From: Deltaproteobacteria bacterium TL4 | GTDB lineage: Bacteria; SAR324; NAC60-12 | Length of the DNA stretch: 64,000 nt | NCBI GenBank assembly: GCA_051382335.1 | Contig: JBBCAX010000168.1 | Span: 11,915-75,914, forward strand | Reading direction: 5' to 3' | Shown: piece after piece, positions 1 to 64,000 of the stretch | How the letters are laid out: each line of letters starts with the position of its first letter | Position numbering within the stretch: position 1 is the stretch's first letter | Notes under the pieces: generated by a model | Told to the model about the DNA's origin: nothing | Seen by the model: only the letters and a program-made list of their open reading frames with translations | The model's database searches: none | Made by a program: the position numbers and the translations under genes

Positions 1-2
1 GC

Positions 3-1853
3 TATACCAACAGTCAACAATTTTGGGCTGTGCGGGAACGTTCGCTTAAAATGCTCAATGATATGCAGGACTGCTGGGAAAACACCTTAAAACCTTTGTT
101 GGCCAAAGAAGGCATTACCTTTTTATCCCTTAAAGAATACACTCCTGAAATCAATAAATACCTTTCCGTATATTTTATGAAAGAGGTCCATCCGGTGTTA
201 ACCCCTTTAGCCATTGACCCGGCACACCCGTTTCCTTTTGTTTCCAACTTAAGTTTAAACTTTGCTTTGATTATAGGGCATAATGAGGTTACCAAATTAG
301 CCCGGGTTAAAATTCCAAGCCTCCTGCCCCGCTTTATTGAACTTCCAGAATCAGTTGCTAAACGTACAGGGCATACTTTTGTTTTCTCAGAGGATGTCAT
401 CAAATGCAACTTACAGGCACTCTTTCCGGGGAGTGAAATCGTGGAAAGTTATCTCTTCCGTGTTATTCGCGATACGGACTTGGTGATACGGGAAGATGAA
501 GCCCACGATTTATTGGAAACAGTGGACCAGAGTTTGAAAGAGGTTCGCTATGGGGATATTGCCTTACTTAAAGTACAGCAGGATATGCCGGGGCGAATTT
601 TAGATCTTTTGACAGAAAATTTTCAAATTCAAGACGGAGTCATAGTACGTACCAATTCCTGTATGGGTTTTGGGAAATGGATGGAGTTGATGAAATTACC
701 TATTCCCCAATTGAAAGACAATTCCTTTGTGCCCTCTACTCTGTTTAAAGCACCGGAAACTGAGGGCATTTTTGAACAGATCAAGTATCACGATTACTTG
801 GTCCATACGCCTTACGAATCCTTCAGTTCTGTTGAAAATTTCATTGCGGCAGCGGTGAATGATCCCAATGTTGTCGCCATTAAAATGACGCTCTACCGTA
901 TTGGGGAGAACTCTCCGATTGTGAAACAATTGATCCAGGCGGTTGAAGCGCACAAACAAGTCGCGGTTTTAGTTGAATTAAAAGCTCGCTTTGATGAACA
1001 AAACAACATCATCTGGGCCCGTCGCCTGGAAGCGGCAGGGGCGCATGTCATTTACGGTGTTTACAGCTTGAAAACACACTGTAAATTGTGCCTCGTTGTG
1101 CGTAAGGAAGCGGATGGTATTCGTCGATACATGCACATCGGGACGGGGAATTATAACCGGGGTACGGCCAAGATCTACACGGATTTGTGTTTGTTCACGT
1201 CTAATGAGGAAATTGGAAATGATGTCTCCCAAGTTTTTAATCTCTTGACCGGATATTCTCATCAAAAAGAATACAATCGTTTGCTGGTTGCGCCAACAGG
1301 TATTTTTTCACGCTTGAAGGAGTTGCTGGAGCGGGAGTCCGAACATGTTCGTAATAAACGCCCCGCTCATGTGATCATCCAAGTGAATGGACTTTCTGAT
1401 CCCGCAATGATTCGGTGTTTGTTCAAAGCCTCTCAAGCAGGGGTAAAAATTGATTTGGTGGTTCGTGGGATCTGCTGTCTTCGCCCTGGCATCCCGGGGA
1501 TCAGTGACAATATTCATGTTATTTCCATTCTGGGGCGTTTTTTAGAGCACCGTCGTATTTTTTATTTCGCCAATGGGGGTAAGGAGGAAATATACATCGG
1601 AAGTGCTGACCTGATGCAGCGCAATCTCTATGGGCGGGTAGAAGTGCTGTGCCCTATTCTTGATGAACAAATACGAACCCATTTGAAAGATGTGATTCTG
1701 AAATCAAGTTTGGAAGACGTTGAAAGTGCGTACCTTCTCAAAATTGATGGTCGTTATGAACGAATGCTTCCGTTAAGCAAAAACAAGGATAAACCGAATT
1801 CTCAAACGGTTCTCCTGGATTGGTACTACAACCGGGACAGAGGACAGGATTAA
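3..1853 (+). CDS. ppk1: Polyphosphate kinase 1 (5' end lies outside window)
   Basis: Motifs LTPLAIDPAHPFPF, HTPYESF, IKMTLYR, ELKARFDE, KTHCK, GRFLEH; frame is open back to the window start. Confidence 0.96.
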   Translation, partial: YTNSQQFWAVRERSLKMLNDMQDCWENTLKPLLAKEGITFLSLKEYTPEINKYLSVYFMKEVHPVLTPLAIDPAHPFPFVSNLSLNFALIIGHNEVTKLARVKIPSLLPRFIELPESVAKRTGHTFVFSEDVIKCNLQALFPGSEIVESYLFRVIRDTDLVIREDEAHDLLETVDQSLKEVRYGDIALLKVQQDMPGRILDLLTENFQIQDGVIVRTNSCMGFGKWMELMKLPIPQLKDNSFVPSTLFKAPETEGIFEQIKYHDYLVHTPYESFSSVENFIAAAVNDPNVVAIKMTLYRIGENSPIVKQLIQAVEAHKQVAVLVELKARFDEQNNIIWARRLEAAGAHVIYGVYSLKTHCKLCLVVRKEADGIRRYMHIGTGNYNRGTAKIYTDLCLFTSNEEIGNDVSQVFNLLTGYSHQKEYNRLLVAPTGIFSRLKELLERESEHVRNKRPAHVIIQVNGLSDPAMIRCLFKASQAGVKIDLVVRGICCLRPGIPGISDNIHVISILGRFLEHRRIFYFANGGKEEIYIGSADLMQRNLYGRVEVLCPILDEQIRTHLKDVILKSSLEDVESAYLLKIDGRYERMLPLSKNKDKPNSQTVLLDWYYNRDRGQD

Positions 1854-1883
1854 ACGGCATTAACGACTTTGTGAGCTATCCTT

Positions 1884-2660
1884 ATGGAGGTTATAGGGGT
1901 TGATGATCTTTCCAAAGAAGAATCGTGGCCCAACCCACCTTTCATGTGTCCTCAATGTCACTCCACGGCTATTGAAATCACGCCCTTGCGAGGAGAGGAG
2001 GGCTTCTGGTTTGTCGATCTGCGTTGCTCCCGCTGTTGTGAATATGGCTTTTTTCAAACCGAGTCCGTTGCGTTTCTCGAGGTGGAGTCTGGCCTTGAAG
2101 AAGGACCCCCGTCTGTCGCCTTGCTTCAACAAGAATGGCAAGAGTGGTTTACGTGGAAACAGCGTCATCTGTCTCCGCGGCCCCTGTCAGCGGCAAGGAG
2201 GAAGAACTATGATTATGGTTTGGCTTTCTTACTCCTCATAGGCTCATTATTTTTCATTGCTGATCAATATCACTTATTTGGAATTTTTAGTGAGGATGTC
2301 TCGGCACGTCAGCGGATCGTCCATCACTATGTTGAATATTTAAAAAAATCATCCTGTCTTTCTCTCGCCATGAAAGCCAAACTTGAAACTGTTCCCATCT
2401 TATACACGTCTGAAAGCGCTTTACATCATGAAAAAATTCAATATGGGGAAACGGGTACTTATGGGGGAGAGATGCGGATAAAAATTTATCGCTCCAATTT
2501 TTGGTTTTTTGGAAAACCTAAAAGTGCGCAATTGATCCATACCTTAATTCATGAACTGCATCACAGGGTTCATCCTTATCTGGAGCACTCTCCCCGGTTT
2601 TATCAATTAGTCGATCGGGATACGGGATGTGTTTTGAAATACTGGAATAAATGGGCTTGA
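1884..2660 (+). CDS. Membrane-anchored protein with N-terminal Zn-ribbon and C-terminal HExxH metallopeptidase-like domain
   Basis: CPQC...CSRC, one hydrophobic segment, LIHELHH...HSPRFY. Confidence 0.55.
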   Translation: MEVIGVDDLSKEESWPNPPFMCPQCHSTAIEITPLRGEEGFWFVDLRCSRCCEYGFFQTESVAFLEVESGLEEGPPSVALLQQEWQEWFTWKQRHLSPRPLSAARRKNYDYGLAFLLLIGSLFFIADQYHLFGIFSEDVSARQRIVHHYVEYLKKSSCLSLAMKAKLETVPILYTSESALHHEKIQYGETGTYGGEMRIKIYRSNFWFFGKPKSAQLIHTLIHELHHRVHPYLEHSPRFYQLVDRDTGCVLKYWNKWA

Positions 2661-2696
2661 TCATCGCTACTACCTCCTCGTCCCAAGGCTCTGTCT

Positions 2697-2714
2697 CAAT
2701 GTCCTTAAGTTAAG
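2697..2714 (+). mobile_element. Possible IS4-family terminal inverted repeat remnant
   Basis: CAATGTCCTTAAGTTAAG resembles recalled IS4-type ends; no partner end or transposase next to it. Confidence 0.25.
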
Positions 2715-2923
2715 AAAGAAGAGTGTACGAGAACACCAAAACATATTGGCGTAGAAGGCTTTCAAGTCGGAGTCAGAAAAGTTCTTTGACTTGGGAAAAG
2801 TTTGATAAAATCAAAACTTATTATCCGTTACAGCGACCGAAACTTGTTATGCCCTATGAGGCGATGAAATCTTACGCTGTGTTGTGAATCAGATTCTGAA
2901 GAGCCTATATTTCAGAAAAACTC

Positions 2924-2952
2924 AGCGTTCCCACGCAAAGCATGGGAACGCT
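2924..2952. repeat. REP-like hairpin / possible bidirectional terminator
   Basis: AGCGTTCCCAcGC-aaa-GCaTGGGAACGCT between convergent genes. Confidence 0.6.
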
Positions 2953-2958
2953 TTAGGA

Positions 2959-4308
2959 TTATGACACAGAGTGCTTGATCTGGGTATAACCCATTTCATA
3001 GCCTCGTTCTTCATGAATAGCAATGTCCAGTCCTTCATTTTCTTCATCTTTGGTCACACGCAAACCGACGAGGACATTCACCAATTTCAAGATGACAAAA
3101 GAAACCACAGCGGTGTAACTAACAACCGAAATCACCGCAATACCTTGAACGCCCAATTGGCGTCCCATGCTCATCACTCCAACGGCAAAACCTTGCCCAC
3201 TGAATACCCCTAACTCTGTTGAAGAAAAAATGCCTGTCAGCAGTGTGCCCATGATGCCACCTACTCCATGAACAGGAAATACATCGAGGGAATCATCCAG
3301 ATGCAGCTTTTGCTTAAGGAAAGTGGTTGCGTTAAAACAAACAAAACCAGCGGAAATCCCTATAATTAAAGCACCCCCCGGGCCCACATACCCGGAAGCG
3401 GGAGTAATGGTTCCCAAGCCTGCGACCATTCCCGTGACGATTCCAAGAGCGGTTGGCTTTCCAAATTTAAACCACTCAATGCACATCCAGGTGAAAGCTC
3501 CCGCGGAAGCGGAAATATGAGTGACCAACATTGCCATTCCCGCATTGCCATCCGCCGCCAAAGCGCTCCCCGCATTAAAACCGAACCATCCAACCCAGAG
3601 CATACCGGCTCCTGTTACGGTCATTGTCATATTGTGAGGTAAGAAGGGTTTCTTGGGAAATCCCTGACGAGCTCCAATCACCAGTGCGGCAACCAGCGAA
3701 GCAACACCGGCAGTGATGTGTACGACAATGCCACCCGCAAAATCCAAAACTCCTAATTTTGACAACCAGCCTCCTCCCCATACCCAATGCGCGATGGGGG
3801 TGTAAACCAGAGTAAGCCAAAGAGCACTGAATAATAATACTGCTGAGAATTTAACACGTTCCGCAAAACTACCAATAATCAGGGCCGGAGTAATGATGGC
3901 AAAGGTCAATTGAAACATTGAAAAGACACTTTCCGGGATGCTTCCTGAAAGAGAACCTTCTGTAATTCCTGCCAAAAACACATTTCCTAAGCCACCAATC
4001 CAGTTGTTACCTTCACTAAACGCCAGGCTATAAGCATAGAGTAACCACAGAATAGAAATCAGACAAGTCAGAGCAAAACATTGCATCAACATTGAAAGCA
4101 CATTTTTTGTTTTGACCAAACCCCCGTAAAAAAGCGAGAGTCCCGGAATGGTCATAAAGAGGACCAGTGCGGTAGAGGTGAGAATCCAGGCTGTATTTCC
4201 GGTATCAAGAGCACTTCCGCCTTCTGCGAAAGCCATGGAGGGACACATAAACAGGAGAAAAAATGTGAGTTTGGATTTCAAAGTGCTCTGGATGTATTGT
4301 TTCAGCAT
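2959..4308 (-). CDS. amtB: Ammonium transporter
   Basis: DFAGGIVVH, GWFGFNAGS, DDSLDVFPVHG; start at 4308 (ORF extends to 4335). Confidence 0.96.
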   Translation of the reverse strand: MLKQYIQSTLKSKLTFFLLFMCPSMAFAEGGSALDTGNTAWILTSTALVLFMTIPGLSLFYGGLVKTKNVLSMLMQCFALTCLISILWLLYAYSLAFSEGNNWIGGLGNVFLAGITEGSLSGSIPESVFSMFQLTFAIITPALIIGSFAERVKFSAVLLFSALWLTLVYTPIAHWVWGGGWLSKLGVLDFAGGIVVHITAGVASLVAALVIGARQGFPKKPFLPHNMTMTVTGAGMLWVGWFGFNAGSALAADGNAGMAMLVTHISASAGAFTWMCIEWFKFGKPTALGIVTGMVAGLGTITPASGYVGPGGALIIGISAGFVCFNATTFLKQKLHLDDSLDVFPVHGVGGIMGTLLTGIFSSTELGVFSGQGFAVGVMSMGRQLGVQGIAVISVVSYTAVVSFVILKLVNVLVGLRVTKDEENEGLDIAIHEERGYEMGYTQIKHSVS

Positions 4309-4414
4309 AACGTGTCCCTTTCTGTCTTTCATCAATTTTAAAATTCATAAATCTCTAAAAACTTAATTTAGGCTTTAAGTCAAAATGCCTAAAAAAATAC
4401 TAATCTTGGTACAT

Positions 4415-4430
4415 TGCAATCTCAATACCA
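4415..4430 (-). promoter_or_regulatory. Sigma-54 (-24/-12) promoter of amtB
   Basis: Minus strand TGGTAT-TGAGA-TTGCA with exact GG-N10-GC spacing, about 110 nt upstream of amtB. Confidence 0.65.
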
Positions 4431-4484
4431 TCATATAACCCACTAATATCACTATCTATCTATGATTTTATCAGGGGGTACCTC

Positions 4485-4520
4485 TGCTTAATTTTTAAGC
4501 TGGTGCCTAAAAATTAAACA
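4485..4520. promoter_or_regulatory. Tandem NtrC-like enhancer sites
   Basis: 17-mers TGCTTAATTTTTAAGCT and TGCCTAAAAATTAAACA upstream of the sigma-54 motif. Confidence 0.45.
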
Positions 4521-4675
4521 AACAGTCATGAAGGAAGAGCGCTGTTGCCTGATTCGATGATTGCCTGTTTCCGCTGAATGAGCTAAACTAAAACCACTCA
4601 ATCAGTGTGACGCTCCTGGTCAAAAACGTGTTTGGGATAGGAGCTTGATTCTTCGTAACCCTTGTTCACAGTAAT

Positions 4676-7117
4676 ATGACTCCTTCGCCTTCATCTTGCC
4701 GCCATTGCCAGACGCCGCTGCACCAAAATCGTCAAATTTTTTACTTAAATTATCAAGAAAAACAGATCCCCTTTTGCTGTTCTGGATGTGCGACGGTATG
4801 GCAAATTATCACAGAAAATCAATTAGCTTCCTACTATGAAAAAAGAGAGCTTAGCGGCAAGGAATCTTTAGTAGATTTGGAGCTTGAAAAAAACTTTTCC
4901 CATTTTGACAAAGAGGTAGTACAGCAAACTTATGTACAGTTCACCGCAGAGGGGCTTGCGGAAAGTAATCTGCTCTTGACGCAATTACATTGTGCCGCTT
5001 GTATTTGGTTGATTGAAAGCTATTTACTTCATCAGACCGGAGTTCTCCAGGCCTGTGTCAATTTTGGAACGCAACGTCTCCAGGTGACATGGAATCCTGA
5101 GGAAATTCGTTTTTCTGAAATTTTAGAACGTCTTCAGCGTTTGGGTTATCCTGCGGTTCCTTATGATATCAACCTCCAGGAAAAACAACGTAAGCATTCC
5201 TCTCACCAAATGCTCAGTCGCCTGGCTGTCGCCGGATTTTCCGCCGGGAATGTGATGATGCTCAGTGTTTCACTCTATGCGGGATACTTTAAAGGAATCT
5301 CCCAGGAATACAAAATGTTACTGGAAAGCGTCTCTGGCCTTTTGACCCTGCCTGTTGTTTTCTACAGTGCGATTCCTTTTTGGAAAGGCGCGCGAAGTGC
5401 TCTTAAAACGCGCCATCCTAACATGGATTTACTGATTGCGTTGGGGATTCTGATCACCTTTGGCTATTCGATATCCGCCTTGTTTTTACAAACAGGCGAA
5501 CCTTATTTTGACTCTTGTGTGATGCTTGTTTTTTTCCTTTTGATAGGCCGCGCCTTGGAGCATCGAACTCAAACACACGTCATGAACATCAGTGAACGGT
5601 TTATCGGAATGACACCTCGCTTTGCAACCCGGATTGAAGGCACTCAGGAGCTCACGATCACTCAAGAGGCAATTCAGTTAGGGGATCATTTACGAGTACG
5701 TCAAGGCGATAGAGTTCCCGTCGATGGAACGGTATTTACCGGAGAAAGTGAAATAGATGAATCCGCGCTCACAGGTGAGTCCCGATGGCGACTGGTCACA
5801 ACGAACGATCAAATTTGGGGGGGGACCCTCAATCAAAACGGAGTGCTGGTCCTTTCGGCGACAGCCATTGGTCCACAGACCTTACTCAACCGAATTGCGA
5901 AACTGGTTGAGCAGGCACTTCAACAAAAAAGTCACATTCAACGCTTAGCTGATCGTATCGCCTCCCGATTTGTGTGGATCGTTCTGTTTTTGGCAATCGG
6001 GACGTGGAGTTGGTGGCTGTGGAACGACTCAGTACCCGCTGGCAAATCAGCCTGGTTGATTGCGGTTTCTGTTTTGATCATCGCTTGTCCTTGCGCTCTC
6101 GGACTGGCAACACCAACCGCGATTTTTGCGGCAACAGGTCATGCGCTAGGCAAAGGCTGGCTCATAAAAAGAGCGGCTTGGTTGGAACAACCGAACACCA
6201 TCACCGATATCGTATTCGATAAAACCGGCACTCTGACCACCGGTGAATTTGAAATCACCCAAATTCAAACACTGGAGGGTTCTACAGAACAAGCTTGGGA
6301 ACAGTATGCTGTCCTTTTGGAATCTCATACCCGGCACCCCATAGCACACGCCTTGATCCATGCAGCAAAACAAAAAAACGGATCACTCCCCACAGGGTCT
6401 ATTGCTGAGGTTCAGCAGCATCCTGGCAGAGGCGTAAGCGGAATGATCCGTGGTGTACCGGTTCTTTCAGGGAATCTGCGCTTGATGCAAGAACAGCAGG
6501 TAAAAATCAATTCAGTTCTACCTCAACCAAGTCAGACCACGCTCTACGTGTATGTTGCCATTGATGGTGTTTTACAGGGCTACTTTGGTTTGCGGGACGC
6601 ATTACACGAAAAAAGCCAAGCCACCCTTGCGAAAATGCGAAGTCTTGGAATTCGAACACATATGCTGTCCGGAGACCTCCCGGAGCGTGTTCAATACTAT
6701 GCTTCGCTCCTTCAAATTGACCAGGCGCAAGGGGAGGTCCTGCCTCAGGAAAAACAGAGCTATATTGCTAACTTGCAAGCGATGGGGCATAAAGTGATTA
6801 TGGTGGGTGACGGCCTTAACGATGCTCCCGCTTTAATCCAATCGGACTTGGGAATCGCGGTCAACACCGCAAGCGACATCTCCTCAGAAGCCGCGGACGT
6901 CATTTTGATGCACAACGCCTTACACCAGATTCCTGAGCTTTTACAATTGTCCGCAAAAACACGGCGTACCATCCTACAAAACTTCGCGATTTCTCTGTTC
7001 TATAACGCCTGTACGCTACCCCTTGCCATGATGGGTTGGATCAATCCTCTTTTTGCGGCAATCGCCATGGCCTCCAGCTCAATTCTGGTCACCCTCAACG
7101 CTTTGAGACTCCGTTAA
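4676..7117 (+). CDS. Cu(I)-type P1B ATPase, CcoI/FixI-like
   Basis: N-terminal CRHC/FCCSGC, HMA HCAAC, TGES, CPC, DKTGT, HP, GDGLND, YN and MASSS motifs. Confidence 0.88.
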   Translation: MTPSPSSCRHCQTPLHQNRQIFYLNYQEKQIPFCCSGCATVWQIITENQLASYYEKRELSGKESLVDLELEKNFSHFDKEVVQQTYVQFTAEGLAESNLLLTQLHCAACIWLIESYLLHQTGVLQACVNFGTQRLQVTWNPEEIRFSEILERLQRLGYPAVPYDINLQEKQRKHSSHQMLSRLAVAGFSAGNVMMLSVSLYAGYFKGISQEYKMLLESVSGLLTLPVVFYSAIPFWKGARSALKTRHPNMDLLIALGILITFGYSISALFLQTGEPYFDSCVMLVFFLLIGRALEHRTQTHVMNISERFIGMTPRFATRIEGTQELTITQEAIQLGDHLRVRQGDRVPVDGTVFTGESEIDESALTGESRWRLVTTNDQIWGGTLNQNGVLVLSATAIGPQTLLNRIAKLVEQALQQKSHIQRLADRIASRFVWIVLFLAIGTWSWWLWNDSVPAGKSAWLIAVSVLIIACPCALGLATPTAIFAATGHALGKGWLIKRAAWLEQPNTITDIVFDKTGTLTTGEFEITQIQTLEGSTEQAWEQYAVLLESHTRHPIAHALIHAAKQKNGSLPTGSIAEVQQHPGRGVSGMIRGVPVLSGNLRLMQEQQVKINSVLPQPSQTTLYVYVAIDGVLQGYFGLRDALHEKSQATLAKMRSLGIRTHMLSGDLPERVQYYASLLQIDQAQGEVLPQEKQSYIANLQAMGHKVIMVGDGLNDAPALIQSDLGIAVNTASDISSEAADVILMHNALHQIPELLQLSAKTRRTILQNFAISLFYNACTLPLAMMGWINPLFAAIAMASSSILVTLNALRLR

Positions 7118-7283
7118 AGCTTCATGTCGAACTTGCCCTTTTTCGTCAGCTTAAGGAAACGCGCAGAGTTATGAGCGAACGTAGCGCTTTCAGAAATCAA
7201 GTTGGATTAAATGCTTGACAACGGAGCCCTTAAAAACTAAAAAATAAATTCAGAAAACTCATTCTGTTACGAGATCCGTTTAA

Positions 7284-7410
7284 ACAACGCTGTTTCAGGA
7301 GTGCCAAAGCTTGCTTTGGCCAAAAAGGCGAAGGCCTTTCTTTGGATTTGGCCAAAGCAAGCTTTGGCACTCCAGTCTAGGTTAGACTCAAATGAATTTA
7401 TTTTAATGAA
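7284..7410. repeat. Dispersed palindromic MITE/REP-like element, family A, copy 1
   Basis: Perfect 27-bp inverted repeat (7298-7324 / 7347-7373); inverted homolog at 42342-42463. Confidence 0.8.
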
Positions 7411-7452
7411 CGTCTCTACATCAGCTCAAAATATCTATCGAAGTAAGAGGCA

Positions 7453-10400
7453 ATGAAAACATTTCTCCTTCGTCTTCTGCTATGGATTGTCTGCCTTACG
7501 CTCGTTTCGTGCGACAGGCAATATTCTGGTAAAACTCCTCCCAAAGTACTTAATGGGGTCCTGGATCTCACAACTTGGGATTTTGACAAAGACGGGAACG
7601 TTCCTTTAAATGGGAAGTGGGAGTTTTATTGGCAGCAGTTGTTGACTCCTGATAATTTTTTGACGGATCCCAAACCGATCCCCTCAGGCCCCATTCAGGT
7701 TCCCAGTTCCTGGGGCTGTTTTGAAATCAATGAAAAATCGATAGGACATCAGGGCTACGCAACCTATCGTATGGTTTTGAAACTGGGTGACGTTGCTGGC
7801 AGTAAAGCCATTAAAATTGATCGTATATCCAATGCTTTTAAGTTTTGGATTAATGAGCGCTTAGTTTCGGAGAAAGGGATTGTTGGAACCAGTAAAGAGA
7901 CCATGAAGTCCAAGGTTTCACCCGACTTTATCATTTTTGAAGAAGACCAGAAAACGATTCAAATTCTGATTCAAGCCTCAAGTTATCGGCTCCTTGGCGG
8001 GCTGAGCTCGTCCCTCTATTTTGGCAAAGCAGAGCCTCTCCAACAATACAAGCAATCGCTGGTTGAGCAGAACATGATTTATGTCAGTGTTCTTTTATGC
8101 ATGGGATTTTACCACCTCATTCTTTTTATTGTACGTCGCAAAGATCACTCCTCTTTATATTTGGGATTGTTTTGTTTTCTCATTACCCTTACTTGTGTTA
8201 CCGCAAATGAAAGACTAATTTTTCAGTGGTTTCCAGACCTGAAGATTGAGTTTTGGAATCAAATTTCCAATTTACCTCTGGATTTGGGAGCGGCTGTTAT
8301 TCTTTTATTTGTTAAATCGATCTATCCTCTTGAAATGCCTCAACGCATAGTGAAAGGTCTGGTTACTTCTTTTGGAGTTTTGCTAGTATTACGTTTTTCT
8401 ATTGAGATTACAACCTTCAGTATTTATTTTCTACCCTTCCTACTCCTCTTTATTCTGACGATGTTTGGCGTGTGTACTTATGTGATGATTCTTGCGCTTA
8501 AAAGGCAACGGGAAGGTTCCTTCATTTTTTTATGTGGTATGCTGTTATTGTCCACTATGAGCATTCATGATCTTGTGGAGATTGCTATTCTAAAAGACGC
8601 AGATCAGACTTATTCGGAAGAGGGATTGCTTCTTTTTATTATGTTTCAAGCGGTGCTGTTAGCCAAGAAGTTTTCCCGAGCCTTTGTAACCGTTGAAGAT
8701 CAAAACGAACGCCTTTTAACCCTGGACCAGGTCAAAGATTCTGTACTTGCGAATACCTCCCATGAACTACGGACTCCTCTTTATGGAATCATTGGAGTCG
8801 CTGAATCACTCCTGGATAAAGACCCGGGCTCGGTTTATAAACCGGATCTCGAACTGATTATCCACAGTGCCACTCGTCTTTCAAAAATGGTTAACGACAT
8901 CCTCGATTTCACTCAGATGAAAAATAGGGAATTACAAATCAAACTAGTCCCTGTTGATGTAAAGAGGGTGACCAATATCGCTCTCGCACTCTCTGTTCAT
9001 TTAATAGGCGCAAAAAATATCTTATTGACTGACGAAGTTCCTGAGGGCTTGCCCTTAATCAAGGCCGATGAAAACCGACTTCAGCAAGTGTTGTTCAATC
9101 TTTTGGGGAATGCCATTAAATTTACTCATGAAGGACAAGTCAGGGTGTCTGCCTGGGAGCACACAGGAAACATCTGGGTCTCGATAGAAGACACGGGGAT
9201 TGGAATTCCCCAAAACAGGCAAAAGCATATTTTTGAATCTTTTGAGCAAGTTGACGGCAGTATCTCGAGGGAGTACGGGGGGATGGGAATCGGACTCGCC
9301 GTGACCAAAACGCTGCTGGAATTGCAAGGCGGAGGAATTGAAGTTAAAAGTGAGCCGCAAAAGGGATCCACCTTTTCGTTTTGGTTACCTATCAGCGAAG
9401 ATCAAATCCTTGGAGAAAAACCCCTGTCGCTGGTAACTTCCAGGGTTGGGTCTCCTTATCAAACAAATTTATCGTTCGATTCAGAATCCTTAACGCAGCC
9501 TCGGACCGCTGTCGGTTCTCAAAATCCTACGATTTTGGTGGTAGAAGATGAACCGGTGAATGCCCGGATTTTGAGAAGTCAGTTGGAATCCCGTCATTAT
9601 CAGGTTTTGCTTGCTCCCGATGGATCCAGTGCTCTAGAAATACTTCAAGCAGAAAAAGACGCGAAGGGAAAGTGTCACATTGATCTGATGTTACTGGACC
9701 TCATGCTGCCCCGTATGAGTGGTTATGATGTCTGTAGAAAAGTTCGGTCTTTATATTCGATATCAGCGCTGCCTGTCATCATCTTAACCGCTAAAAATCA
9801 ATTAAGTGATTTAGTTCAGGGGTTTGAATGTGGTGCCAATGATTATCTTGTGAAGCCTTTTTTGAAAGAAGAATTGATGAAACGAATGGAGACGCAATTG
9901 AAGCTTTCAGAAATTTTTCGCTTGGAAACGCAGCTCCGGCAAGCTCAAAAGATGGAGGCGATTGGTACGCTCTCAGGAGGAATTGCCCATGAATTTAATA
10001 ATATTCTGCAAATCATCCTGGGGAACGCTGACTTGCTTTATGCCGATCTTTTTGAGTCCTCGTATCGACAATATATTGACCCCATCATCCGATCGGGTGA
10101 ACGGGGTACAAACATGATCCGACAACTCCTGACCTTCAGTCGTCCAAATCTACAGATTGATCTGGAGCGGCTTGATCTTGTCCCCTTACTCAAAGAATTC
10201 ATAAAAATGATTAGGGTGACTCTGCCCAAGACGGTCGAAATTCATCAGGAGCTTGAGGAGGGTGTCGGTGATGTTTTAGCCAATGGAACTCAGATTTATC
10301 AAATCATTATGAATTTATTCAACAATGCGATTCAAGCGATGCCCGACGGAAAAGGGTCAATCACGGTTACGTTGAAAACCGTTGAGTTGGGACATCATGA

Positions 10401-10779
10401 AGAATACCTATCTGAGTTGGGGAAAGGACGGTACATCAAAATTTCGGTCAGAGATACGGGAAATGGAATTCTACCGCAACACAAAGAACGAATTTTCGAA
10501 CCTTTTTTCTCCACCAAAGAAGTGGGCAAAGGAACGGGTTTGGGGCTTTCTGTGGTTCATGGAATTGTTAAGTACCACAAGGGGGCAATTCGTGTAGAAA
10601 GTGAAGTGGGAAAAGGAACTTGTTTTGAAATCTTCTTTCCTGTTGTTAAAGAGAAAGAACAAGGGAGCGAACCGATGGCTCCACTACGCAGTGAAAGAAA
10701 AATGTTGGTGACAAATATCCTTTTGGTTGATGATGAAAAGATATTACGGGGTTTTTCAAAAATAAATTTGAAGCCTTAG
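7453..10779 (+). CDS. 7TM-DISM hybrid sensor kinase (HisKA-HATPase-REC-HisKA-HATPase); final receiver continues in the -1 frame
   Basis: LNGKWEFYWQQLL, TM helices, SHELRTP, DLMLP receiver, second kinase AHEFNNIL and GTGLGL; ends in ILLVDDE. Confidence 0.9.
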   Translation: MKTFLLRLLLWIVCLTLVSCDRQYSGKTPPKVLNGVLDLTTWDFDKDGNVPLNGKWEFYWQQLLTPDNFLTDPKPIPSGPIQVPSSWGCFEINEKSIGHQGYATYRMVLKLGDVAGSKAIKIDRISNAFKFWINERLVSEKGIVGTSKETMKSKVSPDFIIFEEDQKTIQILIQASSYRLLGGLSSSLYFGKAEPLQQYKQSLVEQNMIYVSVLLCMGFYHLILFIVRRKDHSSLYLGLFCFLITLTCVTANERLIFQWFPDLKIEFWNQISNLPLDLGAAVILLFVKSIYPLEMPQRIVKGLVTSFGVLLVLRFSIEITTFSIYFLPFLLLFILTMFGVCTYVMILALKRQREGSFIFLCGMLLLSTMSIHDLVEIAILKDADQTYSEEGLLLFIMFQAVLLAKKFSRAFVTVEDQNERLLTLDQVKDSVLANTSHELRTPLYGIIGVAESLLDKDPGSVYKPDLELIIHSATRLSKMVNDILDFTQMKNRELQIKLVPVDVKRVTNIALALSVHLIGAKNILLTDEVPEGLPLIKADENRLQQVLFNLLGNAIKFTHEGQVRVSAWEHTGNIWVSIEDTGIGIPQNRQKHIFESFEQVDGSISREYGGMGIGLAVTKTLLELQGGGIEVKSEPQKGSTFSFWLPISEDQILGEKPLSLVTSRVGSPYQTNLSFDSESLTQPRTAVGSQNPTILVVEDEPVNARILRSQLESRHYQVLLAPDGSSALEILQAEKDAKGKCHIDLMLLDLMLPRMSGYDVCRKVRSLYSISALPVIILTAKNQLSDLVQGFECGANDYLVKPFLKEELMKRMETQLKLSEIFRLETQLRQAQKMEAIGTLSGGIAHEFNNILQIILGNADLLYADLFESSYRQYIDPIIRSGERGTNMIRQLLTFSRPNLQIDLERLDLVPLLKEFIKMIRVTLPKTVEIHQELEEGVGDVLANGTQIYQIIMNLFNNAIQAMPDGKGSITVTLKTVELGHHEEYLSELGKGRYIKISVRDTGNGILPQHKERIFEPFFSTKEVGKGTGLGLSVVHGIVKYHKGAIRVESEVGKGTCFEIFFPVVKEKEQGSEPMAPLRSERKMLVTNILLVDDEKILRGFSKINLKP

Positions 10780-11075
10780 GATATAAAGTCACGATAGCCC
10801 ATGATGGTCAAAGTGCGTTGGAGATATTCCGGACGCGTCCTCAGCAATTTGATTTGGTTTTAACCAATAAAGACATGCCGAAAATGGGAGGTCTGGAATT
10901 GTGTCATCAATTGCGTCAAAGCCGCACGGACCTTCCTGTCATTCTGCTGACGGGGAGTCTCAACAGTGTTGATAACGACAGCCTTAACAAATTGGGGATT
11001 CTCCACTATTTCATCAAACCCGTAAACTTCAAGGAACTCGAGGCGTATATCCAGGACGTTCTGATTTCAGAATAA
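10755..11075 (+). CDS. Out-of-frame C-terminal receiver domain of the hybrid kinase
   Basis: -1 frame reads FKNKFEALGYKVTIAHDGQSALEIF...DLVLTNKDMP...LLTG...KPV, completing the receiver begun upstream. Confidence 0.75.
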   Translation, partial: FKNKFEALGYKVTIAHDGQSALEIFRTRPQQFDLVLTNKDMPKMGGLELCHQLRQSRTDLPVILLTGSLNSVDNDSLNKLGILHYFIKPVNFKELEAYIQDVLISE

Positions 11076-11079
11076 CGAT

Positions 11080-11365
11080 AATTTTCTTCCTTCACGAGTG
11101 GGCAGGCGAACGGTCAAGAAGAGTTGAGTGAGTCGTTGCAAAAGCAATTGAGAATCAGACTCGCTAGAGAACAACTCCAGAACATGGTTTCTTGAGGTCA
11201 AGGGTCTGTTGGGCGTCATGAGTCAGTACCGATTCGAGTCCGCTGATAAAGATAGCGGCATGGAAATCCCGCAAGACGGCTTTTGTGGTTTTTCCGTTGA
11301 AGGCTTCCAAACTCAGACGTCCTTTGAGAAGACCCTATTCCAGCACCAGAAGAAAATATCTTTGG
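11080..11365 (-). pseudogene. IS4-family transposase C-terminal remnant (frameshifted)
   Basis: Own translation of minus strand: GLLKGRLSLEAFNGKTTKAVLRDFHAAIFISGLESVLT, then in another frame HVLELF...LQRLTQLFLT...REGRK. Confidence 0.65.
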
Positions 11366-11460
11366 TAAAAAAGGCGAAGGAACATTTGCCTTGTTTGGTT
11401 TTTGCTGTTATAGGTACGTTGCTGATGTCCCCTTATATCGAAACAGCACAGGATCTTCTG

Positions 11461-12528
11461 ATGAAACAAGCCTCTCAAGATAAAATTCATAACCCACACG
11501 ACAAGCTCTTCAAAACGGTATTTTCTGACACCAGGGAAGCCGCGAGTTTTTTACGGAGCTATTTGCCCTCAGATTTGGTGGAAACACTTAATTGGAATTC
11601 GTTGCGATTGATGGACAAAGCGTTTATTGATGAAGAGTTCCAAGCCAGCGAATCGGATTTGTTGTTTCAGGTGGAAATCCAAAATACCCAACGTGAAGTG
11701 CTGGTTTATTTGCTGTTTGAGCACCAGTCCTCTCCGGACAAATGGGTACGATTCCGTTTACTCAAATATATGTGTCGGATTTGGGATAACTCTTTTAAGG
11801 AGAATCCTGATCAACAAACACTTAAAGCCATTATTCCGACGGTCTTTTATCAAGGGAAGTCCGTCTGGACTCCTTCCACAGAGTTCCTGGATTTGGTAGA
11901 GCATGAGGGCTTTAACGCTATTTTTATTCCTCAATTCGCTCACTTTTTGATTGATCAATCGGGATATGGATTAGAAGATTTTAAAGGGGAGACCAAAGCC
12001 CAAATAGCGCAACTATTGCTCCGAACCTCATTTCACGGTCAAATAAAAAAGGCCCTCAGCCGCTTTGTGCGTTTAATGACTCAAATAGAAGCCAACGAAG
12101 GCATTGATTATAAAATATTTTTCATGATATACTTACTGAACATCGAAGGAGTCTCAGTTCAAGAAGTTCAACAAACGATCGCGCAAGAAGCGCACTCACA
12201 AGAATTAGGAGAGAAAATCATGAATGCCGCGGAACAACTACGAATAGAAGGGGAACAACGAGGACTGCAAAAAGGACGTCAGGAAGGACGTCAGGAAGGA
12301 CGTCAGGAAGGACGTCAGGAAGGACGTCAGGAAGGACGTCAGGAAGGACGTCAGGAAGGATTGGAGAAAGGATTGGAGAAAGGATTGGAGAAAGGTGATT
12401 TAATAGGACAAGTTAGGGCATTTCAATTAATACTTAAACAAGCCCAGAATTCAAAAGAAGCGTTGATGGCGAAAACAATGGAAGAATTAGGGTCAATGCT
12501 GGAGCAACTAAAACAACAACTTTTGTAA
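11461..12528 (+). CDS. Rpn/YhgA-like recombination-promoting nuclease (PD-(D/E)xK)
   Basis: NPHDKLFKTVF, SDLLF, YLLFEHQS, PTVFYQG, C-terminal GRQE repeats; the ORF extension to 11209 is antisense IS remnant. Confidence 0.92.
   Translation: MKQASQDKIHNPHDKLFKTVFSDTREAASFLRSYLPSDLVETLNWNSLRLMDKAFIDEEFQASESDLLFQVEIQNTQREVLVYLLFEHQSSPDKWVRFRLLKYMCRIWDNSFKENPDQQTLKAIIPTVFYQGKSVWTPSTEFLDLVEHEGFNAIFIPQFAHFLIDQSGYGLEDFKGETKAQIAQLLLRTSFHGQIKKALSRFVRLMTQIEANEGIDYKIFFMIYLLNIEGVSVQEVQQTIAQEAHSQELGEKIMNAAEQLRIEGEQRGLQKGRQEGRQEGRQEGRQEGRQEGRQEGRQEGLEKGLEKGLEKGDLIGQVRAFQLILKQAQNSKEALMAKTMEELGSMLEQLKQQLL
12274..12393 (+). repeat. Coding tandem repeat (GGACGTCAGGAA)x7 + (GGATTGGAGAAA)x3
   Basis: Exact 12-bp units encoding GRQE x7 and GLEK x3. 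Confidence 0.97.
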
Positions 12529-12530
12529 TT

Positions 12531-12633
12531 CTAGTTCCCAAGCTCCGGCTTGGGAACTCAACAACACAGAAGCTCTGCTTCCTTGAACTGAAGCTGGAGC
12601 TTCGGTTAGGGCCTTCCCAAGCCTGGGAACCAG
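12531..12633. repeat. REP-like multi-hairpin element
   Basis: AGTTCCCAAGC-tccg-GCTTGGGAACT, GAAGCtctGCTTC, GAAGCTggAGCTTC, TTCCCAagccTGGGAA. Confidence 0.75.
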
Positions 12634-12675
12634 AGTAAAGTTTTCATACTTATTCTTTTGTCAATCCTGAATGGC

Positions 12676-13242
12676 TTATAAACGAAAGTGGCCTGCGGAT
12701 TCATGGCAGGAAACACAAGGTCTTGGGTCAGAAACCTCAAAATAACGTTGATGTTCTATAAACGCTTTTTGAGATGCCAGTCGGGTTTCTTTTAAGAACG
12801 AGTGGCATTTGAGGCAACCGCTGTCGTAAGTTGAGGTCTTCCAAGCTTTCACTTTAGAACGCCATTCCACTCTTCGATTTGCGTGACAACTAACGCAGTG
12901 ATCCATTTTTTCCCAATGCTTGCTTTTGACTTCCAGCCCTTCAATAAACGTCAACTCGAGCCAAATATTTTTGAAACCTGCCGCGATTTTTTCCTTTAGA
13001 TACGCTAGTTGAGAGTTTTGAGGCAGGTGACAATCCGTGCATAAAACGGCCATTCCCTCTTTGTTGTTTCCTCCGTGGAAATCGTTTCGGTAGGATTCAA
13101 CGCTTCCTTGCATGGTATGACAACCACCGCAAAATTCTGCGGAAGCGGTTTGTCGAAGCATCACGTCAAGGGCAGACCAGAGTCCCATTCCGATAAGAAC
13201 TCCAGCGCCTAAGGTGACGAGAAGCTGATTTCGAGTGCTCAT
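12676..13242 (-). CDS. NapC/NirT-family membrane-anchored multiheme cytochrome c (5 CxxCH)
   Basis: N-terminal TM helix, FCGGCHTM, CTDCHLP, CVSCH, CLKCH, CVSCH. Confidence 0.88.
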   Translation of the reverse strand: MSTRNQLLVTLGAGVLIGMGLWSALDVMLRQTASAEFCGGCHTMQGSVESYRNDFHGGNNKEGMAVLCTDCHLPQNSQLAYLKEKIAAGFKNIWLELTFIEGLEVKSKHWEKMDHCVSCHANRRVEWRSKVKAWKTSTYDSGCLKCHSFLKETRLASQKAFIEHQRYFEVSDPRPCVSCHESAGHFRL

Positions 13243-13245
13243 AGC

Positions 13246-14310
13246 TCATGGATCCAGGATGGGTTTTAATAAAGCGTGGTTTTGTTCAATCCACCGAGCA
13301 ATGTCCTGGACGACTTGTGTGACCAACGATTGGGGCTTCCAGCCTGTTTTTTGAGAGACATAGTCATGATCTGTAATATAAAGCCTGAGATCGGCAGGTC
13401 GGTTCTCAGGGATGGCCTTGATGGGAATCTTGGTTTGAGTCCAGTCTTCACAGAGTTGGGTCAATTCCCGCAGGGAAACACTGCCTCGTAAACCGCCTCC
13501 AACATTGAAAATTTCTCCAGACCATTCTGAAAAATGCTCCAATTGAAGTTTCACTAAGGAAAACAGGTCCTCAATATGCAGAACATCCCGGACTTGTTTA
13601 CCGGTTCCTCCGTAACCAATATAAGCCAGCTCTTTTTTGAAAAAATGCTTGGCGACCCACAAGGTGATGACTCCCTGATCTGTTTTTCCCATTTGCCAAG
13701 GGCCGGCCAGAAGTCCGCAACGATTGATGATGGCTTCCAGTCCGTACATTTCCACATATTCCTGAATGATGAGCTCTGACGCCAACTTGGTTGTGCCATA
13801 AAGGGATCGTGCGCCATTTAAAGGGAACTGTTCCGTGATTCCCTGATTACTGGAACCCGGGATGGCTTGATGTCTCTTCCATTCAAAACGAGTGGAAAGC
13901 TCTAAATATTCCAATTCATTTAAAGTTTTTACCGGATAGACCCGACTGGTTGATAAGAAAAGAAATTGGGCCTTTGTTTTTCTCGCCAGTTCCAGGCAAT
14001 GGAGGGTACCCAGTAAATTCGTATTGAGTAAGTAAGCGGGAGACTCCCCATACCCGGCCAATACGGAGGGTTCCGCGGAGCATTCAATCAAAACATCCAC
14101 GGCAGCAAACGCCAAGTCTTCCGGATTCCGAATATCTCCGTGAACGAATTCAACGCCATGCTCCCGAAAGCGATTCAAACTCAGTTCGGATCCCCGGCGT
14201 TTTAGGTTATCCAACGCAATGACTTTGATGTTTTCATAGTTTTGTTTCAAGGCAATCGCCAGGGAGGAACCTACAAATCCGGCACCTCCTGTAATCAAAA
14301 AGGTTTTCAT
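13246..14310 (-). CDS. NAD-dependent sugar epimerase/dehydratase (CDP-paratose 2-epimerase-like)
   Basis: ITGGAGFVG, YGTTK, GKQVRDVLHI; start at ATG 14310. Confidence 0.88.
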   Translation of the reverse strand: MKTFLITGGAGFVGSSLAIALKQNYENIKVIALDNLKRRGSELSLNRFREHGVEFVHGDIRNPEDLAFAAVDVLIECSAEPSVLAGYGESPAYLLNTNLLGTLHCLELARKTKAQFLFLSTSRVYPVKTLNELEYLELSTRFEWKRHQAIPGSSNQGITEQFPLNGARSLYGTTKLASELIIQEYVEMYGLEAIINRCGLLAGPWQMGKTDQGVITLWVAKHFFKKELAYIGYGGTGKQVRDVLHIEDLFSLVKLQLEHFSEWSGEIFNVGGGLRGSVSLRELTQLCEDWTQTKIPIKAIPENRPADLRLYITDHDYVSQKTGWKPQSLVTQVVQDIARWIEQNHALLKPILDP

Positions 14311-14314
14311 AAGC

Positions 14315-15685
14315 TTACGTCGGAGAAGGTAAAACTTGTTTATATTCTGAAAACTTGGCTTCAAAGTCAACGAGGCCAAAACATTGACTGGTTTGCAAAA
14401 CTTTTAAATGAATTAAATCATATCTTCGATCCAAGGCGATAACCTCACCGGATTCTGCTTTTTCCGCAATCCCCAGATTGAGGAAATAGTCTCCGGCGAC
14501 CACACTCATTTTAAAGCGGACATGAATAACAGCGACGGCTTCTTCAGGCTGGGCTTTAACCGGAATCTGTTCGAATAAAGTATTATTTCCGTATATTTCA
14601 ACGCCTCCCAGCGTTTTGAGCGTTACGCCATAGACAGGGAGAGTTACGGCTTTGTGAAATTTGATCTTGAAATAAAGTTGAATTTCATCGTGAGAACAAA
14701 TAGTTGAAGGATCAATGTGATTGTTGCAGGTTAATAAATAATCAATAACTTCCGCACTCCGGTCGCCGTAGCGATGTTCGTTCGGATTATAGGAGACTCT
14801 TTGATAGCAACGATCTTCATCATGAAGGTCTTTTAGAAAGTAACTTAACGGATTATTTTGATAGGCTTGGGGACGCTGTTCCCTGTACAGACCCTGTTCG
14901 GACTGTGTGAGGGCTTCTGGAACAGGAGGCTTCGGTTTCTTAGGCAGATCGGGGGTGTTGAGTAATTCCATGTAATGATTGATAACCGTTCTGGGGGCAT
15001 TGATTTCAAGCATCTTGCCCTGATCTAAAAGCAGCGCGTGATCGCAGTAACGGACTATCGCATTAGGATCATGAGTCACCAGAAGTATGGTTTTTCCGGC
15101 TTTGCGGAAGTCTTCAAATTTTCGAAAGCATTTAGATTGAAATTTTGCGTCTCCAACGGCCAGGGCTTCATCCACAATTAAAATTTCAGGGTCAACATGG
15201 ATTGCCGCAGAAAAGGCCAAGCGGACATACATCCCTGAGGAATAGGTTTTGACCGGATGATTGATAAAATCTCCAATATCCGCAAATTCTTCAATGATGG
15301 GGAGCCGTTCTTCCATTTCTTTTTTGGAAAAACCCATCACGGTCCCCTGAATAATCACGTTATCTTTTCCCGTGAATTCCGGATTAAACCCTGCCCCCAG
15401 TTCCAGTAACGCGGCAACCGCTCCATGACAAAGCACATGACCTTGAGTTGGGTAAAGGACGCCAGTGATCAATTGCAACAAGGTGGATTTGCCTGAACCA
15501 TTGGCACCGACAATTCCAAAACTCTGCCCCTTTAATACATCAAAATGAATATCATTCAAGGCCCAGAATTCTTTATGGTAAACTTTACGCAAAGGATGTA
15601 AAAACTCCAGCAGTCTTGAAGAGACTGAAGGGTACATCTTATATTTCTTGTAAAGATGACTGACTCGAATAGCAATATCACTCAT
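14315..15685 (-). CDS. wzt: Polysaccharide ABC exporter ATPase with C-terminal carbohydrate-binding domain
   Basis: GANGSGKST, YSSGM, ILIVDEALAVGD, Wzt_C-like tail. Confidence 0.92.
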   Translation of the reverse strand: MSDIAIRVSHLYKKYKMYPSVSSRLLEFLHPLRKVYHKEFWALNDIHFDVLKGQSFGIVGANGSGKSTLLQLITGVLYPTQGHVLCHGAVAALLELGAGFNPEFTGKDNVIIQGTVMGFSKKEMEERLPIIEEFADIGDFINHPVKTYSSGMYVRLAFSAAIHVDPEILIVDEALAVGDAKFQSKCFRKFEDFRKAGKTILLVTHDPNAIVRYCDHALLLDQGKMLEINAPRTVINHYMELLNTPDLPKKPKPPVPEALTQSEQGLYREQRPQAYQNNPLSYFLKDLHDEDRCYQRVSYNPNEHRYGDRSAEVIDYLLTCNNHIDPSTICSHDEIQLYFKIKFHKAVTLPVYGVTLKTLGGVEIYGNNTLFEQIPVKAQPEEAVAVIHVRFKMSVVAGDYFLNLGIAEKAESGEVIALDRRYDLIHLKVLQTSQCFGLVDFEAKFSEYKQVLPSPT

Positions 15686-15704
15686 AATACGGCCCAACCC
15701 TTCC

Positions 15705-16505
15705 TTATAACGTGTCGGCGAATTCTCTTTTGAATTTTCGGAAGATGAGGCCTCCTATTAAAAAGATCAGTACCGTTTGTCCCCAGAAAATAATCAGGGG
15801 ATTGAGATCTTCCCAAAAAAAGCGATGAAACAAGAAGGTCTCCCGGTAGCCTTGGGTGATGTAATACATGGGATTCAAATACAAGAAAGCTTGAAATTTC
15901 GAGGGAACCATCTCAACCACCCAGATGATAGGAGTTGACCAGAACCAAATCTGGAGCAGCACACCAATAAATTGCCCCATATCTCTGAAAATAACGTTGA
16001 TGGCCGAACATATCCATCCTAACCCAACCAAAAAACAGGACATCGCAAACCAGTAATAGAACACCTGCAGGGTATAAACGGAGAGTGACAGGCCGTTGAG
16101 AAACATCAAAAGGACGAGAATGCTCAACATAATCACATGACCCAAAACGTGGGACAGGATGTAGATAAAGGGAAAAATTTCGCTGGGAAACAAAGTCCGT
16201 TTAATCAAGGCGCTGTTGCTGACGATAGAGGAGGTCATCGCGGTAAGCGTATCACTAAAAGTAGTCCAGGGGGTAAAAGCACAAAAAAACCACACCACAA
16301 AGGGAACCTCTCCGGAGGGTTGAATTTTAAGGCCAAGGGAAAAAATAAACCAATAGAGTGTCACCATGATGGCAGGGTGCAGGATGGTCCAGAATAAGCC
16401 GAGGGCCGATCCCGTATAGCGAAGTTTTATATCACGCAGGGACATGACCCAAATAAGATACCGGGAACGAAGAACCTTGAGCATTAAACTATAAAAAGAA
16501 GCCAT
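15705..16505 (-). CDS. wzm: Polysaccharide ABC exporter permease
   Basis: RDIKLRYTGSALGLFW, FRD, TPIIW, LNPM; adjacent to wzt. Confidence 0.92.
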   Translation of the reverse strand: MASFYSLMLKVLRSRYLIWVMSLRDIKLRYTGSALGLFWTILHPAIMVTLYWFIFSLGLKIQPSGEVPFVVWFFCAFTPWTTFSDTLTAMTSSIVSNSALIKRTLFPSEIFPFIYILSHVLGHVIMLSILVLLMFLNGLSLSVYTLQVFYYWFAMSCFLVGLGWICSAINVIFRDMGQFIGVLLQIWFWSTPIIWVVEMVPSKFQAFLYLNPMYYITQGYRETFLFHRFFWEDLNPLIIFWGQTVLIFLIGGLIFRKFKREFADTL

Positions 16506-16510
16506 GAACC

Positions 16511-17380
16511 TTACTCGGTTTTTTTCAATTCCGTCAGCATCTGACCCAAACTGAGGTACCATGCAGGAGGTATTTTTTGAGTTAAACGGGTATACTGTCC
16601 ACAATCCAATACCGAAAACGCGGGACGTTTCGCGGGGGTGGGATAGTCTGTGGTGGGTATGGGATGAACAGGAATTATTTTTTCAATCAGTTGAAGCTGG
16701 TATGCCTGTTCGATAATGGTTTTCGCAAACTCATACCAACTGCATTGCTCACGATTTGAATAATGGACGAGGCCTGTTGCCTGTCGTGTTATCAAATCCA
16801 CTAAAGCGTTTGCCAAGTCCACCGTCCACGTGGGAGATCCGATTTGATCGTGGACTACCTTCAGACTCTGGCGTTCCCGGGATAGACGCAGCATGGTTTT
16901 GACAAAGTTATGACCCGCAACCCCATACAACCAGGCGGTCCGAACAATCAAGTAATTCGCCCCGCTTTGTTGAATGGCAACTTCTCCTTGGTGTTTTGAT
17001 TTTCCGTAAACGCTCAAGGGGTTGGGCCGGACACTTTCGGTATAAGGTTTGTTTGAGGTGCCATCAAAGACGAAATCAGTTGAAATATGGAGCAGTTTTG
17101 ACTGATGCTTTAAACAGGCCTTCGCTAACAACAAAGGGGCATCCCGATTAATCAGCATCGCTTTAGCACTATCCGACTCGGCTTGATCGACCTGCGTATA
17201 GGCGGCACAATTAATGAGTACCTCGGGGTGAATGTGTGAAAGTGCGGCGTCCACTTTTTCAGGGTGAGTAATATCCAGTTCGTGTTCTTCAAAGGCCTGG
17301 CAGTTTATAGACTTTTGGGATAATACCCGACGCAAATCCTGGGCTAGCATTCCACCAGCCCCCACTAGCATCAGGTTCAT
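16511..17380 (-). CDS. rfbD: dTDP-4-dehydrorhamnose reductase
   Basis: GAGGMLA, NCAAYTQVDQAE, ISTDFVFDG, YGKSK, DQIGSPT; ATGA overlap with selA stop. Confidence 0.94.
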   Translation of the reverse strand: MNLMLVGAGGMLAQDLRRVLSQKSINCQAFEEHELDITHPEKVDAALSHIHPEVLINCAAYTQVDQAESDSAKAMLINRDAPLLLAKACLKHQSKLLHISTDFVFDGTSNKPYTESVRPNPLSVYGKSKHQGEVAIQQSGANYLIVRTAWLYGVAGHNFVKTMLRLSRERQSLKVVHDQIGSPTWTVDLANALVDLITRQATGLVHYSNREQCSWYEFAKTIIEQAYQLQLIEKIIPVHPIPTTDYPTPAKRPAFSVLDCGQYTRLTQKIPPAWYLSLGQMLTELKKTE

Positions 17381-18789
17381 GTTTTCAGAAGTTGATTGAG
17401 GGTTGTTATGACGCATGAGAATTCACGTTCAAAAAGGGTTCTAAAATCCAACCAAACGAGATCATTCTGGACTCTCACAATAATCGGAATTGCTTGTTGA
17501 CGGAGCCATTCCTGTATGGACTGAGCTGTTTTTTTCTGGTGTGACAGGGTTATCGCATAGGAATGCAAATACAGTTCCGGCAATGCGCCTCCTCCTGTAA
17601 AAGAGGTGGTGGCTTCAAGTTTAGATTGCCATGAGCCTGAGGGTTGAGGTTCCAGTTGTTCAAAGACGGTTTGAGCTTTGAGTTTGATGTCTGCTTGAGA
17701 TTGTTCCAGTAACTGAATCACTGGGATTTTTTGAAACAGGGAAGGCATTTCAAGGTAAGCTTTGAGTGAGGCTTCCAGTAATGCCAGCGTGATTTTGTCC
17801 AGTCGCACGATTCGGTAAAGAGGATGTTTCCTCAGCGTTTGAATTAAAGTTTGAGAACCTAGAATAATACCAGCTTGAACACTTCCCAAGAGTTTATCCC
17901 CGCTAAAACTGATTAAATCCGCATTAGTTGCGACTTCCTGCTGAATGGTATTGAGGTGCTGCAAGGCCGGGTTCTGAAAGTGGTAGAAACTGCCACTTCC
18001 CAGATCGTGCAAAAGGAGGAGGTTTTGGGTTGTGGCCAGTTTGGCTAATTGAGGGATGGAGGCTTCTTCTACAAAGCCTTTGATCACAAAATTCGAAGGA
18101 TGGACTTTCATGATGGCAACGGTATTTTCCGTGATGGCCTTCTCATAATCCTGAACACGGGTACGGTTTGTTGTGCCCACTTCTACCAAACGAACTCCCG
18201 CCTCACGCATGATGTCAGGAATACGGAAAGAACCTCCTATTTCCACCAACTCCCCCCGAGAGACCAGGACGTCTTTCCCCTTCGCCAGTGCGGAGAGCAT
18301 CAGGAAAACCGCAGCAGCGTTGTTATTAACGACTACCGCCGCCTCTGCGCCGGAAAGTGTGGTTAATAACTCAAGGACTCCTTGTCCGCGTTCCCCTCGC
18401 GCGCCTTCGCTGAGATCAAATTCAACGGTGGAGTAGGAAGACAGCAAAGGCAAAAGAGACTCAAGGATCTCAGGAGCAAGGGGAGCACGCCCTAAATTGG
18501 TGTGTATGACAACGCCTGTGGCATTGATGACTTGACGCATATAAGAACCGGATTTAAAACGGAGGCAATCGGCCACATACTTCAGGACCAGCGACTTATC
18601 TCGCAAAGAGCCGTCCGGAGCGAACGGTTCCTCTTGCTTTTCCTCCAGGGCTATTTGAAACCTTAGACGCTCCAAAACTTCCTTCACGCGGGACCGAACG
18701 GCTTTGCCTGAAGGAAGTCCTTGCTGTTTGAGATATGCATCAACCTCTGTAATAGAGGGTAGCATAACGTATAATCCCTGTTTCTGCAT
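17377..18789 (-). CDS. selA: L-seryl-tRNA(Sec) selenium transferase
   Basis: VINATGVVIHTNLGRAPL, VNNNAAA, SRGELVEIGGSFRIPD, FSGDKLLG. Confidence 0.96.
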   Translation of the reverse strand: MQKQGLYVMLPSITEVDAYLKQQGLPSGKAVRSRVKEVLERLRFQIALEEKQEEPFAPDGSLRDKSLVLKYVADCLRFKSGSYMRQVINATGVVIHTNLGRAPLAPEILESLLPLLSSYSTVEFDLSEGARGERGQGVLELLTTLSGAEAAVVVNNNAAAVFLMLSALAKGKDVLVSRGELVEIGGSFRIPDIMREAGVRLVEVGTTNRTRVQDYEKAITENTVAIMKVHPSNFVIKGFVEEASIPQLAKLATTQNLLLLHDLGSGSFYHFQNPALQHLNTIQQEVATNADLISFSGDKLLGSVQAGIILGSQTLIQTLRKHPLYRIVRLDKITLALLEASLKAYLEMPSLFQKIPVIQLLEQSQADIKLKAQTVFEQLEPQPSGSWQSKLEATTSFTGGGALPELYLHSYAITLSHQKKTAQSIQEWLRQQAIPIIVRVQNDLVWLDFRTLFEREFSCVITTLNQLLKT

Positions 18790-18803
18790 GGTACACCGCC
18801 CTG

Positions 18804-21530
18804 TCAGATTTCAGCTTTGACTTCATCTGTGGTGGCCTGTGTTCCTGCAGCCGGTTTAGGTGAAGTGGTTTTGGGTGGAGGAGGTGTCCTTTTCTTTGTG
18901 GTTTTTGTTTCAGACGAGGCCTCTTTTGAAGTCGCCGAGGTCGCCTTTTTAGTTCTGGTCGAAGTTTTATGCTTGGGGCCTTCCTGAATCACTTCTTTCT
19001 CTTGTAAACTTTCTCCCTTTTTAGGAGGTTGTTTTTTTCGAGAGTTTGTGGTTTTGGCAGCCGTCTGTGGTTTTTTTTCTGCTGTTTTATCAGCGTCTGC
19101 CGCTTCTCCTGTGTTCTCGGAGGCCTGTTCTTTCGCAGCAGTAACCATAGCCTTTTGCTCAGGCATGTTTTCTGAGGCCGTAGACTCCTTGGCGCCTTTC
19201 TTTTTAGGGTAAGGCGTTCTCCTGGGTTTATGCTTCATTCCTTCCACCGGTATGTTCTCTTTTTGAGAAAGTTCTGGTGTTTCATCGTTTTCTTGAGCTT
19301 TTTCCGATGTTTCAACCACATCCGCCGCTTTTGCACCGTCCCCATTTTCAACCACAACGGTGTTCCCTGTGTTAGACGTATCTAAGGGGGCACCGATGGC
19401 TTGATTCTGCTCCTGACGTGTTTCGGGGGCCGCTGTTTGTGCCGTACTGATCCCGGGTTGGTCCAGTGGTTGCTCTTTGGAAGCTTCATCTTTTCTGAGC
19501 TGTTCCCTGAATTCGTCACCACGATGCGCACTTCTAAACATGATCGGTTCTTTTTTGACGGGGGAACCGATTTTTTCCAGGAGCAACGCGGCACGGCGTT
19601 CTTTTTCCGTAAGTTCCCGCTTTGTTTCTTCCTGGTGAACACTACTGAAAAGCAGTACCGAAGAAGGAAACAAAGGGGCCGTGGGCACTGTTGAGGTTTT
19701 GGGAGCCTGTGCCTGTGGTGTCGGTGTTTGTGGTGTTGAAGCAGACTTGGCCTGAGGCTTATGTTCCTTTCGAACAGGAAGGTGTCGTTCCTTTTTGGAT
19801 TCAACAGGCTTTTCTTCCGCAGATGGCGACTCCATCAGCATTTCTGGTGCGGTTTCTGTCACAGCTTCTACGAGTTCAAGTTCTTCCTCTTCTTCAACAG
19901 GGAGGGGTTCTTCTTCATCCAGGTCTGTGATAGAGAGCACCTCCTTTTGTTCAATATCGTGCCGTGGCTTATGAGGATGATGGCTTTTCTTTTCTTGAGG
20001 TTTTTCTTTAGGAGCAGTGCGTTCCTGAGGGATTTCCTCGACCTCAGGTTCTTCTCGAGGCATTCGCACAATCTCCAGTTTGAGAGGTTCTCCAATTTTA
20101 AGTCCCGTATCCGGAATGAGAAAGATCCGGACATCAAACTCAAATTCCAAATCGCTGATTTGTTTACGCTTGTTATTCAGTAAATAACTGGCGATTTCTA
20201 ATGCGACTTTCACACGAACTTCTTGAACATATCCGTCAACAACGACTTCACGAAGTTGTCTCAAAATGCCATTAGCCATCGAAAGGGAGGAAGGGATACT
20301 TCCTGTTCCGCTACAGGTGGGGCAAACGGCTTTCCAACTGGAAGAGAGACTGCTAGAGATCCTTTGCCGACTCATTTCCAACAGTCCAAATTGAGAAATC
20401 GGAGCCACAGACGACTTCGCCTTGTCTCGACGCAAACTATCCTCAAGCATTTTTACAACAGCGTCACGATTACCTTCCTGTTCCATATCGATAAAATCGA
20501 TGACAATCAGTCCTCCCAAATTCCGTAGACGGAGCTGCCTCGCAATTTCTTCTGCCGCTTCCAAATTAGTTCGTTTCGCCGTTTCTTCAATGGAACGTTC
20601 CTGATTTGATTTCCCGGAATTGACATCAATGGCAACCAGAGCCTCAGTAGGATCAATGACAATGCTTCCACCTGAAGATAAAAGGACACAGTTACTACTC
20701 AACTTCTCAATCTGATCTTCAATTTCTTGAGCCGCAAATAAAGAGCGCTCTCCCATATACAAACTCAGACGTTTTTGTTTATTGGGAATATTGGCTTTGA
20801 AAAATTCGAGAGAGCGTTGAAAGGCTTCAGGGTCATCAATACAGATTTCTTCAATATCATCCGTATAGTAGTCACGCAACATGCGAACAACGGGATCTTC
20901 CTCCCTGTAGATCAACCCAATATTTTTTCCGGAAGTGAAGGTCAGTTGGATGGCGTTCCACTTTTTTCTCAACATGATAAAATCACGTTTGAGTTCACTC
21001 AAGCTTCGATCAACTCCCGCGGTACGAATGATTGCTGAAGCGTCTTCTCCTCCTAAGCCCTCCAATAAATGCTTAAGGCGTGTTCGCTGTTCCACATCTT
21101 CAATTTTTTTAGAAACACCCCCTTTATTGCAGTTGGGCATAAACACCAAAAACCGTCCTGGCAGGGAAATATTGGTTGTCAGGGTTGCGCCTTTATGCGC
21201 AATTTCGTCCTTAACCACTTGCACTAAAATTATTTGTCCGGGTTTCAACAGGCGTTCAATGGGGGGTCTTGATCTTGTGGAACGGGCAGATTTGTATAAC
21301 TGCAGATTTACGTCGGAAACGGGTAAAAATCCGTGTCTATTGGCTCCATAGTTGATGAAAGCCGCTTGAAATGCTGTGTGGATTTTGACAACAACCCCAC
21401 GGTAAATATTGCCTACCGTTTGAGCACTATCGGTGTGTTCTATATGTAAGTTTTCTAAAACGCCGTCTTCCACTGTGGCAATACGGGTTTCATCGTTTTC
21501 TACATTAATGAGTATTTTACTATTGGTCAT
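18804..21530 (-). CDS. rne: Ribonuclease E (Rne/Rng) with disordered C-terminal half
   Basis: S1 domain GNIYRG, AIDVNSG, LRLRNLGGLIVIDFIDM, CPTCSGTG; low-complexity tail. Confidence 0.93.
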   Translation of the reverse strand: MTNSKILINVENDETRIATVEDGVLENLHIEHTDSAQTVGNIYRGVVVKIHTAFQAAFINYGANRHGFLPVSDVNLQLYKSARSTRSRPPIERLLKPGQIILVQVVKDEIAHKGATLTTNISLPGRFLVFMPNCNKGGVSKKIEDVEQRTRLKHLLEGLGGEDASAIIRTAGVDRSLSELKRDFIMLRKKWNAIQLTFTSGKNIGLIYREEDPVVRMLRDYYTDDIEEICIDDPEAFQRSLEFFKANIPNKQKRLSLYMGERSLFAAQEIEDQIEKLSSNCVLLSSGGSIVIDPTEALVAIDVNSGKSNQERSIEETAKRTNLEAAEEIARQLRLRNLGGLIVIDFIDMEQEGNRDAVVKMLEDSLRRDKAKSSVAPISQFGLLEMSRQRISSSLSSSWKAVCPTCSGTGSIPSSLSMANGILRQLREVVVDGYVQEVRVKVALEIASYLLNNKRKQISDLEFEFDVRIFLIPDTGLKIGEPLKLEIVRMPREEPEVEEIPQERTAPKEKPQEKKSHHPHKPRHDIEQKEVLSITDLDEEEPLPVEEEEELELVEAVTETAPEMLMESPSAEEKPVESKKERHLPVRKEHKPQAKSASTPQTPTPQAQAPKTSTVPTAPLFPSSVLLFSSVHQEETKRELTEKERRAALLLEKIGSPVKKEPIMFRSAHRGDEFREQLRKDEASKEQPLDQPGISTAQTAAPETRQEQNQAIGAPLDTSNTGNTVVVENGDGAKAADVVETSEKAQENDETPELSQKENIPVEGMKHKPRRTPYPKKKGAKESTASENMPEQKAMVTAAKEQASENTGEAADADKTAEKKPQTAAKTTNSRKKQPPKKGESLQEKEVIQEGPKHKTSTRTKKATSATSKEASSETKTTKKRTPPPPKTTSPKPAAGTQATTDEVKAEI

Positions 21531-21662
21531 CCTTCTCCTTAAGGAGTTGTGAGGGAGGAAGGATGCTCTACCTTAATTTCGTTTCCAGTTTTAAAGCGCT
21601 ACTAACCATATTTCACTTTTCTTTTTCGATTTCCTCAACATCCATCTGTCCCCTCCCCACAA
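21528..21662 (-). promoter_or_regulatory. Putative structured rne leader (anti-SD / anti-anti-SD)
   Basis: Segment 21565-21547 is complementary both to SD+AUG (21538-21528) and to upstream 21662-21639. Confidence 0.45.
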
Positions 21663-21987
21663 TACTACCAAATCTGACACACACTCTTTAGCGCATATCC
21701 CTGTATCAGCGAGCGATCAAGCCTGAGGAAAAAATCATCACATTTTGGAAAGTCGTTCTTGCCCCTCTTGTTCAAGCATGTTTTAAGCTGATTCCTGAAT
21801 ACAAAACGGAACACATACTTTTATGGCAACGATAGCAACAGTTTTTCTCTATTGAGCAGAGAAAGGTTTCGAGTGAAATTTTACGGCTTCGGATTGAAAG
21901 CCAAAGCCTGGGTTTTTTAAAAATCCCTAAATAAGCGTAAACCGGAAAATGACTGATCCATTCAGATAGAACATCCTCGTTCTTCTG

Positions 21988-22215
21988 CTAGTCTTCTAGC
22001 TTAAATTCTACTTGCTCATGCTCTCCATTTTCATTTTTGAGTATGAGATCAATGCGCTTTTCCGCTTTGTCTAAAAATTGATGGCATTGTCGACTCCACT
22101 GAACCCCCTGCTCAAAAAATCTAAGTGAGTCTTCCAAGGATAGTGAGCCTTCTTCCAATTTTGTTACAGCATTTTCCAAATTTTGGAGAGCCGATTCAAA
22201 AGTGCTTTTTGTCAT
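21988..22215 (-). CDS. xseB: Exodeoxyribonuclease VII small subunit
   Basis: TFESALQNLE...LEEGSLSLEDSLRFFEQG...L.KAE. Confidence 0.93.
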   Translation of the reverse strand: MTKSTFESALQNLENAVTKLEEGSLSLEDSLRFFEQGVQWSRQCHQFLDKAEKRIDLILKNENGEHEQVEFKLED

Positions 22216-22581
22216 CTTTCTTGAAATGATGAAAAGATTAACATTATTTTTTAGAGCGGCCCCAGTAGTAACACTACTTTACATTGAAATCAAACTATTT
22301 TTACGGCATTCTTCGAATCATTGTTCTTTCTTTGATTTGTGTGACTCCCGAAGGTCAGGAGAGAATAATTTTCCATAAAATCCATTAAGGTGGAGAGCGG
22401 AGAGGGGATATTTTTCAAATTTGTTGTAAAAGACAGGTGTTGGAGAAAGATAAGTACCTTCATGCATGAAAATCACTTGCGAAATTAATCGCACCGTGTT
22501 TTTGATTAAGTACAGACTCATAAAACGGAACCAATTACGAGTACACAACTTTGTAACAAGAAAGACAACAGGAGGAGTCGG

Positions 22582-25434
22582 GTGTCTATCAAAAAAATAC
22601 TCCATCTGAGCATACTGATTGTTGGATTAATCATCGGTGTTTCAGAGGCAATGGGAGAAACGGAGCTAAAAGCCAGAGAAGGGGTTTTGGATCTACACCA
22701 GTGGGATTTTAAAAAGCAAGGCTCTCTCCTCTTGAAAGGACCTTGGGAATTTTATTGGAAGCAGCTTGTTTATCCTGCTGATTTTCACGAAAAAGGGGCT
22801 TTATCACTCTCCAAGCAATACGTAAACTTGCCTGGAAGCTGGGTGAAGTCCAATAAAAGTGAAGCCCAAAGTTCTGCTGGAGGGTATGCGACGTATCGTC
22901 TTACCTTGGAAGGCCTTCCTGCCAATGTTCAGTTTTCCTTGTCCCTGGGTAAAATTGCTACGGCTTATCGTCTTTGGATCAATGGTGCACTCATTACCGA
23001 GGTGGGTTTGGTAAGTGTCTCACCTCAAAGTGAAATTCCCCGGTTCTTACCTCAGATCGTCTCATTTCAAACCAGCGATACACGTGTTCACGAAATCGTT
23101 TGGCAGATTTCCAGTTTCCACTATTATCATGGCGGCCCCATCACTCCCCTGGTTTTGGGAACGGACCAACAGCTGATTCAAACGGAATTATTGGAATGGG
23201 GGTTTATTTGGTTTGTTGTGGGAGCCCTGGTTCTGGCCTTGGGCTACCTCCTGACGCTATGCTATTATACACGGAAAGAGGTTTCTTACTTTGAACTGAA
23301 CGTCTACCTGGGATTTGCCTGTTTCGTGACCTTGGCTTATATCATTGCCACAGAGCAGGTGATTCCGCTACTCTTTCCAACATTTAATCCTTTTTTTGGA
23401 AATCTAAAGATTGAATTCGTCAGCTATAGTTTGTTGTTCCCTTTGATCCTGATGTCCTTAAGAGAATTATTTCCTCATGAATTTTCCACAGTCGTCTTGA
23501 GAGTTTTCCAGGGAGTCGGCGTTTTATTGAGTCTTTTTAACGCGATTGCCCCCACACGTTGGGTGACTCAATACGAGTGGATCAACCACGGAGTTGCCCT
23601 CTTGGGAGCCCTGTGGGCCTGTTACAGCATTGTGAAGGCTTTCCGAAACCAACGGTTTGGGTCGTTAACTTTGTTGATTGGTGTCCTCTTTTTGATGGTA
23701 ACCCCGATCAGTGCTTATCTCCACAGTGAGCTGATTCTGGAAACCGCGCGTTATGTTTCGTACAGTGTTTTGGGCTACCTTCTGTTACAAGCCTATATTT
23801 TAGCAAAACAGTTTATTGCCGCAGTCAAAGACTCCGAAACCTATGAAAGCGAATTAAAGAAGCTTAATCAGGAGTTGGAACAGAAAATTAAAATCCGCTC
23901 TCAGGATTTGCATGAGGCCTTAAATCTGGTTGAAGGGATTCTTCAGAACATTCCGATCGGGATCAATCTGATTTCAAAAGAAGGAAAAGTCATCAATCAG
24001 AATAAAGCCATTGAAACACTTTTTGGCCCCTATTTTCCGTTGCTGCACGTTGGAAATAATATCCGGGACAACAAACTCATGAAAACAACCGGACTCTTGA
24101 GTCAATTTGAAAAAGCGTTGCAAGGGGAACAATCGTTTCATCCCAATATGGAAATTAAATTACAAACCAGGAATTTTATCCTCAATGTTTACATGGCTCC
24201 GGTTATCAATAAAAAGAAGGAAATTGAATCTGTGCTGCTGATGTTACAGGAAAATTCGCAACAAGCGCAACATGAAGCTTCCTTGCAGCAAGCCTATCAG
24301 GAAATGTCTTCGGCAAATGAGGAAATTAGCAATATCAACAACTTAATGGAAAACATCAACTCCACCCGGGACTTGGATGAGGTGCTGAGACATGTTCAAG
24401 CGGCAATGCGGCATTTGATTGATTTTGAGAGCATTGGTTTGTTTTTTTATCATCAAGACACAAACAGCCTTAAAATGGATCAAATTTTCTCGAAAATCCA
24501 TTCTACGGAACAAATCAATAAGATCAAAGAGTTGACGCTTTCCGTGAACACAGACTCAAAACTTTCAGAGGTTTTTCTTCAAAAGAAACAAATCTATATT
24601 TCTTATCTGGTTCTCAACGAACTCAGCAGTTTTGATCGGCAGTTGCAACAAAGGACGTCGTGTCATTCTATGCTGATGTGTCCGATGGAAGTTCAAAATG
24701 AAATATTTGGAATCTTGCTGTTCTTCAGTACGAAACCGGGATTTCCACTAGCCGATAAAGTGTTGGAAATTATTCAAAGTTATGCGGTCCAGATATCCCT
24801 GGCCGTTAAAAATGCTCAAGGCTATAAGATACTACAGCGCCAATCGATGGTGGATCCCTTGACTCAATTGTTTAATCGGGTTGGATTTATGGCCCGATTT
24901 AACAAATTTTGTGAAAGTGCCTATGAGCGTATTACGGTAGGGAAAATGGGGATCGCTCAGATTTCAATCATTATGATTGATGCGGATCATTTCAAGAGGG
25001 TGAATGATACCTATGGTCACGATGCAGGAGATCGTGTCTTAAAGACACTCGCAAAAGTCCTGGAGGAATCTAAATTACGGGATATTGACGTGAATGGACG
25101 TTTTGGTGGAGAAGAGTTTATTGTGATTCTCCCCGCAACGGGGATCACCGGAGCGGTCAGGGTTGCCGAACGCATAAGGGAAAAAATTGAGCAAAGAGCG
25201 TTTGTGATTGATGATCAAGGAACGGTCATTAACATTACCGCGTCTTTAGGGGTTGCGTCCGCAACAATTGAGCATCACACCTCAGCCTGGTTAAAACATG
25301 CCGAGAGTCTGTTTGCTCAACTTTATACCAAGAGTGATGAACATCTATATCACGCTAAAGAAAATGGAAGAAATCGAGTGAGTCAAAACACTGATTATAT
25401 AGACTTATCAGGTACACCTCATGGTGGTGAATGA
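22582..25434 (+). CDS. 7TM-DISM / PAS / GAF diguanylate cyclase
   Basis: LKGPWEFYWKQL, TM helices, DPLTQLFNR, DADHFKRVND, RDID I-site, GGEEF. Confidence 0.92.
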   Translation: MSIKKILHLSILIVGLIIGVSEAMGETELKAREGVLDLHQWDFKKQGSLLLKGPWEFYWKQLVYPADFHEKGALSLSKQYVNLPGSWVKSNKSEAQSSAGGYATYRLTLEGLPANVQFSLSLGKIATAYRLWINGALITEVGLVSVSPQSEIPRFLPQIVSFQTSDTRVHEIVWQISSFHYYHGGPITPLVLGTDQQLIQTELLEWGFIWFVVGALVLALGYLLTLCYYTRKEVSYFELNVYLGFACFVTLAYIIATEQVIPLLFPTFNPFFGNLKIEFVSYSLLFPLILMSLRELFPHEFSTVVLRVFQGVGVLLSLFNAIAPTRWVTQYEWINHGVALLGALWACYSIVKAFRNQRFGSLTLLIGVLFLMVTPISAYLHSELILETARYVSYSVLGYLLLQAYILAKQFIAAVKDSETYESELKKLNQELEQKIKIRSQDLHEALNLVEGILQNIPIGINLISKEGKVINQNKAIETLFGPYFPLLHVGNNIRDNKLMKTTGLLSQFEKALQGEQSFHPNMEIKLQTRNFILNVYMAPVINKKKEIESVLLMLQENSQQAQHEASLQQAYQEMSSANEEISNINNLMENINSTRDLDEVLRHVQAAMRHLIDFESIGLFFYHQDTNSLKMDQIFSKIHSTEQINKIKELTLSVNTDSKLSEVFLQKKQIYISYLVLNELSSFDRQLQQRTSCHSMLMCPMEVQNEIFGILLFFSTKPGFPLADKVLEIIQSYAVQISLAVKNAQGYKILQRQSMVDPLTQLFNRVGFMARFNKFCESAYERITVGKMGIAQISIIMIDADHFKRVNDTYGHDAGDRVLKTLAKVLEESKLRDIDVNGRFGGEEFIVILPATGITGAVRVAERIREKIEQRAFVIDDQGTVINITASLGVASATIEHHTSAWLKHAESLFAQLYTKSDEHLYHAKENGRNRVSQNTDYIDLSGTPHGGE

Positions 25435-25658
25435 ATAACGATTTGTCTTCCGCCGACGTATTGCGTAAAAAGGCGGAACGCCTTGAAACAATGGAGGGAA
25501 TCTGTTGTAGGACTTTTTGTTTTTCAAAATAGTTCTTTTGATAGACAGGAGGCCTTTAATAAGCTATAACAAGATAGAGGAGTAAGCGCCAAGAGATCAA
25601 TCAATGAACTCCCATCTTGTCAAGAAGAGCCCCATAACTGCATCCCGAAAGGAGCGTT

Positions 25659-26444
25659 ATGATTCAGTCCGAGCAAACTACGGTTTCAAATGTATCTTGT
25701 GTGAATCCTGAGGAAATGGTTCCTCAAGCTTCACCCTCTCTTTGGAGTCCGTTTGAATTGAAACAAGCCATTGTTGAGTTAAAAACTGCGTTATCAGAGG
25801 GGCAGGATCTCTCGGCATTACCCGTAGGACACGGAGAGCCTATCGTTTTTATTCCCACTTTTCCGTGGGGGGAAGTTTCTGGAAATGTCCTTAAGTCCTT
25901 CTTGAAACGTCTGGGATATTGCTCTCTGACGTTAGGAATTCATCAATTTATTTTTTCCCTGACTTTGTTCCGGGAAATCTTGGTCCAGCGATTGAACCAA
26001 TTGGCCGCGATGGAAGGTCCCCTCGTTTTGATTGGGCATTCTGTAGGTGGGCTTTTTGCCAGAGATATTGCCGCGCAGCACCCAGAGTTGGTTCGTCATG
26101 TGATCACATTGGGTATGCCCATCATGAGTTTTTCTCAGCAGCCCTCCGAACAGACGTTGCAGAATATCCCTGTTTCTTGGCAACTGCCTATCTATGAAAA
26201 CCGGACGCTCTTCCAGGAACTCAAACATCGGATGATTGCGCCGATTTCTGTCCCGAGTACGATTATCTGGAATACTCAGGATCAAACCACTCAACCGAGT
26301 GCCAGTGTGATGCAGTCAGGAGAACAAATTATTGAAGTGGATAGCACTCATTTGGGATTGATTTTCAATTGGAATGTCTTTCATGTGATCGCGGAAGTAC
26401 TCAGTAATGCGTACTTCGCTTATGATTCGGAAAAACTTTCCTAG
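25659..26444 (+). CDS. Alpha/beta hydrolase (esterase/lipase-like)
   Basis: LIGHSVGG, VITLGMP, STHLGL. Confidence 0.82.
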   Translation: MIQSEQTTVSNVSCVNPEEMVPQASPSLWSPFELKQAIVELKTALSEGQDLSALPVGHGEPIVFIPTFPWGEVSGNVLKSFLKRLGYCSLTLGIHQFIFSLTLFREILVQRLNQLAAMEGPLVLIGHSVGGLFARDIAAQHPELVRHVITLGMPIMSFSQQPSEQTLQNIPVSWQLPIYENRTLFQELKHRMIAPISVPSTIIWNTQDQTTQPSASVMQSGEQIIEVDSTHLGLIFNWNVFHVIAEVLSNAYFAYDSEKLS

Positions 26445-26472
26445 TTATTATAGATGTTCAGAAAAGTTTTTT

Positions 26473-26528
26473 CCTGGGAACGCGGGCATCTTGCCCGCAA
26501 AAGCAGGCGGAACGCATGCGCTCCCAGC
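26473..26528. repeat. REP-like element, family B, copy 1
   Basis: CTGGGAaCGC..GCGGGCAtctTGCCCGC..GCGcTCCCAG; inverted homolog at 39041-39095. Confidence 0.75.
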
Positions 26529-26628
26529 AGGAACTTATCTTGATAACTATACTCCTATCCTCATGTGCTGGTAATTTTCATCGCAGGGGATAAACAAAAT
26601 TAACAATTATTTGATTCAAGGAGATTTT

Positions 26629-27228
26629 ATGAGACAAATCAGGAAAATGTTTACAGGGTTCATGGCAGGGATGATATTCTTCTGTGGAAGCGGTATCGCT
26701 CTTGCCTCAACTTATAAGCTTGACGCAATACACAGCTCCGTTGGTTTTGGCGTACGACATTTGATGATTTCAAATGTGAATGGACGCTTCAACAAGTTTG
26801 AAGGGACCCTTGAAATTGATGAAGCAAAAAAAGAATTAATAAGTGTTGAAGCACAGATTGCTGTTGATTCCATTAATACAGAAGATGTGAAACGAGATGA
26901 ACATTTAAAGAGCGCTGATTTTTTTGACGCGACAAAATATCCAACCATCACCTTTAAAAGTACTGATATCAAAAGAACTGGAAATAATTATGAGGTCACA
27001 GGAAATTTAACACTGCATGGTGTGACCAAAAAAATTGTCTTGAAGGGACAGATGATAGGACTTATTGATGCTGGTATGTTCGGAGGAAAGAAAGCTGGAT
27101 TTTCGGCGACAACCACGATCAACAGGGAAGACTTTGGTTTAAGTTGGAGTAAAAACATGGATTCCGGAGGACTCGTTATTGGAAATAGTGTTGAAATCAA
27201 ATTAGAGATTGAAGCGAATGCGTCTTAA
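26629..27228 (+). CDS. YceI-family polyisoprenoid-binding protein
   Basis: Signal peptide, HSSVGFGVRHLMISNVNGRF, RDEHLKSADFFD, GNLTLHGVTK; AGGAG before ATG. Confidence 0.93.
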   Translation: MRQIRKMFTGFMAGMIFFCGSGIALASTYKLDAIHSSVGFGVRHLMISNVNGRFNKFEGTLEIDEAKKELISVEAQIAVDSINTEDVKRDEHLKSADFFDATKYPTITFKSTDIKRTGNNYEVTGNLTLHGVTKKIVLKGQMIGLIDAGMFGGKKAGFSATTTINREDFGLSWSKNMDSGGLVIGNSVEIKLEIEANAS

Positions 27229-27425
27229 TCCAATCAAATAAAAAATCTTCAACTGCTGCCTCCAGGCTTTTGCGTCTTTAAAAGAATCCTCAGCCTGGAT
27301 TTTCCCCTATTTGCTATCCCGTTTTTCCCCTTTCTGAAGAATAAAGCACTTGCCAATGAATTCATGGATGCGCTATTTAGCAGAATAGGAAGTCTTATTC
27401 TCTATTCTCATTTAATAAGGAGTCT

Positions 27426-28202
27426 ATGCGAGTTTTCTTGATTGTTGTGTGCTGTTTACTCTTTTCCGTTGCTAGTAGCTACGCCCAACCTGTTATTAAT
27501 TTTGACTACAAACCTGAAGATCTGGTTAAAATTCCTTCTCCGGTTGAAGTGATTACGCAGGGGAAAAAATTAAATATTCTGACCGATATCCGAGAAACAC
27601 AGGAGGTCCTTAAATACGCTTATAAACGTGCAGAACCTGAGAGGAATGCCGTTTATCTTGGAAGGACATTAGCTATCTTATTACTGGCTCTTGATAATTT
27701 TGATCATCAAACCTTGAGTCAATATTTATTCAAAATTAAAGAGGCCTTGATTGCCTTGGACATTCCGAGGCAATACGTAGACCGTCTGGAGATTGCCCGG
27801 GTACAAATTGCGTCGAAGCGATGGACGCGAGACAAGATCATTCGACAGATCGATTTGGTCTATGCCGAACTGGTCAATACGGTTTCTCCTCAGCAATCAA
27901 AAAACCATATTTATCGAATTATTCAAGGCAGTGCTTGGATGCAGGGGCAAAACTTACTTGCACAGGCCATCAAGAAAAGAAAACAATACGATTCCGCAAA
28001 GGTGTTACTCTATCAGCCGATAGTCGCGGATTTGGTTGTTAAGTACCTGAAGGAGGCCAAAGCGACGGGAGGTTCTTCCACTATTATTGATGGACTTTTA
28101 GTTTCAATGCAGAAGTATCAGGATGCGGTGAAAGCACCGAAGATTGGTCCGACGGAACTCGAGATCATCATCAATGAAACAGAAAAGTTTTTGGTGTTAT
28201 AA
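27426..28202 (+). CDS. Hypothetical exported protein
   Basis: AAGGAG RBS, signal peptide, 258 aa. Confidence 0.7.
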   Translation: MRVFLIVVCCLLFSVASSYAQPVINFDYKPEDLVKIPSPVEVITQGKKLNILTDIRETQEVLKYAYKRAEPERNAVYLGRTLAILLLALDNFDHQTLSQYLFKIKEALIALDIPRQYVDRLEIARVQIASKRWTRDKIIRQIDLVYAELVNTVSPQQSKNHIYRIIQGSAWMQGQNLLAQAIKKRKQYDSAKVLLYQPIVADLVVKYLKEAKATGGSSTIIDGLLVSMQKYQDAVKAPKIGPTELEIIINETEKFLVL

Positions 28203-28287
28203 GGGACTTCTCTTCGCTGTAGGAAAAAACAACCGAAAGCATGACCTGAAAATTATCGTCAAGATGCTCATTATAAAAGGAAAAATC

Positions 28288-28719
28288 ATGATTAACTCGT
28301 ATAAAAGCTGGTGGGTATGTTGTCTTTTTACTGTGATGATGACTCAGATGACGTTGGCAGCAACACCGACAAACTATGAATACTGTAGCGCGTATGCGGA
28401 TGCCTTTTTTGGAAATCGTAATTATCGTTTATCTTCAACAGATTCAGGCTCTTTAACGAAAAAATATGATTATAAATATTTTCATTTGGTCTTATTGGAA
28501 AACGTGGAGTACGCGTTTTTAGCCTGTGGCGATGAAAGCTTTGAACAGTTGGAAATGCAAATATATGATAAAGATAAAACAATGTTGGTGGAATATGGAG
28601 AGCCTGTGAACAGTCCGATTCTTTCCTTTAAAGCAAAGTCTACAGGGATACACACCATTGTCATTCTGGCTAAACAAGGAACAGGAAATTTTGTCTTCCT
28701 CGGGATGCTTAAAGAATAA
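28288..28719 (+). CDS. Hypothetical exported protein (PPC-like beta-sandwich)
   Basis: Signal peptide; YAFLACGD..LEMQIYD..F.AKSTG pattern; start chosen after AAGGA. Confidence 0.6.
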   Translation: MINSYKSWWVCCLFTVMMTQMTLAATPTNYEYCSAYADAFFGNRNYRLSSTDSGSLTKKYDYKYFHLVLLENVEYAFLACGDESFEQLEMQIYDKDKTMLVEYGEPVNSPILSFKAKSTGIHTIVILAKQGTGNFVFLGMLKE

Positions 28720-28830
28720 CTATCAGGAATTTCAGTCGGTTTCGATACCCTGAAGGCCTATTTGCCAAGAAGATCCGCATGGATTGAAGCGTTGCTGAAA
28801 GAATCGGCACGGCGATTTCCCACAAAAACC

Positions 28831-29634
28831 TCATAAATGGTGATAAGCCTTTTGAAAAAGTAAAAGCCCCTCTCCTTCTTCACGAAGATAGGGCAGTCGG
28901 GTCCAATGGGGGTGATTGGTGTAATGATTAAAGGCTTCGGGGTGAGGCATTAAGCCCATAACATTTCCCTGAGCGTTGCACAAAGACGCAATGCCCCAAG
29001 GCGAACCGTTGGGATTGCCAGGGTAAGATTCTGTCGGAGTTCCGTCAGGTGTGGCATATTGTAAAGGAACTCGCCCTTGCTCTAATAAAGGTTTCAAAAC
29101 GGTATCACGATCTCCTTCAATACGGCCCTCTCCGTGACGTATGGGGAGGTAGAGCTGTTCCGTGCCCTGAGTGAAAATACATGGGGATTCTGAATTCACT
29201 TTTAAATGCACCCAACGATCTTCAAAGCGTCCGAGCGCGTTACTGGTCAAGGAGATTTCTTGTGTCCCTATCGTTGTGGTCAGCGCAGGAAGCACTCCCA
29301 ATTTGACTAATACCTGAAAGCCATTGCAAATTCCTAACACGGGTTTTCCTGCCTCGACAAACTCAGCGAGATGTTCCTGAAGAGAGTGATCCTTGACATA
29401 ACTGTACTTAAACCTGTTGGCTCCAACCCGTCCGGCTCCCAAGTCATCACCGTCAAGAAAACCTCCAATAAACACAAGAAATTGATAATCCTGAAGTTGC
29501 ACCTTCCCACCGGTCAATTGTGAGGTATGGATGATTTCTACCTGCCCCTGTCCTGCCTGTTCACAAGCATAGGAGGTCTCACGTTCGCAATTGAGTCCGT
29601 ATCCGGAAAGTATTAAAGTTCGGTGTGATTTCAT
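28831..29634 (-). CDS. purQ: FGAM synthase glutaminase subunit
   Basis: GYGLNCERE, GGFLDGD, LGICNGFQ, RHGEGR, NPNGS, MPHPE. Confidence 0.95.
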   Translation of the reverse strand: MKSHRTLILSGYGLNCERETSYACEQAGQGQVEIIHTSQLTGGKVQLQDYQFLVFIGGFLDGDDLGAGRVGANRFKYSYVKDHSLQEHLAEFVEAGKPVLGICNGFQVLVKLGVLPALTTTIGTQEISLTSNALGRFEDRWVHLKVNSESPCIFTQGTEQLYLPIRHGEGRIEGDRDTVLKPLLEQGRVPLQYATPDGTPTESYPGNPNGSPWGIASLCNAQGNVMGLMPHPEAFNHYTNHPHWTRLPYLREEGEGLLLFQKAYHHL

Positions 29635-29644
29635 GGTTTCCGTG

Positions 29645-30127
29645 TTATTGTTCACAGTTCAGACGATAGGATTCGCTTTGGAGGGTGTGGGCTTTACCTT
29701 CAAAAACAGTGTCCGTAAAGATCGAGTCTTTAAGGTTGGCACCTTTCCAGAAGTTGAGTCGATGAAATTGCGCTCCCGAAAAATCGGCTTTGAGCAAACA
29801 ACTATCGTCGAAGTCTGTAAAATAGATATATGATTTTTTAAAGTTTGCGCCATTCAGACGACTGTGTTTGAACGAGACATTCAGCAATACCGCGTTTTCA
29901 AAATTCGCGTTGGTGAAGTCAAGATTGCTGAAGTCGACGTCCCTAAAATCTTTCCCGGAAAAATCTCGCCCTCTAAAATCACAATGATCGAGGGTTAGCG
30001 TGCCATGCGGCTCCGGATTGTCACAATCGCCTTTGAGAGCCATACGACTGTACTCATTCAAGCCCAACGAAATAAGGAGGGTTGCGATAAAAAAATAGAT
30101 TTGCCAATTCAGATGGATGCGTTTCAT
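29645..30127 (-). CDS. Pentapeptide-repeat protein with N-terminal membrane anchor
   Basis: DFRGRDFSGKDFRDVDFSNLDFTNANFENA; ATGA overlap with purL stop. Confidence 0.88.
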   Translation of the reverse strand: MKRIHLNWQIYFFIATLLISLGLNEYSRMALKGDCDNPEPHGTLTLDHCDFRGRDFSGKDFRDVDFSNLDFTNANFENAVLLNVSFKHSRLNGANFKKSYIYFTDFDDSCLLKADFSGAQFHRLNFWKGANLKDSIFTDTVFEGKAHTLQSESYRLNCEQ

Positions 30128-33111
30128 AGGTCTCTTAAAGTAAGTTGCCAATGGGTTTTTAGTTCTTCCAACGTATCTTGAATCAAAACGGAGACATCGG
30201 AACGAATCGTAAATTCAGGAGATTCACAAACTGTTCCTAAATAAAAACAGGCTTGGCCCTGAAACAAAGATTCAAAAACTTGCTGATGTTCCGGTGCGAT
30301 GGTTATGACAAAGCGACTGGGCGATTCTGAAAACAGGAGCTTATCGGGTCTAAGCTGAGTCTGCTGAAGTAAGGCTTCAAGATCAAGAGACATTCCGAAG
30401 CCACCGGCAAAAGCGGTTTCCGCCAAGGCAACGGCCAGGCCCCCATCAGAACAGTCATGGCAGGAACGAACCCATTGATGCTCCACAGCAACACTTACGT
30501 TTTCATAACGTTGTTTGGCTGAAACGCCATCGACCACAGGTACGTTTTTTCCCAGGAGGCGCAAAAGCGCGTAATATTCAGAAGCACCGAGTTCGTCTTT
30601 GGTCTCTCCGAGCAGATAGACCAAATCCCCTGGTGCTTTAGCGTCGCTGGTGACTACTTTTCGAACGTCTTCGATTTTTCCAACAGTCGTAAATAACACA
30701 GTTGGCGGAATCGCGATATGTAACTCACCATACCGATAGTCATTTTTCATACTATCTTTTCCGGAGATACAGGGGACACCATAAAGCGTTGTTAAATCAT
30801 AGAGGGCTTTATTCGCTCGTACCAGTTGAGCCATTTTATAGTGCCCCTCAGGATTCAAAGGGGCCGCTACGGGATCACACCAGCAAAAATTATCCAAGCC
30901 GGCAATCTGTTTTAAACTTCCACCCACAGCAATGATATTTCGAACCGCTTCATCAATCGCACAGCACATCATGTGGTAAGCATCAATGTCACTGTAACGG
31001 GGACAAATACCATTAGCAATGGCAATGCCTTCCATGGAGTCTAAAAGCGGACGAACTACCGCGGCATCACCTGGACCATCATGCTGTATTCCAACCAAAG
31101 GTTTGACAACGCTCCCTCCTTGTACCTCGTGATCATATTGCCTGATGACTGATTCCTTACTGCAAATATTCAAGCGCCTGAGCAGAGCTCTTAAGGTATT
31201 GGTCAAGTTTCCAGGTTGTTGAAATTTCGGCTCTTCGATTTGAGGAGGCTGCCACACTGCGGTTAATTGCATGGGAGGAAGTCCTTCGTGCAGAAAATGC
31301 ATATCCAGGTAAGCGACCACTTGATCGTGGTAGGTAACTTTAAGAACGCCTGAATCGTTGAAGGTCCCCAGAGCTGTGGATTCAACGCCCATTTGCTGAG
31401 ATAACTTTAAAAACGCATCCACCTGTTCTGGTGGTACCGCCAGTGTCATCCGTTCTTGCGCTTCGGAAATAAAGATTTCCCAAGGTTGCAACCCCGGATA
31501 TTTGAGGGGTGCTTTTTCTAATTGTAAATGGCAGCCGTTGGAGGATTGCGCCATTTCTCCGACGGAGGAGGAAAGCCCTCCGGCACCATTATCGGTAAGA
31601 CATCGATAAAGTTGACGGTTCCGAGCGATCAAGAGAAAATCAAACATGCGTTTTTGCGTGATAGGATCGCCAATTTGAACCGCGGTTGCCGGCGAATTTT
31701 CGTTGAGAGCTTCGGAAGAAAAGGTGGCTCCATGAATACCGTCCTTGCCGATGCGACCCCCGACCATCATAATCACATCTCCAGGATCCGCTTTTTTGAG
31801 GTGTGTGGGGTGTCCTTTGATGGTTGCGGGCATGAGTCCTCCGGTGCCACAAAAAACCAAAGGCTTTCCTAAAAAACGCTCATCAAACACGATAGCGCCA
31901 TTTACGGTCGGAATTCCACTTTTATTTCCTCCGTGCTCGACACCTTGCCGAACTCCTTCAAAAATTCTACGAGGATGCATCAGTTTGGGGGGCAGCTCCC
32001 CTTCATGAAAGGGGGAAGCAAAGCAAAACACATCCGTATTGAAAATCAAGGCGGAACCCAAGCCCGTTCCGAAAGTGTCACGGTTGACGCCCACAATCCC
32101 TGTTAACGCACCCCCATAAGGGTCTAAGGCTGAAGGAGAGTTGTGGGTTTCTACCTTCATCACAATATTCCACTGGGCATTAAACCGGATGACTCCCGCA
32201 TTGTCAGAAAAAACCGAGATACACCAGTCGTGCTCGCCCAACGCTTTACGAATATCACCCGTCGATTTTTTGATATATGACTTGTAAAGAGAGTGGATGA
32301 TTTCCGTAGTGCCTGTGGTTTGGTCTGTATATTCGATGGTGGCGTTAAAGATTTTATGTTTGCAGTGCTCCGACCAGGTTTGCGCCAAAACTTCCAGTTC
32401 GACATCGGTCAGGTTTTTGGAAACCCCCGCCTTTTCCCGAATTTGGCGAATTTCGGGCTGATTAAAATAGTCCACAATGATAAGGGCTTCTTCCCGGCTC
32501 AAGGCCAAGGTTCGTTTTCGGCTTAATTGCTGAAGTTCCTCAGCCGAATGAAACTCAAAGGTTTCGATCCGAATCGGGTCGGTAAGTTCAACTTCAGAAA
32601 GGAGCGTGAGTTGTGTTTTGCTGGACTCCCATTCCTCCTTAGAGAGGAAGACCGCCTTTTCAATCAACTCGTTCATTAAAAACTGACGAGTCAATTGTCC
32701 TACCTCCTGACGAGAAAGCGTCCCCTGAAAAAAGTAACCTCTCAGCGCGTGAACAGGGTGCCTTTCCGGTAAAGGGCGTTTCAGCCATAACTCAAAGGCT
32801 TCCTTGGCCGTTCGGCCCTCATTATCGGTAACCCCCGGACGGAATCCCACTTCAACATACCAGTCAAACGGAACATCATCTCCAAAAAATCTATTAACCC
32901 GAGTTTCATGGAGTATCGGATCCTGCAACACCTCCGTGGTGAGTTGTTCGACATCCCGGGTGTCCAGTGCGGAATCCATGAACATGAATACGGATAAGGT
33001 ACGAACACTCTTGAGGTTAAATTCCCGGGTCAGTTCAAGCTGCCTCAATACTTTGGAACCATGAGGATCCGTCAAGGATGATTTAATGATGAGTTCAATA
33101 CGGTGCAGCAT
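30124..33111 (-). CDS. purL: FGAM synthase synthetase subunit with N-terminal PurS-like region
   Basis: QTWSEHCKHK, KVETHNSPS, GKDGIHGATFSS, DNGAGG, SEAQERM, QYDHEV. Confidence 0.96.
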   Translation of the reverse strand: MLHRIELIIKSSLTDPHGSKVLRQLELTREFNLKSVRTLSVFMFMDSALDTRDVEQLTTEVLQDPILHETRVNRFFGDDVPFDWYVEVGFRPGVTDNEGRTAKEAFELWLKRPLPERHPVHALRGYFFQGTLSRQEVGQLTRQFLMNELIEKAVFLSKEEWESSKTQLTLLSEVELTDPIRIETFEFHSAEELQQLSRKRTLALSREEALIIVDYFNQPEIRQIREKAGVSKNLTDVELEVLAQTWSEHCKHKIFNATIEYTDQTTGTTEIIHSLYKSYIKKSTGDIRKALGEHDWCISVFSDNAGVIRFNAQWNIVMKVETHNSPSALDPYGGALTGIVGVNRDTFGTGLGSALIFNTDVFCFASPFHEGELPPKLMHPRRIFEGVRQGVEHGGNKSGIPTVNGAIVFDERFLGKPLVFCGTGGLMPATIKGHPTHLKKADPGDVIMMVGGRIGKDGIHGATFSSEALNENSPATAVQIGDPITQKRMFDFLLIARNRQLYRCLTDNGAGGLSSSVGEMAQSSNGCHLQLEKAPLKYPGLQPWEIFISEAQERMTLAVPPEQVDAFLKLSQQMGVESTALGTFNDSGVLKVTYHDQVVAYLDMHFLHEGLPPMQLTAVWQPPQIEEPKFQQPGNLTNTLRALLRRLNICSKESVIRQYDHEVQGGSVVKPLVGIQHDGPGDAAVVRPLLDSMEGIAIANGICPRYSDIDAYHMMCCAIDEAVRNIIAVGGSLKQIAGLDNFCWCDPVAAPLNPEGHYKMAQLVRANKALYDLTTLYGVPCISGKDSMKNDYRYGELHIAIPPTVLFTTVGKIEDVRKVVTSDAKAPGDLVYLLGETKDELGASEYYALLRLLGKNVPVVDGVSAKQRYENVSVAVEHQWVRSCHDCSDGGLAVALAETAFAGGFGMSLDLEALLQQTQLRPDKLLFSESPSRFVITIAPEHQQVFESLFQGQACFYLGTVCESPEFTIRSDVSVLIQDTLEELKTHWQLTLRDL

Positions 33112-33117
33112 AGGACC

Positions 33118-33405
33118 TTAAATTTCATAATCAACAACCACAGAACTCGAACAGAGTTCTCTCATGGTTTGAATCACAGGAAGATGCTTAGGATGGTCTT
33201 GATAAGTGTTCAAGCCTTCGAGGTTATCAAAATGCGTGATGATCACAATGTCATAGGATCTTTCCGATTCTGTGAAATTTCGACCGACTTCTATATCACG
33301 TAAGGTTTCAATGGCTCCCCTTAACCCCTGGAGGGCACTTACGGCTTTGTTCCAGTTTTCCGGAGCAGGCGTTTTTAATTTGAACATCACAATATGCTTA
33401 ATCAT
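33118..33405 (-). CDS. Dabb-family (stress-responsive A/B barrel) protein
   Basis: MIKHIVMFKLK...YQDHPKH...VVDYE. Confidence 0.9.
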   Translation of the reverse strand: MIKHIVMFKLKTPAPENWNKAVSALQGLRGAIETLRDIEVGRNFTESERSYDIVIITHFDNLEGLNTYQDHPKHLPVIQTMRELCSSSVVVDYEI

Positions 33406-33427
33406 GAGGAGTCTGAGGTTAAAGTTA

Positions 33428-33892
33428 TCAGTTATTCGGAAGAATCGGCTTCCATGCAGGATGAACGTCTGGCGCTGTGGAAATGAGTTCCTCCGCGTCT
33501 TCTCGGGTCACGTAGGCCTCTGCTTCAATTTCAACCAGCATCTCAGGATTAAGCAGTCCCTTTACAGCCACAATCGTGGTGATGGGCCGAATCTTTCCGA
33601 AAACCTCTCGATGGGCTTTACTGACCTCTTTCCAATCCTCCAGGTTGAGGACATAAATCCGGGTACGAATCACATCTTTGAGCGAGGCACCCGCCAAATG
33701 CAAAGTGTGCTCAATATTTTTTAATACTTGCTGAGTTTGGACATAGGGGTCCCCAACTCCAACAATCCGTTCCACGACGTCAGTCGCTGTAGTTCCGCCA
33801 ACCACCACAGTCCGCCCGATACGAACCGCCTGAGAAGAACCTGCGGCCGATTCCAAAGCCGTTGAATTCGAATAATTTCTTCGTTCCATCAC
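33428..33892 (-). CDS. RidA/Rid-family protein
   Basis: SQAVRIG, GGTTA, DVIRTRIYV, H.EVFGKIRP, LVEIEAEA. Confidence 0.9.
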   Translation of the reverse strand: MMERRNYSNSTALESAAGSSQAVRIGRTVVVGGTTATDVVERIVGVGDPYVQTQQVLKNIEHTLHLAGASLKDVIRTRIYVLNLEDWKEVSKAHREVFGKIRPITTIVAVKGLLNPEMLVEIEAEAYVTREDAEELISTAPDVHPAWKPILPNN

Positions 33893-34019
33893 GTAGCCCC
33901 TGGATTTAAATAACGAAGGTGGAAATCACATGCGCCTCTAATGTTTTCATCACGAGCGTTTAAGATACGATTTTAAAAGCAAAAGTCAAACGGCAACCGA
34001 GAAGGAAAATCGGGGTTGG

Positions 34020-34892
34020 TCATAATTTCAACACTCGTTTCAGTTCTTCGGCGATGGCTTGAAACGCTGTTTCGACTTGGTCATGATACTCAAAAAGATC
34101 CAAATCTTTTTCAGAAATGGTGCCATATTCCACGAGTTTGTCCATACAGATTACATTTTTCCAAAATTCTGTGCCAAAGAGTATGATTTTAAGAGGGTTG
34201 ATTTTTCTGGTTTGAACGAGGGTCAGTGTTTCAAAGAGTTCATCCATACTTCCAAAGCCTCCTGGAAAAACGACGGCGACTTTCGCGCGCTTCAAAAAGT
34301 GATATTTTCGTGTGAAGAAATATTGGAAATTAAACTGCATTTCCTCTCCGATGTACGGATTGTGTTTTTGCTCTGCGGGAAGTTGGATATTGAGCCCAAT
34401 GGATTCTCCTCCCGCCTTGTGTGCGCCACGATTTCCAGCTTCCATGATGCCAGGACCACCTCCGGTACAAATGACGAACGGAGGCGCGGCTTTTTCTTTT
34501 TTGAGGCTCAAGGCCCAGCGAGTGAGCTTTTCGGCCAAATCCTGTGCCTGTTGGTAATAATCCGGGATTTTGGGTTTGGATTGGTGGTTGGGCGTACCGA
34601 TTCGTGCGGAACCAAACCACAGGACCGTGTGATGGATTTTTTGTTGTTGTAATACGATTTCTGTATAAATGGTTTCGGATAATACTCGAAACCACAAGGC
34701 TTCACTGCTTGCTACAAAACGCTTATCTAACGCCGGAATAGGATGAGGCTCGACGGGTTTGTTGTCTCTCAACATTCTGGAGAGATAGGACGGATAAAGA
34801 GAACAGGCCAGAGTTCTCAAGATTTCCCCATCCGGGCTGAGTAAAAACTGTTTGTTTGTAAAAGAGTAACTATCTTTGTATTCGAGGTCCAT
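34020..34892 (-). CDS. LOG-family nucleotide phosphoribohydrolase (TIGR00730-like)
   Basis: FGSAR, TGGGPGIMEA, YFFTRK, PGGFGSMDE. Confidence 0.9.
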   Translation of the reverse strand: MDLEYKDSYSFTNKQFLLSPDGEILRTLACSLYPSYLSRMLRDNKPVEPHPIPALDKRFVASSEALWFRVLSETIYTEIVLQQQKIHHTVLWFGSARIGTPNHQSKPKIPDYYQQAQDLAEKLTRWALSLKKEKAAPPFVICTGGGPGIMEAGNRGAHKAGGESIGLNIQLPAEQKHNPYIGEEMQFNFQYFFTRKYHFLKRAKVAVVFPGGFGSMDELFETLTLVQTRKINPLKIILFGTEFWKNVICMDKLVEYGTISEKDLDLFEYHDQVETAFQAIAEELKRVLKL

Positions 34893-34924
34893 TAATTGGT
34901 TTCCCTTAACCGATGGTGTTGGAG

Positions 34925-35377
34925 TTAAGACCGAGAGGCATAAACCGCTTCGAGTCCAACCATTTTCAATAATTCAATTTCGACTGAAAGCATTCGCTGT
35001 TCTTCTTCCTCTGAACGCTCATGATCATATCCCGCAAGATGAGCACAGCCATGTGCGAGTAAGCGGATCAGCTCTGTTTTTTCATCCCATTCATTTTGAG
35101 TTGCTTGGACTTTAACTCGGTCCGTAGAGATTGCCAACTCTCCCAATAGTTCCGATTCTGGATCTTCCTCCCAGTAAGACCAGGAAAGTATATCGGTAGA
35201 GCTGTCTAAATTTCGGTATTGTAAATTCAGCTTCCGCATGTCCTCATCTCTTGTCAAATGAAGATTGAGCCCCCGCTGTTCATGTCCCAAGTGCCGCAAA
35301 AACTCTCGTAAAATACGTTGTATCTTTTTTTCAGTTAACGGAAGAGAAAATCCCTCTTCCCATGAAATCTCTATCAT
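34925..35377 (-). CDS. ybeY: rRNA maturation RNase YbeY
   Basis: LNLQYR..DSSTDILS, LGELAIS, HGCAHLAGYDH. Confidence 0.93.
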   Translation of the reverse strand: MIEISWEEGFSLPLTEKKIQRILREFLRHLGHEQRGLNLHLTRDEDMRKLNLQYRNLDSSTDILSWSYWEEDPESELLGELAISTDRVKVQATQNEWDEKTELIRLLAHGCAHLAGYDHERSEEEEQRMLSVEIELLKMVGLEAVYASRS

Positions 35378-36345
35378 GTTTTTAGCTCTTTATTTGCTGG
35401 CGTTCCATTTCGTTCAAAAACGCGTAGCCGAGCACTGCGGCTGCGTGGATTTTGTTGAATTTCCTGTTCTGTCGGTTGAAGGGGCTTACGTGTTATTACT
35501 TTTCCTAACGACTTTAGTCCACACACGCAATACGGAAGATGAGAAGGACACTGACAAGGATCCTGCCATAAGCGAAATTGTTGTTTGACGATCCGATCTT
35601 CCAGGGAATGGAAGGAGATGATGGCAAGACACCCCTGAGGCTTTAAATAGTGAATGACAAAATCCAAAAGTTGTTGCAACTCCTCAAGTTCGTGGTTGAC
35701 GGCAATTCTTAGGGCTTGGAACGCTTGAGTCGCGGGGTGAAACCCTGGTTTGTGAAATTTCTTTGGAACCGCTGCGGCAATAAATTCCGCAAGTTGCTTC
35801 GTTGTCTTAAAGGGATGAGTCTGTCGGGCGTCCATTATTTTTTTTACAATTCTGGACGCAAATCGTTCTTCTCCAAATTTTCTCAACAAGTTGACAAGTT
35901 CCTGTTCACTAGCGGTATTGACCAGCTCTTCCGCCGTCAACGTATCATGGTTAGGCGTCATGCGCATATCTAAAGGACCCTCTTCAAAAAAAGAAAATCC
36001 CCGATGCTTTTGGTCTATTTGCGCAGAAGAAAAGCCAAGATCCGCAAGCACGTAATCAAAGCGCGACTCAGGCGTCAAGATTTGGGCAAGTTGAGAAAAT
36101 TTAGACTGCGTCAGCAGAATTCGTGAGGTAAATGCCGACAGGGTTTCTCGGGTTGCCAGAAGGGCCTCGGGGTCTCTGTCAATCCCCACGAGGCGTGATT
36201 CTGGGAAAAGCTGTAATAACAAGGCACTATGCCCCCCACCGCCCAGCGTACAATCTAAAATATGGGCGGTGTGAGCCGGAGCCGCGTTAAGTATTTCTTG
36301 GGGAAGTACCGAAATATGTTGGTAGGGGAGGGGAGTATATTCCAT
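35374..36345 (-). CDS. rsmH: 16S rRNA m4C1402 methyltransferase
   Basis: DCTLGGGGHS, DLGFSS, PLDMRM, FQALRIAVN, ISFHSLEDRIVK, NPRSRSARLR. Confidence 0.96.
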   Translation of the reverse strand: MEYTPLPYQHISVLPQEILNAAPAHTAHILDCTLGGGGHSALLLQLFPESRLVGIDRDPEALLATRETLSAFTSRILLTQSKFSQLAQILTPESRFDYVLADLGFSSAQIDQKHRGFSFFEEGPLDMRMTPNHDTLTAEELVNTASEQELVNLLRKFGEERFASRIVKKIMDARQTHPFKTTKQLAEFIAAAVPKKFHKPGFHPATQAFQALRIAVNHELEELQQLLDFVIHYLKPQGCLAIISFHSLEDRIVKQQFRLWQDPCQCPSHLPYCVCGLKSLGKVITRKPLQPTEQEIQQNPRSRSARLRVFERNGTPANKELKT

Positions 36346-36365
36346 GGTTCGATATCGGCTCTGTA

Positions 36366-37421
36366 CTAAAATTTAAAATAGCTTTGGGAGGTTGGATGAA
36401 AGTGATAGTACTGTTGAAATTCTTTGTTCTGTTTGGCGTCTAAATGTTGAAATAGAACATGGGGGTTTATGGCTTTTCGTTGTTCATAGATCACTTGAAG
36501 CAGCAGCGCCACCCAATCAGACGAAATATCCGCTCGTCCAATCAAAACAGGGTATTGCACCGGTAGTTGAAGCGGTTCCGACATGCCAAAGTAGGTGTTG
36601 GCCGGTAAGGTGTAGATCCGGATCCAAGGGACTTCTTTGGTCAGCATATTTTGAATTTTTGTGGATAGATCTAAAAGTCGGAATTCTGAATCCGATCGCA
36701 GGAGAAGATCCAACTCACGCAAAACATAAGGTCCTGTTACCATTAAAACATCTTCAATGAAGGGATCTCGAGGATTGCTGGCAGCAGGTTCTTGCTCTAT
36801 GTTTATGGCTGAGGCGATTGGGGAATTCTGGGAGGGTTGTCCCGAGTCCTTTGCTAATAAAGGCCTCTGCCTTGAGATCCTATCCGTCTTGAGCAATGAA
36901 TCCACGTTTAGAAAATCTGGCCTGTCAAACCAAGTGATTGAGGGGGTAATTTTTGCTTGTTTCGCAAGCTTCAGCCAACTCTGAACAAAGTAGAAGGAAT
37001 TGGTATGGAGGCGCAACGTTTGGTGTATCGCGGGTTCCAGATGTTTGATTTCAGCATGACGACCTAATACATAGAGCAGGTTTGGCCAAAGCAAGGTAAG
37101 GACTCGTAATTGCGGATAGTCCGGCAATAAAGTATAAGCCTGTTGCGCGTTAAGAATGGCCAGGTTGGCCTGACGGGCAAGTAACTTTTCTAACCGAAAT
37201 CGCGGATTGGGTTCAGTCGCTACATGAAGCTGACCTTCTGTTTGAAGACTCGGTGCCTGCCACAGTCGAGCCAGTTCAATCGCAAACTCATGGGAACCTT
37301 CCCCCGGGTTTCCAGAAAGAATCGTTAGGGTTTGTGCTGCTTCAACGGTACAGGTCATGTAACTGGCTATCAGTATCCAGCTCAATGAGAGATAACCGAT
37401 TTTAATTATAAATTGCTTCAT
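36366..37421 (-). CDS. TAXI-family TRAP solute receptor-like protein (divergent)
   Basis: Signal peptide, LTILSGNPGEGS, L.LLWPNLL, TLPANTYFG, FHPTSQSYF. Confidence 0.65.
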   Translation of the reverse strand: MKQFIIKIGYLSLSWILIASYMTCTVEAAQTLTILSGNPGEGSHEFAIELARLWQAPSLQTEGQLHVATEPNPRFRLEKLLARQANLAILNAQQAYTLLPDYPQLRVLTLLWPNLLYVLGRHAEIKHLEPAIHQTLRLHTNSFYFVQSWLKLAKQAKITPSITWFDRPDFLNVDSLLKTDRISRQRPLLAKDSGQPSQNSPIASAINIEQEPAASNPRDPFIEDVLMVTGPYVLRELDLLLRSDSEFRLLDLSTKIQNMLTKEVPWIRIYTLPANTYFGMSEPLQLPVQYPVLIGRADISSDWVALLLQVIYEQRKAINPHVLFQHLDAKQNKEFQQYYHFHPTSQSYFKF

Positions 37422-37582
37422 AAAAACTGTCTCTAAAGGGAACCAAGGGTTTGATGATACCGAACCTTTCAGGAATCCAAAACAATATCAAGACGGTTTT
37501 TCTATTGTTGACATTTCCTTAGTGTTATTTCTGTTCTACTTTTCAGAAAAGTTTTTCCCAAAGAAGTGTTTGTAACTATCTC

Positions 37583-37622
37583 TTGACAATAATCAACTCA
37601 ATTGCTACCTGACATAATCAGG
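37583..37622. promoter_or_regulatory. Two palindromic operator candidates (first is FNR-box-like)
   Basis: TTGAC-AATA-ATCAA (37583-37596) and CCTGA-CATAA-TCAGG (37608-37622). Confidence 0.45.
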
Positions 37623-37658
37623 CATGTGCTTTAATTATTTAACTCAAGGAGGTACTTT

Positions 37659-38975
37659 ATGGGACATATAGTAGGTAAAGATGTCTATCGAAAGCTCGGT
37701 CATAAGATTGATGGTCTGAGTATAAAAGTTCCCTGGAATGAAACCTTTCATGCGATTTTAAAAGAGCTTTACACCACTGAAGAAGCGGATCTGATCGTAA
37801 AAATGCCTTATCGCATGTCAACATTCGAGCAAGTTAAGAAAATCACTCAATATGAAGACTCCAAGTTGAAAAAACTACTAAATGGACTCTCTTTCAAAGG
37901 CTTGGTGATGGATCTATGTTTAGATGGAGAATATTATTATCAGCCATCTCCCTATATTCCAGGTATCTTTGAGTTTACCATGATGAGAACGGGAGGCAAC
38001 CTGAACTACAAAGAATGGGCTAAACTGTTTTACGCCTACATGCATGGTGAAAATTCAGTTTTCGCGGCTAATTGTTCTGAAGAGGATAAAGTCTCTATTC
38101 ATAGGACGCTGCCTCATGAAGGGACTATTGCTGACCAAGATTTTACTGAAGTATTGGACTATGAAAAGGTTACTTCAATTATTGAAAATAATAACAAATT
38201 CGCTATTTCCCTCTGTTCTTGTCGTCATACACAGTTGCATCTGGACCAAAAACATTGCGATGTTCCCTTAGAAAATTGTGGTTCCCTTGGACTTGGAGCG
38301 GATTTATTAATTCGAAACAATTTAGCCCGGGAAGTTTCTAAATCTGAAATGCTGGAAAACGCCGCTCGTTCTAAGGAATTAAATCTGGTTTTTACTTGTG
38401 ATAATGTTAAGAAAAATGTGATGAGTCTTTGTTCCTGTTGCGGATGTTGCTGTGGCTTGCTCAAAGGGATCAAGGAACTGGGTTATCCAAATACCGTGAT
38501 GACTTCCAGCTTTATTGCGGCGATTGACCAAGAGACCTGTAACGGCTGTGGGAAATGCGCCAAATACTGTCATATCAATGCCATTGAAATGATTAGAATT
38601 GATGATCCAACCGCTAAGATCAAAAAGAAACCCCAATTGGATGAGGCGCTTTGTATTGGCTGTGGTGTCTGTGCGCTTAAATGTACAAAAACAGAATCCG
38701 TTAAACTGGTCAAACGAAAGCAACGGGTTCTCCATCCGGAAACAGTATTTGATCGAATTATTCTACAGAGTATTGAAAAAGGCACACTACAAAATCAAAT
38801 ATTTTATGATCCACAAAGTATGACTCAAGAAGTTCTACGAAATATCCTTGGAGCATTTTTAAGATTACCTAGCGTTAAAAAAGCCTTAATGAGTGATCTG
38901 CTACGTTCTACTTTTCTTGGTGTCCTCAAAACTGGAACACGTTTGCAGGGTGATGAAAAGCTCGTCAATATTTAA
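37659..38975 (+). CDS. 4Fe-4S dicluster ferredoxin-domain protein with extra Cys cluster
   Basis: CSCR..C..C, CSCCGCCCG, CNGCGKC..C, CIGCGVC..C; AAGGAGG RBS. Confidence 0.88.
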   Translation: MGHIVGKDVYRKLGHKIDGLSIKVPWNETFHAILKELYTTEEADLIVKMPYRMSTFEQVKKITQYEDSKLKKLLNGLSFKGLVMDLCLDGEYYYQPSPYIPGIFEFTMMRTGGNLNYKEWAKLFYAYMHGENSVFAANCSEEDKVSIHRTLPHEGTIADQDFTEVLDYEKVTSIIENNNKFAISLCSCRHTQLHLDQKHCDVPLENCGSLGLGADLLIRNNLAREVSKSEMLENAARSKELNLVFTCDNVKKNVMSLCSCCGCCCGLLKGIKELGYPNTVMTSSFIAAIDQETCNGCGKCAKYCHINAIEMIRIDDPTAKIKKKPQLDEALCIGCGVCALKCTKTESVKLVKRKQRVLHPETVFDRIILQSIEKGTLQNQIFYDPQSMTQEVLRNILGAFLRLPSVKKALMSDLLRSTFLGVLKTGTRLQGDEKLVNI

Positions 38976-39040
38976 TCGCTGTTGTACATTTCCTTCCTAA
39001 GGAACGCAAAAAAAAATAACGCTCACTGGCTTCTGATTTG

Positions 39041-39095
39041 GGCTGAGCACAAGCGTCCCGCCTGCTTTTACGGGCAGGATACCAGCATTCCCAGG
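39041..39095. repeat. REP-like element, family B, copy 2 (inverted)
   Basis: Reverse complement aligns with 26473-26528. Confidence 0.72.
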
Positions 39096-39096
39096 T

Positions 39097-39231
39097 GGTT
39101 GTTCGAGAATATTGAAATGAAGTGTAGGGTGCTGCTGAGCTTGCGAAGCGCACCGAAAATAAGGGGCTTTGGCGACTTTCTGGTGCACTCGCTTCGCTTC
39201 AACGCACCCTACACCCCATTCTCGGACAGCC
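39097..39231. mobile_element. MITE-like element containing a GTAG-type REP pair
   Basis: Outer IR GGTTGTTCGAGAAT / ATTCTCGGACAGCC (12/14 match); inner TGTAGGGTGC...GCACCCTACA (39123-39213). Confidence 0.6.
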
Positions 39232-39456
39232 TTCCAGGAAAGACTTAGCTAAAAGTCATAACCCTCCACTCAAGTTGCGCTTAGAAAGGATACCCGATAA
39301 AGACGGTGGTTTCCGTTGCTTCTGCGCTTTGACCGACATCAATCATGGCAACCAGGGTAAGATCAACCATCTTAAAGCATTATGGATTGGTTTTTAAGCT
39401 AAAAATTTAACTCCAAATTCGCCTATTGAGCATATTCTTGTAGGATAACTCTGGCG

Positions 39457-39981
39457 TCATTGCATTAACAGTAATAATTCAAACCACAATAAAACCGTTC
39501 CAGAGCAGTAATACTGGCAGGAGCTCACAGCACCGATGTTTTGCCACCCTATTCTAAGCCATGAGGTGAATAATAAAGCAAGGCTCCAAATCAAGGCAAT
39601 CAGGACTTGAAGCCAATGAAGAACGCATAGCAGAAATGGTATTTCTGCAAACATTAAAGACCCTGAGTTTGTTTGATTAAAAAAGGTGACGCCTTTATAG
39701 TATTCCACATTCAGAAAAACCAGGGTGAGTAGAATGGAAAGAACGATCCATAATCTAAAACGTGGTTTATTTTTGCTGCTTAATGCTCGTTGAGCAAGGC
39801 CTATCAAGAGCGTTGCCAAAAACAAGGAACCTCCACTCAGCAGAATAGCGACGAGCGGGAATTGAGTGAAAGGATTGAATTGGAGCGAAGAAAGTTGAGG
39901 TTGAATCAACTTAGATACAATAATCAGCATCCAACCTTCTAAAAGAATAAAAATTCCAATTGCTATTTTTCGATGTTCCAT
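39457..39981 (-). CDS. Divergent heme-copper oxidase subunit III homolog
   Basis: RKIAIGIFILLE, RLWIVLSILLTLVFL.VEYY, LCVLHWLQVLI; 5 TM; directly follows the subunit I homolog. Confidence 0.72.
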   Translation of the reverse strand: MEHRKIAIGIFILLEGWMLIIVSKLIQPQLSSLQFNPFTQFPLVAILLSGGSLFLATLLIGLAQRALSSKNKPRFRLWIVLSILLTLVFLNVEYYKGVTFFNQTNSGSLMFAEIPFLLCVLHWLQVLIALIWSLALLFTSWLRIGWQNIGAVSSCQYYCSGTVLLWFELLLLMQ

Positions 39982-39996
39982 ACGGTTGTTCTGTTT

Positions 39997-41715
39997 CTAT
40001 GTTGGTTGAAAAGCATTTCCAAAGCATCCGATGAGGATGATGACAACTCCCATTACAACCATCCAGGTTTGAAGCGCCAGCCCTCCAATGAGTCCCAGAC
40101 AACCAAGACTTAACAGCAAGGGCCAAGGCGAGAGAGGCGTGAGATAAACCTTTCCCGACGCCTTAGGCGGAGTATAAGGGGTATTTTCTCCTTCAGGGGT
40201 GTGTTTCAAGTTCCAGAACGCATTCCGTGCATTGACTTGTGGCACTACCGCGAAGTTATAAGCAGGAGGAGGCGAAGGAATACTCCACTCCAGCGTATGT
40301 CCATCCCAAGGATCCATTTCCTTCTGAGCGACCCCTCGCATTCCACGCATCAAATTGAGTACCCCCGCAAGATTTGCGGCGACGCTGACAAGAATCCCCG
40401 TTCTCACCAAACCTTGTACTGAAGGGGGAACCCACCCCGCAGGATAAATGTAGCCTTCAGAAAGAGAAACCTCGGAAATGGAAAGGAGGCTCAAACTCAT
40501 CAAGTAAAAACCTAAAGAATAAAAAACAAAATGAAGCATGGCCATCTTCTGATCGTACATTTTTCCAAATATTTTGGGAAACCAAAAGTACACTCCGGCA
40601 AATAACGCATTAAGCGTCGTGCCGAAAATCAAAAAATGAAAATGGCTTGTCATATAATAGTGGGACGGGCTTTGCACACTGCCTAAAGAAATAAACTTTG
40701 CCGCACCACTAATTCCACATAAAACAGGAGTAACAAGAGCCATTATGGCAAAAAATAAGGCAATATTAAACGTAAACGTATAGCGCGTAAAGTGCAGTAT
40801 TGCCGCTATCGCCTGAAGACTTAACAGAAAAAACGTGCCTAACATGAATAGAGCGCTTGCCGGATTCAGCGTATCGGATTGTGTAAACAAAGCCATCAGC
40901 CAGGCCAACAGGGCCATGCCCGGAATGAGGGCACTGATCCCTAATTGAAACAGATACCCTTTCAACAAACGCTTGGAACATACAGGGATGATGGTAAGCG
41001 CGATACTTAGAGCAGGGACAACAAGGACGAGTATTTCGGGATGTAGCTTCCAGGATAAGGGCTCAGACCAGGCGAAATCTGCCGTTTGAATGAGAGCGTA
41101 TAACTTCATGGTCCAAAGTTGATCCATTAAGCGCAACAACGCACCTAAGCCGATCAGCGGCCAAACTAAAAGCCACGTTGAACAGGTAAAAATAACAGCC
41201 CAGACAAACAGCGGGATTCGACCCAGACTCATCCCTGGAGCACGTAAATTCCAGATAGTCACCAGGAGATTCAAACTCGTACAAACGATGGAGAGTGACA
41301 GCATCAAAGTGCCTGAGGGAGAACCACTCAGTAATTGAAGGTTATATTCTCCAAACAGAATAATGAGGCTTCCCCATAAAAAGCACCACCACCCGAAAGT
41401 CTGCAAGCGCGGAAGCGCCATGGTTCCCGCACCGATCATCAAAGGAACCAGATAATTAAACAGACCAATCAACAGAGGGTAGAGGACCAGTAATAGGGAC
41501 ATTCCATCGTAAAACGCAAAAAAAGCGGGTTGGGTCTGGGTATACTGAAAATCAGTAATAAAGCGTTGCAGCAGAACGCTTCCGACACCACCAATGACGA
41601 GTAAAACTAAAGCATAAACGATATACAGCAGACCAATACGTTTATGATCAACCGTCAACATCCAACTTAAAGGCCCCCGAGGTTGAAAATAATGTTTGAC
41701 CGAGATCTCTGGCAT
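39997..41715 (-). CDS. Divergent heme-copper oxidase subunit I homolog lacking several metal ligands
   Basis: TVDHKRIGLLY, NYLVPLMIGA, RAPGM..RIPLFVW, HPE, HFH, YFWFPKIFG, TLEWSIPSPPP.YNF; AGGAG before ATG 41715. Confidence 0.9.
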   Translation of the reverse strand: MPEISVKHYFQPRGPLSWMLTVDHKRIGLLYIVYALVLLVIGGVGSVLLQRFITDFQYTQTQPAFFAFYDGMSLLLVLYPLLIGLFNYLVPLMIGAGTMALPRLQTFGWWCFLWGSLIILFGEYNLQLLSGSPSGTLMLSLSIVCTSLNLLVTIWNLRAPGMSLGRIPLFVWAVIFTCSTWLLVWPLIGLGALLRLMDQLWTMKLYALIQTADFAWSEPLSWKLHPEILVLVVPALSIALTIIPVCSKRLLKGYLFQLGISALIPGMALLAWLMALFTQSDTLNPASALFMLGTFFLLSLQAIAAILHFTRYTFTFNIALFFAIMALVTPVLCGISGAAKFISLGSVQSPSHYYMTSHFHFLIFGTTLNALFAGVYFWFPKIFGKMYDQKMAMLHFVFYSLGFYLMSLSLLSISEVSLSEGYIYPAGWVPPSVQGLVRTGILVSVAANLAGVLNLMRGMRGVAQKEMDPWDGHTLEWSIPSPPPAYNFAVVPQVNARNAFWNLKHTPEGENTPYTPPKASGKVYLTPLSPWPLLLSLGCLGLIGGLALQTWMVVMGVVIILIGCFGNAFQPT

Positions 41716-41832
41716 AAACTCCTTTCTGTCTGACAATGATAAAATCTTAAGCCAGTATTAAATTGAACGCACCCTAGCAAAGACAGTGGAATTTTGCAAT
41801 GTTTCTTTCTTACGAACGAAGATCCCGCATCC

Positions 41833-42324
41833 CTATTGATTTGTATACTGCTCTAATTCATCTTCGAGCACCACAAGTTCAATGTTTGCCTGGTTGAACA
41901 TCTCACGAGTTTCCTGGGCCGCATGATATCGTTTTTGCGCGACTACTTTGGTAATCCCCACACTGATGATCAACATAGCACACGTTCGGCAGGGTTCCAT
42001 TTTACAGTACAAGGTTGCCCCCTCCAGAGGAACGCCATACCGAGCCGCCTGGCAAATGGCGTTTTGCTCCGCATGAATGGTTCTGAGACAATGACTCCGT
42101 GTGGTTCCATCCTCATCAATGACTTGTTTCATTAAATGTCCAATTTCATCACAATGAGGCAATCCAGGGGGCGAGCCGACATAACCGGTACAGATGATAC
42201 GTTTATTTTTTACAATGATGCACCCGCTCCGTCCCCGGTCACAGGTTGCCCGCTTGGAAACTTCCTGCATTAATCCGTTAAAATACTCATCCCATTCTGG
42301 TCTCATAGGTTGATGCTCTGTCAT
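41833..42324 (-). CDS. dCMP deaminase / ComEB-family deaminase
   Basis: RP.WDEYF, RATCDRG, HAEQNAI, PCRTC. Confidence 0.92.
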   Translation of the reverse strand: MTEHQPMRPEWDEYFNGLMQEVSKRATCDRGRSGCIIVKNKRIICTGYVGSPPGLPHCDEIGHLMKQVIDEDGTTRSHCLRTIHAEQNAICQAARYGVPLEGATLYCKMEPCRTCAMLIISVGITKVVAQKRYHAAQETREMFNQANIELVVLEDELEQYTNQ

Positions 42325-42341
42325 AAGGGTTAAGGTATAGA

Positions 42342-42463
42342 TTTCATTTAAATAAATTCAGGGGAGTCTAACCATTTCAGGGTGGAGTGCTTTGGCCAGA
42401 TCCGAGGAAAGGCTTTCGCTTTTCTGGCCAAAGCACGCTTTGACACTCCTGAAAAAGTGTTGT
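42342..42463. repeat. Dispersed palindromic element, family A, copy 2 (inverted, partly deleted arm)
   Basis: Reverse complement matches 7284-7410, including flank GGTTAGACTC...TGAATTTATTT.AATGAA. Confidence 0.78.
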
Positions 42464-42486
42464 ATTCCTTCTCCTATAGTAAAAAT

Positions 42487-43047
42487 TCACAATAACGACT
42501 TAATGGCCCTGGCCAGATCCTCAAGAGAGGATTCATTGTTAATGGTATAATCCGCCATGGCGATAGGGCCGCCTTTTTCAATATTTTCGATTTCCGCAAA
42601 ATCACGGCGTTTTGCTTCTTCAGGACTGAGTTTTCGCATTTTATGATCCTTATCGTTTTCAGCGTGCTCTCGTGCTTGAAGTCTTTGGTAACGCGTCGTG
42701 GGAGAAGTGTAAATCGCAAGCACTTGCAGTGTATCGCTAAACCGCTCCTTGAGGATTTTATATTCAGCCCAGGAATAAAGCCCATCAATTACGACATTGC
42801 TGCCCCTCAGCGCTTTTTCAACAAGGGGCAGGGATAATTGAGCAAAAGCACCCATGCCATATTGCTGGCGTAACGTTTCGCGCATGGCTTTCTCGTTTTC
42901 AGGTGTGATCGGTTTTCCTTCTGCCTTGAGCTTATCAATGGTAATCTGACCAAAACGAATGTATTGCCATCGATGTTCCAGGATAAAGTCACATGCGGTG
43001 GACTTTCCCGCACCGCACATGCCTACAATCGCAAGGATCTTATTCAT
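42487..43047 (-). CDS. P-loop kinase, UPF0200 / dephospho-CoA-kinase-like
   Basis: IVGMCGAGKS, VVIDGLYSWAEY, RRDFAEIENIEKGGPIAMADY. Confidence 0.82.
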   Translation of the reverse strand: MNKILAIVGMCGAGKSTACDFILEHRWQYIRFGQITIDKLKAEGKPITPENEKAMRETLRQQYGMGAFAQLSLPLVEKALRGSNVVIDGLYSWAEYKILKERFSDTLQVLAIYTSPTTRYQRLQAREHAENDKDHKMRKLSPEEAKRRDFAEIENIEKGGPIAMADYTINNESSLEDLARAIKSLL

Positions 43048-43085
43048 ACGGCTCCTAGTTTAAATTGGGTTTTCAGTCACACGTC

Positions 43086-46000
43086 TTAGCTTCTTTGAAA
43101 TTCCGCTCGTTCGATCAACTCAATCTGCATATCCCGATTGAGTGTGACAAAGTAAGCGTTATAGCCTGAAATCCGAACCAGTAAATCTTTATAGTTTTCA
43201 GGGTGCAACATTGCGTCTCGAAGGACTGCGGAACTGACAACATTCAACTGAATTTGCATCCCTCCTAATTCCACATAAGACGTTACATAAGCCTTCATAT
43301 TATCCACCGTTTGTTCATGAGTGTCTTCTGCGGAAGGCACAAATTTGATATTAAAGGCAATGTTGTTGTTCATGTGATGTGGATTGAGTTCCGCGACATC
43401 CCGGATGTTGTCCAGCAGATTTTTTGAAGCATGAGATGAAGGCGTCAAACCTGGAGTGAAGGCTTTCCCCGCAAGCCTTCCGGAAGGAAGTGTGCCTGTC
43501 AGACTGCCAAAGGCGACGTGATTGGACATCGACCAGAATCCAGTCGTATAGGGACCTCCACGAAAATTCGTTTTCTGAGCAAAATAATCATGCACAAATT
43601 GAGTTAAGCGATTGGCCATTGCTTTAGCTTCTTCGTCTCCAGAACCGAATTTAGGGACTTTTTTGAGGATGATCGCGTGAAGTTTGGAATGCTCTTCGAA
43701 ATTATTAAGAAGGGCGGATTTCAATTCAGAGAAACTCACAGTTTTTTGATCAAAAACGAGTTTTTTGATCGTCATTAACGAATCCACAATGTCAACCAAG
43801 CCAATGCACGCCACTCCGGACGTATTGTAACGCGCACCCCCTTTTGTGATATCCTTGCCCTTTTCGATGCTTCCCTCAATCATTGACGAAAGTAAAGGCG
43901 TTGGACGAAGAACACTATGGGCTTTTCCAAGGATATTGTTATATTCAACCGACTGATCAATCAGAAACGTCAGTTGTTGGGTGTAGGCGCTGAAAAATGC
44001 ATCAAAGGTTTGAAACGCGCCTTGCTCAATCTCTCCTGTTTCAGGGCCGACTTTCCAATGCATCAAAGGATGATATCCGTTATACAAAGCCATTTCCAGT
44101 GCGGCGACAAGGTTCAACATCATACAGTTGGTGTGTCCCATGTGTTTCCCCGAAATAGTGGGTTCGACACATCCGGTAGCCGCCCAGTCATTCCGATCCT
44201 GTTCCTGGTAATTGAGTTGTTTAATGGCTTCCAGCACAATTTCATCATTGTGAATTGAAGGTGTCGCTGTCGTGATCAGATTGACTTCACAAAGTCGCTT
44301 GAGATACGAATCGCTGTTTTTCAGATGGTGATAACGCGCGTTCACGTTGGGATCACGAATCTTCAACATTTCGGTTACTTTGAGAAAAATGTAAGTCATA
44401 TCGTTCACGGCGTTTTCGCCACTGGGCGTAACGCCTCCCAGGGTAATCGCCTGATCGGAGGAACTTCCTCCAAACAAGTAGTTTCCGATATCAGGTGTTA
44501 ATGGTAAATGATCCGTACAGCGCATGTAAAAACAGCCCACAATCTCAAGAACATGGTGCAGATACGCTGCCTTTGCTTTTGGGGTTTTGAGCTTTGTCAT
44601 ATCCGCCTCAAAATAAGGCTGAAGCCATTGATCCATTCTCCCTAAGGATAACCCCGCATTTGTATTTTCCATGTGCAGGCATACCCATCCAATCCAAATA
44701 GTATTCAGGGCTTCGTCAAGGGTGTTACAACCGTTTTCTGGAGCGGACGCGCAAATTTCGGCAAGGTGTTCGAGTTCCGATTTTCGCTTGGGGTCTTGCG
44801 TCATTTTTGCTTCTGTTTGAGCTTGAAATGATAAGTTTTTACTATAGCTAATCAAGCCTTCCAGACAAATTTGCATGGCTTCCAGCGTAGTTCTTTGCTC
44901 CGTACTTAAGTTTTGATCTTCTTGAAGTTTTTGATCAATTTCATGAATGATTCCTCGTGCGCCAATTTTCAACAATTTAGGAAAATCAGCAATGGTATGA
45001 GAGATCGCGACCGTTTTCCACAAAAAATAAACTGCGAAACGGTCATCTAATTTTTGGCACAGAGGCTCATTATAGTGTTCTCGGACCCACTCCTTAAAAC
45101 AGCGTTTGAACCAATAAGGAAAGACCTCCTTGTGAAGTATTCTGAGATCTTTCTCAGCAACGGAATAAGGGTTTAGTGTCCGCTCAGAGAGCGTTTTCAA
45201 TTCTCCCCAGATCAAGCTTCCATGGGCATCAGGATAAAGGACCACACCAATCGCTTGGGTTGTCGTTGTCCCTGCAATCAGATCGTCTTTGCGAATCATG
45301 GGTTTTTTATTTTCCATCAGATATTTGAAAGCTAACGCTTGTCGAAGTTCAGGAACCCAAGCTTGTTTTGATGAATTTTGTTCGAAGCCATTATGCTGAA
45401 ACCAGCGTGTGAGCAGCAGCGGTCTTTCCACACAGAGTTGCGGCATGATATTAAAATGAATATCCAAAAAATTTTGTAACCGAGGGAATTGTTCCAAGGC
45501 AAACTGAGAAAGAAAAGGATCCTCAAGATGCCGCACCTGATCGGTTTGGGTGGAGGTCAATTCCGCGTGAGGACGCTTCAACACGGGAGCCGGGAGGGAG
45601 GTTCCGTTTTGAGCAATTTCCTTCGCTTTTTCCCTGTCCAACAGACGTTGCGCACGCATCCTTTTTTGATGTTGAGGAGCCAAAAGGAGGGATAAATAGA
45701 AATTGAAAAGCGACATATAGTTCATGTTTCCCTCAATCCGCATTTTTCCATTCATCAGCATCAACAACATTTCATTAGGGCTTACCGTTAAGGCTTCCTT
45801 TGCGCTCTCATCATCACTGTAGATCAAGGTTGCGTTGGCACTAGAGGGAATCTTTGACAGAACCCGCACTTTCCCATCATTGAACTGGATACACTGCTCA
45901 ATGCTTCCGGATTCGGTCCGTATTCCAATAGACGCGTTAATCCAGTCTTCATTGCCGCGTAAATATTTTTTCAATGAGGGCCGAGTGTTGAAGTTCAAGG

Positions 46001-46118
46001 CCATAACCTGTAATAAAAGATGAGCCACCGCATTGGCGATAGTTTTATTTCCTGCAAGAATGCGCTTATAGTGATCCAAAGGTTCACCGGGAAAGAGTAA
46101 ATACAGGGATTGCTTCAT
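43086..46118 (-). CDS. Glycyl-radical enzyme (non-PFL) with N-terminal SCP2-like domain
   Basis: Cys loop ATGCVEP, Gly loop LLVRISGYNAYF, SLGRMDQWL, ITLGG; N-terminal region ending GKMRIEGNM. Confidence 0.9.
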   Translation of the reverse strand: MKQSLYLLFPGEPLDHYKRILAGNKTIANAVAHLLLQVMALNFNTRPSLKKYLRGNEDWINASIGIRTESGSIEQCIQFNDGKVRVLSKIPSSANATLIYSDDESAKEALTVSPNEMLLMLMNGKMRIEGNMNYMSLFNFYLSLLLAPQHQKRMRAQRLLDREKAKEIAQNGTSLPAPVLKRPHAELTSTQTDQVRHLEDPFLSQFALEQFPRLQNFLDIHFNIMPQLCVERPLLLTRWFQHNGFEQNSSKQAWVPELRQALAFKYLMENKKPMIRKDDLIAGTTTTQAIGVVLYPDAHGSLIWGELKTLSERTLNPYSVAEKDLRILHKEVFPYWFKRCFKEWVREHYNEPLCQKLDDRFAVYFLWKTVAISHTIADFPKLLKIGARGIIHEIDQKLQEDQNLSTEQRTTLEAMQICLEGLISYSKNLSFQAQTEAKMTQDPKRKSELEHLAEICASAPENGCNTLDEALNTIWIGWVCLHMENTNAGLSLGRMDQWLQPYFEADMTKLKTPKAKAAYLHHVLEIVGCFYMRCTDHLPLTPDIGNYLFGGSSSDQAITLGGVTPSGENAVNDMTYIFLKVTEMLKIRDPNVNARYHHLKNSDSYLKRLCEVNLITTATPSIHNDEIVLEAIKQLNYQEQDRNDWAATGCVEPTISGKHMGHTNCMMLNLVAALEMALYNGYHPLMHWKVGPETGEIEQGAFQTFDAFFSAYTQQLTFLIDQSVEYNNILGKAHSVLRPTPLLSSMIEGSIEKGKDITKGGARYNTSGVACIGLVDIVDSLMTIKKLVFDQKTVSFSELKSALLNNFEEHSKLHAIILKKVPKFGSGDEEAKAMANRLTQFVHDYFAQKTNFRGGPYTTGFWSMSNHVAFGSLTGTLPSGRLAGKAFTPGLTPSSHASKNLLDNIRDVAELNPHHMNNNIAFNIKFVPSAEDTHEQTVDNMKAYVTSYVELGGMQIQLNVVSSAVLRDAMLHPENYKDLLVRISGYNAYFVTLNRDMQIELIERAEFQRS

Positions 46119-46463
46119 GATTCTCCTTCTTTTTTATAGAGGATTCTGGATTTATTATTCTGCAAGGATGCCTGCCCCCTATCTATCGGTTTCTGAACAA
46201 TTAATCAAGAAATTCAGAAACTGAATCTGAATATTAGACAAATGGCACTTCCTTAAGAAGAAAAACAGAAAAAACAATATGTTATTGAAATGGGCGCTAA
46301 ATTGGCTATATTGAGGATTTGCATTTCCTTGAACCTCAGCAAAGAGATTACTCTGCAGTGTCATGACAGGCCGTTTTTCCACAACCGAAAAAACTTGCGA
46401 CTCACTGTAGTTTAGGGGAAAACCAGGGCATTATACAGCGAATTATTTGTTTAGGGAGTGATT

Positions 46464-46577
46464 ATGCATGAGATGAATGTTTTGGTTACAGTGTTTGTTA
46501 TCGGTGGAATTTATTTTAGTTTGTTTTACACGGCAGAGTACATTTTTATGCAAGATGAGGGCGGAGACACTCATTGA
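46464..46577 (+). CDS. Small single-pass membrane protein (37 aa), not in the ORF track
   Basis: GGGAG RBS; MHEMNVLVTVFVIGGIYFSLFYTAEYIFMQDEGGDTH; stop overlaps TTG start of next ORF. Confidence 0.55.
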   Translation: MHEMNVLVTVFVIGGIYFSLFYTAEYIFMQDEGGDTH

Positions 46578-47362
46578 TATTCCGCGTAATCCTCGTTAGG
46601 TTGTGGTATTTATGGGGAAGTATTGCTCTTTTTCTTTTTGGAGGATGTGTTTCTCTAACACCTTCCACGACGCCCCAGTCTTTTTTCATGTCTCGCACCG
46701 TTCCTGGTTATCAATCCTTTGGACGCATCTTTTTGAAAACGGATCAAGAAAAGCAACGTGGCGAAGTTTCGCTGCAAAGCACACCTTCCCAGTTCAACCT
46801 GAAAATTTTTGCTCCGGTTGTCGGTTCAGTGCTCTATGAAGTTAGGGCTGACGCACAGCAGTTCATGATGCTGGACTTCCAAGAGGATCAATATGTTCTA
46901 GACGATAATAATCCTCTTACACGCCAGCAATGGCTTGGTGTTGATTTAGAACTGGAAGAATTGAACTGGGTGGTTTGGGGACGAATGACTCATTCCCAGT
47001 TTCAAGAATGGCAGGGGCAATTTTTGAGCCCAAAACAAATTCGCCTGGTTAAAACCTTTGTCGTCATAGATATTATGTTGAATGAGGAAGGTTTGATGAA
47101 AACAATGATCAAACGGGAGGCTTCCCTGGTCATTTATGAAGTTGAGATCGAAGAATATCAGACGATAAAGGATCAGCAGTATCCCTATAAAATTAATATT
47201 CGTGACGCCAATGCGTCCAACATGCTTAAGTTTGTTTTTACCGATATTCAGATTCCTGAAAAATCTTTTCCAACGTTGAATTTTATTGCCCCAGAAGACA
47301 TGAGTCCTATGTGGAAAACGGAATCTAAAACTAAAACACAGCCAAGTGATCCAGACCTATGA
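46574..47362 (+). CDS. Lipoprotein, LolB/DUF4292-like
   Basis: Lipobox-like LFGGC; LKIFAPVVGS, YPYKINI patterns. Confidence 0.55.
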   Translation: MIFRVILVRLWYLWGSIALFLFGGCVSLTPSTTPQSFFMSRTVPGYQSFGRIFLKTDQEKQRGEVSLQSTPSQFNLKIFAPVVGSVLYEVRADAQQFMMLDFQEDQYVLDDNNPLTRQQWLGVDLELEELNWVVWGRMTHSQFQEWQGQFLSPKQIRLVKTFVVIDIMLNEEGLMKTMIKREASLVIYEVEIEEYQTIKDQQYPYKINIRDANASNMLKFVFTDIQIPEKSFPTLNFIAPEDMSPMWKTESKTKTQPSDPDL

Positions 47363-48291
47363 GCAATCCTGAATCAGAAAAGATAAGTCAGCGGGAAACC
47401 GGCTTAGTGGTCAAACGCATGAAAGGATTTTACTATGTTGAAATTGAGGGGAAAGTTCATTTGTGCAGAGTCAAAGGCAATTTATTTGAACATAGCCATT
47501 ATGATCATAAAATTGCAGTGGGTGATCAGGTAATCGTTGACCTTCACGCCTCAGAAGACGCTGGCTGGATTTATGAAATTCTGCCACGGAAAAACAAACT
47601 TTCCCGCACGCTTCGAGACGGAATGGGGGAACAAGTCCTGGTCAGTAATGCAGATCATTTGCTGATTGTGGCTTCCTTGGCGCAACCTGCGTTCCATATT
47701 GGTGTGATTGAACGGTTTTTAATTGCGGCTCAAAGAGGAGGGTTACACCCTGTGATCGTTCTAAATAAAATAGATCTGGTTATCTCGTCATTTTATCAGC
47801 CCATTCAAGAGCTCTATCATGCTCTGAATTATCAGGTTCTTCTGACAAGTGTGCCTGAGAATAAAGGCATTGATGAGCTAAGGGCGGTTTTGGAAGGTCA
47901 GACTTCTATTTTTGCAGGACATTCAGGGGTTGGAAAATCATCGTTAGTCAAAGCCTTGTATCCTGAATGGAAAATTCGCATAGGACAGGTGGATGGAAAA
48001 ATGGGAAAAGGCCGTCATACGACCTCTCTTGCTGAAATGTATCCATTACCTGGAGCAAAAGGATACATCGTGGATACTCCAGGAATTAGGGAAATAGGCT
48101 TATATGATGTGAACAAAGAGGAATTAGCTCAATTTTTCCCAGAATTTGAAGAGCTTCGTGTTTCATGTAAATTCAGAGGATGTACTCACCTCCATGAGCC
48201 TCACTGTGCCATAAAAGTGGCAATGCAGGAGGGAGCTATCTCCGAATTACGTTACCAAAGTTATCGCAATATTTATGAATCGCTATCTTAA
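47359..48291 (+). CDS. rsgA: Ribosome small subunit-dependent GTPase A
   Basis: NKID, GHSGVGKSS, GRHTT, DTPG, CKFRGCTHLHEPHCA. Confidence 0.96.
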   Translation: MSNPESEKISQRETGLVVKRMKGFYYVEIEGKVHLCRVKGNLFEHSHYDHKIAVGDQVIVDLHASEDAGWIYEILPRKNKLSRTLRDGMGEQVLVSNADHLLIVASLAQPAFHIGVIERFLIAAQRGGLHPVIVLNKIDLVISSFYQPIQELYHALNYQVLLTSVPENKGIDELRAVLEGQTSIFAGHSGVGKSSLVKALYPEWKIRIGQVDGKMGKGRHTTSLAEMYPLPGAKGYIVDTPGIREIGLYDVNKEELAQFFPEFEELRVSCKFRGCTHLHEPHCAIKVAMQEGAISELRYQSYRNIYESLS

Positions 48292-48328
48292 TCGTTGCGC
48301 CTTTACCCCTCAGAAATTTGAATAGTTT

Positions 48329-49183
48329 GTGCTTATGTTGAATCGTTATTTAGAGTTGATCAAATTTTCTCATACTGTTTTTGCCCTTCCTTTTGCGTTG
48401 GTTGCCGTTCTGGTTGCAACCTCCGGTGCCCCCGCGTTAGGTGATGTCTTCTGGATTATTGTGGCCATGGCAGGTGCTCGTTCCGGCGCAATGGGGTTTA
48501 ACCGCTGGATTGATCGCAGATTTGATGCCAACAATCCAAGAACGCAAAAGCGTCCTTCCGTGACTGGAGAAGTTTCTTCTCCATCCATGATCCTCTTTAT
48601 TGTGATTTCATATGCAGCGTTAGTGGTTGCCTCTTATCAACTGAATCTTTTGGCCTTCACCCTTTCCCCGATCGCAATTTTCATTACCATGTTTTATTCC
48701 TATACAAAGCGATTCACCGCCTATTCGCATCTGTTTTTAGGTTTTGCCATTGGTTCTGCCCCTATTGCGGCGTGGATTGCTGTGGATGGTAGCATCACTC
48801 CGTCATCTTTATTGCTCGGAAGTTCAGTTCTGTGTTGGATTGCGGGGTTTGATGTATTGTATGCACTCCAAGACCTGGATTTTGATAAACAAGAAGGCCT
48901 GTTTTCGATTCCGGCACGATTCGGTGTTAATAAAAGTTTAGTCATTGCGCGTGTCCTTCATTTGACAACCGTTTTGTTATGGTTCGGTTTCTACAGCACA
49001 ACCAACCTCAAGCAATGGTTTTTAGTCGGAATCCTAATTTGCGGCGCTTTACTGGTTTGGGAACATTATCTCCTACGCGAAGATGACTTAACTCACTTGA
49101 ATACGGCCTTTTTTAATATGAATGGTTACATCAGTATGACCATGCTGATTTTTACAGGCTTGTCTTATTGGTTCCCGAGTTAG
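48329..49183 (+). CDS. mqnP: UbiA-like polyprenyltransferase (futalosine pathway type)
   Basis: IKFSHTVFALPFA, AMGFNRWIDR.FD.NPRT, YSYTKRFT, GFDVLYALQD. Confidence 0.85.
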   Translation: MLMLNRYLELIKFSHTVFALPFALVAVLVATSGAPALGDVFWIIVAMAGARSGAMGFNRWIDRRFDANNPRTQKRPSVTGEVSSPSMILFIVISYAALVVASYQLNLLAFTLSPIAIFITMFYSYTKRFTAYSHLFLGFAIGSAPIAAWIAVDGSITPSSLLLGSSVLCWIAGFDVLYALQDLDFDKQEGLFSIPARFGVNKSLVIARVLHLTTVLLWFGFYSTTNLKQWFLVGILICGALLVWEHYLLREDDLTHLNTAFFNMNGYISMTMLIFTGLSYWFPS

Positions 49184-49214
49184 GGACTAAAAACGGTTTT
49201 ACGGAAAGCCTACG

Positions 49215-49694
49215 ATGGGGATAGAAATTGAGCGTAAGTTTTTAATAAAAAAAGATCTGGATTGGAAACCAGATCATGGAGGGATCAGGTACATCCAAGG
49301 CTACTTGCCCTCCGCAAATCTTACTACCGTTAGAATTCGTATTGCCGGAGAAAAGGCTTTTTTGACAATCAAAAGCAAAACAGAAGGAGCCTCCCGGATG
49401 GAATTTGAGTATGAAATTCCTGTTAACGACGCAAAAACCATGTTAGCGAAACTATGTACAGGGCCTCTCATTGACAAAACACGATACGTATTGAAAATTG
49501 ATGATTTAACATGGGAAGTTGATGTTTTTTATGGAGACAACGAAGGTTTGATTTTAGCCGAAGTCGAACTTAATTCGGAAGACCAACACTTCAAACGTCC
49601 CTCTTGGATCGACAAGGAGGTTACGACCGATGTCCGTTATTACAACGTAAATCTGTCCCAAAATCCCTATAAAAACTGGAAATCTGAGACGTAG
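49215..49694 (+). CDS. CYTH-domain triphosphate tunnel metalloenzyme
   Basis: EIERKFL, TVRIR, EFEYEIP, KTRY, WEVDVF, AEVEL. Confidence 0.93.
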   Translation: MGIEIERKFLIKKDLDWKPDHGGIRYIQGYLPSANLTTVRIRIAGEKAFLTIKSKTEGASRMEFEYEIPVNDAKTMLAKLCTGPLIDKTRYVLKIDDLTWEVDVFYGDNEGLILAEVELNSEDQHFKRPSWIDKEVTTDVRYYNVNLSQNPYKNWKSET

Positions 49695-49736
49695 ACTCAA
49701 GTGTGAGCTCCTGATGCTATACCGCAAGAAGAAGGA

Positions 49737-51755
49737 TTATTTTTTTGGAGGAGTGTCTTTGCCTAGTATAGGCAGCATTGCGTTGGTTAGGCCCATACCC
49801 ATGCTGGCTAAGTATAAAAGCAGCGAACTATAAAGGCCAAAACCCAGTAAGAAAATTCCCGATATTCCAAGACCGCTTGGAATTAAAACAGAAGAACGGG
49901 TGTTTTTCATATTCTGATTAAAATTTTCCGTTAAATTCAGGAGTTGAGGCAATTGGGTTAAGCTGTTTTCAGTTAGAATGATATTGGCCGCATCCATCGC
50001 GATAGTAGACGCGCCACTCATAGAGATCGAAACATTGGCCGCTTTTAAAGCGATGGAATCATTCAGACCATCTCCAACAAAACAAACCGATCGGTTTTCT
50101 TTTTGTAACGATCTAATCAACTTGGCTTTATTTTCCGGAAGCATGTTTGCGTAGTAATCGGAAATACCCAATTTATCAGCTAATTGTTTCGTTGGCATCT
50201 CATGATCGCCGGACATAATACAGACAGACAGCCCACGGTCTTTCAAATCTTGAATAACCGCTTTAGTTTCAGGTCTTATGGTGCTGTGAGATTCAATCAT
50301 ACCTGCCAAGATTTGATTGACAGCGACAAAGATAAACGTGTGGTCTTCACCTTCACTATCATGATAGAGTTTCTGAGCTTCAGCGGAAAGTTCGATTTTT
50401 TCATTTTCCATAAATCGGTAGCTTCCGACTCGAATCACTTCCGTGTCCATTTGTGCTTTAACCCCATAACCGACTTCATACTGAATATGCGTCATCTCTG
50501 GAATCTTTAACTGACGTTTTTGGGCTTCCTGTAAAATGGCTTTTCCCAAGGGATGGGTTTGCCTATATTCCGCGGCAGCCGCAAGTTTGAGTAAACTTTC
50601 CTCACTTTGATTCCCCAATGTGTGTATTTTACCAATAACAGGTTCTTCTAAAGTCAACGTCCCCGTTTTATCAAAGATTACCATATCTATGGTGCTCAAC
50701 TGTTCCAGAGAACGTCCATCTTTGATCAAGATCCCTTGCTGAGAGGCCAGCATCAGGAAATTCATAACACCAATGGGTGAGGCAATGCGAATAATCTTTG
50801 AAAAATCACAATAAAATACAGCAACGGCACTTCCAAAGCCCAAGGTCATCCACGCCAATGAACTCAAGCCCATGATAGGCAAGCTCATTTTATTGGCAAC
50901 ATCCAGTCCTTGTGACTCGACAGAGTTCAAATAATCATTCGTACGGCCCAGTATTTCTTCAATTTGAGCGGCAACAGTATCCTGCCCCCGTTGAACTACC
51001 TTAATCTGTAATTTTCCTGACACCACAACGGTTGAAGCAAAAACATCGTCTCCCTGTTCCTTGGAGGAGGGGCCTGATTCTCCTGAGATCATGTATTGGG
51101 CGACCAGTGCTTTGCCTTCATGAACCCGTCCGTCAATAGGAATCATTTCACCGGCATACACCACAACGATATCTCCGACCTCCAGCTTTTCAAAAGGGAT
51201 TTCAATCACTGCCTGATCTTCAGTCATGATAAAAACCGAACGGGGTTGCTGTTCAAACATACCCGCTAATTGTTTTTGAGATTTACTTTCGGTTTGAACC
51301 AATAGTTTTTGCCCCAAAAAATAAAGCCAATTAGCAAACGCACCCACAATGAAGTATCCTGTAGCAAGTGTGCCTATAATGGTAACTGAATCGACAATCC
51401 CCGCATTTTTAAGGGTATGATCGTGAACGATCGCTTGATAGGCATTTTTAAAGGCGGGTATCGCCGCATACAGGATCAAAGGAATGCTCACAAGGCTTAG
51501 CGGTGGTAAAACGATGGAACCCAATAAGGTGAGTCCCACCGCGGCCGTTGATATTTTCAAATAATGATTGGTTTCCTGTTCTCGATCAAGGCCTCCAGGT
51601 TCATAAACAACAGGGTATGAATAGCTCTGGGAATCCTCGAAGGAAGCGTCTTTCCCGGAAGGTTTCACTGAGGATCTAGTCTTATCAGATTTGCTAAAAT
51701 AAGCTTTACCTGCAGCATAAATACAACCGCCAACCAGCATTACTTCAAGGATCAT
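49737..51755 (-). CDS. P1B-type ATPase with non-canonical TM metal site
   Basis: SGES, DKTGT, HP, GDGLNDS; CPC replaced by YCDFSK; no HMA domain. Confidence 0.88.
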   Translation of the reverse strand: MILEVMLVGGCIYAAGKAYFSKSDKTRSSVKPSGKDASFEDSQSYSYPVVYEPGGLDREQETNHYLKISTAAVGLTLLGSIVLPPLSLVSIPLILYAAIPAFKNAYQAIVHDHTLKNAGIVDSVTIIGTLATGYFIVGAFANWLYFLGQKLLVQTESKSQKQLAGMFEQQPRSVFIMTEDQAVIEIPFEKLEVGDIVVVYAGEMIPIDGRVHEGKALVAQYMISGESGPSSKEQGDDVFASTVVVSGKLQIKVVQRGQDTVAAQIEEILGRTNDYLNSVESQGLDVANKMSLPIMGLSSLAWMTLGFGSAVAVFYCDFSKIIRIASPIGVMNFLMLASQQGILIKDGRSLEQLSTIDMVIFDKTGTLTLEEPVIGKIHTLGNQSEESLLKLAAAAEYRQTHPLGKAILQEAQKRQLKIPEMTHIQYEVGYGVKAQMDTEVIRVGSYRFMENEKIELSAEAQKLYHDSEGEDHTFIFVAVNQILAGMIESHSTIRPETKAVIQDLKDRGLSVCIMSGDHEMPTKQLADKLGISDYYANMLPENKAKLIRSLQKENRSVCFVGDGLNDSIALKAANVSISMSGASTIAMDAANIILTENSLTQLPQLLNLTENFNQNMKNTRSSVLIPSGLGISGIFLLGFGLYSSLLLYLASMGMGLTNAMLPILGKDTPPKK

Positions 51756-51925
51756 GATTCATCTTTCGGAAAGGGGTGAATTTGTAGAGTACATCTCCGC
51801 TCATAATAATCATTTTCCATAAAAAAAACAATCTTCTTAAAAGAATTATTGAGATTTCTGGCTTTAAGCTGTAACCTTGCCTTTTGTCGCGCAACGCCTG
51901 TTTGAAAAGTATTTGTGAGGATTTA

Positions 51926-52210
51926 ATGTCAACAGAAACAATCATCACTTGTCAGCATTGTGGTGGAAAAAACAGAAGGTCAAATAATGATGCTCTTGGA
52001 ATCCCGGCCTGTGGACATTGTAAGATGCCTCTTGACGAAATGCCTTTTAAATTGGGAGAAAAACAGAATAAAGAAATGACGCCTTACGCTGCTCCAGACC
52101 TACCTCCCGCTAACGTTAGCAAGGTTAAAAGCAAAACCCTCTTGATTCTCATTGTTGCCTGTGTTGTCCTGTTGGTATTAAATATTATAAAGGCCTTTAT
52201 CTTGACCTGA
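51926..52210 (+). CDS. Zn-ribbon protein with C-terminal membrane anchor
   Basis: IITCQHCGGKNR...CGHCKMPL (thioredoxin-2-type finger), C-terminal TM; GAGG RBS. Confidence 0.65.
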   Translation: MSTETIITCQHCGGKNRRSNNDALGIPACGHCKMPLDEMPFKLGEKQNKEMTPYAAPDLPPANVSKVKSKTLLILIVACVVLLVLNIIKAFILT

Positions 52211-52262
52211 AAAGCAGATTCTAAACCTCCTTAAGGATTCGAACCCCTTTCCAAGATTCGTT

Positions 52263-52661
52263 ATGAAAAAACTCCTTTGTTCTCTATGCGGAATAGGCCT
52301 GTCTTTGGTGGGCAGTTTTGTGAGTGCACAACAAACACCGCCTTCGCTAATGCTTCTATGTGAAGGTCCGCTGATAGCTGTAAAAATGATGCAACCCTTG
52401 ACTTGCTTCCTCGGTGGAAAAGTTCTGAAATCTACGCTTGATGCGGTTACTCAGAATAATTGGAGAGTCGTTTCAATGGATATTATTGAAGCAGACGTTC
52501 CCAAAGCCTACCTTTTACTTCAAAAGCAAGAGAGTCCCATGAAAGCTGTTGAAGAACAGTTGAGTCAAGTCCAAGAAAAACTAAAAGTTTTAGACACCCT
52601 CAACGAAATATTGAAAGAGCATACCGTCCTTTTGAAAAAAATAGAGGTCAACACGGATTAA
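52263..52661 (+). CDS. Hypothetical exported protein with coiled-coil tail
   Basis: Signal peptide ..VSA-QQ; 132 aa. Confidence 0.6.
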   Translation: MKKLLCSLCGIGLSLVGSFVSAQQTPPSLMLLCEGPLIAVKMMQPLTCFLGGKVLKSTLDAVTQNNWRVVSMDIIEADVPKAYLLLQKQESPMKAVEEQLSQVQEKLKVLDTLNEILKEHTVLLKKIEVNTD

Positions 52662-54199
52662 AGTTGATGTTCCAAAGAGAGTTTTTCAAAATGCGCCTCA
52701 ATATTTTTTAAGGCGAAAGGTAATAAGCGAGGGTCGACGTCCTTATAGATTTCAGCCAGGATCTGGTCTTTGGCATATCCCTTTTGATGGAGGTTGAGGA
52801 CTTGCCTTTCTCTCATTTTTCGATGTTCCAGGGTTACTTCCAAGCGGTAGGTACTTCGGGTTGGAATACCATGAGAGGGGATGATGACGGCAGGATTCAT
52901 TTTGATAATTCGGGCTAAGGATTCAAAATATTTTTTCATATTTCCCTCAGGTTGTCCAATCACCACGGTTCCAATGCCCTGGATTAAGTCCCCAACGATA
53001 AACCACTCTTTCGAAACTGGAGCTAAACCCAGTTGTCCCTCATCATGACCGGGAATCTCATGGACGAGGACTTCGTGTCCAAGCCATTTGGTTAACACAT
53101 CACCTTCTTGCGCGTGGTTAACAACGATATTGTTGAAATAGTTTTTGCCCCATTTCTCTATAATCCGCTCATGGGTATCGTTACTGAGCCAAAGAGGAAG
53201 ATTCAATTCTCGGGCTAACCGCGTTGAAAATTCGTGATGATCAGGATGATGATGGGTAATAAAAATACCTGCGATATTAAAGGAGGCGAGTGCTTTTTTC
53301 AATTTGTTATATTCGTCTTCAGTGTAAGGTGAGGGATCAATCAAGTACGCTCCTTCAGACGGGTCCCCAATGATGAAGGCATTGGTCGCTTTTGCGGGAG
53401 GCAGGGTCCGGGACAAGACAGGAAGTTGATAAACCTGATATAGAAATTGAGCACAAATCATCTGTTGTTTCGGATCGTAACCTTTAAACAATTTTTCCAT
53501 GTGAGGGTTCGGGATCCTTTGAGTAAACGCTTCAATGATTTTAATTGCCGGAGGAACCATCAGAAGTTGTCCTTGATGATATTGTTGGAGCAGATTTTGA
53601 GGAAGTTCCCACTCCTGGAATTCGGTTTCATGCGGATCTATCGAGAAGGCAATCGGCTCAGTTAATTCAATTCTAAAAAAATAGGTGTTGAAACGATTAG
53701 GGTTATACTCAGGCGTCACCGCAATTCCAAGATCCACAAAGTCCACAACTTGTTCATTTTTGATGGACGCCTCCAGGTCAAAATTTAATTCCTCCTTAAG
53801 TTCTCGGCACAACGCTCTCATGATGTGGGGAGAGTGATCTTTCAAGAAAGGGAGGTCCAAGGGAGTGTCTGGCTCATTCGCATCAACCTTCCCTCCAGGG
53901 AAAGCATGGTAACCTGGAAAAGCGTTCAGTCTCACGGATCGTCGGATCATAAAAACCTGATCCTTACAGGTAAATACTGCGGTAACGGCGTCTCGTATTA
54001 TTTTTTGTGGCCTCCTCGATCCTGGTTTGTGGAAGGTGCCTTTCAACAGGTCTGATAAAGGAAGATGCTTTAGTGTTTTGAAGAGGGTAAGCGGTTGGTC
54101 ACTTAATAAAAACGCTTTGGATTCTTGGAGCGTTCCTTTACTCCAGTAATTGACTCGAGAAGCTTTCTTTGATAGATGATGAAGTAGGTTGTTGATCAT
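52658..54199 (-). CDS. NUDIX + metallo-beta-lactamase (LACTB2-like) fusion hydrolase
   Basis: FPGGKVD...RELKEE; THHHPDH, PGH, GD, PSHG, C-terminal winged-helix-like tail. Confidence 0.88.
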   Translation of the reverse strand: MINNLLHHLSKKASRVNYWSKGTLQESKAFLLSDQPLTLFKTLKHLPLSDLLKGTFHKPGSRRPQKIIRDAVTAVFTCKDQVFMIRRSVRLNAFPGYHAFPGGKVDANEPDTPLDLPFLKDHSPHIMRALCRELKEELNFDLEASIKNEQVVDFVDLGIAVTPEYNPNRFNTYFFRIELTEPIAFSIDPHETEFQEWELPQNLLQQYHQGQLLMVPPAIKIIEAFTQRIPNPHMEKLFKGYDPKQQMICAQFLYQVYQLPVLSRTLPPAKATNAFIIGDPSEGAYLIDPSPYTEDEYNKLKKALASFNIAGIFITHHHPDHHEFSTRLARELNLPLWLSNDTHERIIEKWGKNYFNNIVVNHAQEGDVLTKWLGHEVLVHEIPGHDEGQLGLAPVSKEWFIVGDLIQGIGTVVIGQPEGNMKKYFESLARIIKMNPAVIIPSHGIPTRSTYRLEVTLEHRKMRERQVLNLHQKGYAKDQILAEIYKDVDPRLLPFALKNIEAHFEKLSLEHQL

Positions 54200-54448
54200 G
54201 ATCGTGATTTAATAATAGAGGTTTGTGAATTCTTGTATAAACTGTGCGGAGCCTGTGAATACTAATCCCTAATTTCGGAAAGTCAATCGCTATGGACAAA
54301 AATCCATTCAACCAAATGTTTTTTAGAGGGGTAGCTTGTGTTGTGATAACACGCTATTGTTATTTCCTGTCAAAAGCATATATATAATTAGTCCGGTGAG
54401 GTATCGTTTTGTTCATAAAGATTAGTCTAAACACGGAAGGTGTTCGTC

Positions 54449-55090
54449 ATGCTTAAACAAAAGGAAATACTGGTTTTGAGCCTCATCATGGTTTTTGCGG
54501 GATGTCTCGGCACTTCTCCTGAAGATGCTTTAAACCGTGCGGCTCGTGATGGGAATTTGGGCAGCCTCACAAGGCTGTTATCTGAAGGCGTTAATATTGA
54601 AGGCAAAGATGATCAAGGGAATAGTCCATTAATCAATGCGGCAGAGCAAGGACATACCGAAATAGTTCATTTTCTGATGACTCATGGCTCGGATGTCAAT
54701 GCGAAAGGCAAGAATGGAATAACGGCCTTACGAGCCGCAATTTATAACAATCATGCCGATGTCATCATGCTGTTAACCAGTGACAGTCGACTTGCAGAAT
54801 CGCCGGAAACCGTTGTCAAAAAAGCAACCAAAACTCTTTCTGATAAAGAAGCCGTGTTGATTGTAAAAGTACACTCAGACACGTTAAAGGGAGCCAAAGT
54901 CTTATCCAATGGTGAGGAAATGGGTTCTATGAAAGGTGAAGACACGCAATCTTTTATAGTAAAGGCCAATACTCCTTATCAATTACAATTGAAAACCGAT
55001 ACTTATCAAACCGATACACAAACGGTAACACTTCGTCCTAAAGAGGAAAAAGAGGTGATTTTCAGAAAAATGATTAAAATCGCTGAGTAA
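54449..55090 (+). CDS. Ankyrin-repeat lipoprotein
   Basis: Lipobox FAGC; GNSPLINAAEQGH, GITALRAAIYNNH. Confidence 0.85.
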   Translation: MLKQKEILVLSLIMVFAGCLGTSPEDALNRAARDGNLGSLTRLLSEGVNIEGKDDQGNSPLINAAEQGHTEIVHFLMTHGSDVNAKGKNGITALRAAIYNNHADVIMLLTSDSRLAESPETVVKKATKTLSDKEAVLIVKVHSDTLKGAKVLSNGEEMGSMKGEDTQSFIVKANTPYQLQLKTDTYQTDTQTVTLRPKEEKEVIFRKMIKIAE

Positions 55091-55094
55091 TGAG

Positions 55095-56435
55095 ATGAGA
55101 AAAGGCATACGACAGAGGGCAAAGGACTTGGCGAGAATTGGTTTAATGGGAGTGTGTTGCCTGGTTCTGACAACACAAAATAGGTATGGAAACGAATTGC
55201 TTCAGTATGCCCCCATACCAGAAGATTTGAAAGAGGTGACAACTTTTACGGATCGATCCGTTGATCTCATTTTGAAATGGTCCAACCTTGAGTATTGGAA
55301 TCTGACCAAAAACTCAAAATTAAAATTTCCAACGGAAGAGTTAGAAAAATATCACCGTTTTACGGTTTCTTATAATCGCATCAGCTCGTTGCGATATCGA
55401 CGGAGCGTCTTGAAACTTCCGAAACAAAAAGGAATTGCCGAGTTGAGTGATTACTTAATGAAAAGTATTTGGTTTAAACGCTATGTGATCCCTGTTACCA
55501 CGCAACCTCTTTATGGATATTCTCCAGAGCAGGCGCTGCGAATTACCATCACCTCTCATACAGCGTCTCACTTTTTTCAAATTCCATATCCAACGATGCT
55601 TTGCTTACTTTTTCAAGAATCAAAATTCGATTTTAATGTCCGAAGCTATACAGGTGCGCTGGGACTTGGACAACTGACCAGTATCGGCGTTGAACAATTT
55701 CAGAAACTGAGAGAAGACCCCCAACACGAAAAACGCCTGCAGGCGGCAGCACAACATTTGCGTCATATTTACAACGATCCTGTGTTAAGAAAAATCTTAA
55801 AACAGTTAGGTCTTACCGAAAAACTGATCGACTTGGGTGATTTCCCCACAGAAGTCGAACAACTACAACCGGACATCAATTCGTTCATAAAAGAGGTCGG
55901 TGAAGAAGTGGTTCTGGATGGAAAAGCCTATGGACTTAACGAAAAATTAATGCGCGCTCTGGTTCAAAGGATTCTACGTGGGGATGTTTTATCAGGGAAA
56001 TACGCGGCGATCCATCCTGCCGTTTACAAGGTTGCGGATCGACGTTACGGAAAGACCTACGGCAGTGTTTTAAACATTGAAACCAACGTTCTTATTACAG
56101 CGATGTTATTACGCTATTATATTCTGTACCCTTGGCGAATCGAAGATGAATGGATTCATTTTCACCCCCCTGTTCAAACCATTATAGCTGTTGCCGCCTA
56201 TAATCAGGGTCAGGGCCCCGTAATCAAGTGGTTGAGTCAACTTAAAAAAGAGTACCCTGATTTTGATCTATCAAAAGGGACCTTGATTGATTACCAACCC
56301 TTTTTTACCACGGAGAGTTTAAAAAAAGTATTATATAATTCCACAGCAAGATCCCGTGAAGCTTTTGAACATGTTTGGAAAATAACAGAGTGCTCTGAAG
56401 ATCTTGCACTTTATCAATTGAAGGCTAAACCGTGA
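55095..56435 (+). CDS. Lytic transglycosylase (SLT)-like protein
   Basis: FQESKF, GALGLGQL, AAYNQG. Confidence 0.7.
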   Translation: MRKGIRQRAKDLARIGLMGVCCLVLTTQNRYGNELLQYAPIPEDLKEVTTFTDRSVDLILKWSNLEYWNLTKNSKLKFPTEELEKYHRFTVSYNRISSLRYRRSVLKLPKQKGIAELSDYLMKSIWFKRYVIPVTTQPLYGYSPEQALRITITSHTASHFFQIPYPTMLCLLFQESKFDFNVRSYTGALGLGQLTSIGVEQFQKLREDPQHEKRLQAAAQHLRHIYNDPVLRKILKQLGLTEKLIDLGDFPTEVEQLQPDINSFIKEVGEEVVLDGKAYGLNEKLMRALVQRILRGDVLSGKYAAIHPAVYKVADRRYGKTYGSVLNIETNVLITAMLLRYYILYPWRIEDEWIHFHPPVQTIIAVAAYNQGQGPVIKWLSQLKKEYPDFDLSKGTLIDYQPFFTTESLKKVLYNSTARSREAFEHVWKITECSEDLALYQLKAKP

Positions 56436-56496
56436 TTTATAACATTCCAGAGGCGCCTGTCATGTTCTCGAGATTTCTCAAAGGAATTTGTGGTTT

Positions 56497-57387
56497 TTAA
56501 TTTTGTTTCTCTGGAACGAGTGCTCCCGGCTGATATTTTTCCAATTCCAGCCAGATCGTGCCCACTTTGACTTCTGCCTGCACTTGAACAAGGGGGCGGT
56601 TTTTATTTTTTGCAATCCAGAGCAACACCTCTCCCTTTTGTTGAAGTTGCTTTCCAAGATAAGTCGTCAGTTTGATTTTATGGGTGTCATAAACGCCAGC
56701 CGGCACCTCGATTTGTTCTTCTGCAAGAGGAAGAGCCTCAAGCCACCAGTTTTTTTCTGAGGTATAAACCAGGGTTCTTGCTTTTTCTCCAACGGTATAA
56801 GATAGGGTTCTCAGGTAAAATAACATCCCTAACGCATCATTTGCACCATAAGAGAGGTTAAATTCGTATTTTTTAACTTTGCCATCTTTTTTATTTACGG
56901 TTTCATAAACCTTACAATTTTGATGATCAAAGACTATCCATTTTTTTTCAATAAAAGGCTTTCCTAAAAACCCCTTTTCATACTGTTCCATTTGAAACTT
57001 TGTGATGCGAAAATCAAAGGGGTTTGAAACGGCTTCCATGAAATCATTGACGGCAAAAATGGGTTCATACCATTTGCCGGATTTGACGGTGCCCAAGAAA
57101 ATCCGCTGCCAAACTCCCTGTTCCAACACGGGTTTTTTAACTTTCAGGATGACATATCCCGCAAATATTCCAGAATAACGCACCTGATAAGTCGCATTCT
57201 CACCCGTTTTAAAAGGAACTTGCTCATAAACAGCTTCAAAAGGAATTTCGGGGTCAGGCGAGTCAGGCAGAGCACAGGTTTCAGAGGGCATGGAAGGCGC
57301 GGCAAAAGTGAGACAGGAGGACGTTATTAGTAAGATCAGGGTTGTTATAGAAAACAGTGAGTCCATCAGTCTCATCGCAACACTCAA
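56497..57387 (-). CDS. DUF3108-like exported beta protein
   Basis: PFKTGENATY.V.Y.GI.AG, D.L..LFYLR, IEVPAGVYDT, LWI. Confidence 0.78.
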   Translation of the reverse strand: MSVAMRLMDSLFSITTLILLITSSCLTFAAPSMPSETCALPDSPDPEIPFEAVYEQVPFKTGENATYQVRYSGIFAGYVILKVKKPVLEQGVWQRIFLGTVKSGKWYEPIFAVNDFMEAVSNPFDFRITKFQMEQYEKGFLGKPFIEKKWIVFDHQNCKVYETVNKKDGKVKKYEFNLSYGANDALGMLFYLRTLSYTVGEKARTLVYTSEKNWWLEALPLAEEQIEVPAGVYDTHKIKLTTYLGKQLQQKGEVLLWIAKNKNRPLVQVQAEVKVGTIWLELEKYQPGALVPEKQN

Positions 57388-57407
57388 TGCTATCGGTTTA
57401 TATTGGT

Positions 57408-57872
57408 TTAAAAGGTTGCGTCGGAGTTACAAACTTCTTTGCAGGATTGTTTTTTATGTCCACAATCCGCCTCAATCAACTGACCATTCCGACATTCACA
57501 TCGTCCTTTTAAACGGGGATCCACAGCATCCGTTTCGGGAATATCCAATGGAATTTTGGGAACCTCAGGGTCACAAACCAAATCCTGACGCCACACATCC
57601 TTCATTTGTGTCGGGCCAGGAATATATCTCGCCGATTTGATGGGTTTAAAAGAAAACCGGCATTCTTGCAAACAATCATTAAATACTTCGTCGCACGCAG
57701 GACCTTTTAAATAAAACTCCACTTCCCTACAATTAGGAAAGCCCCACTTCGGATGCTGTCTTAGACAACTATTGATACAGGGTTCAGGGTTTTCATTTGC
57801 TTCAGCCGTAACGCTATGAAGAAAAAGACCCCCCCCCAAAATCATCTCCAGAATAATAAAATAACGCATCAT
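57408..57872 (-). CDS. Cysteine-rich exported hypothetical protein
   Basis: Signal peptide; 12 Cys in about 130 mature residues. Confidence 0.65.
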   Translation of the reverse strand: MMRYFIILEMILGGGLFLHSVTAEANENPEPCINSCLRQHPKWGFPNCREVEFYLKGPACDEVFNDCLQECRFSFKPIKSARYIPGPTQMKDVWRQDLVCDPEVPKIPLDIPETDAVDPRLKGRCECRNGQLIEADCGHKKQSCKEVCNSDATF

Positions 57873-57885
57873 AATTCCAATGGGT

Positions 57886-58683
57886 TCAAGGCGCCAAGTT
57901 TCTACGCTTTAAAAACTCCAGGCCTAAAGCGTGATAATCTTGTGCTCCACGGCTTCGTGGAGCATAATCAAAAATTGTTTTTCCATGACTGGGACTTTCT
58001 GCCAGGGAGACCGTGGAGTGGATCAGGGTTTCAAAACATTGAGAACCAAAACGCGCTTGCATGGATTCAACGACTTCACAGTGTAACTTTTTTCGTCCGT
58101 CATAAAGCGAGCCGATGAACCCTCCAATTTCGAGTTTCGGATTGATCTTCCGCTTTTTTACTAAATTGGTAACTTCGAGTAACTGACTGATCCCTTTTAA
58201 AGCAAAATATTCCGTTTGATAGGGAATCAAAACTTCATTTGCCGCGGCAAGGGCATTGAGCGACAGCAAACCTAAGGACGGAGGACAATCGATAAAGATA
58301 AAATCATAGTCCTTGTCTATGGGTTCCAGAATTTCAGATAACAGCGATTCTCTACCCATCATCCCTGCCATTTCCAGTTCTGCAGAAGAAAGTTCCAGGT
58401 TTGAGGGAATCACCTGGAGTTTAGGAAGGTTGGTTTCATGAATAACAAACTCCAAAGGATTAGGCTTTTGAAACTCTTTTGTGGGACGCTTCAGCAAGGC
58501 ATTATAGAGGGTCCACTCTAGTTGCTCAGGATTAAATCCAAAATGTGCTGTTAAATTTCCTTGAGGATCCAAATCAATTACTAATGTCGCATAGTCACGT
58601 TCCGCTATTGCCGCAGCAAGATTGGCCGTGACGGTGGTCTTCCCAACTCCTCCCTTTTGGTTGATTACGGCAATAATGGTCAT
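57886..58683 (-). CDS. ParA/Soj-family ATPase (no parB nearby)
   Basis: NQKGGVGKTT, DLDPQGN, IDCPPSLG, LAESPSHG; start at ATG 58683. Confidence 0.92.
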   Translation of the reverse strand: MTIIAVINQKGGVGKTTVTANLAAAIAERDYATLVIDLDPQGNLTAHFGFNPEQLEWTLYNALLKRPTKEFQKPNPLEFVIHETNLPKLQVIPSNLELSSAELEMAGMMGRESLLSEILEPIDKDYDFIFIDCPPSLGLLSLNALAAANEVLIPYQTEYFALKGISQLLEVTNLVKKRKINPKLEIGGFIGSLYDGRKKLHCEVVESMQARFGSQCFETLIHSTVSLAESPSHGKTIFDYAPRSRGAQDYHALGLEFLKRRNLAP

Positions 58684-58945
58684 TGATGATCCTTTCCTCA
58701 AGCTTGATTCATTGAGCTTGTTTTCTTCTTTATGGGGTTGATTCACCGCCGACATTGAAACGGTCTTTATCAAAAGCAATATTCTCTAACGGTGTCTAGA
58801 TGATTTTTGTTTGCAGTGCAAGCGGGAACTGGAGGAAAAGCAAATAATGAATTGTTTGACTGGTGCCCTCAGGCTGCAGTTTGAGTGTGGACAGATAAAT
58901 CGCTTCAGCTAACACAGCCTTGGACAAGGTCATTGACACGTTGAC

Positions 58946-59061
58946 GATCCCGTCTCACCGGATATCTCCGGGCAGCACAGCCGCAGCCTCAAGCGGAAGA
59001 ACTGTGCTGCGGCAAGAATCCGTGTCTGAAACACGCCGAAGAGTTTCACCGGGAGGGGATC
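58946..59061. other. GC-rich multibranched stem-loop element (repeat or structured RNA)
   Basis: Pairs GATCCC/GGGATC, CCGGA/TCCGG, GCAGCACAG/CTGTGCTGC, CCGC/GCGG, CGTGT/ACACG. Confidence 0.4.
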
Positions 59062-62000
59062 AAGAATAACAAGTTCTATTAATAATGGCGATTTTTAATT
59101 CATCAGAAAGTTCATTGAAATAAGCGCAATAACCAGCGACACGAACCAGCAGGTATTTATGTTTTTCCGGGTTTTTATAAGCATCCAGTAATATTTCCCG
59201 GCTTAAAATATTGGGTTGGAATTGCATCCCACCCTTTTTGAAATACGCGCTGATGAGTCCCGCCAGGTTTGAGGGGCCGTCTTCACCTTGAAATAAGGCT
59301 GAATCAATGGTGAACGTAACAGTGGTTCCATTGGGGGCGTATTTTACAAAATCAATACCGGCAATGGAATTCAGTGAGGAGACTAAATCCAGCATTTGCA
59401 TTCCATAATGTGGGGCAATGCTATGAGCCAGGGGCACGCCGCTTAATCTTCCTGAAGGCAAGGCGGAGGTCATCGAACCATAAACGATATTGACATTCAG
59501 AGCGTAATATCCCGCGGTATATATTCCGTTTCTGGGACAAGTTTTCACGGATTTCAGCGCGTTAACGTAAATTTGCAGCACCTGATTGACCCAAGCCTGT
59601 GCTTCCGGTGCCGCGTCATTACCAAATTTTGGCACCTTTTTTAAGGCGGTTCTTATTTGTTGATAAGAGTCCCCTTCAAAATTCGCGTCAATCGCGTCGA
59701 TGATCTCATTAATGGTGTACAGTTTTTTCTTATAAACAACTTCATTGAGGGCATATAACGAATCCGCGACATCGGTAACTCCCACGGCTTGGATACCGCT
59801 GCTATTCAAATCAGCACCCCCTTCATACAGATCTTTTCCACTTTTAATACACCCCTCAAACAGAGAGGAGGCGAGAGGTGTCGTGAATTTTTCGCGAAGT
59901 GTTTTTTCAATGTCATGATGCGTGGACAAGACCGAGTTAGCCAATTGATTCATGCGTAATTGATACCGTTCAAGAAGTTCTTCCATACTCTCAGGTGAAT
60001 CATAAAAGTATGAAAATACTTTCCTTTTCAGATTTTTATAGTTCTTGCTAATGATCGGGGTGACACGCTTGGTGAGACGATTATTGAAATGATGATCTAT
60101 GAATTTTGTAGTTATTTTCTCAAGTTGGTAAGAGGAATCATAATTCCACAAATCAAAGTCTTTCCCCTTCAACGCCTGCAGAAAAGGTAAGACAATATTC
60201 ATATTCGCACAATCCGTGTTTCCAAAATGGTCATTTGACGCAACAGGTTCAACACAGCCCACAATGGAATAATTTCTGGCTTGTTGTAATGAAGTGGTGG
60301 GGTAATGCTTTTTTAAGGTCTCAATATAAATCTCATCATTATACAAAGCCGGCATGGGGGCTCCATTAATATAAACCTCCGCAATTCTTTCCAGATATTC
60401 TTTGGGGCTGTGATTATGAATTCTCGCTGTCATATTCGCACCCCGTGGTTGCAGTTCACAAATATCCAGCAGCATATAGGTTACCTCATTAGTCAGATCA
60501 TTTCCCTCTTCATCAACGCCTCCAAACGTCACCGATTGAACGGTGGAAAGGCTTTCAAAAAGTCTTCCAATGCCCAGGTAGGTATCTCCATCATTGACAA
60601 TCACCACTTCGTCAATTTTGAGAATAAAACAGGCCAAGAGTTCTTTCGCTTTTTCATAAGTAAGCAACCCTGCTTCTTGATCCCGTTTGAAGTAGGGATA
60701 TAATATTTTATCCAGTCGTCCAAAGGAGATGGCATTTTCAAAGGACTCGGTACACAGCGCGATTTGTAAAAACAAGATGCTTTGCAAGGCCTCATGAAAT
60801 GTACGAGCGGGATATTTAGGGACGTGTCGGCACACCTCCGCCATTTTTGCCAGTTCCGTGCGGCGTTTTGAATTCTTCTTGGTATTTAGATATTTTAAAA
60901 GTTTATCCGCATAGCGTTCCGCAAAGACTTCCAAGCCTCTGAGTCCGATTAAAGCCCCGTTATAAAAATCTTGATTATTATCAGGCGCTTCTTTTTGCTT
61001 TTCTTTAATTTCCTCAATAATGCCGCTTGTTCCAAGGTTCAGCATCCGTTCGTGGTTCACCACAAAATGCGCGATTGCCGCCTGATTATTATTAAATCCG
61101 ACTTTCAACCTGGACCCCCGTGCCAGCAGTAACACCCAGTCCGCAAAGGAAGGATACATATCCCTGATCAGGCTATGCTTTGCCCAAAAGGGAAAAATGT
61201 TGGTATAAAAATTGACTTTATCCTCCAAAGAACACTTGAAGGGGACAGGGGTTTGAGTATCGATTTGGTGGATAATCGCGATCAGACTGATTCCATAGTA
61301 TTCCTCCCACACATGTCCCGCCACTCTTTGTGCTGTAAAATTTCCCACGATTAACTCTTTTGGATAAATCCAAATTTTTTTATTTTCCAGTAAATACGCC
61401 AGTCGTTCGGTTCTGTGAAGGTGGGGTGATTTCCCAAAACCATGCTTCTTATAAAAATTGGTCTTAAGATTTGCCGTTTCAAAACAAAGGTGACACTCAC
61501 TTTCTCTAATCTCGTTCTGGATCGCATGCACCCGCTTGGTAAAAGTCGCTTTATGTTTGGTAACATCCAATTCCACACAATGGGCCTGAATGCCAAAGGT
61601 TTTGAATAAGTTGGCAGCTCGCTTAACGGCAGCGATACTCTGCTCATTGGTAATATTTAAGGAAGGGCTAAACAATTTTAAACGTTTAATTTTTGCTTCG
61701 TACATGTTGTGATATTTCAACAGTTCAATGGAGTCATGCTTGATTGATTTTAAAAATTCCGCGGTTGCCTTTATATTGCTGCTTTTATTATTGTGTTTGG
61801 GTACAACCACCATGCGAAATTGAATATTGGCATTTAAGGCCACAAGCTTTTGGATATTACTGTGGATTAATTGGCTTTCCTGTTTTTTTAATTTCACATG
61901 AAGTTTATCATCACCAACAACCTTCAAATCAATCAGAAATAAATCGACATACGGCGCAACGGCCTCAATATTTTTCCAAGGCACATGGGCAGCGGTTTCA

Positions 62001-62395
62001 ACAGCGAGATGAATGTTCTCTTGCTTTAACAATTTCAATAAGTGGATGAGACTCGCTGAGTGCTGTAAAAGGGGATCCCCGCCACTCAGTGTTACGCCAC
62101 CATTGCTTGCGACATAGTACTCTTTATCTTTCATCACAACGTCCATGATGCCAGCCTCTGAGTAATCGCAAACCTCCGGGACCTCCTTGCGAAATGATAG
62201 GGCTTCGGGATTTTGACACCATAAGCATCGCAACGCACATCCGGAAAAGAAAATGACAGTACGAATACCAGGGCCATCATGAACACAAGTACGTTGTATT
62301 TTTAAGACTTTAAGTTTTTCAGTGTGGACCTTGGGATATTCGGGAAGATCCGTGTATTCGGTTATGGTTTCACGATAATTATGAGCGGTCTGCAT
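59060..62395 (-). CDS. Radical-SAM GRE activase fused to a glycyl-radical enzyme
   Basis: HDGPGIRT..F.GCALRCLWCQNPE, GGVTLSGGDP; then SFGRLD, IVGCVEP, LLVRVAGYCAYF in one uninterrupted frame; AAAGGAG before ATG 62395. Confidence 0.93.
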   Translation of the reverse strand: MQTAHNYRETITEYTDLPEYPKVHTEKLKVLKIQRTCVHDGPGIRTVIFFSGCALRCLWCQNPEALSFRKEVPEVCDYSEAGIMDVVMKDKEYYVASNGGVTLSGGDPLLQHSASLIHLLKLLKQENIHLAVETAAHVPWKNIEAVAPYVDLFLIDLKVVGDDKLHVKLKKQESQLIHSNIQKLVALNANIQFRMVVVPKHNNKSSNIKATAEFLKSIKHDSIELLKYHNMYEAKIKRLKLFSPSLNITNEQSIAAVKRAANLFKTFGIQAHCVELDVTKHKATFTKRVHAIQNEIRESECHLCFETANLKTNFYKKHGFGKSPHLHRTERLAYLLENKKIWIYPKELIVGNFTAQRVAGHVWEEYYGISLIAIIHQIDTQTPVPFKCSLEDKVNFYTNIFPFWAKHSLIRDMYPSFADWVLLLARGSRLKVGFNNNQAAIAHFVVNHERMLNLGTSGIIEEIKEKQKEAPDNNQDFYNGALIGLRGLEVFAERYADKLLKYLNTKKNSKRRTELAKMAEVCRHVPKYPARTFHEALQSILFLQIALCTESFENAISFGRLDKILYPYFKRDQEAGLLTYEKAKELLACFILKIDEVVIVNDGDTYLGIGRLFESLSTVQSVTFGGVDEEGNDLTNEVTYMLLDICELQPRGANMTARIHNHSPKEYLERIAEVYINGAPMPALYNDEIYIETLKKHYPTTSLQQARNYSIVGCVEPVASNDHFGNTDCANMNIVLPFLQALKGKDFDLWNYDSSYQLEKITTKFIDHHFNNRLTKRVTPIISKNYKNLKRKVFSYFYDSPESMEELLERYQLRMNQLANSVLSTHHDIEKTLREKFTTPLASSLFEGCIKSGKDLYEGGADLNSSGIQAVGVTDVADSLYALNEVVYKKKLYTINEIIDAIDANFEGDSYQQIRTALKKVPKFGNDAAPEAQAWVNQVLQIYVNALKSVKTCPRNGIYTAGYYALNVNIVYGSMTSALPSGRLSGVPLAHSIAPHYGMQMLDLVSSLNSIAGIDFVKYAPNGTTVTFTIDSALFQGEDGPSNLAGLISAYFKKGGMQFQPNILSREILLDAYKNPEKHKYLLVRVAGYCAYFNELSDELKIAIINRTCYS

Positions 62396-62503
62396 AGTTA
62401 CTCCTTTGAATGATGCCACAAGCGCTTTTCATGGAGGCCGTTAACCACCAGAACACGCATTTCGCAAAAATATTTCTTCAGGTTTATCAAATTCCCCATT
62501 TAA

Positions 62504-62527
62504 AATTGGTTGGACCAATATACCAAT
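62504..62527. promoter_or_regulatory. GntR/FadR-subfamily (PdhR/LldR-like) operator candidate
   Basis: AATTGGT-TGG-ACCAATA plus extra half-site TACCAAT, about 110 nt upstream of the fusion gene. Confidence 0.6.
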
Positions 62528-62805
62528 AGTAGCTTGATAAATTTTAAAAAGCAAAGATTTTCTGCGTTATTGGGTTGTGGCACAAATGCCTATTTCGCGA
62601 CAGCGACTACATCCCAGTTAATCACTACAAGGTATTGACACTATAGTTTAATTGTTGTATTTTGCTCATCATAAAATTCAACAGGTTGTCAAAACTTATA
62701 ACCTCTGCAAATAATTCATCCAATAAAAAGGACTATGACGATTCCGTTTAAAAAACGCTCTAGAGGAGAAATATCGGCAAAACGTATAGAGCTAAGCAAA
62801 AAACG

Positions 62806-62966
62806 GGGGTTGGTCACATTTTCGGCCATGTGTCAAAAATTTGATCTTTGAGGTTCCACCTGATTTGTGTTTTATCCCGTAGGGGCAGACCTGTGTGTCT
62901 GCCCAGGATCAGGGCGAACACACAGGTTCGCCCCTACAAATTGTGGCCGAAAATATGACCAACCCC
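62806..62966. mobile_element. MITE with 23-bp TIRs, flanking direct repeat and internal GTAG REP doublet
   Basis: GGGGTTGGTCAcATTTTCGGCCA ... TGGCCGAAAATaTGACCAACCCC; AAAAAAC(G) on both sides; GTAGGGGCAGACC...GGTTCGCCCCTAC inside. Confidence 0.8.
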
Positions 62967-63279
62967 AAAAAACGCAAGACACACATCCAGTCAGTAAAAG
63001 ATGGAAGCTATGAAGAAATTCTTCCTAAAACCTTAGCCCCTTCTTTGTTTTCGTGATTCAAAAGTGATTTTAGAAGAATTTCGAGATGAACAAAAACAAC
63101 ACGATCTTGCTGATGAAACCTCTCAAATACAAAAAAAAAATTCTCAAAAAAGAAGAAATGACTGTATCAACAGCGAAACAGGTTGTCGTCGTAACTTCTA
63201 ACAAAAACCCGAACAAAAAAGATGGGTAAGGTTCATAGGTTACTCCTGATTTATAGTTCATAAAAGAAGAATTCCTTTT

Positions 63280-63516
63280 TATTTTAGAGTGACGGAACAT
63301 CTAGCAAAGTGCGCTTTCTGAGTATTTTCCAAGACTTGACCTCGAAAATTTAGCCCAGCAAACGGAATTGTTTAGCGCAATAGCCAAGCAGCAAAACGAA
63401 AGCCAAAACTTTTGAGCATTGGACAGTTTGGCCGATGGAGAATGCTCTTGAAGGACTTGAACTATTTCATCGATAAAAGCTTTGATAAAGGGCAGCGGTT
63501 CATCAATTAACATCAT
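63280..63516 (-). pseudogene. DDE transposase N-terminal fragment (IS701/IS4-like) with nonsense codon
   Basis: MLIDEPLPFIKAF...WLSFC...NSVCWAKF.R.SLGKYS..ALC*MFRHSKI: TAG at a likely Trp position, then truncation. Confidence 0.6.
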
Positions 63517-63614
63517 CCATCTCACCTAAGGTAGCAATAATTCTCTGAAACAATGTAAGCCAATCTATATCACTTCTGAAAATCATTCAAATTCAAAAAA
63601 CTTGATCATCAAGT

Positions 63615-63872
63615 TTAAGGTTTGTAAAAATTAAGCGAGGGGATCGAGAATAAATATCCTTGCGAATAGTGAATTCCTATGGCTTCAAGAACATCTTGAA
63701 TGGGTTGACTTTCAACATATTCCGCAATCACCTCCGCGCCTATGCGTTGTCCAAGGTCGAATACATTTTCAACGATGATACGACAATTTTTTTCGGTAGG
63801 TAAGTGTCTGATAAAACAGGCGTCAATTTTGATATAATCGGGTTCAAAGTCCAAGAGTCTGCTAATATTGGA
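63615..63872 (-). pseudogene. EAL phosphodiesterase C-terminal fragment
   Basis: SNISRL...PDYIKID, VIAEYVE, QGYLFS; the upstream DDFG motif is absent. Confidence 0.72.
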
Positions 63873-64000
63873 CGGGCGCATTCCCATTTTCCGGGTCATG
63901 CGTTTTCGATCCGAGGATCCTTTACTGATGACATAGTTTCCAAATGTTGATATCTTCCCTCCAGGAATTAATTGGATTTAATAGTTTTACGGAGGAATGA

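Follow-up and report, generated by a model that had tools for sequence, protein, structure and literature searches.

A non-catalytic pair of haem-copper oxidase subunits I and III retained in two SAR324 genera, possibly as a membrane scaffold

Introduction

Why would a bacterium keep intact genes for subunits I and III of a haem-copper oxidase (HCO) after the catalytic residues of subunit I have been lost? This question is raised by a locus of Deltaproteobacteria bacterium TL4 that lies in a 64,000-nucleotide stretch of DNA, here called the window, to which all positions without another locus label refer. The source genome (TL4) is labeled G000, and G009 denotes a SAR324 genome of the sister genus, which carries an orthologous pair. 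We compared the two proteins with intact oxidases and weighed the roles that might explain their retention.

Gene organization and fold

The subunit I gene (39997–41715, minus strand) encodes a degenerate A1-type HCO subunit I of 572 amino acids, followed by the gene for a degenerate five-helix-type subunit III of 174 amino acids (39457–39981, minus strand). Both frames are uninterrupted and separated by 15 nt, as a preliminary description of this DNA had reported. The AGGAG motif that it had taken for the ribosome-binding site of subunit I was found at 41719–41723 (minus strand), only 3 nt ahead of the ATG. Promoter and terminator scans gave results at chance level. The intergenic region downstream of the subunit III gene (38976–39456) is composed of dispersed repeats; counting the region itself, blastn gave 152 matches to it across the genome at E ≤ 1e-5. 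The frame at 43086–46118 (minus strand) encodes a PFL-like glycyl radical enzyme; an SCP2-like domain at its N terminus scored below the cut-off (E 0.007). An assembly or binning artefact is unlikely, given the similar GC content of locus (0.445), contig (0.439), and genome (0.434) and the orthologue in the sister genus.

Subunit I matches Pfam COX1 with 158 bits and TIGR02891 with 222 bits (cut-off 671), and its scores lie far below the cut-off of every curated family. It comprises 12 core helices and two additional C-terminal helices, and the nearest solved structures by sequence are Bacillus subtilis aa3-600 and actinobacterial aa3 subunit I. The 12-helix fold and the sequence homology are those of the A family. 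A model predicted from a deep alignment (pLDDT 84) superposes with subunit I of bo3, aa3-600, and caa3 at TM 0.82–0.84. Low confidence is found mainly in the periplasmic loops. The deep alignment consists mostly of intact oxidases, and a model from a four-row alignment also matched the fold, at TM about 0.7. The positive-inside topology is kept, with 21 lysines and arginines on the cytoplasmic side and 3 on the periplasmic side.

Loss of catalytic residues

Residue states were read from a 109-row alignment that includes 106 intact oxidases; the Rhodobacter sphaeroides numbers are labels that we set on the motifs. Three metal ligands of subunit I are replaced (H102 by Y69, H333 by M274, and H334 by A275), and further changes affect D132 (T98), N139 (Q105), Y288 (L229), K362 (A305), D412 (S351), and the R481/R482 pair (E420/G421). 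T359 is lost likewise, whereas H284, E286, H419, H421, and N121 are kept. The HPE motif with the equivalents of H284/P285/E286 (residues 225–227; 41035–41043, minus strand) is also present in the G009 orthologue. The HFH motif with the equivalents of H419/H421 (residues 358–360; 40636–40644, minus strand) reads HVQ in G009, where only H419 is left. Metal-ligand histidines thus number three of six in G000 and two of six in G009.

The preliminary description, aligned by eye, had listed the losses of H333/H334, Y288, D132, K362, and R481/R482 and the retention of H284/E286 and H419/H421, and the 109-row alignment agrees with it on each of these residues. Its loss of H102 at a YDG motif stands insofar as neither register offers a histidine, but the position corresponds to the tyrosine of YDG and not to the aspartate: three alignments place H102 on the tyrosine, whereas a four-row alignment placed it on the aspartate. 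Shared K362-to-Gln and H102-to-Asp replacements suggested by the four-row alignment are absent from the 109-row alignment and were dropped as alignment-dependent.

The cross-linked tyrosine is absent from both orthologues, the HPEVY motif being HPEIL in G000 and HPEVM in G009. Neither the D channel (D132, N139, and E286) nor the K channel (K362 and T359) is complete, and of the residues inspected here G000 keeps only E286 and N121. Alignment to the intact oxidases recovered none of the missing histidine ligands, in line with the preliminary description. H333 and H334 are replaced by non-ligating residues and the low-spin site is broken. Subunit I therefore cannot act as a canonical O2 reductase. 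Nor does it have the complete set of sites, two for haem and one for Fe or Cu bound by His, Glu, or Asp, that characterizes NO reductases and variant HCO families.

Orthologue, distribution, and descent

The preliminary description had proposed to judge the pair by orthologues with the same losses, and such an orthologue is found in G009. The pair at L065:6305-8522 encodes intact subunits I and III without subunit II. Its subunit I is 31% identical to that of G000 and also lacks H102, Y288, H333/H334, D132, K362, and the arginine pair; H421 is a glutamine besides. The pair occurs in 2 of the 88 phylum genomes and in 2 of the 45 family genomes. The discriminating search used a subunit III profile, for which the next best match among the 88 genomes scored 56 bits, against 109–118 bits for independent family members on a smaller profile.

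G000 and G009 are sisters in the RpoB tree (support 99), and their subunits I form one clade (support 99), albeit with tip branches of 4–7 against a median of 0.3, at which long-branch attraction is possible. At 25 of the 153 jointly non-canonical columns, both proteins have changed to an identical residue, compared with 9.4 expected (0 of 20,000 shuffles, in a test that ignores site-specific preferences). The loop between helices III and IV is shortened in both. The shared new residues, the common clade, and the sister genomes suggest that the two subunits I share a degenerate ancestor. Among intact types, the II-I-III-IV caa3-type operon of a sister SAR324 family comes closest. A tree that constrains the pair to group with this SAR324 type was not rejected and was 9 log units better than the free tree (p-AU 0.68), which is consistent with vertical descent but is not proof of it. 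The G000 and G009 loci have no neighbors in common; subunits I and III stay paired.

Word-indexed protein searches with subunit I returned mostly intact oxidases (best identity 33%); one of them missed P0157, so these searches are uninformative on absence. All 176 checked matches retain the histidine motifs, and nine flagged by pattern proved to be HxHQ variants. A pattern scan with a three-member subunit III alignment found one intact caa3 operon (L126, metagenome contigs) and two Weissella stretches that we judged to be chance matches. The ESM Atlas gave generic COX3 and COX1 clusters only. The G009-type subunit I is represented by two strain variants, P0157 and P0158, with differences at 10 columns. 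Nine of these fall into the first 126 residues, and a one-residue indel, which is compensated, is among the differences.

Other oxidase-type genes were seen along the way. G009 encodes four oxidase-type systems (G009:C36, C9, C30, and C5), namely an A-type oxidase that has two genes for subunit III, a probable B-type oxidase, a cbb3 oxidase, and the degenerate pair. COX1-family proteins of 460–490 amino acids with an HYH motif and no HH copper pair are encoded at L066:5934-7325 (G009:C27), L067:13392-14873, and L070:1240-2646. Two of these genes lie beside a small upstream gene, which in L067 encodes a monohaem cytochrome c. The three proteins probably represent an HCO-homology family separate from the I and III pair. 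A family relative carries a cluster for copper nitrite reductase and cNOR (norCBQD-like) at L064 (G008:C83:88000-101000).

A subunit III family with new invariant residues

Subunit III has no Pfam match and only a weak match to CyoC (E 6e-4). When the profile of the founders was run in full with HMMER against 1.84 billion representatives, 30 hits resulted, among them three further members (P0128, P0129, and P0134), all of them metagenomic. The five members are 20–37% identical and form a clade (support 99) apart from 19 canonical subunits III, a set made up of 22 of the 25 other hits and one locus protein, minus four sequences without YWH.

Trp-17, Trp-146, Asn-148, Cys-155, and Gly-161 are common to all five members, and the histidine of the YWHF motif is lost in five of five. 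Trp-17 and Gly-161 occur in five of five members but in none of the 19 canonical proteins. Four of the invariant residues (Trp-146, Asn-148, Cys-155, and Gly-161) fall into segment 140–161 (39499–39564, minus strand), which takes the place of the canonical YWHF region. This new motif lies in the loop ahead of the last helix, a loop that by analogy would be cytoplasmic. The G000 subunit III can thus be regarded as a founding member of a small family with invariant residues of its own.

Evidence for selection

Four-fold sites of G000 and G009 are saturated and close to random (RpoB, 0.33 of 460 sites), which corresponds to ∼1.7 substitutions per site (Jukes–Cantor). In a neutral simulation, the subunit I frame was already closed in 1943 of 2000 runs at 0.05 substitutions per site, and no frame out of 2000 was open at 0.1. 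The subunits I of G000 and G009 nevertheless align with a score of 620, whereas none of 100 codon shuffles exceeded 8.5. Codon positions add weak evidence, with 0.60 at position 2 and 0.36 at position 3, against 0.49 and 0.30 in codon-shuffled controls.

The pair does not appear to be in fresh decay, because an intact orthologous pair exists in a synonymously saturated genus and the subunit III family has invariant residues. Constraint on the pair seems weak overall, because the identity between G000 and G009 is 31%, compared with 77% for CcoNO and RpoB, and the tip branches are long. Slow erosion might produce such a picture: the pair would then be a relic of no useful role, subject to weak selection only against a misfolded or truncated membrane protein and heading for the loss that the other family genomes would already have undergone. 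The extreme rate of change, the occurrence in 2 of 45 family genomes, and the 10 differences with a compensated indel between the near-identical strain proteins P0157 and P0158 would agree with this. However, deletion of the genes would end such a cost at once, both frames have outlasted synonymous saturation, and five divergent subunits III have new invariant residues in common, so that we consider a relic quite unlikely. With its catalytic residues lost and its frame and fold kept past neutral saturation, the pair is very probably non-catalytic and under selection. The selection for a non-catalytic role that the preliminary description had suggested from divergence without stops thereby gains support from the open frames in G009, despite saturated four-fold sites.

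Genome context

The G000 assembly consists of 445 contigs and is 100% complete by markers. It contains two COX1-family genes, subunit I of the pair and that of an intact cbb3 oxidase (a ccoNO-P operon with ccoG-like genes). The canonical oxidase operon for which the preliminary description would have had the genome searched is thus this cbb3 operon, the only intact HCO of G000. No oxidase subunit II was found in the whole assembly; the one frame with a COX2-domain match, 711 codons long and located elsewhere, most likely encodes NosZ. Profile searches of the assembly gave no CtaA, no CyoE/CtaB above the cut-off, and no canonical COX3. Intact subunits II and IV and CtaG, used as tblastn queries, had no match at E ≤ 0.01. 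The absence of subunit II and assembly genes, noted in the preliminary description for the neighborhood of the pair, therefore extends to the assembly as a whole (CtaA, CtaB, CtaG, and subunits II and IV). Without subunit II, CtaA, CtaB, and a canonical subunit III, the pair cannot be completed into an aa3 oxidase in G000. Subunit II and haem O/A synthesis are both encoded in G009, for a separate intact operon.

These data bear on whether the pair might still reduce O2 or NO with non-canonical ligands. The fold is kept, and variant-ligand families exist in the HCO superfamily. However, the three lost ligands have become Tyr/Leu, Met/Ile, and Ala/Ile, which differ between the orthologues, and G000 has no subunit II or other electron-entry partner. 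An active reductase is therefore scarcely credible.

Both G000 and G009 encode a full ActA–F cluster for alternative complex III (ACIII), and no bc1 cytochrome b match was found in G000. The act genes are not beside the pair; they lie on another contig in G000 and 33 kb away in G009. The pair stands alone, without linkage to an oxidase operon or to that of ACIII, and in G000 nothing else remains of an A-type oxidase.

G000 also carries a magnetosome cluster (L175, G000:C333:11000-30700), in which MamK, MamM, MamB, and MamQ score over the NCBIfam cut-offs and MamE (two), MamP, MamT, MamO, MamA, and MamS below them. Magnetochrome domains occur in 4 of the 88 phylum genomes, in two separate clades. 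A magnetosome membrane protein that handles redox state, pH, or iron in magnetite formation is conceivable, in view of this mam cluster and of the fact that both carriers are among the four magnetochrome genomes. But the carriers are sisters and so count as one event, the other two magnetochrome genomes (G003 and G007) lack the pair, and the pair lies outside the mam cluster. We consider such a role very unlikely, and a link of the pair to magnetotaxis was rejected as a single phylogenetic event.

Sidedness of conservation

We assigned a membrane side to 148 canonical-invariant columns of subunit I, using manually drawn helix limits that were checked by hydropathy. In the cytoplasmic half, 55 of 80 such residues are retained in G000 and 50 of 80 in G009, whereas the periplasmic half keeps 19 of 68 and 18 of 68 (Fisher p of 1e-6 and 1e-5, respectively). 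Likewise, the orthologues are identical at 100 of 271 positions on the cytoplasmic side but at 32 of 202 on the periplasmic side. The kept side comprises cytoplasmic loops and a C-terminal domain that together wrap the core. On the periplasmic side, which is lost, lie the haem propionates, the Mg site, and the interface to subunit II. In subunit I, selection is focused on the cytoplasmic half, and in subunit III on the new residues. The pair amounts to a natural experiment: without catalysis, what counts in an oxidase core is the cytoplasmic face together with subunit III, a subunit of still disputed function.

Only 10 of the 68 periplasmic-half invariants are kept in both orthologues, H284, E286, and H419 among them. 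These three residues face the old a3-CuB site, and their joint retention is suggestive, whereas the retention of the six ligands as a set is not significant. The pair might accordingly be a single-haem protein with a b-type haem in the old a3 site, bound by H419 with H284 as distal ligand in the absence of CuB, and serve as an O2, NO, or CO sensor or as a haem store. Three new cysteines common to both orthologues (Cys-111, Cys-145, and Cys-333) would agree with this, as would the conservation of the cytoplasmic side, where a signal would be passed on. On the other hand, the two of six ligands kept in both proteins are close to the periplasmic background of 10/68 (about 0.2, binomial), the propionate-binding arginine pair is gone, H421 is lost in G009, and no conserved signaling gene lies beside the pair. 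A single-haem protein is thus unlikely, although it deserves some weight. Its more specific form is somewhat more doubtful: subunits I and III would bind one haem through H419 and H284 and report O2, NO, or redox state via the new cytoplasmic surface of subunit III, in magnetotactic SAR324 bacteria that track oxygen gradients. We know of no earlier sensor built from a cytochrome c oxidase, and the pair would be the first if this were true.

The cavities emptied of haem and copper might instead form a path, with the retained E286 in the middle of the membrane as its gate, for protons, ions, or a small solute. The 12-helix fold and the positive-inside topology would permit such a conduit, and in G009 a gene for a 729-amino acid permease begins 14 nt past subunit III. 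However, the orthologue of this permease is on another contig in G000, the residues of the D channel (D132 and N139) and of the K channel are gone, and the periplasmic half is the least conserved part of the protein. We regard a conduit as decidedly improbable.

A structural role

Among the options raised in the preliminary description, scaffolding best fits this pattern of conservation, whereas haem binding is weaker than suggested there, with H421 replaced by glutamine in G009 and the ligands kept in both proteins near the periplasmic background. Our preferred reading, to which we give a probability of roughly 45%, is that subunits I and III of a former caa3-type oxidase have been kept as a cofactor-free membrane scaffold, most likely on ACIII. 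Taken by itself, a structural role of the pair seems just on the probable side, and ACIII as its partner is a tentative proposal. In the scenario that we envisage, the common ancestor of the two genera would have shifted O2 reduction to cbb3 and other oxidases. Subunits II and IV would then have been lost, together with all features of the periplasmic face that served them. Subunits I and III would have been retained for a partner in the membrane that by then relied on their surface. Subunit I would now merely provide the fold on which subunit III is mounted, and the useful contact would be made by subunit III, the piece that touches complex III or ACIII in solved supercomplexes.

Published accounts offer precedents for such contacts. 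In Flavobacterium johnsoniae, ACIII is described as meeting the oxidase via a five-helix subunit III, and in Mycobacterium smegmatis subunit III (CtaE/F) is described as contacting complex III (PMC8361435). In the ACIII-caa3 supercomplex of Rhodothermus marinus, subunit I/III is reported to adjoin ActC (PMC5928083). Retention of ligand-less respiratory subunits, with structural roles proposed for them, is mentioned for Acetobacteraceae (PMC10715153).

Several observations limit how far the scaffold can be assigned to ACIII. Co-occurrence is uninformative, with ACIII in 80 of the 88 phylum genomes and the pair in 2. ACIII elsewhere therefore needs no such part, and in neither carrier is the pair linked to the act genes. 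G009 also encodes an intact A-type oxidase that could in principle dock on ACIII, and neither ActC nor ActD stands out (83% and 68% identity, respectively, between G000 and G009). The sidedness in subunit I, which was read from two independent sequences only, could reflect the needs of folding and topology alone, and the survival of H284, E286, and H419 in both proteins is not required by a pure scaffold. If the pair does dock on ACIII, it would represent a supercomplex architecture that outlives the chemistry it once served.

Correct assignment of such genes also matters for annotation. The database label for the G009-type subunit I is “cbb3-type cytochrome c oxidase subunit I,” and mislabeled genes of this kind inflate or distort inferred oxygen metabolism; G000 has cbb3 as its only HCO. 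The reach of this effect is limited, the family being small and its hosts apparently uncultured.

Comparison with known systems

The pair resembles A1-type caa3 and aa3 oxidases (B. subtilis aa3-600, PDB code 6KOB; Escherichia coli bo3; Thermus thermophilus caa3, PDB code 2YEV; and the SAR324 II-I-III-IV operons) in its fold, the order of subunit I then III, the cytoplasmic motifs, and HPE. Like these references, with which it is 31–33% identical, it has two extra C-terminal helices on subunit I and a five-helix subunit III. Unlike them, it lacks three of the six ligands, the cross-linked tyrosine, both channel entries, and the arginine pair, has a shorter III–IV loop, and comes without subunits II or IV and, in G000, without a haem A/O synthase.

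Members of the superfamily with altered histidine patterns, the HCO-homology families and NnrS, are said to have been described by Pei et al. in 2014 and are reportedly ancient separate families. By contrast, the SAR324 pair can still be recognized as derived from an A1 oxidase and includes subunit III.

A ligand-less COX1-like protein (CtaD) with a proposed structural role is reported to be retained in Acetobacter spp. (PMC10715153, citing Matsutani et al. 2014). Like that protein, as portrayed there, the SAR324 subunit I is an A-type subunit kept without its full set of metal ligands. Whereas the Acetobacter gene is described as having lost all ligands and clustering with ctaB, the SAR324 proteins keep two or three histidines and occur together with a subunit III; ctaB is absent from G000. 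The two belong to different phyla and probably arose separately. Articles that discuss SAR324 respiration make no mention of such a gene in the portions available (PMC4782131 and PMC9031357), and the accessible parts of two further articles hold nothing decisive on the pair (PMC8552683 and PMC4013037). Our literature search, which covered mainly openly available papers, found no description of the SAR324 I and III family. Retention of a ligand-less COX1 is thus already known as a kind from Acetobacter, and the SAR324 family is apparently undescribed.

The ACIII–oxidase supercomplexes of F. johnsoniae and R. marinus contain a catalytic oxidase that receives electrons via subunit II, whereas the SAR324 pair has no subunit II. 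There, contact runs via subunit III or I/III, as proposed for the SAR324 pair. What the pair shares with these systems is a five-helix subunit III and an ACIII encoded in both of its carriers (PMC8361435 and PMC5928083).

Follow-up and report, generated by a model that had tools for sequence, protein, structure and literature searches.

A radical-SAM activase and a glycyl radical enzyme in a single chain of Deltaproteobacteria bacterium TL4, with a candidate FadR-type operator

The activase that turns on an oxygen-sensitive glycyl radical enzyme (GRE) is normally a separate protein. In the analysed window, a 64,000-nucleotide stretch of the TL4 genome, one reading frame seems to encode both partners. 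This raises the questions of whether the fusion is real, which GRE the fused activase serves, and on what substrate the enzyme acts.

The open reading frame P0001 (59060..62395, minus strand) starts with ATG at 62395, ends with TAA at 59060, and encodes 1111 amino acids with no internal stop. A Shine-Dalgarno box AAAGGAG (62401-62407, minus strand) lies 5 nt ahead of the start codon. Pfam places Fer4_12/Radical_SAM at residues 40-204, the PFL-like domain from residue 286, and Gly_radical at 990-1094. All four domains are present in each of the 119 best homologs (best 119 of 1929 matches; identity 62-74%). When the GRE part alone was used as the query, none of the best 119 matches was a stand-alone GRE, and the ten shortest of them start within the activase. 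Two of the 80 genome loci examined are cut by contig ends; at 77 of the 78 covering the junction it is crossed in one stop-free alignment, the sole exception being a frame change near the junction in L004. The interdomain linker (residues 274-285; 61541..61576, minus strand) is short and nearly fixed in length, ending in the invariant F285 and R288, and the segment spanning it (residues 266-288) has 22-24 residues in all 150 fusion members. The predicted model is confident (pLDDT 88.9, pTM 0.90). Thus the preliminary description, which proposed an uninterrupted frame of about 1110 residues with a good ribosome-binding site, joining a radical-SAM activase to a GRE, holds in all these respects; the motifs it listed are all present, and the check it suggested found full-length fusions recurring, with no split pair among the best homologs. 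The fusion is almost certainly real. Sigma-70 promoter and terminator scans at this locus performed no better than chance, and an Rfam search of positions 57000-64000 gave no match. At another locus, L075, an N-terminal extension of about 290 residues contains no Pfam domain and overlaps the upstream gene; it was taken as an early start codon.

The activase half (residues 26-273; 61577..62320, minus strand) has the minimal radical-SAM fold of the E. coli PFL-activating enzyme, which likewise lacks a ferredoxin domain (3cb8; Z 30.1, rmsd 2.0, 241 of 244 residues aligned), and it passes the TIGR02494 cut-off (199.9 against 174.35 bits). The CxxxCxxC motif binding the [4Fe-4S] cluster and SAM (C53/C57/C60; 62216..62239, minus strand) is invariant in 120/120 and 150/150 members. 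HDGPGIRT occupies residues 39-46 and SGGDP residues 104-108, the distance from C60 to S104 being 41-45 residues across the 150 aligned members. The ferredoxin-type motif CxxCxxCxxxC occurs in none of the 150, in agreement with the earlier claim that the insert is missing; the auxiliary ferredoxin domain, usual in most GRE activases, is thus absent from the family. The identities of the activase and GRE halves co-vary (Spearman 0.77 over the 150 members, which are kin and not independent). The fused activase very probably serves the GRE of its own family.

The remainder of the chain (residues 286-1111; 59063..61540, minus strand) is a GRE barrel similar to PFL2, glycerol dehydratase (GD) and 1,2-propanediol dehydratase (PD). 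PF02901 and PF01228 both exceed their cut-offs, in keeping with the ten-stranded barrel of the PFL-like GRE superfamily. The Cys loop GCVEP (residues 713-717, with C714 and E716; 60245..60259, minus strand) is invariant in 150/150 members, and the glycine G1088 of the Gly loop RVAGY (residues 1085-1089; 59129..59143, minus strand) is present in 149, the remaining one being truncated. The closest relative of known structure is PFL2/PflD of Archaeoglobus fulgidus (2f3o), both by sequence (E 3.4e-103) and by fold (Z 45.8, rmsd 2.3), followed in fold by 1r8w (GD, Z 45.7) and 5i2a (PD, Z 45.5), all at 30-31% identity; a further PD structure, 9rco, also falls in the range of the dehydratases (Z 45.3-45.7). 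GD and PD, at 29-31% identity, have activases encoded apart. The GCVE loop, the E-[NQ]-A strand motif and the RVAG loop are shared with 2f3o, which differs in having a separate activase, in lacking a 45-residue basic insert, and in its identity of 31%.

Against the NCBIfam models of characterised GREs, the protein stays below every cut-off. The best match is TIGR01774, the PFL2/glycerol dehydratase subfamily (515.2 against 678.2 bits). The scores are 361 of 1100 bits for HypD, 321 of 1050 for CutC, 363 of 1000 for HpfG, 352 of 1000 for HpsG, 231 of 1100 for IAD, 210 of 1150 for HPAD, and 358 of 1109 for the PflD-type model NF007437. These scores assign no substrate, in line with the initial description. 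The fusion is also not a pyruvate formate-lyase, as the same description argued: its loop is GCVE instead of Cys-Cys, and TIGR01255 gives 125.6 of 994.2 bits.

The eliminase signature, CxE together with a histidine opposite the leaving group, is found in the family. C714-V-E716 is present in all 150 members and H443 in 149, and H443, C714, E716, D728 and Y964 align with His164, Cys433, Glu435, Asp447 and Tyr640 of GD. The initial reading of GCVE as an eliminase mark stands, with the qualification that the GRE isomerases YbiW, PflD and HplG carry CxE too, and so this motif does not fix the chemistry. We consider elimination the favoured but by no means assured reaction. The substrate strand is not that of GD and PD: E553-N554-A555 is invariant where these enzymes have ESNGHS or ESSGHS, residue 619 is Asp (131/150) or Val (19/150) where they have Tyr or Phe, and L966 stands opposite Ser642 of GD, at a position filled by Ser or Val in these enzymes. 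We take these positions of GD to bind the substrate or to set specificity. The TL4 protein combines V619 with Y366, and the pairing of D619 with H366 also occurs in the family.

A lead to the substrate comes from regulation. A candidate palindromic operator ATTGGT-N3-ACCAAT of the FadR subfamily of GntR regulators lies at 62503..62521, 108 nt upstream of the fusion ATG. Such boxes precede the gntR-fusion operons at 17 of the 19 loci that have gntR, compared with 38 hits in 4000 random windows; where no gntR adjoins the fusion, the box is present at only one locus of 51. The 6.6 Mb TL4 genome was scanned with a matrix derived from 18 sites elsewhere, all in different genomes from this one. Three sites score at least 20, all intergenic and upstream of genes: the fusion, an orthologous FadR-like gntR, and an aldehyde dehydrogenase-GMC oxidoreductase-hydrolase operon. 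Six further sites, scoring 15-19, all lie within coding frames. Permuted matrices yielded 0.4 sites on average with a maximum of 3, equal to the real count. The associated regulator exceeds the Pfam cut-offs for GntR, FadR_C and FCD. Its best PDB and NCBIfam matches are the Rv0494/FadR structures (E. coli and Vibrio FadR, M. tuberculosis Rv0494) and the FadR model; however, it reaches 102 of the 189 bits of the curated FadR cut-off, and a response to acyl-CoA is only putative.

Beside rv0494 in M. tuberculosis, rv0492c-rv0493c presumably code for a GMC enzyme and for a protein resembling a cyclase. PMC10370413 describes Rv0494 as a fatty-acid-responsive, auto-regulating FadR-like protein, and PMC10100808 names the operon at rv0494. 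In a relative, G009, the box likewise precedes the hydrolase-GMC-cyclase-like operon, together with an MMPL-family gene in divergent orientation; G009 retains the regulator and the operon, without the fusion, and no box was found before its own gntR. Plasmids searched with the cyclase-like protein gave no match.

The distribution of this link is narrow. A regulator orthologue is present in 3 of 401 genomes of a Desulfobacterota-type sample, always beside the fusion, and in none of five tested fusion genomes without an adjacent gntR (best identity 29-34%). In five gntR-linked genomes the strict box pattern occurs once in four and not at all in the fifth, and thus co-regulation with aldehyde dehydrogenase and GMC is seen only in TL4 and G009. 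GMC was not found in two of five fusion genomes, and of its five matches the three with scanned surroundings have no box. In G048 and G049, boxes of this kind stand before genes for another GntR and another GRE; the motif is therefore common to the regulator subfamily in general. As judged from these genomes, the FadR-like link is missing in most other fusion lineages. Among the 80 fusion loci, gntR recurs at 19 and tetR at four, and no conserved operon was observed beyond them. In L043 a related GMC gene lies immediately upstream of the fusion, and in L024 one lies no more than 5 kb away; in L054 and L058 the gene directly upstream encodes an aldehyde:ferredoxin oxidoreductase. The TL4 genome contains 23 acyl-CoA dehydrogenase matches.

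The explanation that we prefer, with a probability of about 0.4 for the whole, is a one-chain glycyl radical system acting on a lipid-derived alcohol. In sequence and model, an intact activase with three cluster cysteines is joined to an intact GRE with C714, E716, G1088 and H443; from these conserved motifs we infer that the system is self-activating. The reduced [4Fe-4S]-SAM site would generate a 5'-deoxyadenosyl radical and form the glycyl radical at G1088 in the GRE of its own family, either in the same chain or in the partner chain of the usual dimer. The radical would then move to C714, which would take hydrogen off the carbinol carbon, while E716 would deprotonate the hydroxyl. With water, an alkoxide or an amine departing from the adjacent position after protonation by H443, the product would be an aldehyde or a ketone; this scheme follows the CxE/His eliminase mechanism (PMC13450708, section 5.6). 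In TL4 and Smithella-type Desulfobacterota the fusion may be controlled by the FadR-like regulator. The shared box hints that the enzyme turns a lipid-derived alcohol into an aldehyde. Since the box in TL4 also marks the aldehyde dehydrogenase-GMC-hydrolase operon, an alcohol of this kind with a vicinal leaving group would be the most likely substrate, although this assignment is tentative and falls somewhat short of even odds. Candidates are a long-chain 1,2-diol, a glycerol ether or monoglyceride-type head group, and an amino-alcohol base. An aldehyde product might be oxidised and fed to beta-oxidation. The operator and regulon would be the first concrete substrate lead for the fusion clade.

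Alternatively, the enzyme could be a small-molecule diol or polyol dehydratase of the GD/PD type, fused by chance, with a local and incidental regulon link. GD and PD are among the closest solved folds, the catalytic positions agree, and an aldehyde dehydrogenase would suit a short aldehyde too. However, identity to GD and PD is only 27-31%, the ENA strand and L966 depart from them as described above, and microcompartment, alcohol dehydrogenase and glycerol-uptake genes do not recur among the 80 loci; we regard this reading as possible but unlikely.

A different objection concerns activation. The tether might secure nothing more than co-expression, with the fused activase acting chiefly in trans, whether on its partner chain or on different GREs. 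The linker is short and fixed, GREs are homodimers with a peripheral radical domain, and the GRE at 43086-46118 in the window has no adjacent activase. On the other hand, four other GREs of TL4 each have their own activase, the co-variation of the two halves speaks for a specific pair, and activase specificity tracks the Gly loop, which is RISGY in the orphan GRE and RVAGY in the fusion. Predominant trans activation is improbable. A complex prediction for the activase (residues 26-276) and the radical domain (985-1111) scored 0.01 and is informative neither way.

Like YbiW, PflD and HplG, the fusion might be a GRE isomerase, opening a ring or ether by C-O or C-N cleavage and eliminating nothing overall. 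Such an enzyme would have the identical CxE loop; the PflD and YbiW folds match at Z 44.7 and 42.7, and MFS_2 transporters are encoded near several Bacillota loci. But sugar kinase, PTS and aldolase genes do not recur in the neighbourhoods, the PflD-type models are far under their cut-offs, and we find this still less probable.

Fumarate addition to hydrocarbons or lipids, as proposed for 2f3o, is very unlikely. It would fit the top rank of 2f3o in phmmer and VIA, the common E-[NQ]-A motif, the presence of Smithella and Asgard archaea among the hosts, and PMC8163825, which classes such PFL2-like proteins as Ass/Bss. Yet benzylsuccinate synthase (BSS) and MasD match far more weakly (E 2.8e-30 and 2.4e-38, against 3.4e-103 for 2f3o), the succinate synthases reach Z 35-37, no small-subunit genes adjoin the fusion and no small ORFs recur beside the 80 loci, the activase lacks the ferredoxin motifs cited for succinate-synthase activases in PMC8163825 and PMC6776118, and the function of 2f3o itself is disputed. 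Finally, an assembly or read-through artefact of two neighbouring genes, suggested by two-gene layouts in the same clade and by the frame change in L004, is refuted by the recurrence of the fusion in homologs and genome loci.

To return to the one-chain lipid-alcohol system, the gap between HMMER domains relative to 2f3o and 1r8w contains a family-specific basic amphipathic two-helix insert (residues 752-798; 60002..60142, minus strand). Its mean net charge is +7.8 in 150 members, and it passes a lipid-binding-helix discriminant in 39% of them, against 1-2% for three control helices. It could contact an acidic electron donor instead of a membrane. Neither this insert nor the operator box upstream of the fusion was noted in the preliminary description. 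The joint reading, in which the fusion is the first self-activating GRE family and the first lipid-acting eliminase, docked to the membrane by the insert and switched by acyl-CoA sensing, is rather unlikely. If true, it would provide oxygen-free C-O or C-N cleavage of glycerol-ether, long-chain diol or sphingoid head groups, opening otherwise resistant necromass lipids to Smithella, Spirochaetota, Myxococcota, Christensenellales and Asgard archaea, and the co-regulated GMC/aldehyde dehydrogenase operon would be a downstream or oxygen-tolerant counterpart.

No description of an activase-GRE fusion was found in the openly accessible full-text articles searched, and term searches of PMC13450708, PMC8163825, PMC6776118, PMC3660698, PMC6856725 and PMC11316075 returned no mention; the family is apparently unstudied so far. 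According to a 2026 review (PMC13450708, sections 2 and 7), the only structural view of GRE activation is the PFL activase with a 7-mer peptide, how the radical domain swings out and returns is not understood, and the insolubility of activases is the chief bottleneck. With a natural 1:1 activase-GRE chain, which comes in forms that have or lack the ferredoxin domain and has unfused relatives, the geometry of activation, half-site loading, transfer in cis or in trans and the part played by the auxiliary clusters can all be tested directly.

The fusion is widespread among uncultured anaerobes, the clade occurring in six or more phyla of bacteria and archaea. An unfused relative, with the activase gene followed by the GRE gene, is present in the TL4 genome itself (contig C336), and the same order occurs elsewhere within the clade. 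A second fused family retains the ferredoxin insert in 55/55 full-length members. In a quick mixture-model tree the fused state needs two changes, with a single origin still possible, and two further trees place the two fused families apart. A degenerate copy was found in the protist Anaeramoeba.

The fusion gene (P0001, 59060-62395 on the minus strand) reads uninterrupted from an ATG at 62395 to a stop at 59060 and encodes 1111 residues, in agreement with the single ORF of about 1110 amino acids of the preliminary description; the good ribosome-binding site mentioned there is a Shine-Dalgarno box 5 nt upstream of the start. Pfam places radical-SAM domains at residues 40-204, a PFL-like domain from residue 286 and a glycine-radical domain at 990-1094. 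The activase part exceeds the TIGR02494 cut-off, and the glycyl radical enzyme (GRE) part falls below every curated model (515 vs 678 bits for the PFL2/glycerol dehydratase subfamily). The predicted structure (AlphaFold2 on a 150-sequence alignment, pLDDT 88.9, pTM 0.90) superposes on A. fulgidus PFL2, glycerol dehydratase (GD) and propanediol dehydratase (PD) with Z 45.5-45.8 at 30-31% identity, and its residues 26-273 on the PFL-activating enzyme of E. coli (Z 30.1, rmsd 2.0).

Database labels of the fusion proteins are "formate C-acetyltransferase" or "radical SAM protein". No description of an activase-GRE fusion was found in the main texts of the open-access papers searched, and the words "fused", "fusion" and "single polypeptide" are absent from a 2026 GRE review (PMC13450708). 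We regard the fusion, which is uncharacterised, as a new architecture within a known kind of enzyme system.

Full-length fusions, whose recurrence had been left to be checked, do recur: the best 119 homologs of 1929 matches are all of this type (identity 62-74%). Scoring on the GRE part alone gave no stand-alone GRE among the best 119, and the ten shortest of these matches begin within the activase. From 93 confirmed genome loci the best 80 were used. The junction is covered in 78 of them and crossed stop-free in 77, as had been read in the window. L004 shifts frame at the junction; the break in L034 lies within the GRE, and that in L062 coincides with an N-gap. The taxon labels are mainly Bacillota (17), Thermodesulfobacteriota (17), Myxococcota (16) and Spirochaetota (15), the rest being Bdellovibrionota (2), Pseudomonadota (1), unplaced bacteria (7) and archaea (5). 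Since the TL4 genome is the only one of 88 from its own phylum to carry the fusion, its lineage probably acquired the gene laterally.

Among 150 aligned members, none lacks C53/C57/C60, C714, E716 or D728; 149 keep H443, 149 keep G1088, and the linker has 22-24 residues between fixed anchors. The ferredoxin insert, reported missing from the window's activase, is absent from all of them. P0001 belongs to a Y366/V619 subtype (19/150); the majority have H366/D619. As position 619 (Asp or Val) aligns to the active-site Tyr/Phe of GD and PD, the two groups may differ in substrate specificity.

No conserved neighbours of the fusion loci were found except gntR and tetR. In genomes of the Smithella type, a gntR gene encoding a FadR-like regulator lies immediately 5' of the fusion; this gntR cluster comprises 19 loci, in one of which the gene is a distant paralogue. 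A tetR gene adjoins the fusion in 4 loci. The palindrome ATTGGT-N3-ACCAAT at 62503-62521, upstream of the window's gene, is a candidate operator. In the 70 loci with sufficient upstream DNA (10 were dropped), the core of this box precedes the gntR-fusion unit in 17/19 gntR loci, compared with 1/51 other loci and 38/4000 random windows. A matrix built from 18 sites of other genomes yields three strong sites in TL4, all intergenic, upstream of the fusion, a regulator gene (contig C270) and an operon (contig C302); six weaker sites are all intragenic. Permuted matrices gave 0.4 strong sites on average and 3 at most.

The C270 regulator is the single TL4 orthologue of gntR (about 55% identical); the structures closest to the regulator are Rv0494 and FadR. 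The C302 operon (L102 3991-10302) encodes an unknown 151-aa protein, an aldehyde dehydrogenase (ALDH), a GMC oxidoreductase with an additional N-terminal domain, a tocopherol-cyclase-like protein and an alpha/beta hydrolase. This conserved, uncharacterised operon type, again with a FadR-type box upstream, also occurs in the related genome G009 (L136, contig C57). There the same box precedes the operon for the hydrolase, GMC and cyclase-like proteins as well as an MMPL gene in divergent orientation; no fusion was found in G009. The orthologous regulator occurs in 2/88 genomes of the phylum (TL4 and G009) and in 3/401 genomes sampled around G046, in these three beside the fusion. The regulon is hard to generalise: the orthologue is absent from five fusion genomes without adjacent gntR, gntR-linked genomes never have more than the single box, GMC homologs were not found in 2/5 fusion genomes, no box surrounds the three scanned of five GMC matches, and similar boxes in G048 and G049 precede a different GntR and a different GRE. 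The candidate operator provides a testable lead to the substrate of the fusion.

According to the review (PMC13450708), the activase puts the glycyl radical in place once the radical domain has flipped outwards. The hydrogen that CxE enzymes abstract comes from a carbinol, which the Glu deprotonates; protonation of the leaving group is the task of His164 in GD. Since all residues required for CxE chemistry are conserved in the fusion family, the tethered activase would install the radical and the GRE part would perform chemistry of the same type. An aldehyde product, passed to the ALDH, would fit the candidate operator shared by the two genes. Choline offers a parallel, being oxidised by GMC and ALDH enzymes and cleaved by the GRE CutC. 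Features suggesting that the substrate may derive from lipids are the FadR-like regulator, the hydrolase, the MMPL gene, 23 acyl-CoA dehydrogenase matches in the TL4 genome and an amphipathic insert in the GRE part.

This 45-residue insert (752-798) and the ferredoxin-less state are found, among the sequences compared, only in the window's family. The insert is basic (mean net charge +7.8) and exceeds the lipid-binding-helix discriminant in 39% of members vs 1-2% for three control helices; the helix region 405-432 gives 52%. Its composition suggests docking on a membrane, and could equally serve binding of an acidic electron carrier.

A profile search against 50%-identity representatives revealed further activase-GRE fusions that do not belong to the window's family. 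Of the 118 further matches listed for a second family, headed by P0122, 55 are fused over their full length, each with ferredoxin motifs; 54 have at most 830 aa and are mostly unfused sisters (identity 52-61%). A 1136-aa fusion is encoded on megabase contigs of the anaerobic protist Anaeramoeba flamelloides (KAJ3428281.1, KAJ6231265.1). It has the ferredoxin insert and degenerate Cys and Gly loops (GSCE, PLSGN), and may be catalytically altered or dead. The fused P0124, labelled Waddliaceae bacterium, has a Cys-Cys-Glu loop (GCCE) with a cysteine pair like that of PFL, though its clade is non-PFL.

In TL4 itself, an activase gene and a GRE gene from the clade of the fusions stand one after the other without being fused (L081 6736-10006, contig C336); they are 46% and 48% identical to P0122. 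The genes overlap by 20 nt with a ribosome-binding site of their own, which looks like a pre-fusion or post-fission state. In provisional GRE-domain trees, which have long branches and use subsampled rows, the fused state changes twice, through either two fusion events or a fusion plus a fission; a single origin of the fusion would also be possible.

A second GRE of the window (43086-46118, minus strand; 1010 aa, GCVEP, RISGY) has a 220-aa N-terminal extension and no adjacent activase. Its paralogue (L084 1308-4358, contig C53) has an adjacent activase and tetR upstream. Matches of the extensions to the lipid-binding SCP2 domain are weak and narrowly miss the cut-off (E 8e-4 and 4e-4), and the related P0142 matches with E 2.6e-7; a second lipid-acting GRE family is possible. 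Other TL4 loci include a GRE preceded by enoyl-CoA hydratase and acyl-CoA dehydrogenase genes (L082, contig C220), one followed by its own activase and a PNPOx-like gene (L083, contig C253), with orthologues in G048 and G049 under another FadR-type GntR, and a stand-alone glycine-radical domain of 113 aa (L086, contig C186).

A heme-copper oxidase subunit I family protein (PF00115; 39997-41736, minus strand) near the two oxygen-sensitive GRE genes suggests a host exposed to oxic as well as anoxic conditions, or one that reduces NO. A NUDIX-metallo-beta-lactamase-fold fusion (52658-54199, minus strand) and, immediately downstream of the fusion gene, an orphan ParA-type ATPase (57886-58779, minus strand) do not recur next to its homologs. 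Upstream of the fusion gene, a short palindromic repeat (62876-62945; 40 BLAST matches in the genome) is REP-like by appearance. Small ORFs at 63070-63899 include an isolated EAL-domain C-terminal piece (63615-63899) and a possible transposase fragment without Pfam match (63301-63525), about 90 nt of which recur on three further contigs.
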